Below, piece after piece: positions 1 through 64,000 of a DNA stretch of 64,000 bases. The number at the start of each line of letters is the position of its first letter. The stretch's first letter is position 1. The notes under the pieces are model-generated. The model worked only from the letters and a program-made list of their open reading frames with translations, searched no databases and had not been told where the DNA came from. The stretch covers positions 51,584,001 through 51,648,000 of the forward strand of contig CM059435.1 of assembly GCA_030390025.1 (NCBI GenBank). The letters are read 5' to 3'. This DNA comes from Squalus acanthias (Eukaryota). Both the position numbers and the translations under genes were made by a program.

Positions 1-335
1 AACAGTGACTGCACTTCAAAAGTACTTCATTGGTTGTAAAGCGCTTTGGGACATTCTGAGGTCGCGAAAGGCGCTATATAAATGAATGTCGTTATTTCTG
101 ATAGGTAGTCCTCCTACATGCCAGCTTAGTTCTATTGGTAGCAATCTCGCCTCTGGATCAGGTGATTGTGGGTTTGAGAACATGAGCTCATAATCTAGGC
201 TGAGGGAGTGCTGCACTGTCGTAGGTGCTCTACTTCAAATGAGGCTTTAAATTAACATCCCGTTTGATGCTTAGGTGGGCATTAAAGATCCCATGGCACT
301 TTTCAAAAGAACAGGGAGTTCTCCGAGTGTCCTAC
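1..335 (+). mobile_element. Deu-domain tRNA SINE (SacSINE1-like) remnants: a 3' tail followed by a decayed partial copy
   Basis: Tail AAAGCGCTTTGGGAC...AAAGGCGCTATATAAATG at 1-84; core AAAGATCCCATGGCACT...GGGAGTTCTCC..GTGTCCT near 285-333. The same motifs recur at 14.1, 48.8, 53.4 and 54.3 kb. Confidence 0.75.
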
Positions 336-2055
336 ATGGAACAACTTGTGATATGCCAAGTCCTCTCATCTTATGGTCCCTTTAGTCTTTCCTTTCCTTC
401 TATCTATTGGCATCATGAATAGAATCTGAAGATTTACAACTTATCACATCCTCTGAAAGATCCAGAACTGTACCAATTGCATCTGCTGCTTTCTCTTCTC
501 ACGTCAACAACATTTGTGCAACATTTGTGGCATCTCCTCAACTAACCCTTGTATGGATTTCCATTTGTGGACTTCTGTCCTCACATTATTCACTGAGAGC
601 CAAGATTCACCTCTTTGACTTTTAACTTTTTCAATTTCCCCGCTATATTTTTGAGTCAAACATCTGACCTGAAGCTCATATTGGTTCTGTAGAACTACTT
701 CCATACCTTCCTCAGCCTTTCAAAACCCTAGCTTGGCAGCAACTAATCACCACTTCCTCATTTGTCTTATTTTGTCTTTTATTCTTTTCAGTGTCGTTGG
801 TGTCCTTCAAAATAGGCTGTTGTTTTTTTTAAAAACAACAATAATAATAAATCCCCGAGGAATGTTTCCGTTGATGGTCTACTGTTCAGCTTCGTCTTGT
901 TTTTGAAATTCGCTAGTTTTCAGGTTAGGTCCAGCATCCACAAATTACTCTTCCAATGCTCTCCCTCCGATTCTGACCTTCCCCGTTGATATGTTGGGTT
1001 GGCGCCGTGACACATTTTTGAGGCATTTATTTCATTACCATGCCATTGCAACTGGGATCCAGCAAACCCAAACCAACCCAATACAAGCTGGAAATGCACA
1101 AATAGGTGCGGCGACAGAATCTGAGCTACAAATTCTTGTACAAGATCGCTTCTTGTCGCCATGTGTAATAGAGGCCCACTGGTGGGGAGGGGGAGCCTTT
1201 AGCTGGACTTGATTCTTGCAAGTAATTCAGATGGCATCCACAATTTCAAAAGGAGTGGGACCACCGGGGGCATGTAACCATAATACGATCTAAATTGAGA
1301 TCATCCCGCAAATAGCATCAGTCGGGATCAGGACAGAGGAGGAGGATCCTTCTTGACAAACCTTTTTAACATTACAAATTAAGTAAATAGTGGAATTCTC
1401 TATGATGTTGTTTATTTGGACTTCCAGAAGAACTTTGACATGTTGTACTTATCAAAACTAAAACCCATGGGATTCCATGGGACTGGATAAGAAATTCGAT
1501 AGAAGTGGGAAACAGGAATCCATGTGAGAGATGCAGCATCAGACTGGGAAGGGGGAACTGCTGAGTATCTCGGGGGTTGGTGGTTGTACACTCGTTGTTT
1601 CTTATCTACATAAAGGGCCTCGATACAACAAAAATTGTGGGTTTGTTCATTTTGCATACAACACAAACTCAAGAAGTGCAGTAGAGATGGAGGAAGCAGT
1701 TAACTGTTTTTACAAAAAGGACTTGGATCACTTATGCAAACAGCAAATTTAATTTAATACTGAGAAATGCAAAGTGAGAAAAATGAAGGGAATAGAGTTA
1801 GCACAACAAGACTTTGAAAGGAACCTGGGAATAAAATAGACTCCTCATTCGCACTCCTGGGGCAATGTGCAGAAGCAATTAACAAAGAAAATAGAATATT
1901 ACTATATATAGTCAGAATAACTTGGAGCACTACCTGCCGACTTAGTTGCCACACTTCAAAAGGAACATAGATACATTGGAGATGTTACAGAAAGGGCAAC
2001 AAGAATAATACTGAGTGTAAAGGGAGTAAGTACAAGGAAAGATTTGAGAAACAAG

Positions 2056-3829
2056 GGCCGCGATTTCGCTACCCGAGGCAGGTCCGGGGTGGCCGGGGTC
2101 GGTGTCGCGGTCCCAGCCCGCTGCCTACTGCAGCCCGCACTCACCAAGCGATTTTTCGTTGATTGGGCTTGTTAAGCCCGCCCTGCGAGGTTCCCGGCCA
2201 ATTAACAGGAAGCGGGTCTGATGTCATTTGATGATGCGTCATCAGCTGGTTTCCTTAAAGGGGCCATGTCCAAATTGATCTTGACAGTTGTGCTGTCAGT
2301 GTTCTACAGCATTGAGGTGCTGCAAACACTGACAGGCACTGCACAAAGGTGCACGGCTGCACCCAGGCTCTCCCATGACTCCCTCCATATGCTTATGGAT
2401 GGAGTCACAGCACACAGCGAGGTCCTCTTCCCTTTCCATGGGCGGAAGAGACCTCCCCAGGAGATCAACGCAGCCTGGTTGCACATTACACAGGAGGGCA
2501 GAAGCAGGGATGTCATCAGGAGGACCAGGCTGCAGTGGCACAAGCCTTTCAATGATCTAAGCAGATCACGAAACGTTACTGCCAAGCCACACTCAACCTC
2601 ATCCTGCTGTGCACACTCATCACATCCCCATCACTCTGCCTTCCCTACCCTACTCCTACATATCTTTACTCACACCAACTTACCTTGCACCTCCACCCAA
2701 CCTTCTCTATCTACATTATCACTTCCCCATCTCACTAGCCAACCCCCACATTCACCCTCAACCTACAGCAAGCATACGAACTAACAACACACAAGGGTAG
2801 GCACCTGGGTGGTTTAGCCAATGTTCATGTGAAGTATCTGTTAATGTGTTGTCAAACATTGAAATCTATATTTGAAAGACTTTACCTTATTGGACAGATC
2901 TGTGCTCACCTTTGGAAGTGTTTCAGTGAGTTCCAGTGAATGTTGAGACATAACTTCCCCCACCCCCCACCCCCCACCAATTGTTATGAGTGTGAAAGGA
3001 ATGGCTTGGATATTGTAGGGATACTTTATGGTGCTGGTGTGGGGGAGGGGGGGGGTCAACCTGGCACATCATGTGACAGCCAGGGTGTACAGTGTCAAGT
3101 GAAGTAAATCTGGCCATGGTGACGCCATCGCTGGCCTCCCGGGCAGCAATGTTGTCGGGTGCTGATGCCCTGTGTCCTCTGCAGCATCAGGTGATTGCGG
3201 AGAAGGTTGGTATTGTTGTTGATGATGTTGGTGTTGGGGCTGATCGTGGAGGGATTTAGAGGACCATGATGAGATTTTTTCAAGGGAACCGATGTTGCTG
3301 GAATAGATGGCAGCGGAAGTTGAGATGACAGAAGTGATCTGTCAATGATGAGAGAGCTTTCTCCAAGGAGGTGACAGTGGATAGAGAGTTTATTCCAAAC
3401 TGCATAAAGCTCAAAAGTGTCTTCCAAGTCCTGAAGGCTCAAGCTTCTGACATTGGAAAGTGACCAGCTGTGAAATGGTAGCTTTCATACCACATTTGCA
3501 GCTGTCACCTATTCACAGCAAGGGAGACAGAGAACCCGACCTACTTACTTGACGTGATCTCTGAACGATGTGAACCCCGTTAAAAAAGTGGGAAAATAGA
3601 AATAGGCTGGCAAAATAGTAGTTAACAAGCATTTAACAAGTATTTAACTATCTTAAATGCCTCCCCCGCCACTTGGTGTTGGGTCTGTTCTGAAATCGCA
3701 GACCCGACACTTTGGAAACTTACATGAAGGTGGGTTTGGAGCAGGTTCCCAACCCGCTGTCAATCATTTCGATTTCGACAGCGTACTCGCCTCCGAACCC
3801 GCACTCTGAGCGCCGGAAAAATCATGACC
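2056..3829 (+). mobile_element. PIF/Harbinger DNA transposon, internally deleted, retaining a Myb/SANT-like coding fragment
   Basis: Imperfect TIRs GGCCGCGATTT / AAATCATGACC, 3-bp flanks AAG/AAA, GC-rich subterminal regions, Myb-like peptide inside. Confidence 0.75.
2347..2559 (+). pseudogene. Harbinger Myb/SANT-like DNA-binding protein fragment (NAIF1/MSANTD-like)
   Basis: Within ORF 2221-2784: APRLS..SL..L..GV....EVLFP..GRK.......AAW..I........RT..Q..K.FNDL fits the Myb/SANT-like trihelix pattern of Harbinger accessory proteins. Confidence 0.75.
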
Positions 3830-5930
3830 AAAGGCTCTACAATCTGGACAAAAGGGTGGGACTTCATTGATGTATTTAAAATATTAAGTGGGACTGACCA
3901 AAAATATGACTTTAAGGTACATTTGGCTAGTAGGACAAGAAGTGATTGGCTTCAATTAGTGAAAAGTAAATTTAGATATATATTATTCCTTAAAGATTGA
4001 TAACGGTTTGGAATAACCTACCAATAAGGTGGTGGAGTTAAAGATACTAGGAGAGTTCAGAATACAGTTGAACAGCAAGGCTGGATGAGTTTAAATACTA
4101 GAAGGACTAGCTTAATGGGCTGAATGGCCTTTTTCTAGGTAATAACTTGTTCATGTGAACCCCAAACAATCACAGAAATAATACCTGGGCTTTTTTTTTT
4201 TCGCTCCTGAAGAAATCTCCTGCCAGCTAATTTTCATTTCACCTCCTTTTATGTCGCATTTCCACACCACAGAAAGTAATTTTGAGCAGAGATTTTTTCC
4301 CAATAAATCAATGCCCTTGCTCTAGATTTGTCTCTCCATCATGTCGCACACCAAGTACAACAGGAGAGGAGTATAGAAATGTATGGCAAGATTATAGGTA
4401 TTAAACAGTCTCTTTCATGGCGCATTACCATTTGCAGAGTGATGTTTTAGTGTCTGTTGGACCTCTTTCACCCCCTCTTGCCTGGTAAAAGTTGTCTTCA
4501 CACAATCTTGGTGTCTTTTCTGCAATTGTGCTCAAGCATCAGAAGATGATAACCTGTTTGTTCGACTACTCTTTTTTATTGCTGTTTCAGTTCTTTGATT
4601 CCTCTGCATTTTTTACCCACAAAAATCCCCTCTGCGAAACACTGAAGTGGGACTGTTTGCAGTGAAGGGATTTTGAGCATGTGTCACGGCCAGTGCTCAG
4701 AATAAAAGGGGAAAAAATATACGGGAACAGAGCGGAGAGATTTGCTCCCGACACAAATGCAGGATTTATGCCATAGGGACAGCTGTTGTTTCTCCTTCAT
4801 GATTTTCTTTCGAAGAACGGTTGTGATGTGCATGGGGGGGAGGAGAGAAGACATTGACAATTTCATTCAAGTGCAAATGGCAGCTGCAGAAATGAACAGA
4901 AATGAAAGAATTGCTTGGCTTACTGAAAGTAGTATGCTAATCTACCCTCCCTCCCTCTCTCCCCCCCCTCCATCTGTCACGTAGGACAAGCTGTTGGCAG
5001 CGGTCCTGCTATTTGTCCAGACAAACACAAAATGTATTTTCTCAAAACATAATGAATACTTCTCGCTTTGTCTGCCAGGAAACCATGACATTGATATATG
5101 CCAGCACAGATGGAATCTATTTTTATTAATAAAGATTGGTTTCCAGCAAGAAAAAACAAATACTACATTCCAAAAAGAATGCCATTTGTCATTCCTTATG
5201 CTTGGCTTGTAACGGCAGTGGGGATTGTTAACTGTGTTTTCCTTCCCTATAAATGAAGCACAAGAGTGTGCCCGTGAATGTTTACCAAATGCCAGCATAT
5301 ATCTGCCACACAAGTCGTAATCTTCAGCAAGGCGGTGGTGGTGACATCACTGTCATCAATCCTTCACTCCGAGTACCACTGGGCATTAGACACCATCGGA
5401 TTTCTATGATTTTATTTGACAAGCCAGTCAGCAACATGCAAACGGAAAGGGCAGACTCAAAGTGCTGACAAGGACCATTCTATTCAACAGATTCACTAGC
5501 TTCTACACCTTTTGTGTACAGAACCCCACTGAGAACGAGTGTCAGCACAAAAAAAATGCATATAAATACCTCATACTGTATATTGTTATTAAAGACAACA
5601 GGATACCCTGGAGTGATCACAGCAGCAATCTAATGAAGGGTTTTGAATGACAGTTATAAAACTGTTTCTGCATTACAGTTTATGATTCCACCTTAACTTC
5701 ATTATCATGAAGGTATGGTAATACAGAGGGGGGAATAAGATTTTGAGCCATCGCAAGAAGTCCCAGAGGAGTTCAGTCATGCGGTGGTTCTTGACAGTTG
5801 TTTTGTTTCCCTGTTTTCTCTCTCTCATCACCTGAAAGTGGTGACTCCAGCTAGATACGGTTGCACAGGCACCGTCAGCCCTCCGGTACCTCCCCCAACT
5901 GGCCATTCTGTGTGTGTGAGCCTAGATACT

Positions 5931-6694
5931 GGCCCAGAAATTCGACCGAATACGGGAGAGTACGCACTGTGTACTCACCCATATTCGGTCCCGAAGTGCC
6001 AGTTTCCTGCATGCACTGCGCATGCGCGGGAAACCGGCACTTCCGATATTGCGAAGGGGGCGGTTCCTAAGTGAACCGCGTGCGAACTACAGGCTGCGCG
6101 CACGCAGCACACTTAGTTTTTTTTTCAGGTTTGAACGCGAAGGTAAGTGTTGAAGATTTTACACATGAAGAAAGGAGGCGTAAGACCCCCTTTTAACAAG
6201 GTAAGTAGTTAATTAAGTATTATTTTAAATTTTTTTCAACAGGTTTATCTTTTTTAGAGACTTTAAAGAAAGGTAAGTTTATTTTTATAACTTTTCAAAA
6301 GAATTTAAATGTTTTCAAAAATTTAAATTTTTGTTTAAAGTGGTTAATTTATTTAACTATAGTTATTTTATTAATGTGATGGTTTTTTTAAAATTTAATT
6401 GAGGTTTAGCTGTTCTTTTGGGGGCAAGTTGTATTCATAGCTTTGACAGCTCTTCCTGTCAAAACTATGAATGAAAGATGGTGTGCTGCCATTGGCTCTA
6501 ACTGGCCCACGTGATCCCAGAGGTCGCATCGAACTAACTGTGCCTCTGGGACACGCACACACTGCGCGCCGGCACCAGGGAGAGGCCCAGGAACTGAAGT
6601 TCGTGTGGGCCAAAACCATAAAGGCAGGCGCGGAGTGCGATATCGCGGGGGATCCTTACCCCCGCGGCAACCATCGAAGTCCAATTTCTGGGCC
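5931..6694 (+). mobile_element. Harbinger-type MITE, family A, copy 1
   Basis: TIRs GGCCCAGAAATT / AATTTCTGGGCC; 3-bp TSD ACT (5928-5930, 6695-6697); homologous end to end with 21608-22360. Confidence 0.9.
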
Positions 6695-6862
6695 ACTGAG
6701 TGTGGGCGGGCTACTCAACTGTGGCCAAGCCTCATCCAGTCCTCTCCGACATTCACACAGGCGTTGCAAAAAGGGACCACTGGATCACGTCCAGGAAGTG
6801 AGAATCCTGGGCAGTTTTTTCTTTCCTTCCTCAAAGGCCACTGGGTTCACCTGCTGATACCC

Positions 6863-6939
6863 AATTCAGACTGGCTAATTCAGACTGGCTAATTCAGACT
6901 GGCTAATTCAGACTGGCTAATTCAGACTGGCTAATTCAG
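6863..6939. repeat. Perfect 14-bp minisatellite (AATTCAGACTGGCT) x5.5
   Basis: Read directly from the sequence. Confidence 0.95.
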
Positions 6940-7724
6940 CGGAGACCAGGAATCAAACCTGAGACCTGTGGGCCTCCACGGCTCAGTTCTCCACACCTGG
7001 TGGTTAACTTAAATCACTGAGACAAACAGGAAGCATCCATTTCAAATCCGTTCACAGAGCCATTTGCCACCTTGTAGCAACCATCAACCAAGAGTAATTG
7101 ATTATTCAATTTAACAAGTGCAGGAGGAGAAAATTGCAGCCTAGATGGCAGTATGTCATTTTGATATAAAAACATATGTAATAGCCTAATTCAATCAAAT
7201 TTACATTAATTTTTGGTACAATTTGTTACGAGCAATTCTATTTTCCTAAGTTTCTCATGTTCTTCCATTAGAAGTGAAAATAGAATAGGTAGATTTCCAC
7301 ATATTAATAACAAAACTTCCAAAAACATTTGAAGAATATTGTACAAAGGTCTTATCAAATGATGGAAAGACAATCGATCAGCTACATTGGATAGTGATCT
7401 TTGACCTGGGAACTAAGGGCATGCAAGACTATATAGTGAAATATCTAGTACTGGAGGCGTAGAACCAGTGTCGCCTGATGTTAATGTTGTAAGTGGGCAA
7501 GTTGGAATATTACAATAGGTTTTTCACATCGGGACACAGAGACTGAGGGGATGATGGACGCAAGAGTGTCACCCTATGTCCCAAACCTCTGGAAAAATAG
7601 TCAATCCCTTCAGTATTTCCTCATGACTGAAAAATCTGACCATCAGGACATGAGAGTGATACTATAATTAGTAACTTCATTGTTAGTCATAGGATTCTGT
7701 GCTAAAGGATAAAAACAAAATCTG

Positions 7725-8902
7725 CCCTTGAGCGTGTTGTTGCCTTCCAGCCCTGTGTCACGTCTCCGACACCCGATTGAATCCCATCAATCAGGTTTCT
7801 GCCCCTCCCACAGCACTGAAGCAGCTCTGACCAAAGTTGCATCGTATTTCCAGCAGCTTTCAACACGGTCGACCACACCATCCCCCTTCAATACCTCTCC
7901 TCCATTGTGAAGCTCAGTGTGACTTCCCTCACTTGGTTCCAATCTTACCTATCTGACCCTAGCCAAAGCATCTCTAGCATCTCTAGCTTCTCTTTCCATC
8001 CCTGCACTGTCACCTCTAGAGTCACACAAAAATCCATCCTTACCCCCCTCCTCTTCCTCATCTAATTGCTGCTCCTTGGCGTTATCATCCACGACATGGG
8101 GACAATTTTCTCATGTGATTCAATGACAGCCAACTCTATCTCAACACCCCATCTCTTGACATCTCCACTGTATTGCAAGACTGCTCGTCTGACATTGAGT
8201 CTTGGTTAATTCATAACTTCCTCCAGCTAAACACTGAAGACCAAAGCCATCGTCTTCAGCTCCCATCACAAACTCCGTACCCTTGTCATCAACTCCATCC
8301 CCCTCCCTGGTCACTGTCTCATCGGAACAAGACCAACCCTATATCCCCATCATCACAATGACCACCTACTTTCACCCCCGTAACTGGCCCACTCCTGTCC
8401 CTACCTCAGTCCATTACCACTGGAATCATCATCCATGCCTTTGTCACCTCCAGACACGATTACACCAATGCTCTCTTGGTTGCTCTCCCATCCTCTATAA
8501 ACTCCAACTTGTCAAAAACCCAGCTGCTCATAACTTATGCCGCACCAAGTCCCACTCGCCCATCACCCTTGATCTCGCTGATCTACATTGGCTCCCAGTC
8601 CCCCAGCATGCCAAATTTTAAATTTTCATCATGATTTTCAAATCCCTCCATGGCCTCACTTCTCCACATCTCTGAAACCTCCTCTGGAACTACATCATCC
8701 ACCCCAGAACTGTCTGCTCCCCTGACTCTGGCTCGATTTCCCTCCATAAACCCCTCCACCTCCTTTAAGACCCACCTTAAAGCCATGTCTGGCCACCCTT
8801 TTGGTCATCTCTCCTTGTTTGTTCCCTCACACCTCTGTGAAGCGGCTTAGGACATGTTCTACATTATAGTGCTATAGAACTGCAAATTATTGTCATTGTT
8901 GT
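7725..8902 (+). mobile_element. L2-clade LINE 3' fragment
   Basis: Decayed QSGFCPSHSTEAALTKV, WLIHNFLQLN and LADLHWLPV motifs; L2-type tail near 8835-8900. Confidence 0.8.
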
Positions 8903-8989
8903 GTGTACCCCCCCATCCAGTTCCCCACAGTAACTTGACAGCGTTCATCTTACCCAGGCCTTTCATCAATATCAAGAACGTATCTACTC

Positions 8990-9240
8990 CTATAGATTTA
9001 AGATAATTGGCAAAAGAACCAGAGGCCACATGAGGGAAAAAGAATTATGCAGTAAGTGATATGGAATGCACTGCCTGAAAGGGTACTCGAAGCAGATTCA
9101 ATAACTTTCAAAAGGGAATTGGATAAATACTTGAAGTGCAAACATTTATAGAGCTATGGAAAAAGAGCAGGGGAGTGGGACTAATTGGATAGCTCCTTCA
9201 AAAAGCTAGCACAGGTACAATGGCCCGAATGGCATCCTTA
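8990..9240 (+). mobile_element. CR1 LINE 3' terminal fragment
   Basis: TGGAATGCACTGCCTGAAAGGG...AAAAGGGAATTGGATAAATACTTGAA...GGCCCGAATGGC, shared with the 16.9, 36.0 and 37.2 kb copies. Confidence 0.85.
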
Positions 9241-10170
9241 CTACAGAGTGCCTGCCGATTTGTGCCATACACACACTGTACAATGGGCTTACTTAACATT
9301 TTTCCACAAAACAAGCAACACCGTATTGCTAAATATTTGCCACAGATTCTTTTTGCATCTATAACTATCCATATTTGTTGTTATAGTCACCGTTTTTGGG
9401 GTACTGTTCATGTAGACAAAAATCAATGCATTCGGTACTGCTCTCGCACTTCCATATCCTGTGCTGCTGTTGCAAGGGTTGAAATGCCACTAAGCACTGT
9501 CGGTGGGTGTTCCCGCTAGATCAAGAACTCTCGCCTACAGTGTCCTGCATTATCTAATCACTTTCAGCAGTAACAATAGTCGTAGAGGGCCTAGAGAAGC
9601 ATTTTTGGAAGAGGAAGCCAACAGAGGCACCAAGGGAGGGCAGGGGGAAAGAGACTGCCAACGTGAACTCGGGAGGGGAGCTGGAGGGAAATAACAGTGC
9701 CAGCTTGAGTGTGGAGCAGAGCAAGAGTGCAAAGTTCAACTGAAGGAGGAGATTAAGAGTTTCAGAATGAACTGGGAAGGGTAGGGTGGGTGCGGTTGGT
9801 AGAAAGAGAATGTCTCTATGAACTGGGTCCAGAGGAGGTGGTTTGGGAGAGAGGGTACTTCTTTGAAAGGGGGGAGGGGGAAAGAGAATGGCTGTTGAGG
9901 TAGCTTTTGGAGAAAATAGGCCCACTTGGACTGTTGAAAACTCACATCTCGCTTTACTTTTCCTTTTGTTAATATAGATTAAAAAACCTATAAATTGTGA
10001 AGTGTAAAAGTATTTCCAGTTAACCACAAAGCACAATTGTAATGCGCCAGTTAGCACAGAGGAGGGAGGGGAATTATTTAGGACTGTTACACCTCAGTTT
10101 TCTGCCTACAGCTCTGATCCTGTGACCAACAGGACAGGTTCAAATCCTCCAACTTGTAAAAAAAAACCTT

Positions 10171-10511
10171 GGGGGCTAAATTCGGTTGATTTGCGCCTCC
10201 CGTTAGCGCCCTTAGAGGGCGCTAACAGGGCGCAAATCAACTAGCGCCTGGGCGCGGCGCCACTAACGCCTCCCGCGAAATTCAGCGGGAGGTTAGCAGC
10301 AGCGCTAACCGTTGGCGCCGTGTGGCACTGCGCCCCGGCTGTAATATTGGGTGGCGCCCACCGACTTACCGCTGGACGTTATGTACGCCGACGTCAGGGG
10401 GGCCTACCTGCGGCCGGGGCGGCGCTAGTTAAATGGGAGGTGGCGGGCGGCCATTTTTGTTGCTGGCCGCCTACCAGCACCTGCCCCCATTTCTACCCAA
10501 TTTTTACCCCC
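10171..10511 (-). mobile_element. Harbinger-type MITE fragment, family B (reverse orientation relative to 19760-20656)
   Basis: Left end is the reverse complement of the right end of 19760-20656; GCGCC-rich subterminal repeats; the flanking 3-mers do not match. Confidence 0.7.
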
Positions 10512-11206
10512 AAATACTTAAAATCTTTTTTTTCCCAATAATAGATTATTTGCTGCCCCTTTGATAAAGAGGTTTAAAAGTAAAGGAAAATAATTAATTG
10601 CCAAATGGCAAATAGAGCATACTTTCCAACAAAATGGAGGAAATAACCTTTCCTTTTTAGATGAAAAATGTGCAAAGTCTATCCTCATTGCAGATTCTAA
10701 AATACAACAAATAAAAGGTCGAAAATAAACCTTGTGCCTTCAATAATTTCATTCCCTTCAGGCTTATTACCCCCTATTGTAACAAGAATGAACGATGAAT
10801 ATACCTGTAACTCTAGTTATAAGCCCAAGTCCTACTGCTCTCTCAGTATAATGACTTGTTTCACATGTTGTAAAACATATTCAGGGCCATTTTGAGTCAT
10901 CAGCTTTTTTTAGGCTATGTTAGCATTTACTAGTTCTCTAGATTGGTATGCACAGTTCTGAATTCCAATCCTCCTCTCACATACAGGCAGCTTACTGTGG
11001 GAGTATAATACAGGGCGATTCCACTCAGTGTGAGGTTTCAATCTTACTACAAGATGGGCTAATGTGATCCTCAATCTGTCTGCTCTTAATTAAAGCTGAG
11101 TAGATCAAATGCCAACTGCATTCTGGTGGGGTCCACCAAGCTAAGAGAGGATCAACGAGGGAGCCTATCGAGATCCACATCCTGTCACACAAACATCTTC
11201 TATTCA

Positions 11207-12586
11207 AAAAGCAGGACAAATCCAACCCGGCCAATTACCGTCCCATCAGTCTACTCTCAGTCATCAGCAAAGTGATGGAAGGTGTCGTCGACAGTGCTTT
11301 CAAACACCAGTTACTCACCAGTAATCTGCTCACCAATGCTCAGTTTGGGTTCCGCCAGGACCACTCGGCTCCAGACCTCATTACAGCCTTGGTCCAAACA
11401 TGGACAAAGGAGCTGAATTCCAGAGGTGAGAGTGACTGCCTTTGACATCAAGGCAGCATTGGACCTAGTGTGGCATAAAGGAGCCCACGTTAAACTGAAG
11501 TCAATGGGAATCAGGGGGAAAACTCTCCACTGGCTGGAGTCATACCTAGCACAAAGGAAGATGGTTGTGGGGGTTGGAGGTCAATCATCTCAGCCCCAGG
11601 ACATTGCTGGAGGAGTTCCTCAGGGCAGTGTCCTAGGCCCAACCATCTTCAGCTGCTTCATCATAAGGTCAGAAGTGGGGATGTTCGCTGATGATTGCAG
11701 TGTTCCATTCCATTTGCAACTCCTCAGATAATGAAGCAGTCCATGCCCGGATGCAGCAAGACCTGGACGAAATTCAGGCTTGGGCTGATAAGTGGCAAGT
11801 AAAATTCACGCCACACAAGTGCCAGGCAATGACTATCTCCAACAGGCGAGAGTCTAACCACCGTCCCTTGACATTCAATGGCATTACCATTGCCGAATGC
11901 CCCACCATCAACATCCTGGGGGTTCACCATTGACCAGAAAATTAACTAGACCAGCCACATAAATACTGTGGCAATGAGAGCGGGTCAGAGGCTGGATATT
12001 CTGTGGCGAGTGTCTCACCTCCTGACTCCCCAAAACCTTTCCACCATCTACAAGGAACAAGTCAGGAGTGTGATGAAATACTCTCCACTTGCCTGGATGA
12101 GTGCAGCTCCAACAACACTCAAGAAGCTCGACACCATCCAGGACAAAGCAGCCCGCTTGATTGGTACCCCATCCCCCACCTTAAACATTCACTCCCCCAC
12201 CACCGGCATACTGTGGCTGCAGTGTGTACCATCTACAAGATGCACTGCCGCAACTCGCTAAGGCATCTTAGGCAGCAGCTCCAAAAACCCACGACCTTTG
12301 CCACCTAGATGGACAAGGGCAGCAGGCGCATGGAAACATCACCACCTCCAAGTTCCCCTCCAAGTCACATACCATCCTGACTTGGAAATATATCGCCGAT
12401 CCTTCATCGTCGCTGGGTCAAAATCCTGGAACTCCCTCCCTAACAGCACTGTGGGAGCACCTTCACCACATGGACTGCAGTGGCTCAAGAAGGCGGCTCA
12501 CCACCACCTTCTCAACGGCAATTTGGGATGAGCAATAAATGCTGACCTTGCCAGCAATGCCCACATCTCAGGAACAAATAAAAAAA
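11207..12586 (+). mobile_element. 5'-truncated APE-RT LINE (same family as 37795-40684; CR1-group, possibly Zenon-like)
   Basis: RT motifs [22 protein letters not shown]; 3' AATAAA then an A tail; TSD ATCTTC(T/A)ATTCA at 11195-11206 and 12587-12598. Confidence 0.9.
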
Positions 12587-13554
12587 ATCTTCAATTCATT
12601 AATAGAAACATATTTTAAGAAGAAATTTCTGTTAGTGTAAAGTGCGCCATTCGTCAAACAAATGCTTGGTTGTTTCAGACTACTTTAGAGCCATGTTGAA
12701 AAGCGCTGAAGGTTCACATTAGGCCCAAATCCTGCTGTTTGTGCTCTATAAATAGATTGTTAAGTCTTTAGATTTAGACAGTTGTTTCAACTCATCAAGG
12801 ACTGCAGCTAAATTGTTACACTAGAATAACAGCTTTGAGGAAGAAAGTCAAAATGTTCTCCTGCATTTCAGCTTTACTGCTGGACAGGAATGGGGCAGTA
12901 ACGCATTGAAAATCATAGCGCAACACTTACCGCACCATTCCTGCCAACAGCCAGGGGACTGCCATTTTGGTGGGGGCCTTGAAATGGGTGGTCCAGGCAT
13001 TCGCCAGAAACAGGCGGGAGCCTCGTTAGCCTTTGCAAATCGGGGTCCTATGGCGTCAATGGACCCCGATGAAATTTTGAGGTGGCCAATGTATTATTTC
13101 CAGTGAATGTAAATTCTGTTCAGTATCCCAACTTCCTACAAAAATCATTTTATTTATGCAGCAAAATGAAAACATCATTTAATTTAAAACTAGAAAGTGA
13201 CTTTGAGGAACTGCTTGTGCACAGCTTTCAAGAATGATGGCATTCTTCTGGGGAATTCTTCTTGGACCTAAACAAAAACAAATTGTGATAGGAATCAACT
13301 GAGGAAAGTCTGGAACAAAGAATCATCCCTCCACAGACCACGTACCATTTGGCCGAGCTGGTAAATGGGTCCAATGTGAAGCGAGCACCGGAATAGGCAC
13401 GGTGGTTTAAATGGCCTCGTTCTGTGCTGAAATTTCTATGCATGCTGTGAGGACTAAACCTGAGCAGTCTCCTTGAGGGAGGAGAAACACACTCTAGCAA
13501 AACCTCTGAAACTTCTTACTGACCCAAGGTAATTAAGAAGATGAAGGATATTAA

Positions 13555-14045
13555 TCTATCCTGCAGCATGATCTCTGCTTAGCTGCATTCAAGGTTCAAA
13601 CACCGTAGAATCATGTGGTCCATACAGTGTTTGATTTCCACTTCTAATCTCTTCTTCCTAATATTTATAACCTGAATTCTATTCTTACCAACATTTATCC
13701 ATTTAAAAAAATTATATACTGCTTTTGCAAGGCATCTAGTCAACATATCCAAAGATATTCCATCAATATTCAGTCTCATTTAAGGCTCCACTCTTTAGTT
13801 GAATATTGACCTTGTCCCATATTGTTCCAGAACATTTTCCCCAGGCAGATGTTGAACTGTCTATATTCCTTTTTGTAACATGAAGATAACATTCACTGTT
13901 CTTCAAGCATCGATTACAGCACCTGTATTTATGGATCTCCTTAAAAAGAACAGCCAGAGCTTCAGAGTTTCATTGCTTAGGTTACATGGGTTCATTTCAT
14001 CCAGTCTCAGTGCCTTGTAGGTATTTAAGTCTTTGAGTTTCTTCA
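13555..14045 (-). mobile_element. Old CR1 RT fragment
   Basis: Decayed minus-strand RT segments (ISLD, RCL, KAPETG-like); many stops. Confidence 0.5.
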
Positions 14046-14094
14046 TAATCTGGTCTCTTATATCACATACACACTATATTATATTATAAATTTA

Positions 14095-14548
14095 GGTGTC
14101 AGCTGTGGCTCATTCTCGCCTCTGAATTAGAAGAGTTCAAGTACCACTCCAAAGACATGACCACAAAATGTAGGCTGACACTCCAGTGCAGTTTTGAGGG
14201 AGCGCTGCACTGTCTGAGGTGCCATCTTTCGAATGAAACGTTAAACTGAGGCCCCGTCTGCTCTTTCAGATGGATGTAAAAGAGCCAATGGCACTATTTT
14301 GAAGAAGAGCAGGGAGTTCTCCCCAGTGTCCTGGCCATTATTTATCCCTCAACCAACATCACCAATACAGATTATCTGGTCATTATCACCTTGCTGGTTG
14401 TGGGAGCTTGCTGTGCGCAAATTGGCTGCCACGTTACCTACATTACAACAGTGACTACATTTCCAAAAGTACTTGATTGGCTGTAAATCATTTTGGGATG
14501 TCCTGAGGTCGTGAAAGGAGCTAAATAAATGCAAACCTTTCTTCTTTA
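14095..14548 (+). mobile_element. Deu-domain tRNA SINE (SacSINE1-like), near full length
   Basis: Head GTCAGCTGTGGCTCA..GAGTTCAAGT, core GGATGTAAAAGAGCCAATGGCACTATTTTGAAGAAGAGCAGGGAGTTCTCCCC, L2-like tail. Confidence 0.85.
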
Positions 14549-14794
14549 TACATAATTGTGCCCTGAAAGACCCAAGGTTTGCAGCACCTCTTCTACTTTT
14601 AAAGAACCTAAAAATTGGTTTGAATGTCTGTTGCTTATAAACATTCTGCTTTATTGTTCTCTGCTTGCCTCATCTTAAAACAGTTCAGGATACCTGAAAA
14701 GAGTGCAAGTCTCACACTACTAACTGTTCTTTGTTTCTTGTATTCTATCAAATAATTCTGCTTGGCCTTCAGGTTATTCTGGACATTCTCAGTG

Positions 14795-15625
14795 AGAGAC
14801 TAGGAGCTGTAGAGGAACACGAGGATTTAGGTGCCCATGTACATAAATCACTAAAAGCTAGTGCACAGGTACAAAAAAATCATCAAAAGGGCTCATGGAA
14901 TGTTGGCCTTTATCTCAAGGGAATTGGAATTTAAAAGTGAGGAAGTGCGTTCAGTTTTGGGCACCAAACCTCAGGAAAGATATAACAACAGAAAATGCTG
15001 GAAAAACTCAGCAGGCCAGGCAGCATCCGTGGAGAGAGAAAGAGAGTTAACGTTTCAGGTCGATGACCTTTCGTCTCAGGAAAGATATATTGGCTTTACA
15101 GCGCAGATTCACCAGAAGGATACCAGGGCTTAAAGGGTTAAACTTGAAGGACAGATTACATAAACTTGCCTTGTACTCCCTTGAATTTAAAAGGTTGAGG
15201 GGTGATCTAAACGAGGTGTCTAAAATGATAAAGAGACTCGCTAAGTTGGATACAGAGAAACTATTTCCTCCAGTGGGGAAATCCAGAACAAGAGGCCACA
15301 ATCTTAAAATTAGAGCCAGGCCATTTAGGAGTGAAATCAGGAAGCACTTTTTCACACAAAGGGTAGTGGAAATCTGGAACTCTACCCATCTCCCGCTACC
15401 GCCCCCCTGCTCCCCCCCCCCCCCCCCCCGCCCCCCCCAAAGGCTGTGGATGCTGGGTGTACTCAAATTTTCAAGACGGTGATCGATAGATATTTGTTCA
15501 GTAAGGCTTTAACGAGATATGGAGCAAAGGCAGGTAAATGGAGTTGAGGTACAGATCAGCCATGATCTAACTGAATGGCTAAATAAGCTTGAGGGCTGAA
15601 TGACCTACTCCTGCTTCGATGTTCT
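14795..15625 (+). mobile_element. CR1 LINE 3' fragment with a PLE insert
   Basis: ORF 15063-15482: RRFTR.IPGL...RLRGDL.EV.K...RTRGH..K....F....RKHFFTQRVV..WN is the CR1 ORF2 C-terminus. Confidence 0.9.
14985..15074 (-). mobile_element. 90-bp Penelope-like element terminal fragment
   Basis: 15-bp TSD CTCAGGAAAGATATA (14970-14984, 15075-15089); the minus strand holds a partial hammerhead (GACGA-A-AGGTC-ATC-GACCT-GAAA-CGT-T); homologous to 47598-47740. Confidence 0.8.
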
Positions 15626-15654
15626 CATTCCGCCACTGTAGCCTTGGTCTTGTT

Positions 15655-15965
15655 GAATTGGGTTAAACTTCCTTACAGAGACAGGAAGAATCTACCTTAT
15701 ACAAAAAGAAATAACCTTCCCTGTAGATGTAACACTAAATTGCCTTAGAGAAAAGGATAGCCCTTTTGTATGAGAAAGGGGTAGTCTTCCTTATAGCCAT
15801 CGAGATATTATGTGAATGGTCAGTCTTACCAGCATTCATAGAAGTTTCTACAAGTTATTGGCTGGAAGCTATAGACTGCTAGCTACAGAGATAGGGATAC
15901 AATTCTTCATAGAGAAAGGGTTAAACTTCCTTATAGAAATTGGGATAACCTTTCTCATAAACTGT
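15655..15965. repeat. Degenerate ~23-bp minisatellite (approx. AGGGATAAACTTCCTTATAGAGA)
   Basis: Recurrent GGGTTAAACTTCCTTA(T/C)AGA and GGGATAACCTTTCTCATA units, with an interruption. Confidence 0.6.
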
Positions 15966-16744
15966 CTATTCACATCTCTTAAAATACTATTAAAAATGGT
16001 TTTTGTCCTTATTTACTGGTTCACATCTGAATACCAGAATTGAGACTTCAAACAATTAATTGTTCTTCTGAAAGTCTTGTTGTATTCTGCTAGCTCAGCC
16101 CCTGTCGCTTTAGAATGAACACGCTCTACTAGCTTCTGCTTACATCTCACTTTAACTTGTACAAGTCACTGTACATCCTACAATCCTCTTTTCCCGAATC
16201 ATATTTCTGGCTTCCCGTGTTAGGGAATCTGCCAACATCAATGTCTGTTAACCACTTTTGCTCTTATGAATCTCAAACTGTTGCAAACATAAAAGTAACA
16301 GCATGGTTAGAACACTCAAAATAACGTGTATTCTCAAGTAATATACCCACTGAACCCTACTAACTCCAGGAAGTTAAAAGATATAACATATAACATGCCG
16401 TTAACGTATGCAGCAAGAACCAGGAAAGCAAAGTTTTTCTTTAAAATGAATCATGCACCACTCACAGGCCCCCTTTCCTCCAACATCGTGAACAATTGTG
16501 AATGATGTACACTTTTTAGGGCAAACAAATTTGCGAATGGACCAGTCACTCACAAGGGCCGAATAATTCAGTCCAAACAAGATCGCTGCACATTTAAGTC
16601 CTGTGGCTGCAGGATGCTCAGTTGATGGAGATTTATGTATTTATCAGACTGCTGGATGAGATATTGCGCAAAAACAGAAGGGATTTGAGCCCACTCCAAC
16701 CCACTCAAGTGAGCTGTCTGACAGTTGATCAGAGTGCGGCATAA

Positions 16745-17940
16745 AGAGGAGATTTACTAGAATGGTACCAGGGATGAAAATTATGAGGTCTTTTAATAGA
16801 GTAAATAAGGAGAAACTGTTTCCACTGGCAGAAGGGTCAGTGAACAGAGGGCCCAGATTTAAGGTAATTGGCAATAAAATCAGAGGCAAGATGAGAATTT
16901 TTTTTTTTTACGCAGTGAGTTGCTATGATCTGGAATGCACTGTCTGCAAGGGTGGTGGAAGGAGATTCAATAGTAACTTTCAAAAGGGAATTGGATAAAT
17001 ACTTGAAAAGGAAAAATAAATTGCAGGGCTATAGGGAAAGAGCACGGGATTTCTGGACAAGCAGGTTTTCCTCCAACTAAATATTGCGAAAACCAAAGCC
17101 ATTGTCTTTAGTCCCCGCCACAAATACCATTCCCTAACCCCCGATCCCATCCCTCTCCCTGCCTGGCCACTGTCTGAGGCTGAACAGACTGTTCGCAACC
17201 TTGGAGTCATATCTGACCCCGAGATGAGCCTCCAACCACATATCCACACCATCACCAAGACCACCTACTTCCATCTCCGTAACATCGCTCATCTGCTGCT
17301 GAAACCCTCATCCATGCCTTTGTTACCTCTAGACTTGACTATTCCAACGCACTCCTGGCTGGCAGCCTATCTCCATGAACTTTAACTCATCCAAAACTCT
17401 GCTGCCTGTATCCTAACTCGCACCAAATCCCGTTCACCCATCACCCTTTGCTCAGTGGCCTACATTGGCTCCCGCAATGCCTCAATTTTAAATTATCATC
17501 CTCATCATCAAATCCCTCCATGGTCTTGCCCCACCCTACCTCTGTAACCTCCTCCAGCCCTACAACCTTCTGAGAACTCTGCGCTCCTCCAATTCTGGCC
17601 TCTGATACATCCTGATTTTAATCACTCCAATATTGGCGGCCGTGCCTTCAGCTGCCTGGGCCCTAAGCTCTGGATTTCCCTCCCTAAACCTCTCCGCTTC
17701 TCCACCTCTCTCTTCTCCTTTAAGACGCTTCTTAAACTTACCTGTCCTAATAGTTCCCTATGTGGCTGTCAAATTTTGTCTGATAACGCTCCTGTGAAAT
17801 GCCTTGAGACATTTTACTACGTTAAAGGTGCTATATAAATGTCAGTACTTGTTGATGTTGATTGAGAGAGCTATCCAATTAGTCCCAGAGGCACCGTGGG
17901 CTGAATGGCCTCCTTCTGTGCTGTATAATTCTATGATCCA
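16745..17940 (+). mobile_element. CR1 3' fragment interrupted by an L2 3' fragment (~17055-17860)
   Basis: CR1 KEKLFPLAEGSV at 16.8 kb and CR1 tail GGGCTGAATGGCCTCCTTCTGTGCTG at 17.9 kb; between them L2 motifs (FLQLNIAKT, SRLDYSNALL, LHWLP) and the L2 tail AAAGGTGCTATATAAATG. Confidence 0.85.
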
Positions 17941-18719
17941 ATGACCATTATAGAAAGGTCCACGAGCTAAATTATCTCCCATTATCACAACCCCATCACT
18001 GTTAGTGGTCAAATAAAGAGAAAATTAACAGGAGGGAGAATTAAAAACCTATACCTATTTGCATCCTAAAGCAATTCAAACTGTTGTAGCTAGTTTGCAA
18101 GTCATGTCCAATTATCATTTACTAGCACAGGAACCAACTGTGCAGATGTAGGTATGACCAAACCTTAGATGTGACTAGAAATGCAATGTTATGTATAAAT
18201 GTGAGACAGATTGTAGTTTAGCCATTTTTGTGAAAAACTGGAAACAAATTTACATTTGATAGAACAAATTTTGACAGCAGAATTAACATGCAATTAGTAA
18301 CAAAAAGCCTGGCGTGAGGAATTGGTCCTAATTTGAAAAGAATTTATCGGAGCAGATTTCCAGCTATTTCTAATCTGTTTACAGCTGGGAGCCATTCAAC
18401 ATCCCAGATTTTTAAAAATGTACACACTTGATTAACAGCTATTTAGCACTGTTACAGAATCTCTCACAAAAAGAGCACCAAATTATCAAGCACCGCCAAA
18501 TGCATAGACCAGACTTCACAGGCACAGACCTCAGAGGTTTATCCGGTACATAATGTCATTTAGCACATCTGTCTTCAGGATTGTCAGCTGTGGCTCAGTG
18601 GTGGCACCCTCAGTACTGCCAGCTTAGATTATGTGCTCAAGTCTCTGGAGTGGGGCTTGAACTCGCAACCTTCTGATTTAAAGGCAAGAATGTTCCCACT
18701 GAGAAAAGGATGACGTAAT

Positions 18720-19560
18720 GGCCCAGAATTTACGGTTGTAATGACGGCGAAACTGTCACTGTTCGCCGTCATTACTGGGTAAAACTGACAGCAACTTCTG
18801 ACGTCTGCACAGGCGCAGTTAAATGCGAAAATCCGGAAGATGCGGTCAGTGATACCCTGCTCCTCCACAGGGTGCATTGTTGCAGTCTTCGCAGAAGCAA
18901 TCAACACAGAATCAGTGATTAGATGGGAAATTCAACTTTTTACGCAATATTCTCACTGATAAAACCATTGTAAAAGTTGAGCCTTGTTGAATGAAGTGTA
19001 ACTGAGTTTTTAATTTAGTGCTAAGTCATAATTACTGCTGAGCAACCTCTCTGGCTCTGAAAAACTAAGGGCTGGATTTTGCCAATGGGGAGCTTTTGGA
19101 GGCGGGACTCCCACTCGTCGGGTCTCAGTCCCGCCTCCATCAACTTCTGGCCAACCCACGCTATTTTCCCTTGATTGACCTTGTTAAGCCCGCCTAGCAG
19201 GCCAATTAAGGGAAAGCCGGTTGCAGAGAACGTCAACGTATAACGTTTCATCTGTCGAAAATTTTGGACAGATGAATTGTCATCGTTTGACAGCTCTGTG
19301 AAGCCATCAAACACTGACATCCTCTGTAGTTTGATGGGTTCTTGAATTCAAGACCTCATTGATCCCAGGCGAGGGCTGCGGAGGATCAGGCTTGGCTGAG
19401 GTGAATTTTTGTGGGGGCAGGAGGTTTCTCCTCATCCCACAAGAATCATTGACTAACCATTTTCTGAACTTTCCTTGAGCAGCCTGCAGCAGTCCATATA
19501 AGGACCACTGGTTAAGCCGCTCAACGCCAAGTACCAATGTGCGGAGCATGCACAGCACAG
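18720..19560 (+). mobile_element. Two abutting Harbinger-type MITE left portions (family C from 18720; family D from 19069)
   Basis: The GGCCCAGAATTT-started element is homologous to 58728/61071-61400; the GGGCTGGATTTTGCCAATGGGGAG start is nearly identical to 20881. Right ends not found. Confidence 0.65.
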
Positions 19561-19759
19561 GCTATTGGTTTTATTATGGGTATAAAGCCCATTGTCATAG
19601 GACACTATTTGGAAGAGATAGTCCATAGACACAGCGACACAAATCCTTCTGAGCTCTGGTTATAGTGTAGAACAAAACAAGAAAACTCAATTGATATCAG
19701 CTGCCTCGTTACCTTATCCAGCAATCAAAGCAACAACTTTCATTTATCTAGAACTCTTA

Positions 19760-20656
19760 GGGGGAGAAATTCAGTATCGCCCCATTTGGGGCGCAATTAT
19801 CGGCCAGGCGCAAAGATTAGCGCCTGGCGCAAATTATCGCCACCGACTGCAAACTTGACTTTTATCGCCCCTGGAGATGATTGGAGCGCTAAATCAGGCG
19901 CTACACACCTGTCTTAAGGCGCAAAGGCCGAGGAGCGAGGCGCTACCTCAGAGCGCTGGCGAAGCTCATGTAATGTCAGTCAGCAATGGAACACACACAC
20001 AATGGCACGGGCCAGTTCTTAAAGGGGATGGTTAATCTTGCTTTCCATCCACATCCTGCTCATTGCAGCCTTGAATCTCGGCCTGGAGAGACCTGCACAT
20101 CAAATCTGCTGGAAAGAACAATGGAGAGTACCAGGCAAAGAGCTCAGAGTGCAGCCCCCACAGTCTCTTCTAAATCGATACAAGGAATGGCAAATCAAAA
20201 TGAACCTGCAAAGTGCTGCTCAGTACCCAAAACTCCTTCACACAACGTTAAATCTCTCCAAAAGTCTCTCTCTCTCTCTCTCTCTCAGAATGCGTAGTTC
20301 AAAAATGGAACCAACAATAAAAGGCAGGAAGCGGTCACCTTTAAATAGCGCTCCCCCTTTCCCTTCATGACTGCAGAACGCTCCCCTCAACCTGTCGTTG
20401 CTAGCGTCAGGCGGTAAGGCAGGGGGCGCCACTCAATATCCGCTCCGGGGCGATACCGGGGCGTTGCGCACTCGACTGACGTCACGATCTGCCGGCGCAG
20501 GAGATCGTGGCGGTAGTGTTTAGTGCCGCCGCAAAATCTCTAGTTAATTTCGCGAGCTGCGCAAACTTCGCCGCACCTGGGCACTAGATGCTTTGCGCCC
20601 CATTAGCGCCCTCTTAAGGCGCTAACGGGAGGCGCAACCAACTGAACTTTTCCCCC
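19760..20656 (+). mobile_element. Harbinger-type MITE, family B
   Basis: 16-bp TIR GGGGGAGAAATTCAGT / ACTGAACTTTTCCCCC with TTA TSD (19757-19759, 20657-20659), the classic PIF/Harbinger target; inserted in a minus-strand L2 tail. Confidence 0.9.
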
Positions 20657-20880
20657 TTAATGTGGAAAAAGATCCCAAAACGCTTCCCGAAAGAGTAATC
20701 AAAAGATGGACATTGAGCCGAATAAGGACGCATTAGGAGCGGTGATCAAAAACATGGCCTGAGGTGGGTTTTAAAGGAAGAGAGGAAAGTGAATAGAAAG
20801 AGGGGCTTAGGGAGGGAATTCCAGAGCATGGGGCCTAGATGGCTGAAGGCACAGCCACCAAATCACTCCCGAAAAACTGA

Positions 20881-21516
20881 GGGCTGGATTTGCCAATGGG
20901 GAGCTTTTGGAGGCGGGACTCCCACTTGTCGGGTTTTAGTCCCACCTCCATCGACTTCTGGCCAAGACTCATCAAACCTATCTGCTGAGCAGAAATCAGA
21001 TGGCTGTTGCATCGGAGAATGCAGCAGCCATCTGTCATCTCTGCCGGTGAGATGCGGGAGTCTCCGGTTCCCCAACGGTTAAGCCTGCAGGAAGAAACAA
21101 AGGTAAGTAAACATTTTCTATCACTTTAAACTCACCTCACATACTTACCTCTCCACACTTGCACCCATCACTCACCTCTACAGCGCACTTTAGGACCCCT
21201 CCGACCCCCGCAGAGCCACTGCTCGCCTCGCTGACACTGGCAGGATTTCCCGACATCGGGAGGCTCGCACTTGCAGGGGTACAATTGGGATAATCCTCTT
21301 AACTGCCTGTTAACTACCTGTTAACAAGCAGTTAAGTGGCTGTAATCCCCTTCCCGCCTCGGGGAGGCGGCTCCCAGCGCGGGTCGGGTATCTGCCTCCT
21401 AGGAAGATGGCACGGAGGCGGGTTGGGGGCAGAATGGGCACCCGCCCCCAGATTCTGCCATTTTCCCAGCAGTCCCGCCTCCAAACCCGCCTCCCCAGAA
21501 CTGGCAAAATTCCCCC
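20881..21516 (+). mobile_element. Harbinger-type MITE, family D
   Basis: Ends GGGCTGGATTTGCCA / TGGCAAAATTCCCCC; subterminal GGAGGCGGG/CCCGCCTCC repeats; TSD ambiguous (GAG or TGA/CGA). Confidence 0.75.
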
Positions 21517-21607
21517 GAGTTCACCAAAATCAGGTTTGCATTATGGTGTTGAAGTTTATCTTTATTTCTGCTTCTGCTGTTATTAAATAACTATTTTAAT
21601 AAATAAT

Positions 21608-22360
21608 GGGCCAAAAATTCAGCACTTGCCGGGTGAGTACGCGCTGTGTACTCACCCGTAAGGCTCCTGAAGTGCCGGTTTCCTGCATGCACTGCGCATG
21701 CACGGGAAACCGGAACTTCTGGTCTCGTGAAGGGCGGGGTTCAGAGGTGAACCGTGTGCGCGGGAGAGGCAGCGAACTTAGGTTTTTTTTCAGGTTTCTC
21801 TGGGAAGGTAAGTATGGAAGAAGCTGCGCTTTTAAAAAGGAGGCGCAAGGCTTGTTTTTAACGAGGTAAGTGGTTAATTAATTACAATTTAAAAAAAATT
21901 TCAACAGGCTTATCTTTTTTAGATACTTTAAAGAAAGGTAAGTTTATTTTTAGCACTGTTAAAAAGTATTTTAATTTTTTCAAAAATTAAATTTTTGTTT
22001 AAAGTAGTTAATTTATTTAACTTATAGTTATTTTAAAAATGTGATGCTTTTTAAAAAAAATTATTTGAAGTTTAGGTGTTGTTTTGGGGCCGATTTCAAT
22101 TCATAGATTTGACAGGTCTTCCTGTCAAATCTATGAATGAAAGATGGCCTGCTGCCATTGGCTCTCCATGGCCCACGTGATTCCAGGGGACGCATCGCAC
22201 TAACTACGCCCCTGGGATACACAAGCACTGCGCGCCGGCAGCTGCAGGAGGCCCAGGAGCTGAAGTCTCCGTGGGCCCAGAGGTCAACGGCAGGCGCGGT
22301 AGGTAGGTGCGCGCGCGATCCTTGCACCCGCGGGAAGCCAGGGAGCCGAATTTCTGGGCC
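21608..22360 (+). mobile_element. Harbinger-type MITE, family A, copy 2
   Basis: TIRs GGGCCAAAAATTC / GAATTTCTGGGCC; TSD AAT (21605-21607, 22361-22363); colinear with 5931-6694. Confidence 0.9.
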
Positions 22361-22934
22361 AATGTTTTAATATGTCCAGAAAAGCTTCTGTATTAGTGAG
22401 CTCATAAAATTATGTGTAAACAATCAGAGAAAGATGCTTGTTGCTTAGCAACCTTTCAAAGTTTGGACAAACACTGATCTGAAATATGAATGGGGATTCT
22501 CAAAATGCACCAACTCACATTAAGGTATGCAAAGGCTATTTTAAATGTTCTGTATCTTTCAGCGTGTTGATTGAAAAGACTGGAGCCATGCATAATGTGA
22601 GTGGTGTCAGGGTGGGATTTGTGGGATCTAGTCAGCTTGTGCTGAGCATAGTGAAATAAATGTCGGAGAAATTAAAGCCACTAGTAGATAGGGGCACATG
22701 GCTTGGCCAGCTAGCTAGGGTAATTTGCCTAGTAATGGTTCAGTTAGGTAAACCGAACTGGTTTCTGTAAATCACCAAAGGACAGTCCCCAGTCAAGAAG
22801 TCACCAATGGCCTTCCCAGTTACATAGAATCAGTGCAACCCATACAGACGATGAAAATGTAGAGAATTACGAATCGGAATGTCCTAAAAAAAAGTGAAAG
22901 AGAGAACTATATGGGTTTTATACCCACAATAAAA

Positions 22935-23455
22935 CCAATGGCAACTTACACTTATATAGTGCCTTTAACACAGCAAAATATCCAAAGGTGTTATGTAAGA
23001 TGGGGACAAGGGAAATCCAGACACCAAGCAGAGATTGGGACAAGAATTCGGGGTGACTGAAGGGAAGGTTAAACAGGTAGGTTTTCAGGAGCCTTTCAAA
23101 AGGTGAGAATAGATGTAACAAAATGGAGCATTTTAGGAAGAGAGCTCCATGGAACAGGACTGTGATGACTAAAGGCTCTGCCACCCACTGTGGCAGCACA
23201 GTGAGAGGTGGGGAAGGGGGGCAGGGGAGGGGGGAAAGAGATTCACAGTACTCCAGAATTAGGTGATTTAGGATTGGAGCAGAGTGTTTCAGAGGTAGGC
23301 TAGAGCGAGACCATGGAGAGATTTGCGGACAAGGATATTGAAGTCAATACATCGGAAGATGGGGAATTCATCTAGGTTGGCAAGGAGAGAGGTGATAAGT
23401 AAGCATGATTTAGTGTGGTGCAGGATGTGAACAGCATAGTTCTGCATGAGTTAAG
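22935..23455 (-). mobile_element. Old L2 3' fragment
   Basis: Reverse-complement L2 tail (CAACTTACACTTATATAGTGCCTTTAAC) and an LLKTYLF motif. Confidence 0.65.
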
Positions 23456-25716
23456 TACTTTGTGCAATTTTGGGTGCTCCATTATAGAAAGGATATTAAA
23501 GCCATCGAGTGCATATAGTGTAGATTCAACAGGATGTTGTCAGGGATGAGAAACTATAGTAATAAGGGGAAATTGAGTTACTGGGACTCATTAAGCTGAC
23601 TGGTCTATCGTTCCCTGGACATATTCTATCTCCCTTCTTAAATATAGGTATTATGTTAGCTATCCGCCAGTCCTCTGGCACAACACCTTGTTCTAACGAA
23701 TTATTAAATGTGTAGTAATGCCTCTGCTATCTCTTCCCTAGATTCTTTTAAAATGCGCGGATGTAATCCATCCGGACATGTGGTTTTATCTTCTTTGAGT
23801 TTGATTAGTTTATTTAATATATTTTCTCTTATTTTAAATGCAGTTATCTCATTACTAATCTTATCATCCAATGCCATGTCCAACTGTTCTATCTCCCTGG
23901 TAAATACTGAAGCAAAGTCATTATTTAATATTTCTACTATCTCTCTATCACACTGCCTGTGGTATTATTCTGTCTATCCCTCAGTGGTCCTATTCCCATC
24001 CCGACCTTCCTTTTTTTATTTATGTGCCTGTAAAATATTTTACAATTTTGTTTTATGTTCCTTGATAATTTAATTTCATAGTCCCTCCTTGCCTTCCTAA
24101 TTGTTTTTTTGACTTCTCTTCTAATCTCTTTGTACTCTCCCTTATCATGCTCTCCCCTGCTGCCCATGTACTTAATGTATGCCTCTTTCCTTACCCTCAA
24201 TTTTTCCTTTATGGCTTTATTCATCCATGGTATCTCATTAGTGTTTAGCTTGTTCTTGTTTTTTAGCAGAATATATTTTTCCTGGATTCTGTTGAATACC
24301 GTTTTAAATGTTTCCCCTTGCTGTTCTATGTCATTGTTTGCCAATATTGTTATCCATTTTATTTTCCCAAGTTCTTTTCTCAGCCCTTCAAAATAAGCTT
24401 TTCTCCAATCTATTACCCTGGTCTTCGTTATACTTATGTCCTTCTCAATTATTATCTTAAAGCGTATTATATTATGGTCACTGTTGCCTCGATGGCCCCC
24501 TACTTTTACTTACCCTATCTGCTCTGGTTCATTCCCCTTTATTCGATCCAGTAGCAAATCCTCCCTTGTTGGGCTTTTTACATATTGGGTTAGAAAGGAG
24601 TCCTGTACACATTGTAAGAACTCCATTCCCTTATCCCCTTTACCTACCTCTTCTGTCCAATTAATATCGGGGTCGCTGAAATCCCCCATGATTATTATTC
24701 TATGTTTTTTACTCATTTCCCTAATTTGTTTGCAATTTTCTTCCTCCACCTCCCTTCCACTATTAGGTGGTCTGTAGACCAGCCCTATTGGTGTGTTTTA
24801 TCCTTTATTATCTTTTATCTCTATCCACATGGATTCTATTTCTGTCTTGCTGATAGCTGCGTCACTTTTTTCTACTGCCATTATGTTATCCCTAATAAGT
24901 ACAGGTACTCCACCCTAATAAGTACAGGTACTCCACCTCCCCTTTTTCCCTCTCTAACTTTTCTAAATATGTTATACCCTGCAATGTTTAATTCCGAGTC
25001 CTGATTTTTCTGTAGCCATGTCTCAGTAATCCCTATGATGTCTGGTTCCTCACAACGCATGATTGCCTCCAGCTTCCCTATTTTATTACGGACACTGTGT
25101 GCATTGCTGTACAGACAGCTTAACTCATTTTTAATAGCAGGGCCTCTCACTTTATTTTTAACCATCTTTTTAGACTCCTGTTCTATAACTCAATTTATTC
25201 CCTGGCCATCAATGTCCTCCCTCACTTTATTCTTTCCTATTCTCTCCTTTACTGTTTTGTTTATATTTAGGCTGGTTTCATTTCTTGTAGACCCCTCCCC
25301 CCGTCTTACTAGTTTAAAGCCTTTGCCACCTCCCTATTTACCCTTTCTGCTAGGACACAGGTCCCATCCCGGTTCAGGTGGAGCCTGTCCCATCGGTACA
25401 GCTCCTTCCTGTCCCAGTACTAGTACCAGTGTCCCATGAAAAGGAACTCCTCTTTCCCACACCAGCCCTTTAGCCATGTGTTAATTCTCCTGATCTGACT
25501 GCTTCTATGCCAATTTGCACGTGGTTCAGGCAATAATCCAGAGATTATTACCCTTGAGGTCCTGCTTTTTAATTTAGCCCCTGACTCCTGATACTCCCTC
25601 AGCAGGACCTCCTCCCTGTTTCTACTTATGATGTGGAGATGCCGGCGTTGGACTGGGGTGGACAAAAATGAGAAGTCGCACAACACCAGGTTATAGTCCA
25701 ACAGATTTATTTAATT

Positions 25717-25755
25717 TTACAAGCTTTCGGAACAGTTTGCTCCTTCGTCAGGTAA
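25717..25755 (-). ncRNA. Minimal type I hammerhead ribozyme motif (PLE type)
   Basis: TTAC-CTGACGA-A-GGAGC-AAACT-GTTCC-GAAA-GCT-T-GTAA on the minus strand. Confidence 0.75.
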
Positions 25756-26186
25756 GTTAGCAGTGAGAGAATCTCCCAGAATTCACAATTTAAACACAGA
25801 CAAAATATATTCAAATCTTTCCTACATCAAAGAGCACAGCCAAGACAATGAGATGTGTCCCAGGGGGTCCAACGTGTCAAACCACCTGCTGGCTGCATAT
25901 CCTGTCAATCTGTGTAGGTTCTTGTGTTAGTCTTTTTAAAAAAAAAACACCTGGGAAGACCGTGACTTGACATCATGGCCGGTCTTCCCAGGTGTTTTTT
26001 TTAAAAAAAGACTAACACAAGAACCTACACAGATTGACAGGATATGCAGCCAGCAGGTGGTTTGACACGTTGGACCCCCTGGGACACATCTCATTGTCTT
26101 GGCTGTGCTCTTTGATGTAGGAAAGATTTGAATATATTTTGTCTGTGTTTAAATTGTGAATTCTGGGAGATTCTCTCACTGCTAAC

Positions 26187-26225
26187 TTACCTGACGAAGG
26201 AGCGAACTGTTCCGAAAGCTTGTAA
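26187..26225 (+). ncRNA. Minimal type I hammerhead ribozyme motif (PLE type)
   Basis: Stem I TTAC/GTAA, core CTGACGA, stem II GGAGC/GTTCC, GAAA, palindromic stem III AGCT; AATAAA follows at 26231-26236. Confidence 0.75.
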
Positions 26226-27155
26226 AATTAAATAAATCTGTTGGACTATAACCTGGTGTTGTGCGACTTCTCATTTTTGTTTCTACTTATGTCATTTGTT
26301 CCGACATGGAACGCGACAACTGGATTTACCCCCTCCCTTTCCAAATTCCTCTCCAGCCACCACGAGATATCCCTTACCCTGGTACCACACCCTTCAGGAT
26401 TCTCATTCTTGGCTGCAGAGGACGCTATCTATCCCCCTAATTATAGAATCTCCTATCACTACCGCATTTCTATTCTGCTCTTCCCCCCCTTAGACAGCCT
26501 TCTGTACCACAGTGCCTTGGTCTGTATTGTGGCTGTCCTCCACGTAGTCTTTCTCCTTGTCCTCACAGGTAGCGAGTACATCGTACCTGTTGGACAGGAC
26601 CAGTGTCTGCAGGACCTCCTTCTCAACCTTTCCTAAGTCCCCACTACCCAGCTCCCTAGCAGTCACACCCTCCCCTTCCTGAACCTGTGCTTTCCTCTGG
26701 GGTGTGACTGCATTCTGGATAAAACTATCCAGAAATTCCTTCCCCTCCCTTATGTTTCGGAGTGTCTCTAACTCGCACTCCAGCTCAATGACTCTGAGCT
26801 AAAGTGACTGAAGGCAGAGACATTTCCTGCAGATGTGGGAATCCGGGACAGTCTCGCTGTCCACAAACTCCCACAAACTCCAGTCCCGACACATAGCCTG
26901 CCCTCTCTAGACTTTTTTATTTATTTGCTTATTTAATTAGTTAAAGTTTTTAATCAAACAATTATTTATAGTTTTATTAATTAGTTTATCTAGTTATTAT
27001 TTACTAATGTAATTCCCCAGCTCTTAGTTTAAACCACTGCTCTAGCTTAGAGAAAGAAAAAACGCTGTAATACTCACCAACCAATCACCTACCTGCTATC
27101 CTGTGATATCACTCCTTGATTTTCTTTTGCTCTCTCTCTCTCTCTCTCTCTCACT

Positions 27156-27250
27156 GCTGGCCTTGGGCTCCGCTCCTTTTATCCCCGCCTCTCTCTGCCG
27201 CTGGCCTTGGGCTCCGCTCCTTTTATCCCCGCCTCTCTCTGCCGCTGGTC
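27156..27250 (-). repeat. 44-bp tandem repeat in the CR1 5' UTR, next to (CT)n
   Basis: GCTGGCCTTGGGCTCCGCTCCTTTTATCCCCGCCTCTCTCTGCC x2 exact (27156-27243). Confidence 0.9.
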
Positions 27251-27826
27251 TCGCTCTCGCCACTGGTCTCGGGCCTTGAGCTATTTTTTCTAGTTGAGAA
27301 GTCAGTGACGAGGTGTAATCAATTTAATATCGTCACTAAAAGAGTGAGGGTTGTTAGCATAAGGAATGCTTTGGCACAAGGAGTATTTAAGACAGTGTCA
27401 ATTGCATCTTTTAAGTGAAGAGTAGATGAACATTCAAAACAGAGGAAGAAACAAGACTGCAGGGAGAGAGCAGGGCAGTGGGATCAGTTTTGAATTGCAA
27501 TTGCCAGTATAGACCAGTGGGCTGAATGGCCTCTTTCTGTTGTGTAAATGTCTATGGGTTTAATTGATTACCATTTATTGAGGAGAAATGATGTAATGAC
27601 CTATTCTTCCAACCCCCTTCCTTCCTGATAGTATAGTTGCTCGCTCTCCAAAAGAAAAAGCTGACATTTTGGGTTTACTTTTCTCCTCCATCTCAATAAA
27701 CATGGCAAAATACATCCCTCCATTCTGTTCCATTATGAACTATATCATGTTTTATCCTAAGTGTGCCTGTTCAATCCTGAGCTCTCGACACTCCATAAGA
27801 TCTCCAGTGCAGATAGTTTCCTTCTC

Positions 27827-28432
27827 ATTTTTTTAATCCATTTTTGGGATGTGAGTATTGCTGGAAAGGCCAGCATTTATTGATCACCCTTAATCGTCCT
27901 TGAGAAGGTGGTGGTGAGCCGCCTTCTTGAACTGCTGCAGTCCGTGTGGTGAAGATATTCCCACAGTGCTGTTAGGGAGGAAGTTCCAGGATTTTGACCC
28001 AGCAACGATGAAGGAACGATGATATATGACCAAGCCAGGATGGTGGGTGGCTTGGAGGGGAATTTGGAGGTGATGGTGTTCCCATGCATCTGCTGCCCTT
28101 GTCCTTCTAGGTTGTGGAGGTCACAGGTTTGGGAGGTGCTGCCGAAGCAGCCTTGGCGAGTTACTGCAGAGCATCTTGTAGATGGTACACACTGCAGAAA
28201 TGGTGTGAGTTGAGGGGGGGATATATTTAGGTTAGTGAATGAGGTGCTGATCCAGTCCTGGATGGTGTCAAGTTTCTTGAGTGTTGCTGCAGCTGCACCC
28301 ATCCAGGCAAGTGCAGAGTATTCCATCACACTCCTGATTTGTGCCTTTGTAGGTGGTAGAGAGGCGTGGTGGTGGTGGTGGTGGGGAGGCGGGGGGGGGG
28401 GCGCGGGGGTGTCAGGAGTTAGGGGGTTAATG
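27827..28432 (-). mobile_element. 3' fragment of the tRNA-headed LINE family
   Basis: KAQIRSVMEYSALAWMGAAAATLKKLDTIQD plus the family 3' UTR. Confidence 0.85.
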
Positions 28433-28769
28433 TACCCCCTTTGTAAATGCATTCAAAAGGAACATGTCTGCAATGTCACTACACATAGTCACCAGAAAAG
28501 TTCTTTCCCCATAGCCACTAAATATTATGGAAATAGAGAAATTAAAAGTAGGTAATGATCTCATCCTGATGAGATAAATTCTGACATATGAAAGAAATTG
28601 GAAATAATGGAAAAGTGTCGTCAGTTAGGAATATTTTAGAGATTGTGTGAAGATTCCAGTGGACTGCAGGGACAGCTGACAAGTATTTTACAAGTACCCA
28701 AAGCATAACCCTGGCACAGACAGACGGGTTGCTTTCAATTGCAGGGAGAGCATTGGAGGCTGCAAGAGA

Positions 28770-29262
28770 TAGAATTCAAGAAGGTTTGTCCAATGGAACA
28801 TAACATTGGATGCCAAGGGTTAAATTACGAGGAGAAATTACACAAACTAGGGTTGTATTCCCTGGAATTTAGAAGATTAAGGGGTGATTTGTTCAACGCT
28901 TTCAAGATATTAAGGGGAACGGATAGGGTAGATAGAGAGAAACTATTTCCACTGGTTGCGGAGTCTAGGACTAGGGGGCATCATCTAAAAATTAGAGCCA
29001 GGCCTTTCAGGAGTGAAGTTAGGAAACACTTGTACACGCAAAGGGTGGTAGAAGTTTGGAACTCTCTTCCACAAGCGGCAATTTATGCAGGTCAGTTGTT
29101 CATTTTGAATCTGTGATTAATAGATTTTTGTTAAGCAAAGGTATTAAGCGACATGGGGAAAAGGCGGGTATATGAAGGTTGGTCACAGATCAGCCATGAT
29201 CTCATTGAATGCGGAACAACCTCCAGGGGCTAAATGGCCTACTCCTGTTCCTATGGTCCTAA
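28770..29262 (+). mobile_element. CR1 3' fragment
   Basis: LGLYSLEFRRLRGDL...RTRGH..KIRARPFRSEVRKH..TQRVVEVWNSLP; tail TCCTATG. Confidence 0.9.
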
Positions 29263-29421
29263 TAGACCAGAGTCATCGTGGACTTAAGGACGATGTACCA
29301 CGCCCAATGATTTAAAGACAGCTAAAGACCTTAGAGATCCAGCAGATATTGTATCTTTGGAGTTTGGGACAAGATCAATCACAAAAAACATTGTGAAAAG
29401 TTAGGGGCATATAGAGTCATA

Positions 29422-30161
29422 GGGCTGGATTTTGATACTGGGGCGGGTTGGGGTCGTGTCATCCGCATTTCATGTTATCCACCCGACTGCAATTGGATGT
29501 GGGAGATTGATGCAATTTTCACCTAATTGGGCAATTGAGTTCCAGCATGTGGGAACCCATGAACCAATTAGTGTTTTCAGTCTGAAAGTCGCCTCTGATG
29601 ATGTCATCATTGCTGCTGCTGCATTGAAGGTCTTCAGAGACTGCCTGGCCTTTGCTGTGAGTGGACCTGGATGCAAAATGAGCAGCAGCTGAGAGAGAGA
29701 ATTTTTTTTGCATCCTGGTCCTCTCACAGCAAAGGCGGCAGGTCTCTGAAGACATTCAATGCAGCAGCATCAGAGGCGATTTTCAGACCTAATACTACTA
29801 CTACCTTCATCACATCTCCGTTGTAATAGTGGACCTGCAGCTGATAGTCAGCTATCCACTTGTGCTCCCGCCAGGTTTCACTGGTGTGTTTCACATCAGG
29901 CGTGCTTCACGTAGGAAAAGGGTTAAACGAGCTAAAACGTTTCAAAATGGCATTACAGAGCCAATTTAGGGCTTGTTAAGGGCTTTAATGGCCTCTCCCG
30001 CCTCTTGGAGGCGGGACGGAGTCGGGAACACCGCACACGATTTTATCAAAATTGCGTGGAGGCGGAATGGAGGCGGGATCAGGTCCGCCCACCACTTTTC
30101 GCAATTTTAACCCCCCACACGTCTCCAAACCTGCCTCCACGGCCCTATGAAAATCCAGTCC
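29422..30161. mobile_element. Harbinger-type MITE inserted in a CR1 3' tail
   Basis: TIR GGGCTGGATTTT / AAAATCCAGTCC; TSD ATA (29419-29421, 30162-30164). Confidence 0.85.
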
Positions 30162-30968
30162 ATAGACTTATACAGCACAGAAAGAGGCCCTTTGGCCCAT
30201 CGTGTCTGCGCCGGCCATCAAGCCCTGTCTATTCTAATCCCATTTTCCAGCACTTGGTCCGTAGCTTTCTATGCTATGGCATTTCAAGTGCTCATCTAAA
30301 TGCTTCTTGAATGTTGAGGGTTCCTGCCTCTACCACCCTTTCAGGCAGTGAGTTCCAGATTCCAACCACCCTCTGGGTGAAAAAGTTTTTCCTCAAATCC
30401 CCTCTAAACCTCCTGCCCCTTACCTTGAAACTATGCCCCCTGGTTATTGACCCCTCTACTAAGGGGAAAAGTTCCTTTCTATCTACCCTATCTATGCCCC
30501 TCATAATTTTGTACACCTCAATCAGGTCCCCCCTCAGCCTTCTCTGCTCTAAGGAACACAACCCCAGCCTGTCCAGTCTCTCTTCATAGCTGAAGCGCTC
30601 CAGCCCAGGTAACATCCTGGTGAATCTCCTCTGCGCCCTCTCTAATGCAATCACATCCTTCCTATAGTGTGGTGACCAGAACTGCACACAGTATTCCAGC
30701 TGTGGCCTAACTAGCGTTTTGTACAGCTCCATCATAACCTCCCTGCTCTTATATTCTATGCCTCGGCTAATGAAGGCAAGTATCCCGTATGCCTTCTTAA
30801 CCACCTTATCTACCTGTCCTGCTGCCTTCAGGGATCTATGTACATGCACACCAAGGTCCCTCTGATCCTCTGTCCTTCCTAGGGTCCTTGTATTCCCTTG
30901 CCTTGTTAGTCCTCCCAAAATGCATCACCTCACACTTTTCAGGGTTAAATTCCATTTGCCACTGTTCT
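30162..30968 (-). mobile_element. Relatively young CR1 3' fragment
   Basis: Uninterrupted ORF 30292-30918: DLGVHVHRSLK...LYKTLVRPQLEYCVQFWSPHYRKD...NFFTQRVVGIWNSLP. Confidence 0.95.
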
Positions 30969-32734
30969 ACCCAAGTCCAAATGGAATCAAGTGCAAGGCA
31001 GCAAACTGGCCAACAAAATGGGTCAAATATAAAAAGATGGGAGGTTGTTCTAAGCAGGAGATCTTTGTATTGGAAAGCTGTGAATGGAGGATTTGATACC
31101 AGGTGACAGGAGGAAGTTGTCCTGAGGCTTGTATTACTTCTTTACTCATGGCAAGAGAGTTATTAATAAAATATTTACAGACAATACAAAGCTCTGTTGG
31201 AAGGTCAATTACACCATAAAAGCAGACAACTCATCGGCGCCTCTTTGAAACACTGGTAAAGGGGATGTTTCATGGTGAACAGGGAATGGTGGCATATATA
31301 TAGATCTGGCAATAAAGGGAGTGACTGTAAAATGGGGAGAATTTTTTTTTTTAAACAGGAGGAGTTGTGAAGTTATATTACAGGATATCAAAACACTCGC
31401 TAAATGTCACACCTAAAAGAGCAAAAGGGTCATTTGGAATGTTTATCAAGGAACTCTGTATAAGTGAAAGAAGATAAATCTGAATTCTTGCGATGTCTCA
31501 GTTAGAGCATAGATTGGGTTTCCATACATGCAGATTGATATAATTACCATACGGAGAGTGCAGCAAAGAAAAAAAAAGAGAAAATGATTCCTGAGCTCAG
31601 ATTTATGAATGCAAAGATGGACAAGAGGTTCTGAGGCTGGGCTCATTAAACCGAGGAAAGTGGGGAAATAATGCAAGCATTTAAATTGGCAAGAGGAACT
31701 GTAAAAATTTAAGTTAATTTGTTATTTTTACTGGATGTAGAGCATTGAACAACAGTGTATAATCCCATAGGAAAGAAAAGGTCCAATAAAGACTGGGGAG
31801 GGGGTGATTTATTTTCTTGGAGTAGAGAGGTTTATGGAGCAAACTGTTGGGGATGCTAATGCAGTGAGGGTAGACTGTGTTAAGAGAGAGCGACAGTGTT
31901 TTGTTACAGGAGAGAACAGTGAGTCACAAATGCCAGGCAGCAAGATGATGGAATAAAATACTGCAGGGAATTAAAATGCATAAAGTTGGAGTAGATGGGA
32001 AATGGAGGGGAAAAAAACAGTTGTATATTAGTGGAGCAGTAATTCAGCACATTAGTTTAACACATTGTACGGCAGAGTTGTATGATGCATGTTGTCACAG
32101 TCCCTTTACATAGCGGGTTCCTATTTCTACTGAACCACTCAGGAAGAAGTGCTACGTGGAGAAAAGGCACTTCCCTGGAGGGAGGAGGGAAATTGGGCAG
32201 CTAGTCATCAGGGCAAACTCTCTCTCTCTCTCTGCCACTTTGGCTCCCATCAGCATCAGCAGCAATCTGTGAACAGATCACCTAGCTGCCTTTTGTTGTC
32301 AAGGGATTGCATGTGATACAAAGGGTCCTAAAGATGAAAGAGACAAAAAGAGGAAGAAACAACAGCCCTCCAAAAATGGCAAATGAGGGTCATCAGTCAC
32401 CGAGTGCAGATGACTCCATCCTATCACATACATGGCAACCTACAGAGCTCAGAAAAGCTAACAAACAGCTTCAACTTTTTTTAAATTGAAAACATCCCTG
32501 GATTGAGGCCCATAACCGAAGTCACTATTTCAAGGTGGCAGAACAAATTAAATTCCTTTTTAGTACAAAGATTTGGATTTGAGGATTTTTACTAGCTGTC
32601 TGATCCAAAATCCCACTTCCCAATTCATTTGGATTTCTGTGAAACCCAACAGTCTTGTGGGTGACAGAGGAGAAAAAGTAGTTACAATGGGTGGGAAGGT
32701 GAGAGAGAGAGAGAGGGAGGGGAGGGAAGGAAGG

Positions 32735-32945
32735 AAAGAAATAAAATTTATATAGCACCTTTCACAACCTCAGGACATCCCAAAGTACTTTACAGCCAAT
32801 TAAGTACTTTTGAAGTGTAGTCACTGGTGTAATGTAGGAAACGCGGCAGCCAATTTGCACACAGCAAGCTCCCACAAACAGCAATATGATAATGACCAGA
32901 TAATCTGGTTTTTTTTAAGTGATGTTGATTGAGGGATAAATATTG
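32735..32945 (-). mobile_element. SacSINE1-like SINE 3' half
   Basis: Reverse complement of the tail seen at 14.4-14.5 kb. Confidence 0.85.
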
Positions 32946-33084
32946 AATAAAGGTTGAAAGTAAGTCTCCATAGCACAAGGCTTTCATCCCTGGCACCTAG
33001 GTCACTGTCTATTTCTGTTTCGATAAATGTGCAGCGTTCTACTCTTTGGTTCCATCTTTCCTCCCGCCAACGTTTCCTGATCAA

Positions 33085-34470
33085 GGTGGAAATTCTTTCA
33101 CTGAAATTATTAATTTCACACAAAATCAGTGAAGATAGGGCTCCATCCAGTTCCAATTTTCCCCTGAAGTCAGCTTTGCTCTTCATGATTAAACTGAAAG
33201 CCCACTCTTCACCAGCATTACTATGGGAGAAGCACATGGACAAGTAAAGGCTACTTGAGACAACCTTGAAAAATGTTTCCTTCCACTGTGGTCTGTCATC
33301 TGAGAGAGGCAAGACCACAGCTCTTCAATTACTTTCTCTTCCTTCCACCTGAAGTGCAAACTAGCTATTTCAAAGGATTTGAAATCCTGGAACTTATCCT
33401 GCAAGGAATCCAGGTCATATGGTCGAAGACCAAGGACATTTGCAAATCTTGAACAGAAACCTTCTAGCTGTGATTTATCTTTTCCATCCAGGTCAATAAA
33501 TGTACTTTGTAAAAGAAGCACATCCTCAAAAGGAAGAATATTTGGTAATTGCTTCCTCTGACCAATAAAAAGTATCTATTTGAGAGTCATAAAGATCTTC
33601 TCTCACTTTAGTTAGGCATTGCTAGGTTGAAAATCCAATGTACAGTTCTGTCTACTTTGGAAGCTCTATTCATCTTTTATCCAGCACTTAAAAGAAGGTC
33701 TCCCTTTATAAGCCGACTTGACATTTTCTTCAAGAAGCTCCTCATCTATTCATGGAGAAAACAAATACAGGGCTCCTCTCTTTGAAGTGTCAGATTGGAA
33801 TTGGTAAATGAGAGTAAGAGAGCCTGGAGGAACATCAAATAAACCTTTGTAAAGGGATTCACGTTAAAAAAATTCTGGAATCCTTTGAAAAGGCCTGAAG
33901 ACTCTTAGTTACATATAAAAATTTGATTTTAAACCTTCAAAGAGTTTCAATATTCTGTTGATACAAAGTTCTAAACCCAAGCACCTGACACCAACAGGTT
34001 TAGTATTCAATGCCACACAAGTCACAAAACTCCATCAAGTATGATTTTCATTGTGGCCATTTGAATCAATGATACAAAGGCTTCCACATCAAGGTGGCTA
34101 ATGATACACTTGACAGAATGCCACTTTTTGCAGCATTGTGCACAACATGAAGTGGGCATCTTGAGAGCAGACATTTTCTTTTTGCTCACCAAGTTCAACC
34201 AAGATGCCCTTTCTACATCCAAGATTCACAGCAGCACTGGGGCGCTGTAATTTGTTAAGCCACGGCCATACTTCTGCAGAGCATTCTCATTCAAATCCAA
34301 ATCCAGAAGCACTGTGCTGGCTTTCTTCCGTCAAACATTCTGACAAACATTAGATTCATCTTTTCTAAATCTTGGTTGTTGCTGCCCTCTATGTGAATGC
34401 TTTACTCGCTGTCACCAGATCTTTAACAAATGTAAGCATTCATTAATCGTGCATCAAGTTTTCAATCTGG
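33085..34470 (-). pseudogene. hAT-superfamily transposase fossil
   Basis: C-terminal dimerisation motif HSNAGEEWAFSLI.K.K.DFR..L; decayed RW-L equivalent (VRCLGLELCINRILKLFEGLK) near 33930-34000; frameshifts and stops; TIRs not found. Confidence 0.75.
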
Positions 34471-35403
34471 GGCACTGATACTTTTGGGCTACCTTGCTAG
34501 CGGGAAATATTTTATGGAACAAAAGGACCTATACACGCCCTTTGCTCCTCTTACCCACCCCCACTCCCTCGATAGCCCTCCCTCTGCTCTCTGCCTCTCC
34601 CTCCTCTCACTCCAACACATACTTCCTCTCTCTCCCTCTTTCTCCCCACCTCCTCCCAGTCTGGAAACATCAGTAATATAACGGATCAGGATTTTCTCCC
34701 CCACTGTTGTTACATCTGTGATTTCACAATACACAAGAAGAATGTCGTGAAAATGCCATTGTTCAATGACATCACTGCTACTGCAGTTCCTAACAACCAA
34801 ACCTCCTGAGCACTGTTCATTATGAGCTGGGTTTAGATCATTGCTTATTTAATCTGTGTGAAATTCTGGTTAGTGAGGAGAGATACATCAATTTATATTG
34901 TATTCTATTAAGAACTACATTTTCCACATGTTCACACAGCCCACTTTGAATTTCCAGCCTTCACTGAAACATACAAGCTAACCTAGAAAACGGGTAAAGC
35001 TGACACAATCCCCAAAAAACTCAAAAACAGTTGTGAAATATAGGCCAGCGATATGTGAAGACAAGCAGTTAGACTGAGAGCGCGGTGGTACATGGGATTA
35101 TCATAACCTAAGCGACACGTATACCCAATATTCTTATCACTTTTATCACAGGACACCAAAGGACAGTTAGCAGTCATGGTGATTTAGAAACTAAAAGGGT
35201 GGGGGGGGAGGTGAGTGTGGAAGGTATGAGCATTATTTTCTATGGGATCATGTTTCCTTCCCCATCTCTCCGCCCCCCCCACTCCACCCAAATATCCTCT
35301 TTGAGAGCAGGTTGATTTTTGACTTCTGATTTGGTACATAAATTGCCATTTTGGAGCCTACTGTAATTCTGAGAGTGAATCTCAGCATCATTTAAAAAAA
35401 ATG

Positions 35404-35788
35404 TTTTATTTGTTCCTGGGATGTGGGCATCGCTGACAAGGCCAGCATTTATTGCCCATCCCTAGTTGACCTTGAGAATGTGATGGTGAGCCGACTTCTT
35501 GAACCGCTACAGTCCGTGTGGTGTAGGAAGTGCTGCTAAAGAGGGAGTTCCAGGATTTTGACCCAGCGACGATGAAGGAACAGTGTGACTTGGAGGACAA
35601 CTTGGAGGTGGTGGTGTTCCCATGTGCCCGCTGCCCTTGTCCTTCTAGGTGGTAGAGGTCGCAGGTTTGGGAGGTGCTGCCGAAGAAGTCTTGGCGAGTT
35701 GCTGCGGTCCATCTTGTAGATGGTACACACTGCAGCCACGGTGCACCGGTGGTGGAGGGAGTGAATGTTTAAGGTGGAGGATGGGGTG
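35404..35788 (-). mobile_element. 3' fragment of the tRNA-headed LINE family
   Basis: AAVCTIYKM..SNSPRLLRQHLP plus the family 3' UTR. Confidence 0.85.
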
Positions 35789-35964
35789 AATTAAATAAAA
35801 AGCATTGTCTCTTTAACCCCACTTCCTGTTATATTATCAAGCCCCGGCAGTTCTGTAAGTACAGTGACAGGAATTGTCAAATAATGTCAGTGGAGATCAT
35901 TTTACCTTTTGACAAATAGTAAAGCGGGAGCAGTGTCTAACAGGCGGCCGATCCGCTTCATCCT

Positions 35965-36192
35965 TTCTTTTTATGCAGCGAGTTATGATGATCTGGAACG
36001 CACTGCCTGAAAGGGTGGTGGAAGCAGATTCAATAGTAACTTTCAAAAGGGAATTGGATAAATACTTGAAGGGGAAAAACTATGGGGAAAGAAGCAGGGG
36101 AGTGAGATTAATTGGCTAGCTCTACCAAAGAGCTGACACAGGCACGATGGGCCGAATGGCCTCCTTCTGTGCTTATCATTCTATGATTCTAA
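35965..36192 (+). mobile_element. CR1 3' terminal fragment
   Basis: WNALPERVVEA, GGGCCGAATGGCCTCCTTCTGTGC and an ATTCTATG tail. Confidence 0.85.
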
Positions 36193-36929
36193 GAGGAGAT
36201 GATTGAGAGACAAATGAAGTATGGAGGCTGGGACTTAGGGTTGGAGAAGATTTCCCAGATAAGGTGGAACAATGCCTTGGAAGGTTTTGAAAAGAAGGCT
36301 GAGGGTCTTGAAAAAATTTATATTTATATATATTCTATATTCATGGAGTAGGGTAGCATTTAAAAAAAAAGAAAAATCAGCAGTGGAAGATTTTACAGTT
36401 CCTTACACAGAAAATTTATTGCTTCGGAGATTGGAGGGCCTTGAAAACTCAATTGCATATTTATGATACGTTAAAATGTTTCATTATTTTGCACTCTAAT
36501 TAAAAAATGATGAAGGGTACAAGTGCTAATTGCAATTTTGCTGTGCTATTTTTTCTAAAATCTTGTATAGTCAATTAGAACCATTCTAGAAGAGGATATG
36601 AAGGACAGTAATAGAAGTTTACTAAGTGAAATGTTTAATTGTGGATCATTATTCTGTGCTGCCTTTTTACTGATCTAGACTTCAGTATTACTCTATAGCT
36701 GGCACACAGAAAATAGCATTAAGTCAAGAATATCTTTATTTAATACCTGAAATGGTGTATTTTCATATACATACTACATCAACTGCATTGTTGAAGATTA
36801 ATATGGGATTCCTTGTAAAATTGTTAGTGTAGCAGAACACTGCCAGGAACTGCTCGAATTATAATGCGATTGTTGTTACAGATGTTAGTGTAGGCTCATT
36901 ACAGCAGCAATAACTGTCTCTTATGTTCC

Positions 36930-37437
36930 GCTGAGAAAGGATGTCAAGGCCTTGGAGAGGGTGCAGTGGAGATTTACCAGAATTATAGCAGGGACGAGAG
37001 ACTTCAGTGATGGTGGAGAGACCAGAGAAACTGGGATTGTTCTCCTTCGAACAGGGATGGTTAAGGGGAGATTTAATAGAGGTGTTCAAAATCATGAGGG
37101 ATTTTGATAGAGTAGATAGGGAGAAACTGTTTCCAGTGCAGGAGGGTCAGTAATCAGAGGACACAGATTAAAGATAATTGACAAAAAAGTCAGAGGGGAG
37201 ATGAGGAGAATTTTTTAGCACAAGTCATTATGAGCTGGAATGCACTGCCTGAAAGGATGGTGGAAGCAGATACAGTAGTAACTTTGAAAAGGGAATCGGA
37301 TAAATACTTGAAAAGGAAAAATTTGAAGCATTATGGGGAAAGAATTGATAAGTGGGACTAATTGGATAGCTCTTTCAAAGTCCTGGCACAGGCACAATAA
37401 GCCGAATGGCCACCTTCTATAACATAAGATTCTATGA
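36930..37437 (+). mobile_element. CR1 3' fragment
   Basis: KDVKALERVQWRFTR, LRGDLIEVFKIM and an ATTCTATG tail. Confidence 0.85.
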
Positions 37438-37794
37438 AAGTAATTTAACACATCATAACCTGAAAGTATACCACGTATTCAGGGAGTGTTTTTGGGTCTG
37501 TTAATTTTAACACCTGCATTATGTAGAAAATTAAAATACAACCATACCATGGCAGGTACAATGTTAGCGAGTTCCCTAAACTTTAGAAGCCTTGTTAGTC
37601 ATATGCTGATCCTGTGCACGTAATTATTCATGGTATGATGTGAACATGCTTGTGGAATTGTTTAGTACTATTCTTCAGTTCAGTCTGCTCATGTGAAGGT
37701 ACTCAGCACCAAAGAAACATACGTGATAATTCAGGCTGTAGACACCCAGGCAAGGTTTGTAGCACGCCAAGTACTTTCCCAACCATCCCTCTGC

Positions 37795-40684
37795 TTTTTT
37801 TTATTCGATTATGGGATGTGGGCGTCGCTGGCAAGGCCAGCATTTATTGCCCATCCCTAATTGCCCTTGAGAAGGTGGTGATGAGCCTCCTCCTTGAACC
37901 GCTGCAGTCCGTGTGGTGAAGGTACTCCCATAGTGCTGTTAGGGAGGGAGTTCCAGGGTTTTGACCCAGAGACGATGAAGGATCGGCGATATACTTCGAA
38001 GTCAGGATGGTGTGTGACTTGGAGGGGAACTTTGAGGTGATGGTGTTCCCATGCGTCTGCTGCACTTGTCCTTCTAGGTGGAAGAGGTCGCGGGTTTGGG
38101 AAGTGCTGCCGAAGAAGCCTTGGCGAGTTGCTGCAGTGCATCTTGTAGATGGTACACACTGCAGCCACGGTACGCCGGTGGTGGAAGGAGTGAATGTTTA
38201 AGGTAGTGGATAGGTTGCCAATCCAGCGGGCTGCTTTGTCCTGAATGGTGTTGAGCTTCTTGAGTGTTGTTGGAGCTGCACTCATCCAGGCAAGTGGAGA
38301 GTATTCCATCACACTCCTTACTTGTGCCTTGTAGATGGTGGAAAGGCTTTGGGGAGTCAGGAGGTGAGACACTTGCTGCAGAATACCCAGCCTCTGACCT
38401 GCTCTTGTTGCCACAGTATTTATGTGGCTGGTCCAGTTAAGTTTCTGGTCAATGGTGACCCCCCAGGATGTTGATGGTGGGGGATTCGGCGATGGTAATG
38501 CCATTGAATGTCAAGGGGAGGTGGTTAGACTCTCGCTTGTTGGAGATAGTCATTGCCTGGCACTTATGTGGCGCAAATGTTACCTTCCACTTATCAGCCC
38601 AAGCCTGAACGTCATCCAGGTCTTGTTGCATGCGGGCATGGACTGCTTCATTATCTGACGAGTTGTGAATGGCACTGAACACTGTGCAGTCATCAACGAA
38701 CATCCCCATTTCTGACCTTATGTTGGAGGGAAGGTCGTTGATGAAGCAGCTGAAGATGTTGAGCCTAGGACACTGCCTTGAGGAACTCCTGCAGTGATGC
38801 CCTGGGATGATTGACCTTCAACCACCACCCTTTGTGCTAGGTATGACTCCAGCCAGTGGAGAGTTTTTCCCCCGATTCCCATTGATTTCAGTTTTACTCG
38901 GGCTCCTTGATGCCACACTTGGTCAAATGCTGCCTTGATGTCTAGCGCCGTCACTCTCACCTACCCTCTGGAATTCAGCTCCTTTGTCCATGTTTGGACC
39001 AAGGCTGTAATAAGGTCGGGAGCCAAGTGGTCTTGGTGGAACCCAAACTGAGCATCAGTGAGCAGGTGCCACTTCATAGCACTGTTGATGACACCTTCCA
39101 TTACTTTGCTGACATTTTAGAGTAGACTGATGGGGTGGTAATTGTCCTGCTTTTTGTGGACAGGACACACCTGGGCAGTTTTCCACATTGTCGGATAGAT
39201 GCCAGTGTTGTAGCTGTAGTGGAACAGCTTGGCTAGAGGCGCGGCTAGTTCTGGAGCACAAGTCTTCAGCACGATAGCCGCGATGTTGTTGTGGCCCATA
39301 GCCTTTGCTGTATCCAGTGCACTCAGCCGTTTCTTGATATCACGCGGAGTGAATTGAATTGGCTGAAGACTGGCTTCTGTGATGGTGTGTCCTCCGGAGT
39401 AGGCCAATATGAATCATCCATCCACTTGGCACTTCTGGCTGAAAATGCTTCAGCCTTGTCTTTTGCACTCACATGCTGGGCTCCACCATCATTGAGGATG
39501 GGGATATTCATAGAGCCACCTCCTCCCGTTAGTTGTTTAAATTTTTAGTTACACCTGGTGGTACTCCTGGCATGCTCTTCTACACTCCTTATTGAACCAG
39601 GGTTGGTCCCCTGGCTTGATGGTAATGGTAGAGTGAGGGATATACCAGGCCATGAGGTTACAGATTGTGGTGTAATACAATTCTGCCACTGCCCCACCTG
39701 GATGCCCAGTTTTAAGCTGCTAGATCTGTTCTGAATCTATCCCATTTAGCACGGTGGTAGTGCCACACAACACAATGGAGGGTGTCCTCAGTGTGAAGAC
39801 GGGACTTTGTCTCCACAATGACGGTGGTCACTGCTACCAATACTGTCATGGCAGATGCATCTGCGACAGGTAGATTGGTGAGGACGAGTAGGTTTTTCCC
39901 TCGTGTTGGTTCTCTGGCATCTATGTCTTTCAGGTGCGACTGAACCACTCTTGGTGATAGACATTGAAGTCCCCCACCCAGAGTACATTCTGTGCCCTTG
40001 CTACTCTCAGTGCTTTTTCCAAGTGGTGTTCAACATGGAGGAGTACTGATTCATCAGCTGAGGGAGGGCAGTAGGATTTCCTTGCCCATTCTTGACCTGA
40101 AGCCATGAGACTTCCAGGGACACTCCTTCCCGACTGTATATATATATATATAAACCACTGTGCCGCCACCCCTGGTAGGTCTGTTCTGCCGTTGGACAGG
40201 ACATACCCAGGGATGGTGATGGAGGAGTTTGGGGCTGAGTATGACTATGTCAGGCTGTTGCTTGACTAGTCTGTGGGACAGCTCTCCCAATTTTGGCACA
40301 AGTCCCCAAGATGTTGGTGAGGGTCGACTGGACTGGGTGTGCCGAGGTCAGGTGGTCCATCCGGTTTTTACAATTGAGTGGATTGCTAGGCCATTTCAGA
40401 GGGCAGTTAAGAGTCAACCACATTGCTATGGGTCTGGAATCACATGTAGGCCAGACCAGGTAAGGACAGCAGATTTCAATGACATTAGTAAACCAGATGG
40501 GTTTTACGACAATCCGATAGTTTCACGGTTACCATTACTGATACTAGCTTTTTATTCCAGATTTATTGAATTAACTGAATTTAAATTCCCCAGCTGCCGT
40601 GGTGGGATTTGAACTCATATCTCTGGATCATTAGTCCAGGCCTCTGGATTACTAACCCAGTGACATTACCACTATGCTACCGTT
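37795..40684 (-). mobile_element. Full-span but decayed APE-RT non-LTR retrotransposon with a tRNA-derived 5' head
   Basis: Minus strand: A box TAGCATAGTGG, B box GAGTTCAAATCC, ~300-nt body, APE (PDIVIL, WVGDFN), RT (ALDIKAAFD, GVPQGSVLG, MFVDD), AATAAA and A tail; TSD CTCTGC (37789-37794, 40685-40690). Confidence 0.9.
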
Positions 40685-41440
40685 CTCTGCGTTGGTCTCA
40701 CCTTCCCCATGATCCCACATGCTCTAAGTTTCAGTGCACCTTCCAATTCCTTTCATTGTCTTTATGCAATCTCTGAATATGGGCTCGCTACACATGTTTT
40801 AGGGGAAGTGCAAGTGGAGTAATTTAGTGAAAAGATCCCTTAACTAACAAGCTAAATTCAACTTGCGCACAGAATCTCAATGTCCCGACACTAGGGTGTA
40901 ATTCTGGGAGGAGTACAAAACACAAACTATTACAAATACCACTTATTCCTCATGCTCACACACTCATTTTGCCTGTGAGATAAATGTATGAATTTCTACA
41001 TATGAATTTCTTTAAAATGATAAAAAATGAAAATGAAAAATTGGTTGGCAATACTTCAATATTCTTTGATCAACTGTTAAATGTCGATGTGTATGTTTGG
41101 ATACAAGTGTATGCATATTCATTTCCTCAACATCTCAATTATAGACATCTGTATCACAAGACAATACAAATACAATGATCAGACCAGATGTCTGCTTTAA
41201 CATGGCAAACGGGATCTTCTTAGTTTTCTTTGCCCTGACAGAAAGGCTGGCCTCTGTACAATGTTTAACAGTGGACTGACCAAGAACTGATGAAACTCAC
41301 CCAACTGAAAGTAGCAATGAGAATTGAACTTCCACATTCTGGTTGGGAATCAACTGGTCCTCCTGATTCAACCACTGGACCATCCCTGCTATGGTCAATA
41401 TCAGTGGATTACTAACACTTTATGGTTTTGTTTTCTCTAG

Positions 41441-41535
41441 GACATGGAGGTCACGAGCTGACCAAAAGCCACAAAGATGCTGCATTTATCAACCTTTATA
41501 AAAATCTGAATGCTTATGAGCAATATCACAATTAA
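41441..41535 (+). other. Candidate alternative terminal exon of cdh22
   Basis: TACTAAC branch point 41410-41416, T-rich tract, AG 41439-41440; the phase-1 frame is open for 31 codons to TAA, overlapping ATTAAA 41531-41536. Prediction only. Confidence 0.3.
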
Positions 41536-42261
41536 ACATTTTAATAGTTTATAATAATTAAAGAGCCTTGAAGTTTAATGTAATGTGCATCTTTGCATGA
41601 GTGGTTTAACCAGGTTATCATTGCAACACTGAACAGAGGCCACAATCTCATTCTGGTTGATACATTGGATATATGTTCATCTTCTTAGTGGAGTGGTTGT
41701 AAAAGGCATTAAAGCGTAGCCTAAAAGGGTGGCAAGGTATTATTGAAGAGAAGTCTAAATATATTTATCAATGTTTGCACCATGTTACTTGAAGTGAGGA
41801 GATAATGAGACTAATTTCAAATACTACTTGAAGGCATGGTGTGTGAGAAGCAAAGTTAATCCAATTTATCATCGTCAATGAGCAGAAAGATACATTTCAT
41901 TTGCTGTACTTCAATCACTTGCAAACACATACAGATCGGTCTCTTTTTCAAGGCTAAGACGATAGCTTCTTGAGTTATGTTTATGGGATTGAACATTATT
42001 TTTATTTGCTGCTAGACATTGCCAAACTGAAACTGAAGAGCAAGGTAAAGCTTAGTTGGGTAGGGTGAGAAGACATTGAGCAGTGTTTAAATTCAGACCA
42101 GCAGTACACGGGTTACTGCTATCAACAGCCTTATCGGGGTCCAGCTAGAGTAGTTGCAACAGAATTCCGAAGTCTGTGAATAGTCTGTGATCTTTCAGCT
42201 ATGTGCAACATTTAAGATACATTGGTTCTAACCAGTATTATTTAACTTTTGCTTCTTTTAG

Positions 42262-42513
42262 AAAATACAGCTGGAATTCTAGCCCACAGAAATGGCTTTA
42301 ACCGTCAAGAACAGGACATCTACTTTCTCCCAATTCTTGTGGTCGACAGTGGACCACCGGCCTTGAGCAGCACAGGTACCCTCACCATCCGGGTGTGTGG
42401 GTGTGACAGCGATGGAACCATACAGTCATGCAATGCCACAGCTTATGTTGTATCCACTGTCCTGAGTCCAGGGGCACTCATAGCTCTGCTAGTCTGTATT
42501 CTTATACTGATAG
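42262..42513 (+). CDS. cdh22: Cadherin-22 penultimate coding exon (EC5 C-terminal half and TM)
   Basis: TTTTGCTTCTTTTAG acceptor, G|GTAAGC donor, 252 nt phase 1-1 as in type II cadherins. [44 protein letters not shown] and [12 protein letters not shown] match mammalian CDH22 as I recall it. Confidence 0.95.
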
Positions 42514-42714
42514 GTAAGCAAATAATATGATTCATTAAATTAAGGAGCAGTTATTTTTGGCAGTCCCACTAGGAGCCTTAAGCTTGAATTAAATAAAATA
42601 TATGCACCCAGTATATAGCTGGCACTAGCTTAAATATTGAATATATATTTGATGAATATTAACTTTTTTGAGGGGTATTGTGTGTTTATTATCCTTTCAC
42701 CTCCATGTTTGAAT

Positions 42715-43130
42715 TTTAACTCGAGAGTTTAGAAGAATGAGAGGTGATCACATTGAAACGCATAAAATTCGTAAGGGGCTTGACATGGTAGATGCCAGGA
42801 GGATGTTTCCCCTGGCGAGCGAGTCTAGAACAAGGGGACACAGTCTCAGAATAAGGGGTCGGCCATTTAGGACTGAGCTAAGGAGAAATTTCTTCACTCA
42901 GAGGGTGGTGAATCTTTGGAATTCTCTACCCCAGAGGGCTGTGGATGCTCAGTTGTTGAGTATATTTAAGACAGAGATCGATAGATTTTTGGATACTAAG
43001 GGCACCAAGGGATATGGAGATAGCGCGGGAAGGTGGAGTTGAGCTAGAAGATCAGCCATGATCTTATTGAATGGCGAAGCAGGCTCGAAGGGCTGAATGC
43101 TCGACTCCTGATCATATATCTTGTGTTCTT
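42715..43130 (+). mobile_element. CR1 3' fragment in the last cdh22 intron
   Basis: MRGDHIETHKI...RTRGHSLRIRGRPFRTELRRNFFTQRVVNLWNSLPQ. Confidence 0.9.
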
Positions 43131-44462
43131 AACTCCATCCCAGATTGAGGGACTTATCCCTCTGTTGACTATATCTGTACTATTGTTCTACTATTGGGAA
43201 TGAGTTTCAGATGGTCACAGTCAAGTTCTCAGTAATTATGAGACCTCAGTACAAAGCTGCCAATGGATGAGTGCCAATCTGCAGGCTCCCTGAAGAGAGG
43301 ACATGTGGATAACTGGTACAGAAGATGGGATTGACACACTGGTGCAAGCTTGGGTTAAAGGATATTGTTGGGGCAAAGTAGAACCAGCTTTACTCTGCAC
43401 ATAGACCATGCTATACGTATTGTTCATTAACTTACACTGGCATCCCAGACTATGATCAACTTAAAAATTCACTAAGAAAGCACAAAGCAAAATGGAGATA
43501 CTAGAAGTTGAAAGCTGAAGTTGCCTTTCACTAACCAACAGGGATAACTTGAAAAGTTAACTACCGATATATGCTGAAAACATATAAATGAGACATTTGC
43601 ATGAGTCAGGAATAGTTACATATGTAACCCTCGAGTGTCCATACCTCCACAATACATCTTACTGTACCCCTCAACTGTCCCCATTTAATATGAGTCAATC
43701 GTGTCCCACTATCCCGACTTTGGAGCAACATTAAGATGTCCTCCGGGCCTAAAGATTTTAGACCTAAAATTTTGTTTTGGTGTTCAGGAAAAAGCAACGC
43801 CAAAATACTGTGAACTGGGTGATGCAAACTTAGATATCAATCACTCTCAGACTTAATCTAGGCGGTAAACCCCAGACAGTTCCTTAGTTGAGTTGAGGGG
43901 GTTAAAGATTTGTCTGGTTCCTTGACATATAGTTCTCAGGATACCAAAACCCAGAGTTCATACAAGGGAATTGGATGAGTTCCTGTTTCAGTGGGCAGTA
44001 AAGGGGTAAGAGTTTGCGATAGAATGAGAAAAAAAACATCATCTTCGGGTTCTGAATCCAGACCTGGTTGGGCTGAATGTCATTTTATCATAGTTCATTC
44101 TTTTTCATTATGCTTTTTATTGTGATGTAACCATATCTAGTTAGGACTACTTGGATGAGAATCCTGGAATCTGGGGGAAGGGGTGCCAGAGGAACAGAGT
44201 GTAGGGTCCTTCTGGATCAGTGATCTGGAAGGGGCCAAATGGCATCCTTCATCCATATCTTTCTTGTGTTCCTGTGAAAAGTGGCAGAAATCTGTGTTCA
44301 AGTTGAAGTTCCGCCTTGGACATACTTAGAACTGAAAGCAGCTTCCACTTCAGCACATTGTAATTTACGTGGCTCCAATCTGGGATCAGGTAGGGTGGGC
44401 TGGGTTCAATTTCATTCATTTGGAAGCTAGCCACTAACATGATGCCTTTTGCTTTCTTGCAG

Positions 44463-44959
44463 TACTTGTCCTCCTCATCTTGACTCTGAAGAGACACAGA
44501 AAGGGTCACATGATCTCAGAGGACGAGGAAGACATGCGCGACAACGTAATTAAGTACAACGACGAAGGAGGAGGGGAGGAAGACACCGAGGCCTACGACA
44601 TGACGACGTTACGAAGTCTGTACGATTTCACAGAAGTCAAAGCAGACGGAGAAAACGTGACCCCTGAACTTCATTCTCTGCCCCAATGGTTTCAGAATCC
44701 GGATGCAGATTTTTCCATTTTCAGGAGTTTTGTCTGTAAAAAGCTCGAAGAGGCTGATGCCGATCTCTCTGTTCCTCCGTACGACTCTTTTCAAACGTAT
44801 GCATATGAAGGCACAGACTCAGTGGCTCAGTCGCTCAGCTCCATTAACTCTCTGTCCACTGACTCAGATCAGGACTATAACTACCTCAGTGACTGGGGGC
44901 CTCGATTTAGGCAGCTCGCTGGACTTTACTCAGGAAATCAGGCAGATGACGGATCCTAG
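44463..44959 (+). CDS. cdh22: Cadherin-22 last coding exon (end of TM, p120- and beta-catenin-binding cytoplasmic domain)
   Basis: CACTAAC branch point, CTTTTGCTTTCTTGCAG acceptor. VLVLLILTLKRH..EDMRDNVIKYNDEGGGEEDTEAYDM..LRSLYDF and DLSVPPYDSFQTYAYEG..DWGPRFR.LA.LY are CDH22-specific wording. TAG at 44957-44959. Confidence 0.95.
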
Positions 44960-45020
44960 CATCCGACAGCTAAACTGCCAGTTCCTTTTGCTTCATTGCA
45001 AAAATAGTACAATCACTCCC

Positions 45021-45196
45021 AATAAAACGGTGCAGCTTTAATCTTAAAAGCTGACACTTGGATCATCCAGGAAAGTAAAAAAAAAAATAACTTTCCTCTT
45101 CAAAAAATAAACATTATCTTCTCCAACTAAAGTTCCAAATCTGGGAATTGGCCAGTCTTTCTGAATCAGTTATTGTGGTAAAACATTGCCAATAAA
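45021..45196 (+). promoter_or_regulatory. Candidate cdh22 polyadenylation signals
   Basis: AATAAA at 45021, 45106 and 45191 (another at 45594); which one is used cannot be determined. Confidence 0.35.
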
Positions 45197-45936
45197 ATGG
45201 TGACTGTTCACACAATATGCTGGCAATGTTCCCAGTGCAGTATCTTGACAAATCTCCCTCCTTCAATACATTAAAAGGCTTGGCAGCTACAGTGAAGGTA
45301 TCACTCTAGTAATGTGTGATGGTACAAATTTGAATACAACAGGCCAGGCCACTTCTGATCATGAAGTGACGCTGGTGTCTACAAGTTGACGTGGAAACCA
45401 AGAACGTCACTCTCAGTGAACCAACATTTTGGTTCTGTGAAGTTTCCGGTTTTGAAATTCTGTTCAATTTATTTGACTGATTATTTAAAATAATTTTGTT
45501 GAAGTCCTTATGAAATGACAGTGCTTACATGAGTGCTTTTTTTCTTGAAAAACATTCATACACACTGGCACAGCTACAAAACATTGACTGCGTAATAAAG
45601 TGGCAGTGCCAGTCCGAATTAATGACCAGTGCCCTGACTGGATAACTGGCCATGGTCAAAAGGTGACACCAAGTTTCACAAGTTGGCTGTAGATTTCTCG
45701 GAAGTGCTTGCACCATGGCACGGCAGAATGAAAGCAATTCCAGCCAAATTGCAAACATGAATTGGAAAAATATTCATCAAAAAACAAAAAGTTAAAGGGA
45801 CAGAAAATGGGCACGAAGACAGTCTTTGAAAGCTTGCTTTACTGCAGTTGAAATTAGCCATCGAGGTTACATCCATGAGGGAAATGCATTCACTGTAACC
45901 TCACCTGGCCACCAGGTTGGCAGACCAGTCGTAACA

Positions 45937-47004
45937 TGTATAAACTGAAATGCGGAATTCTGCGATCTTGAACTTCGTGAGGATTTGTGCATTTCTCCCT
46001 CGAATGCATTGCACCCCCAATGTATCTGTGTAAACAATTCTCTGTGCTCGGGTTGAAGGGCAGTGCAAGCACAAATGCTGATGTGACTCGTGTTGACAAG
46101 ACAGTGATAAACCAGGGCCACTGGTTTATGGCGACTGCCAGTTGCTCACTCCACTCAAGTCTCTGAATGAGTCGATTTCTGTTATTATTTGGGATTCCGG
46201 GATTTTTACCGGGATCATACTCTGTGATTCGGTATGTTTTCCAGGTCTCTAAGATGTAAAGGGGCTGTTCACGTCTATGGGTGAATGAAGAAGTCAACTT
46301 ATGTTTTATTGCTTGGGATTCTGGGATTTTTACTAGTGATTTGAGGATCACGTTTTGTGATCCTGCCAGTTTATCCTTGTGAAAACCGCAACCCAGTGGC
46401 CTTGGTAATAACCAAAAATAGTTGGACGACTTTTTCTCGGATTTCTAAAGGTTATCGTGATTTATATTTTTTCCTAGCTGCCCTTCCAGCGAGCTTGATA
46501 TCTTGAATTCACCATCGGAGCTTCAGACCCTTCATAACTGCTGTGCCAGAACAGATGGAGGTCCTGACCTCCATTAACACATCCTCATCACTTTGGATTC
46601 CCAGCCGTACCTGCTGTTGTTTTGTTCGGTTGCTGGAGCTCACTGGTTTGAGGAATTTTTTATCCGTATATTTGGAGCAACCATCTCTGCTTCTAGGACA
46701 CCAACGCAGTAGTGGAAGCGTGAGGTGGCAATTTGCTCGGTCTGGGTTCCATTCTTCCCTTTCTGAACCAACTTACTTCTGGACTCCCTCATCCTAGAGT
46801 ATAATGCATCTCGAGGGTTGACGTTCAAACCAGCCCTGCTCGGTGTCACAGACCCCCATCAACCCTCGACAAGGCAGTCAACCAAATTCACTTCTTTCCT
46901 GCTAGGACCTCTGGATATTTGAGGCTTAATATATCACAAGCTCACGGCGATGCGTACTGTAGTATTCTTTAACTATAAAATGCAACGCAACCCTATGTGT
47001 CACA
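45937..47004 (-). mobile_element. Possible solo LTR or unclassified element
   Basis: TGT...ACA ends with AACA on both sides (45933-45936, 47005-47008); minus-strand TATA-like (~46465) and AATAAA (46305-46310); internal ~28-bp direct repeat. Left boundary uncertain. Confidence 0.3.
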
Positions 47005-47597
47005 AACAATCATGAGAGTGTTGAATGGAGACAGACTTTCCCCAGCTAGGATGCCCCACAGATAGACTACCACCCTTCAGAATAAATGTCAGATGTCAAG
47101 AGGAAGAAACAGACCGAACATTCCTGACAGCTTAAGCCCTAGGCCACGTTAGAGTTCAGAAAGCATGACTTTTTATACAGAAAGATGCTGTCATAAGGTC
47201 TAGTATGTGAAATGCAAGTATATGTGTCAGTTTCTCTTTTGCTGTAAAATATGACAGAATTGGTACTATTTTGTACTCCCCCTGGTATAGTGATTAAAAG
47301 TAGTAAGAGGTAAATATTTCTGGTGCTATGTTCAATATTTAAAAATGGGGTAATCAGAAAATAAAACTTTCAATATTCATCTTTCATGTGACTTTTAACG
47401 TTTCTTACCGTGAAGCTAAAAGTTTAAAATCATGAAGATATTCTTGGATTTTTTTTTGAGGGGGAAGCCCAGGTGAAAGTGATGGGCAAGGCTCATGGTG
47501 CAGGAAAGAGTAGGACAGGGAGAGATAAGTGAAGCAGCAGCAGTTAGTGACTCAATGCTCGGGTTTTAGGAAGGAGGCCGGGAGTTTCATAGTTTAG

Positions 47598-47740
47598 AGT
47601 AAAAACAGAAAATGCTGGCGACACTCAGCCGGTCAAGCAGCAGAGAGAGAGAAAATAAAAAAGAGTGTTAACGTTTCAGGTTGATGACCTTTCATCAGAA
47701 CTGGAAGATGTTAGAGATAAGCAGCTTTTAAGCAAGTACC
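47598..47740 (-). mobile_element. Penelope-like element terminal fragment
   Basis: AAAACAGAAAATGCTGG..CTCAGC.GGTCA.GCAGCA homologous to 14985-15074; contains a hammerhead motif. Confidence 0.75.
47667..47701 (-). ncRNA. Minimal type I hammerhead ribozyme motif (second PLE family)
   Basis: GTT-CTGATGA-A-AGGT-CATCA-ACCT-GAAA-CGT-T-AAC: stem I GTT/AAC, stem II AGGT/ACCT, palindromic ACGT. Confidence 0.7.
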
Positions 47741-48749
47741 TTAGTTTGGAGGTCTGGGAAAGAATGAGCTCGAGTAGCAGAGTAAATGATGAGTCTCGAT
47801 TTAAATAGTGGGGATACAGAGAGCAGCAAGAACCTGTAGGACAGTGAATTTGAAGCTTTGAAGGCAGGATAGTTCCGAAGAACTATAACCAGAGCTGTAT
47901 CAGTAAAATGGAAAGAGACAATGGGGGTTTTAACTTGGCAGGGGGACACAAGATAGGAGGTCGCAGATCAGTTGCCCCTTATACACCCCGCCAGATATTC
48001 CTTTCAAATTAAGTCAATGGAAAGGAGGATCGGGCGGGGTGTACAACAGGCGGGCGATTTTGCGGCTCGCCGAAGTTGAATTTCACCCCCAAAATCTTCA
48101 ATGTACGCAACAAAAGTTGTGACCATACATAAAGTCAATTAGCCATATTTTCCTCTGTTCACTCTCAGTGAAAAGTTGGCCTGAATATAAAACAGTTTCC
48201 TTGCTTTACATTCGCTCTAACCTTTTGTTAATTTTGGCAAAGAGATAAAAAATATTCCCCATTGTCTTTGTTAAATAAAGTAAGAGTCTTACTATAATTT
48301 GCTTGAAGGGGATAACAACTATGTACTGAAAAGCAAAGAATGAAACACTGAATAAATTTAAATTACATTTTGTTAAATACTCGAATGCCTTGAGATACAT
48401 TAACCCTCTCCCATGAAAAAGGGGCAAAAAGCCATTGCAAAATTAACCAAGGCTCTCAGCTACCATACAACAGGCCTTTTTTATACAAAAGACTTGAATT
48501 TAAATAGCACGGTTTCACAACTCAGAGCTTTACATACAATCAATTGCACTAACAAACTGACTGTTATCTGGGCAAACCAGCCGCCATCTTTGCACACAGC
48601 GGATCCCACAGACCTAAGTAAGATGAATGATCCATTTTTGGCGGTGGGAGGAAAGTTGCCAGGAAGGGCACCAGGGAAACTCTCAACTTTTCTTTTTTGA
48701 TCAAGAGCATGGGATATTTAGACTCCACCTAAAAAGGCAGACGGGACCT

Positions 48750-49220
48750 TGGTGTTGGCCTTGGCTCAGTGGTCAAACTCTCGCCTAGGTCAGAAGGTTG
48801 TGGGTTCAAGTCCTATTCCAGAGACTTGAACACAGAGTCTTGGCTGACACTCCAGTGCAGAACTGAGGGGGGGGAGTGCTGCACTGCCAGAGGTGCCAGC
48901 TTTCAGATGAAATGTTAAACCAAGGCCCGGTCTTCCCTCTCAGGTGGACATAAAAGATCCCATGGCACTATTCGAAGAAGAGCAGGGGAGTGCTCCCTGG
49001 TGTCCTAGCTAATATGTAACCCTCAAACACCACTAAAAACAACAGATTATCTGGTCATTATCATATTGCTGTTTGCAAGAGCTTGCTGTGCACAAATTGG
49101 CTGCCACATTCCCTGCATTACAACAGTGACTACACGTCAAAAAATACCTCATTGACTGTAAAGCGCTTTGGGATATCCTGAGGTCGTGAAAGGTGTTATA
49201 TAAATGCATGTTTCCTTTCT
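48750..49220 (+). mobile_element. Deu-domain tRNA SINE (SacSINE1-like), full length
   Basis: A box TGGCTCAGTGG, B box GGTTCAAGTCC, core AAAAGATCCCATGGCACTATTCGAAGAAGAGCAGGGGAG, L2-like tail. Confidence 0.9.
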
Positions 49221-51537
49221 TACCCAGTATGTAAAAAGCCCAACAAGAGTCGGAGCACTGCTGGATCTAGAGAAGAGAAGTAAGTGTAGGGGAACGTCTA
49301 GGCAATAGCGATCACAATATAATAAGTTTTAAGATAAAGATTGAGAAGGACATAAGTAGGACAAAGACCAAAGTAATAAATTGGAAAAAAAAGCTGATTT
49401 TAAGTGGATGAGAATGGAACAAGGGAAAATAAACTGGAAAAATTTACTGACAAAGAAATAGAACAGCAGTAGGAAACATTTAAAACGGTGATCAATGGAG
49501 TCCAGGAAAAATATATACCACTAAAAAACAAGAACAAGCTAGACAGTAATGACATACCTTGGATGAAGAAAGAAATAAGAGCAAAATTGAAACAAAAGAA
49601 AAAGGCATACACTAAGTACATAGACAACAAAGGAGAGGATGACCAAAGCGGACAAGAGGAGGTTAGGAAAGAAGTCAAAACAACAATTAGGAAGGCAAAG
49701 AGGAACTACAAAATTAAATTATCAAGGAATATAAAAAGAAATAGTAAAGTATTCTACAGACAAATAAATAACAAAAGAAAACTCAGGATAGGGACAGGGC
49801 CACTAAGGGATACACAAGATAAACTCACAGGTAATGACAGCGAAGTGGCAGAAATATACAATAATTACTTTGCCTCGGTATTTATTAGGGAGACTAACAA
49901 GGTGAACATGACATTAGAAGGAGAGATCAAAAAGGATAAAAAGACATTTAAAATAGAAAGAGGGGATAAACTAAGCAAACTTAGAGAGGATAAAACCCCT
50001 GGTCTGGATGGATTGCCTCTGCGCATAGTAAGAGAAGTTAGGAAATAGATAGCAGAGGCACTATTACATATATATACACAAAATTCATTAGAAAAGGGAA
50101 TAGTGCCAGAGGACTAGCAGACAGCTAATATGATTCCTAAATATATCAGACAGACAGAACCCAAGCCCAGGGAACTATAGACCAATTAGCTTAAATTCTG
50201 TGGTAGGAAATTAATGGAATCCTTAATCAAAGATGTAATAGAAATACATCTAGCAACTGAAAATATAATAAAGAGTAGTCAGCACGGATTCCAAAAGGGA
50301 AGGTCATGCTTGACCAATCTTATTGAATTCTTTGAAGAAGTAACAGAAAGGGTAGATAAGGGTAATACAGTAAACATAATAAATTTGGATTTCCAAAAAG
50401 CCTTCGATAAGGTACCACATAGTAGTCTCATTACTAACATATGGAGTCAGGGGACAAATAGCAGAATGGAGAGCAAGATGGTTATAAAACAGAAAATAGA
50501 GTAGGGGGTTAAGATAGTTACTCAGTTTGGCAAATGGTAGGAAGTGGTCTTCCACAAGGATCGGTGCTGGGACCACTGTTGCTCAACATTTACATAAACG
50601 ATCTTGACTTGGGAATCGGAAGTACAATTTCAAAATTTGAGATAACACCAAACTAGGGGGTGTAGTTAATACAGAGGAGGACTGTGACAAAATACAGGAA
50701 GACATTAATAAACTTGCAAAATGGGAGTGTAATCGGCAAATGAACTTCAATATAGATCAGTGTGAGGTAATACATTTTGATAGGAAGAATAAGGAAGCCA
50801 CATACTCCTTGGAAAATAAGTGTCTAAATGGGGTAGAGGAACAGAGGGATCGGGGGGTACAGATACACAGATCAATAAAAGTTGGTAATAAGGCCATAAA
50901 AAAGCAAACAATGCACAGAGGTTAATTTCTAGAGGGATAGAATTGAAAAGCAGCGAAGTTATGTTAAACTGGTACAGAACCCCGGTGAGACCACACTTGG
51001 AGTACTGTGAACAGCTCTGCTCTCCATATTATAAAAAGGATATAGAGGCACTGGAGAAGGTGCAAAAAATATTTACTAGAATGATACCAGAACTGAGAGG
51101 TTATATCTATCAAGAAAGATTGAACAGGCTGGGGCTCTTTTCTCTAGAAAAGAGATGATTGAGGGGTGACCTGATAGAGATCTTTAAGATTATAAAGGGG
51201 TTTGATAGGGTAGACGTAGAAAAGATGTTTCCACTTGCAGGCGAGACCAGAACTAGTGGCCATAAATATAAGATAGTCACTAATAGATCCAATAGAGAAT
51301 TCAGGAGAAATTTCTTTACCCAAAGAGTGGTTAGAATATGGAGCTCACTACCACAGGGAGTAGTTGAGGCGAATAGCATAGATGCATTTAAGGGAAAGCT
51401 AGATAAGCACTTGAGGGATAAAGGAATAGAAGGATATTTTGATGGGGTTAGATGAAGATGGGTGGGAGGAGGCTCGTGTGGCATGTTGGGCCAAATGGCC
51501 TGTTTCTGTGCTGTAAATACTTTGTAATAATTTGTAA
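49215..51537 (+). mobile_element. CR1 LINE, 5'-truncated, with most of ORF2, decayed
   Basis: [61 protein letters not shown]; stops and frameshifts. Confidence 0.95.
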
Positions 51538-53412
51538 GTTCTTTCGTTCTTTAACATCTAATCTGAAGGATGGCACCCGTGACAATGTAGCACACCTTCA
51601 GTACTGCACTGGATTGTCAGTGGGCGATCATCGACAGGAACTCAAACTCAGAAAATAAGCCCTGCTGTGTTTTCCTGCAAGAAAGTTGTACTGCTATGTT
51701 TTGGGGATTTATATAAGTGTACTTTGCCATGTTGGTTGTACTGTAAAGAAAAATGTAATGTAATGCCAAGTAAGACTGAGGTAAACTTGTCGGATTTTAT
51801 TCTTGTGGACAACAAGTCAAGGGCTTGGGAGTCTGATATGTTACGTGATTCGACTTATTTTTACACAGTTAAGCTCTTTGCTAGATAATACTCTATTTAG
51901 TGGAAAAGATTAGATTTTAAAAGAGTATATAATCAGTTTACAAATCGGTCGTGTGTAAAGCAACGGTTGCTGGTCCAATATACTTTGAGTGCGTGACTGG
52001 AATTATACGCTGCTTGTATTCAGACAAGCCTCATGTTGTGGGGAAACAGCAGCACTCCATGTCTTGTGTGTGCACTTATCAAATATAATTCCTTGAGAAA
52101 CAGAAAACCTCGCTGGGATCTATCAGTGCAGGTGAAGAACTGGTAATTCCATTACTGGAGAACTGAATTACAATGCTGGGTATTGGAGCGGAATTTTTTA
52201 AAAAAATGCAATATTTTCTTCATTTAACTGCAAAAACAGTCTTTGAGGATGTGAAAGAATTGCAATTTCATACAGAGAACATCCTCTCAACTAAACTGAT
52301 CAAATACATTGTTAAAAATACAAGTAGTACAAGTCCACTCTCCTACCAGCTCCACACTTGAAATTCCAAGCGACTTGTCTCTCAACAACTCCCCTGTTCC
52401 TAAACCCCAAACCAGCGTAAATGTTTGAACTGGATATTAATAGAAATATTATTCCTCAATATCATAATTTTACTGAGTATTTTCAAACTGAGGGAAGCGG
52501 AACATGCTGCAGGGTATTGGCGATTTTGTTCCAGCTTGTATCTTTTTCAGCAGATTACAAGTGAAATTGAAAAATAGGCTGCGGTACCTTTCAAGACTAA
52601 AGAGTACTCTGTGCCTGAGAATGGAATCAGTGCTTCTGCCGAGTCAGGGATTTAATGTGCTCATTACAGCTAGGTATCCATTCCGTTAGCTACGAGAGGC
52701 CATCAATCACATATGGTTAGATAATAAGTCCAGCAACAGTGGTATAGGCAGCCGAAAATTAGGGAAGTGTCACGAGTTCAATAAAGAGCATCAATAAGTA
52801 CAACGTAGGTAGTCTAATCATGCTTTTGAGTTCTAGCCGTTAATGTGGTTCTTCTTGGAGGGAGGGAGGCTAAGGCAGGGTGGGGTATTGTACCCATGTG
52901 CAGTTTTTTTTTGGGGGGGGGTGGTTTCAAGTTAACTCCAAGGTGACTGCTTAATGGGAGTTTGGAACTAAGTCAATCCACCATGGCAGAATGGGTATTC
53001 TAATACCTGGTCCAGGTAGGTCCACGGTACTGCAGGGTGCTGTTGATGATTAACCAACCAGTCTAACTAATTAAGGGCATCTGGAGGGGCAATACTGTAA
53101 GTAGGGTCAGATATTCATCTCACTTGGCTCCACATAACCCTGTAAGCCAGTGACATAACAGGTAGGATGGCCATAGTTCAGCAAGCACTAGAAAACTTAG
53201 CAGTGCTCTGCGCGGATGATTTTAGCTGGCTAAAATTCAGCAGTACCACAAACAAACTTGAGTGTGCCTAAGAATTGGCTCTCTCAAATTTTCACCCTGG
53301 TTCTCTTGGCTGTTTTGTTGCGCATGTCCCTGTGGCGAGTATGTGTGCACTCCATATCCGCTGAAGCGACATTCTACTAATGTGAATTTCTCAGTGGTGT
53401 GTGGAGACTCTT

Positions 53413-53712
53413 AAAGAAAGAACTTGCATTATGTAGCGCCTTTCACAGCCTCAGGACATCCCAAAGTGCTTTACAGCCAGTGAAGTACTTTTGAAGTGTA
53501 GCCACTGTTGTAATGCAGGAAATGCGGCAGGCAATTTGCATACAGCGAGGTCCCATAAACAGCAATGTGATAATGACCAGATAATCTGTTTTTTTAGTGA
53601 TGTTGGTTGAGGGATAAATATTGTCTAGGACACCAGGGAGAACTCCTCTGCTCTTCAAATAGTTCCCTGGGATCTGTTTGTCCTCCTGAGGGGGCAGTCG
53701 GGGCCTCGGTGT
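53413..53712 (-). mobile_element. SacSINE1-like SINE 3' two-thirds
   Basis: Reverse complement of the core and tail. Confidence 0.85.
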
Positions 53713-54339
53713 TACCGCGACTAATACCTTAAGCATAGTGATGGGGTTTCTACATGTCAGTCATGAGTCTGACCAAAAATACAGACATCAAGGCACATGA
53801 TACTGAACTCCATCCTTGCCTCCCATTCTGCATTCTTAAACAGGATAAAGTAAGAAAAACTGAAACTACCTTTCCTCTTCTCGATGCTTGAACACACCAG
53901 CGATCCTAATGTAAGTGAACCTGGAATGTACCATCTAGATGTCTTTAGTTTTTCTCCATTTTAAACAGGACATCCTATTGCAGTCCTTCACTAAGCCCTG
54001 CTCTTGTACAAAGCCGCACATTGATCTCCACTGGCTGTTTGCTTCACTTAAATGCCACAAGAAAAAGGGCTTTTGAGCTGTTGGTTCAAGAAATCTAATT
54101 TGCAAACTTGGGAAGCCGATGACCATTTGACAGAGTTAGAGGATAATATCACTCTGAATGAGTACAGAAACATGGAAAGACATTGATCAGATCTGATCAG
54201 ATACTTCCCAAATGTCAGGGATAGTTGAAAGTCAAAGAAACTCCTGCAGCAGTTTGGAGCCCTAATGTGCTGTACCTGGAGTTAGAAGAGTTAGAAGATC
54301 ATGGGTTCGCCCCAGGGATTCTTCAACTCTTGAGTTATC

Positions 54340-54790
54340 TTGGCTCAGTGGGAGCTCTTTGAAGCCCGAGTCAGAAGCCCCACTCCAGAAATTGAGCACA
54401 TAATCGAAGCTGACAGTTCGAAGGAGGTGCTGCCTTTCAGACAAGACCAGTTAATTTTTTTTTAAGTGATAGTGGTTGAGGGAGCAACATTGGCCCCTTA
54501 AACTAAAGTCCTATCTGTCTGTTCAGTTGGACATGAAAGATCCCATGGCACAATTTGAAGAGCAGAGAGTTCTCCTGGTGCCCTGGCCAATATTCCTCCC
54601 TCAATCAACACCACCAAAACAGATTAATTGGTCATTCGTTTTATTTACTGATTCTGCATGTAAATTGGCTGCCTCCTTTGCCCGCATAACAACAGCAACT
54701 GCACTTCAAATGTAATTCATTGGTTGTGAAGCACTTTAGGATGTGCTGAGGATATGAAAGGTGCTATATAAATGCAAGTTCTTTTTCTTC
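54340..54790 (+). mobile_element. SacSINE1-like SINE, rearranged
   Basis: TGGCTCAGTGG head, AAAGATCCCATGGCAC core, AAAGGTGCTATATAAATGCAAG tail. Confidence 0.8.
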
Positions 54791-55127
54791 CTTTTTTAAA
54801 AAATTAGTCTCTCTCTGGGAGCCATCCAGCAGAAGCCAGATACTAAGAGGGAAAGAAAAAAATACTCAGAGCAACATTCAGCCCAACTATTTATCACCGC
54901 TTCTGACAGCTCGCTTCCAGTCACCATTGGTGGAGGTGCAGGAGAAGGTCACTCACCTGTCTCAGATATACCCTGCAGGGTCCGACGTTTGTTATCTACC
55001 TATTGACCAACTCCTTGTCCATACCAAAGGTGGTTCTTCCTCGATAGGAGTAATTGCTTCTGTTTAACGTACAATCAATTAATTTCGGCAAGTGGGCAAA
55101 TTCTTTAACCCACACCTGTCACTTATT

Positions 55128-55971
55128 GGGGCAGATTTTGAGGCATCCGAATAGAATATGAACTTACCTGGGGACCCTCCTTCGCAAACTTGCTGTTTGA
55201 GGCTGCGTACTCGAGGGCCGAGTAATGGCCCACGGATCCCAGGGGTGCAGCGTGTGTGGAAACGTACCTGGGATCACATGGGCCTGGTGCTCCAATCAGT
55301 GGAAGCGCCGAGTTTCCCCTCGACAGATATGTGGGAACCAGCATCTGGCTTATAGGAGAAAGAAGGGTGCAGACTGGCACCTAACCCACTCACTGAACGA
55401 GCAGGGTCAATGACAACAGCACCGTATGGTGACTTTAAAAGCTTTAATGTCAGGAAATAAGAAATAAATATATAGTTCGATTTAATATTTTGTTCTTTAT
55501 TTTGGGATTTAGTATCAGTTGAATTCAGATTGCCCCACACAAAAAAAACTGGCGAAATGACAGCACCAAGCTTCAATATCAGTTACACATTTTATTGAAA
55601 TCCTAACAAAAAAAGCTCTTCGCAATTCTACGAAGCTCACGGCTAAATTATTCAAACGGAGCTCAGGTGCTTCCATCTGTTGTAACATTTCAATTTCACT
55701 TTTATGTGAGCTAAATAAACTAAATACATGCCGAACGATGCTTTAGAACGTTTGAGGTATCCCCTTACACTGATGCAAACAGGCCCTGTCCTGTTTGCTT
55801 CAGCCATTAAATTTTCGGACATAATTGCTGGGCAGTTGGTGGGCAATTTGCCCAACTTGACAGATCGCAAGTTCAAGATTTAGCCCGAAATCCCGAACTT
55901 GCGGTCCATTTCAAAGGCGGTATGACGCCGTACTCAGAGTACCCCGTCGTACCCATTGCATATTCTGGCCC
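55128..55971. mobile_element. Harbinger-type MITE, diverged
   Basis: Ends GGGGCAGATTTTG / CATATTCTGGCCC; flanks ATT/ATA; GC-rich ends around an AT-rich core. Confidence 0.6.
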
Positions 55972-56964
55972 ATAGTGTTGTGTATGGTCAAAATAGTGAA
56001 TGGGGTCGTGCCTGTGCCCAATGGAGAGCATGAGAACTTCCGAAGCTGAATTAAGCTGAACTTTGTGACCATCAAGTTCTTCTCAACTCATCCAAACTTC
56101 TTGACTGGCAGGTGGGCAGCCTTGATCTCCATCCACACTGACCTGAAACCAGCTGTCAGAAGGGGTTGATTGATATCCACCATGTTTGACTGAGCACAAG
56201 GCATCTCTGATGGTGGAAGTAGAATAGGAGCCTGCCCAACATTCCCCGCAGCTGAAAGGTGGGTGGAGGCTCCTGGCAATGCCTTAGGGGGAAAGGGAGA
56301 GAATCAAAATAATAAAACTGGGCAGTGTCTTCGAATAAATTCAATGAGTTGGCAAAGCCAGAGATTGATTAAGAGTGAAGAAATCGATACATGAATAAAA
56401 TAAAAATAAAAACAAATAACCGTGTCACTTTCTGGAAATTACTCTGCAAAAGAAAACAATTGTTGAATTGGTGCCCAGAGTAGGTTTGATTGACTACATC
56501 CTGAGCTTGAGCATGAAGAAGGTGGTGTCTAATTTCCATACTTTCGAAGGTAATTCTACTGTGTCCCATTTATTGTGACAAGTTCAGCAAAGGATTTTTT
56601 TCCTACTATCGATCAAACAAAGAGGAGAAACAATCTTTAAAAGCAGCCTTGGCATCCTCTTGGGGCCTGCAAAAGACAGACAATTATGCACATTTTAAAA
56701 CTGTCTTAGTTTTAATCAAGTATGACAGAAATATTTAACATGGCAGCGAGTGCGTCGGAATTCACTCAAAGTTTTTTTTTGCATTAAGTATCTGCTCCCT
56801 ACACAGTTCCTACCTTAGCTCAATATCAACCAAAAATATTTTGCCTTCTTTTATCTAGTACTGTACTAGTTTGTTCGTAGGTTCCACAGTCTATTCCCTT
56901 GTGTACAAGGTGCTTCAAGTAGGGCCAACCAGTAAATTGCAAAATGTCAAATCATCAAAATGAC

Positions 56965-57620
56965 TAAACAATCTTCAAAAGCCTCGGGAAAAGAAATCTC
57001 ATTTTAGCACGGGCTGACCCAACAAAACTACTCCACAGAGGACCGAGCAAGTCCCAGCACGAGGTAGAGTGGATCAGTCGGAGCGCCCCTTGACGCAGTG
57101 ACCACAATAAAGCCAAGTTTAAGGTTAGGCCCATGATGGGAAAGTGAATGAGTACAATAGAAACACTGAATTTTAGAATGGCAGATTTTGAGGGGATTAG
57201 GGGATTGAGTTTAGTCAATTGGACTGGACAGCTCTGTTAGAGAGGAAAAGCATGGAAGAAAAGCAGATCAAGTTTACAATGAATATTATATCGAGTAGAG
57301 GAGGGATACAAACAACCAGCGAAGGAGGGCAATAGTGGGTAAAGTCTGATGAGGACAACACTGCAGGAATTAGGGCAAGAGAGATCGTTCTTCAAAGAAA
57401 AATACAAGCAGTGTGGTGGACTGAGATGAACGGTGATGGACAGGAAAGCTACAATAGGAAATTAGGTTAGGATAAGAGGGAATATTAAAATAAATGTCAA
57501 GCAATTCTATAAATACATTTGCAGGAAGCAGTTTAAAAAGGGGCCAATGAAAGATCCCAAAGGTGACATGATATGAAGTGATCCAGGGATAGAAAATATA
57601 CTACATTTTCTGTGCTCACA
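56965..57620 (+). mobile_element. Old CR1 ORF2 fragment (endonuclease/linker)
   Basis: Decayed SDHN, LNFRMADFEGI, NVKQFYKYI motifs. Confidence 0.6.
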
Positions 57621-58781
57621 GCCATCACCGTGGGCAGTCTCCCCAACAAGAAGCTGAATTTTCAGGTGGGGTGGGGGTAAAGAGAGCAAAGTGACAAATG
57701 AAACAGAAATCTTCAATATGGAGGGGGTAGAAGGGAGAAAGAGAGAGGAGGAGGAAGGAGGGGAGGAAGGTTGAAAAAGGGGGAGGAGGAGAGAGAAGAA
57801 TGGAAGAGAGCAGAGGTGAAGGGGGAGACGGGGTGGGAGAAACGGGGGAGGGGTGGGCGAAACAGCGGAGGGGGGAGAAGGTAGAAGAGGGTCGGAGGGG
57901 TAGAAGATGGCAGAAGTTGGCATTATTAATCAAAATCCAGTCTAGGGCACATAGAGGTGATCTTCTTAAGTTGAAATTGAGGCACGGTAAAGCGAGCTTT
58001 AATTTGGTTCTGACCTGGGAGCACTCAATAGTGACACAGGTTGCAAGTGTCTGCTTTCTTAGCCTGGTCAATTCTAGTCTCATTAATCTCAAAGAAAACA
58101 AACAATTTAAGTAAGTCAAAAACATAGCATTGATGTCCTAGTTATACTCAGAAGGCAAGTTAACAAGCAGGAAGTATTGGAAAACAAAATGGGCCAGATT
58201 TTACAACACAACACAATGTACAGCACAGAAACAGGCCATTCAGCCCAATTGTCCTATGCCAGCATCTATGCTCCACACGAGCCTCCTCCCACCCTCTTCA
58301 TATTGGCTATCCTTCTATTCCTTTCTCCCTCATGTACTTACCTAGCCTCCCCTTAAATGTATCTATGCTATTCGCCTCAACTACACCTTGTGGTAGCTTC
58401 GCAAGCTTAACCTCCCTGTGAGTTGCTGCATTTGCAGGTTAATTGCCCACGAAACTCGCCATAGAAAGTTAAGTCTAGTAATTAAGAGCGCAAGAACCCT
58501 TTTAACAACATGATAATTGTTAATGGCTGCCGATCAACCTATCTGGCCCAAAAAGTGAAGAATTATAAGTGTGGAGTCTTCAAATTATGAATTGTTATAG
58601 GAGATTTTTAAAAAGGTCAAATTTTAAATGTTTTACTTTATTTTCTTACCTTTCCTTCCTGTCTTTTTTTTCTGTCTTTCTTAATCCAACCTTCCTGTAT
58701 TTCTCTTTCTGTACCTGATTTGACATTGGGCTGGATTTTGTGGTAGAAATAGAGAGGCTTACAGCGCTCACCATTATTTAT

Positions 58782-61070
58782 TTTTTTTAATTCGTTCCTG
58801 GGATGTGGGCATCACTGGCATTTATTGCATATCTCTAATTGTCCTTGTGAAGGTGGTGGTGAGTTGCCTCCTCGCATGGTGAAGGTACTCCCATAGTGCT
58901 GTTAGGTAGGGAGTTCCAGGATTTTTGACCCATCAACGATGAAGGAACGGTGATATATTTCCAATTCAGGATGCTGTGTAACTTGGAGGGGAACTTGGAG
59001 GTGATGGTGTTCCCATGTGCCTGCTGCCCTTGTCCTTCTAGGTGATAGTATCGTAGGTTTGGGAGGTGCTGCCGAAGAAGCCTTGATAGCACTGTCGACA
59101 ACACCTTCCATCACTTTGCTGATGATTGAGAGTAGACTGATGGGGCGGTAATTGGCCAGATTGGATTTGTCCTTTTTTTTTGTGGACAGGACTTACCTGG
59201 GCAGTTTTCCACATTGTCGGGTAGATGCCAGTGTTGTAGTTATACTGGAACAGCTTGGCTAGAGGCGCAGCTAATTCTGGAGCACAAATCTTCAGCACGA
59301 CAGCTAGGATATTGTCGAGGTCCATTTCCTTTGCTGTATCCAGTGCGTTCAGCCGTTTCTTGATATCATGTGCCGTGAATCGAATTGGCTGAAGACCGGC
59401 TTCTGTGATGGTGGGGACCTCAGGAGGAGGCCAATATGGATCAACCACTCTGCACTTCTGGCTGAAGATGGTTGCAAATGCTTCAGCCTTGTCTTTTGCA
59501 CTCACCTGCTGGGCTCCGCCATCATTGTGGATGGCGATGTTCATGGAGCCTCCTCTTCCAGTCAGTTGTTTAATGGTCTACCACCATTCACGACTGGATG
59601 TGGCAGGACTGCAGAGCTTTGATCTGATCCATTAGTTGTGGGATCCATTAGCTCTCTCTATAGCATGTTGCTTCTGTTGTTTAGCATGCATGTAGTCCTG
59701 TGTTGCTGCTTCCCCAGGTTGGCACCTCATTTTTAGGTACGCCGGGTGCTGCTCTAGGCATGCTCTTTACTGAACCAGGGTTGGTCCCCTGGCTTGATGG
59801 TAATGGTAGAGTGAGGGCTATGCCGGGCCATGAGGTTACAGATTGTGGTGGAATACAATTCTGCTGCTGATGATCCACAGTGCCTCATGGATGCCCAGTT
59901 TTGAGCTGCTAGAATTGTTCTGAACCTATCCCATTTAGCACGGTGGTAGTGCCACACAACACGATGGAGGGTGTCCTCAGTGTGAAGACGAGACTTTGTC
60001 TCCACAAGGACTGTGCAGTGGTCACTGCTACCAATAATGTCATGGACAGATGCATCTGCGACAGGTAAATTGGTGAGGACGAGGTCAAATAGGTTTTTCC
60101 CTCGTGTTGGTTCTCTCACCACCTGTTTCAGGCCCAGTCTGGCAGCTATGTCCCTCAGGACTTGGTCAGCTCGGTCAGTAGTGGTGCTACTGAGCCACTC
60201 ATGGTGATGAAGATTGAAGTCCCCCACCCAGAGTACATTCTGTGCCCTTGCCACCCTCAGTGCTTCTTCCAAGTGGTGGTCAACATGGCGGAGTACTGAT
60301 TCATCAGCTGAGAGAGGGCGGTAGGTGGTAATCAGCATGAGGTTTCCTTGCCCATGTTTGACTTGAAACCATGAGACTTCATTGGGTCGGAGTCAATGTT
60401 GAAGATTCCCAGGGCCACTGCTTCCCGACTGTATACCACTGTGCCACCACCCCTGGTGGGTCTGTCCTGCCGGTGGGACAGGACATACCCAGGGATGGTG
60501 ATGGAGGCGTCTGGGACATTGGCAGAAAGGTATGATTCTGTGAGTATGACTATGTCAGGCTATTGCGTGACTGGTCTGTGGAACAGCTCTCCCAATTTTG
60601 ACATAGGTACCCAGATGTTAGTGAAGAGGACTTTGCAGAGTCGACTGGGCTGGGTGTGCCGTTGTCGTGTCCGAAGCCGAGATCGATGCCGGGTGGTCAG
60701 TCTGGTTTTATTCTTATTAATGTTTCTTGTAGTGGTTTGTTACAACTGAGTGGCTTGCGAGGCCATTTCAGAGGGCAGTTAAAAGTCAACCACCTTGCTG
60801 TGGGTCTGGAGTCACATATAGGCCAGACCAGGTAAGGACGGCAGATTTCCTTCCCTATTAGTGAACCAGATGGGTTTTTACAACAATCCGGTAGTTTCAT
60901 GGTCACCATTACTGATACCAGCTTTTTATTTATTTCACCAGATTTATTTAATTAACTGAATTTAAATTCCAAAGCTGCCATGCTGGGATTTGAACTCAAG
61001 TCTCCAGATTATAAATGCAGGCCTCTCGATTACTGATCCAGTAACATAACCACTATGCTACCGTTCCCGC
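58782..61070 (-). mobile_element. tRNA-headed APE-RT retrotransposon, copy with the RT core deleted
   Basis: Same head and body as 40300-40684; APE ORF 59754-60338 (LITTYRP, WVGDFN, DLVLTN, SDH); junction near 59085 skips the RT core; TSD TATTTAT (58775-58781, 61071-61077). Confidence 0.9.
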
Positions 61071-61639
61071 TATTTATGTAGAAATTGGACAGCAACTTCC
61101 AGCGAATGCACATGTGCAGTTAAACACGGAAATCAGGACGTTGCGAGATGCCCTGCTCTTCCAGAAGCTTCCCGAGAATGGTATCTGGCCGTCTGGCTCA
61201 CCATTCAAATACATTGTACAGCGTGAGGTTGCTGTACTTATTTAATAGATACGTACTAAACTTGCCATAAAAAGTTAGAGCTTGTCCATTCAGTGTATGT
61301 AGTCGTTTAATGGTGTGATAAGTCTTAATTACTGTCAAACAGCCTCTCTGGCACTGAAAATTAACTTGTACAAAATTTTAATTATTGTTGGAGATTTCAA
61401 ATGATTAAAAAAGATAAAAATAATTTTGTGTCTCTTTTTTCCTCTTAATCCAACCTTTCTTTGCCTCTCTATTTTACTTTCTGTACCTGATTGGACACTG
61501 AATTCAATATTCCAACGGACACTTCCTGGTTCAGACTCTGCGCTGCTCGTTAATGATCGTTAACGATTCTTCAATCTGATTGGTTAAGGAGATACACAGT
61601 TGCTTCCCTGTTCACACAGGTCCCAGATACCCTGTAGAG

Positions 61640-62347
61640 TAGGGTGACAATACGTCCCCGTTTTCCGGGGACAGTCCCCGGATGAGTCCCCGGTTCAGGA
61701 AACTCATCCCCGAAAATGCGCAAAAGGTTCAAATCAGGAGCCACATGACCCTGAGCTGCCCTGTGGTCGGTGAATAAAATGGGCAAAGCTGTGTGGCGAG
61801 GCATGTCCCGACGGAGGGAGGGATGTCAACCTCCTGTTTTCCACCAGTAGAAGTGGTGGACTCACTGAGAGACTTTAATTTATGCAGAGATCGAGCAACG
61901 TGGCCGCAGTACACATGCTCCACCCCCGCCCCCGCCCCCACCGAATCCCCGGATAGCCCTGCGAAATTCGTTTGAAGAGAAATTGGCCCCGGAGCCAAAA
62001 TGTCTGAGTAACAGGGGCAGCTGGTAACAGGACTAACAGGCGAAGGCTGGAGCCCGGCTGTGTGGATGTCCCGGGAGCCAGATCAGAGTGCACGCGGCGG
62101 CCTCGGATGGTGTGGGTGAGTGTCGGGCTGTAAGGAGGGGGAGGAGCCGACGATTGCGGCCGGCAGATGCTGTGAACAGCGGCCGCATTACTCAGGTGGA
62201 AAGTTCTGCCGCTGCTTTTTGCTGATTCAGTTTTCATCAAAATAACAAAAAGGTTTGCCTCCCAACCTACATTTTCCGTCCTTGCTACTTTGCTGTGCTC
62301 CCAGCCTGTGTGTCCCCTGATACGGTTTAGAAAATATGGTCACCCTA
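61640..62347. mobile_element. hAT non-autonomous element (TAGGGTGACCA-type TIR, Blackjack-like)
   Basis: TIR TAGGGTGACAATA / TATGGTCACCCTA; perfect 8-bp TSD CTGTAGAG (61632-61639, 62348-62355); subterminal GTCCC(C)G repeats. Confidence 0.92.
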
Positions 62348-62954
62348 CTGTAGAGAACGCTGCACTTTTTGGATGGTTGGCTGAGAGGAACTTGCGTGTT
62401 AAAGCCCATGGAAAGTCTATGGGCAAGTGCAAGAGTAACAAATGGCTAGCGCCGTTTGTCATTGCTGACCGCAAAATCCAGCCCATTGAATTCACCCACT
62501 CTAATTCACCCTCCTCCTCAGTCCTTCCGCTGTTTGCTTCTCAATCCTTAACTCTCATTGGTTAAGGAGATAGACTGTTTGTCCCGTCGTTCACCAAGGT
62601 TCCAGATGCCCTGTTGCCCTCGCTGCACCATTAACAGCTCGCACTTCCAGTAACATTGTGGGCAAAAAATGTTAAAACCTCAACGTGCATGATTAAGTCT
62701 AACAGGGCACGCCGCGAGATGCCCCATTCCAGCAAAATCTGTCACATTATCTGGAGAGGGAGCAGCACAGAAAGAGAGCAGAGGAATTTTACAAAAGCTA
62801 TTTTACAAATACACTTACAATAAGAGGAACAGTATGAGCAAGGACGTTCTTTTAGTGAGACCTGAAATAACTTACAGCGCTGTCCCTGTCCATCTTTGTG
62901 TGTGGGCACGGTGTAAAACTGCAATTAAGACGTATAACAGACGTCATCGACATA

Positions 62955-63730
62955 GGAATCAGGTAATCCCACCAATCAGGTTTCTGCCTCTTCCACAACA
63001 ATGAAACTGTCCTAATCATGAATGAAATTCTCTGTGATTGTGACAGTGGTGAATTATCCATCCTTCTTCAACCCCTCCGCATCCTTTTATACACTTGACC
63101 ACACCATCCTCCTCCAATGCCTCACCTTTGCTGTCCAACTTGGTAGGTCTGAAATTGCTTCCACTCTTCCCTATCTAATCATAGCCAGAGCATCTCATCC
63201 CACTGCGGCACCATCAGCTCGGGGTCCCCCAAGGATCAAGCTTTTCCTCCTCCTCTTCCTGATATATGTGCTGCCTCCCTGGCAAAATCATCCACCGACA
63301 TAGGGTCAGCTTCTACACGTATGCTGAGCACACCCAGCTCTACCTCTCCACCACCTTCTCTCAATCCCTCCACTGCCTCTGCTGTGACACTGCTCGTCTG
63401 ACATTCAGTCTTGGATGAACAACAACTTGCATTTATATAGCACATTTAGCATAGTAAAACGTCCCAAGGTGCTTCACAAGAGCATAAATCAGACAAAAAA
63501 AAATTAACACTGAGCCAAAAAAGGAGAGAGTAAGACAGGCGACCAAAAGCTTGGTCAAAGAGGTAGGCTTTAAGGAGCGTCTTAAAAGGAGGAGAGAGAG
63601 AGCTGGAGAGGCGGAGAAAGGTTTAGGGAGGGAATTCCAACAGTTGAAGGCACAGCCACCAATGGTGGGGCAAAGGAAATGGAACAATAAAGGTCATGGA
63701 TGACAAGAGCCTTGATCGCAAGTGAGCGGA
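62955..63730. mobile_element. Two L2 fragments meeting in opposite orientation (+ to ~63418, - from ~63418)
   Basis: QSGFC..HNNET.L, TLDHTILL, YAEHTQLYL on +; reverse-complement L2 tail CAACAACTTGCATTTATATAGCAC from 63420. Confidence 0.75.
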
Positions 63731-64000
63731 CATGCTGAAGGGAAACGAGGAGGGCGGTGATTGTTGATTCACCAGCAGAGTCCAAGGGGACAGTGGTGGG
63801 TTGGGTGAGTGGAATAGAGAAAGGAAAACAAAGAAACCAGTTAATTCAGAGCGGAAGCAAGAGAGTGGGGAGAATGTATATTCTGGGCCTATTAAGAGCC
63901 CAACAACAGGAGACAGAGCGAGCAGGACAGATGGAATTTCCCTGCCAATCACTAACAAAGCTATTTTCAATGCATGGAGCTCACTGCAGGAGCAACACGC

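Follow-up and report, generated by a model that had tools for sequence, protein, structure and literature searches.

The coding frame of an elasmobranch Zenon LINE and its tRNA-like head form one mobile unit

RESULTS

Two decayed LINE copies with a tRNA-like head

The window analyzed here is a 64,000-nt stretch of the Squalus acanthias genome (contig CM059435.1, positions 51,584,001 to 51,648,000). It holds two minus-strand LINE copies and three shorter pieces of the same family, at the following positions.

37795..40687, minus strand: copy 1, a tRNA-headed Zenon LINE, full length but decayed, 4.7% off the family majority
40669..40679, minus strand: A box of copy 1, placed by sequence and mapping
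40624..40662, minus strand: anticodon-like arm of copy 1 (AGT in the loop), followed by a second, extra arm
40605..40616, minus strand: B box of copy 1, placed by sequence and mapping
40400..40604, minus strand: leader body of copy 1, common to the SINE derivatives and unlike the Meta domain
40374..40399, minus strand: anticodon-like hairpin of copy 1, directly ahead of the frame
37857..40369, minus strand: remnant single frame of copy 1, with a basic N terminus, an APE endonuclease (TNI from 40318), and a reverse transcriptase (RT)
37795..37856, minus strand: 3' UTR of copy 1, with a stem-loop and an A tail
37789..37794, no strand: 3'-side duplication of copy 1, CTCTGC (partner at 40685-40690)
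58782..61068, minus strand: copy 2, a tRNA-headed Zenon LINE, an older variant, 8% off the majority
61050..61060, minus strand: A box of copy 2, placed by sequence and mapping
60986..60997, minus strand: B box of copy 2, placed by sequence and mapping
60746..60771, minus strand: hairpin of copy 2 ahead of the frame, with one loop base altered
59757..60622, minus strand: APE endonuclease region of copy 2 (TNIW from 60622; Pfam PF14529, E 4e-12)
58775..58781, no strand: 3'-side duplication of copy 2, TATTTAT (partner at 61071-61077)
11205..12587, plus strand: 5'-truncated family copy (RT and tail)
27828..28372, minus strand: 3' fragment of the tRNA-headed family
35404..35788, minus strand: 3' fragment of the tRNA-headed family

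Copies 1 and 2 can be aligned end to end through the A box, two short arms, the B box, a body of about 230 nt, and the endonuclease. The first-pass annotation had placed two minus-strand copies with a tRNA-like head and both boxes here, and they lie where it put them, with the ends refined to 40687 and 61068. Its order of parts, from head through body to endonuclease and RT, also held, with the qualification that both copies are decayed. The frame of copy 1 carries 26 indels, 17 of them frame-shifting; its hairpin has one altered stem base, and the matching codon was removed by a 31-nt deletion. Copy 2 has lost about 980 nt of the RT region near 59085, including the RT core, and its A tail extends to 58782. 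The body had been called SINE-like and put at about 300 nt; it is indeed common to SINE derivatives and is shorter than that. Both copies are dead members of an abundant, 3.3-kb LINE family of sharks and rays.

Other features of the window were recorded as well. At 44438-44959 on the plus strand, a classical cadherin gene has its last coding exon (Pfam PF01049, E 1e-30), and copy 1 probably sits antisense in an intron upstream of it. A young CR1 family, with 97 to 99% identity genome-wide and much younger than the tRNA-headed family, is represented at 30295-30924 (minus strand). A 128-codon frame at 33192-33575 (minus strand) gave no Pfam match; we take it to resemble a DNA-transposase fragment.

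The family encodes a single selected APE-RT frame and is an elasmobranch Zenon

The majority sequence of 29 full-length copies is 3,319 nt long, with a mean copy divergence of 4.3%. It contains one stop-free frame of 973 codons, an APE-RT frame running from nt 333 onward, which bears out the earlier claim that the element lacks an ORF1. Real copies match Pfam PF03372, PF14529, and PF00078 (endonuclease and RT), and full-length copies carry A tails. Among 60 copies, private changes gave an omega of 1.06 and 60 stops versus 63 expected, while changes common to at least 5 copies gave an omega of 0.35 and 0 stops versus 6.7 expected. This pattern of substitutions indicates that the master copies kept a functional protein under selection.

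By eye, the first 400 letters of the consensus row SquAca_Zenon-1 agree essentially letter for letter with the family majority, and the lengths are 3,314 and 3,319 nt. The rows compared over their first 400 letters were SquAca_Zenon-1/2/3, CarCar, RhiTyp, ScyCan, and HypSab_Zenon-1, and by eye the head stands at the start in all five species, four sharks and one ray. On this match we identify the family with the Zenon LINE that Stuart et al. 2026 (PMC13343379) catalogued in elasmobranchs; the available text of that study describes it as having no ORF1 and a poly-A tail, and we see no sequence difference between the two. The element is less novel than had been assumed, since the sequence is already published and the absence of ORF1 is normal for Zenon. 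The text available for that study makes no mention of tRNA, Pol III, or a promoter, and its supplement none of tRNA (PMC13343379). In a literature search at the title and abstract level, with most subscription journals, Repbase, and Dfam outside its scope, no coding LINE with a tRNA head was described. The papers found do not comment on the head, the avoidance of T runs, or the missing AUG.

In a tree of about 60 RTs, which contained no labelled Zenon protein, the family grouped with elements of lancelet, sponge, and moth, apart from shark CR1 (33%) and L2 (26%). The nearest proteins belong to single-frame elements of other contigs and of lancelet, sponge, and moth, with 45 to 51% RT identity; no relative was found in viral contigs. 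The esterase ORF1 and the clustering with vertebrate CR1 that mark canonical CR1 elements are both absent. Like a SINE2, the family has a tRNA-derived 5' head with A and B boxes, but at 3.3 kb with a selected frame it is neither short nor non-coding; that description fits only its deletion derivatives (16/52).

Pieces of the LINE protein also occur in shark gene models from Heptranchias, Heterodontus, Pristiophorus, and Scyliorhinus. Public shark models named aldo-keto reductase, GPR139, and VIAAT (P0003, P0005, and P0011) hold such pieces and are probably annotation artifacts.

Head and coding frame move together

A first search of the 3.7-Gb genome gave thousands of candidate family loci. 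To avoid bias, copies were followed outward from the endonuclease. Thirty loci anchored on it were all collinear with the leader until they were truncated: 18 ended in the head, 6 in the body, and 6 in the linker or endonuclease. One of the 30 is copy 2 itself, and two are duplicates of each other. None had any other shared sequence upstream (0/30), which answers the suggestion that long copies might extend into a different 5' UTR or an ORF1, and the upstream flanks had nothing in common at the junction. Family copies start at GGGAACGG, 8 nt ahead of the A box, which is the 5' end of a tRNA.

Exact head-pattern matches numbered 667, and the first 52 in genome order were followed downstream. 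The endonuclease follows in 29 and another coding part in 3; in 16 the head is fused to the 3' end, giving a SINE, and 4 are ambiguous. The SINE junctions are recurrent, with four at one 3' site, and retain the last codons of the LINE frame, so the SINEs are deletion derivatives of the LINE. The proposed link to a bipartite SINE holds to the extent that the head-plus-tail SINEs arose by internal deletion; the LINE may be the parent of the first such SINE or may have captured an older one.

Variants in the head and leader showed linkage with coding variants as far as 3 kb off (pair 334/3191, P 1e-6; pair 29/3113, P 6e-4), these being the best pairs of 231 tested, with P values from 1e-6 to 1e-3. 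The body-endonuclease join and the SINE joins recur in sequencing-run contigs of other organisms, and a contig of a more distant organism holds the head-to-LINE junction (686-1299 of the contig stretch compared). At least half of the family's words were present in 17 of 24 sequencing-run rows from several organisms, and one raw DNA run contributed 0 reads; the rows are contigs or DNA and speak to occurrence, and neither their depth nor an RNA label bears on expression, transcript start, cap, or strand. Together, these data establish the head and the coding frame as one mobile unit.

A SINE that landed beside or inside a LINE, or an assembly artifact, has next to no probability as an explanation. 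The window taken by itself offers it an opening, since both duplications are short and each overlaps an element end. It is refuted by the presence of the same junction at dozens of loci with unrelated flanks, in the consensus rows of five species, and in the contig of the more distant organism. The first-pass annotation had likewise dismissed a SINE beside a LINE, from the position of the duplications.

Variation at the 5' end was also seen. Copies L163 and L127 carry tandem repeats of the first 20 to 30 nt of the head, a pattern expected of template jumping by the reverse transcriptase. Many others, among them L160, L164, L168, and L170, have a one-armed rather than a two-armed head, in both LINE and SINE forms; recombination between the similar arms may have removed one of them, or the single arm may be the older condition.

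Target-site duplications are short

The duplications CTCTGC and TATTTAT are present letter for letter as first described. That of copy 1 overlaps the first three bases of the family, and that of copy 2 merges with the A tail and ends 2 nt short of the head. Across 25 full-length copies, the median duplication was 3 nt, and 4/25 reached at least 6 nt, compared with 5.5% expected from mismatched flank pairs. Of 28 copies, 3 had been excluded because their heads were incomplete, and one further copy because it had no A tail. Mean length was above chance (permutation P 0.00035), and a stricter test on 13 filter-caught copies gave P 0.03, with copy 2 showing no match. As proof of a single unit the duplications were set aside, because they are too short and partly overlap the element ends, and the unit claim rests instead on the family comparison.

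Structure of the head and leader

The head of a sister copy scored 29.8 bits against the Rfam tRNA model (cutoff, 29), with an insertion of about 21 nt; ARAGORN found no tRNA gene in the 64-kb window. Among five isotypes compared, Thr(AGT) matched best (47/74 letters), and tRNA-Gln, the rejected candidate donor, stood just below it (44/72). The original label of the head as tRNA-Thr-like is thus the best of five by a narrow margin and should be taken as a weak lead. Tandem arrays of tRNA genes occur at G000:C21:3.34-3.40 Mb and C26:41.6-44.0 Mb and on C29 and C2208; their genes are of three types: Gln, with CTG and TTG alternating at a spacing of about 600 nt; Thr(AGT), repeating every 2.06 kb; and Lys(TTT), repeating every 1.8 kb. 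MetaSINE identity, suggested by the Thr-like head, was rejected because the body, compared by eye, is unlike the 66-bp Meta consensus in the available supplement of PMC7245038.

The second, extra arm lies between the A and B boxes and shows two compensatory changes between the SquAca and ScyCan rows (by eye). By eye, the boxes and the head are kept in the rows of all five elasmobranch species. Within the genome, few parts of the leader vary as much as the A box (7.1% versus 2 to 3%); the low figure for the B box is biased by how the copies were selected. The 359-nt leader of one copy folded no better than shuffled sequences (z, -0.5), and three loci gave no match to Rfam ribozyme families. The leader also holds six ATGs besides the one discussed below, and two AATAAA motifs. 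At leader nt 210-241 (window positions of about 40455 to 40490, partly deleted in copy 1) lies a possible second pseudoknot, with loop UUAGGGA and a downstream UCCUUA; in the whale-shark row, one pair is altered on both sides and two others are broken (by eye).

The sense strand lacks T4 runs

Scanning the sense strand for Pol III terminators, as had been proposed, gave 0 T4 runs in 3,302 nt versus 3.9 expected (P 0.014). T3 runs numbered 7 versus 20 expected, while A4, C4, and G4 were not absent, and 3 of 18 Phe codons were written TTT. The shark CR1 majority holds 16 T4 runs in 2,576 nt, and the shark L2 majority holds 6 in 1,600 nt. Among non-shark relatives, 79/80 have T4 in the matched coding stretch, the exception being a 1.5-kb fragment (L312) with none and 2.0 expected. 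Under stricter nulls, the absence was not significant (dinucleotide shuffle, P 0.23; own-codon shuffle, P 0.11); both nulls absorb the low TT content, which is itself the signal. Shared mutations showed no measurable avoidance of T4-making sites, in a low-power comparison of 38 sites. No tRNA head was found in non-shark relatives by ARAGORN or blastn (80 loci) or by Rfam (14/80), and many of those contigs may stop short of the 5' end.

These observations bear on which polymerase makes the RNA. One possible but rather doubtful reading is that the head was captured once as a passenger and that Pol II, from leader or host promoters, makes a capped RNA, which would be translated by amber read-through of an ATG-GCC-TAG or by AUG-independent re-initiation. 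AUG-independent re-initiation occurs in L1 ORF2. The weakness of the T4 absence under strict nulls speaks for this reading and, like the variability of the A box, against transcription by Pol III. The same is true of general expectation: in the available text of two reviews, LINEs are held to be transcribed by Pol II, and SINEs to be Pol III-transcribed, short, and non-coding (PMC10886601, PMC5786205), and one of them holds Pol III products of mobile elements to be short and ascribes the SINE size of 100 to 700 nt to weak Pol III processivity (PMC10886601). On the other hand, a passenger head leaves unexplained the exact tRNA start, the kept boxes, and the difference in T runs from CR1, from L2, and from the relatives.

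The frame opens without an AUG

No in-frame Met occurs until codon 287 of 973, past the endonuclease. A TAA precedes the frame, whose first stretch is rich in Arg and resembles the N termini of relatives. Just upstream lies an in-frame ATG-GCC-TAG, with the ATG in good context nine codons ahead and one or two stops between. Among 65 copies, this mini-frame has the ATG in 64, TAG in 47, CAG in 11, and TAA in 59. By eye, the ATG is kept in all five species, three of which have a single in-frame TAG followed by CAA. These points speak for a capped Pol II message. Read-through of a single TAG fits those three species but not the dominant, selected two-stop subfamilies in this genome, which carry the TAA as well. 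The RhiTyp row is also out of frame by one base between the ATG and the frame; consensus errors do occur, since the SquAca row likewise differs from the family majority by one base. The six other leader ATGs and the two AATAAA motifs further count against this reading.

Two other candidate starts were rejected: an ACG at 342, where the other four species have ACA or AAA (by eye), and an out-of-frame ATG at 361 with a frameshift, which is absent in 18/65 copies and has no slippery heptamer that we could see by eye.

The letters of ATG-GCC-TAG also form a hairpin with the 7-nt loop CUAGCAA; the AGC within it is complementary to an in-frame GCU that lies 21 nt past the loop. Four anticodon-like loops with a matching codon occur in the element, two of them being the head's own arms. 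A hairpin with its cognate codon arose in shuffled sequences at a rate of 0.00135, for a motif defined post hoc. By eye, the loop and the GCU are kept in five species, while the flanking bases and the next codon vary. A common stem variant (17/60 copies) gives a G-U pair, and the second U of the loop is altered in 11/65 copies. The pairing is treated as a lead, because loop and codon showed no compensatory change and conservation is high throughout the leader.

A division of labor, in which Pol III would make the template RNA while intronic copies, through rare read-through transcripts made by Pol II, would supply the protein in trans, seems to us very unlikely. Under it, no uncapped RNA would have to be translated, and the SINE derivatives are themselves moved in trans. 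Many copies are intronic, 39% of CR1-Zenon in the available part of a whale-shark preprint, where CR1-Zenon appears only as the name of a repeat class. Action in cis is indicated instead by the selection that the frame shows in expanding lineages and by the linkage of leader and coding variants, and the frame would still have no AUG.

DISCUSSION

We lean, with modest confidence, toward an autonomous Zenon LINE that would be transcribed by Pol III from its tRNA head and would begin protein synthesis from a codon other than AUG, a reading drawn from the sequence features above. An ancestral, AUG-starting Zenon would have had its 5' leader replaced with a tRNA head by template switching before the split of sharks and rays. 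TFIIIC and Pol III could then read the entire element once U-tract terminators had been purged. The uncapped RNA would be loaded on ribosomes by way of the conserved 3' half of the leader, with translation starting within about ten codons past the hairpin. By target-primed reverse transcription, the protein would copy the RNA that encodes it, and the duplications left behind would be very short or absent.

How the frame might be set is suggested by analogy. Tentatively, the hairpin-loop anticodon AGC could pair with the in-frame GCU and so set the frame, in the way of pseudoknot I in dicistrovirus IRESs, an idea to which we give limited credence. As described in the available part of PMC3517527, that pseudoknot shares the 7-nt anticodon-like loop, the downstream in-frame triplet, and the non-AUG frame. 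Unlike it, the element offers only 3 to 4 possible pairs, no covariation, and no triple-pseudoknot fold, and the likeness is one of resemblance only. The accessible text of a review raises dicistrovirus-type IRESs as a possibility for LINEs (PMC3894237).

Uncapped messages have a precedent among LINEs. The uncapped RNA of ribozyme-bearing LINEs (R2, L1Tc, and RTE) is translated. In the partial accounts available, these, like the present family, are single-frame LINEs, but their uncapped RNA is cut from Pol I or Pol II transcripts by 5' HDV-like ribozymes. The closest non-shark relative of the family (L251:110-210) has a long 5' leader without an Rfam match; we take it to resemble the HDV-like ribozyme leaders of RTE elements.

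With other Zenon and CR1-group LINEs, the family shares the single APE-RT frame, a short N-terminal extension, and internally deleted derivatives. Lepidopteran Zenon has such a deleted form, Persaeus, described in the available text as without tRNA homology or a Pol III promoter (PMC6740152). Hagfish and coelacanth Zenon rows start without a tRNA head in their first 400 letters, compared by eye. Metagenome relatives are rich in T4, and the closest of them has an in-frame ATG ahead of the endonuclease. From the SINE side, the SINE2 and bipartite SINEs (PMC5786205), HE1, SacSINE1, and MetaSINEs resemble the family, in the sources available, in their tRNA head, boxes, conserved body, and LINE tail; MetaSINE heads are also described there as Thr-like (PMC4824008, PMC7245038). 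The known shark SINEs HE1, SacSINE1, and CmiSINEs, compared by published description only, have other partners (PMC5499810, PMC3747384).

Taken to its full extent, the proposal is that of an autonomous coding element with a 3.3-kb uncapped Pol III RNA, a Met-free start by a tRNA-mimicking pseudoknot, and SINEs spawned by deletion across sharks and rays; by analogy it could be so, but in its entirety we regard it as unlikely.

Should Pol II do the work, the family would be a well-documented case in which a LINE captured a SINE head, mainly of interest to repeat specialists. The divide between LINEs and SINEs is drawn by polymerase in the available text of two reviews (PMC10886601, PMC5786205), and a coding LINE transcribed by Pol III, if true, would break that rule. 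It would mean that a tRNA promoter has been in use since before the shark-ray split and that Pol III makes a multi-kilobase message. It would also provide an example, in a cellular genome and tractable through a 350-nt leader, of cap- and AUG-independent translation, and would reveal how a LINE can turn directly into a SINE.
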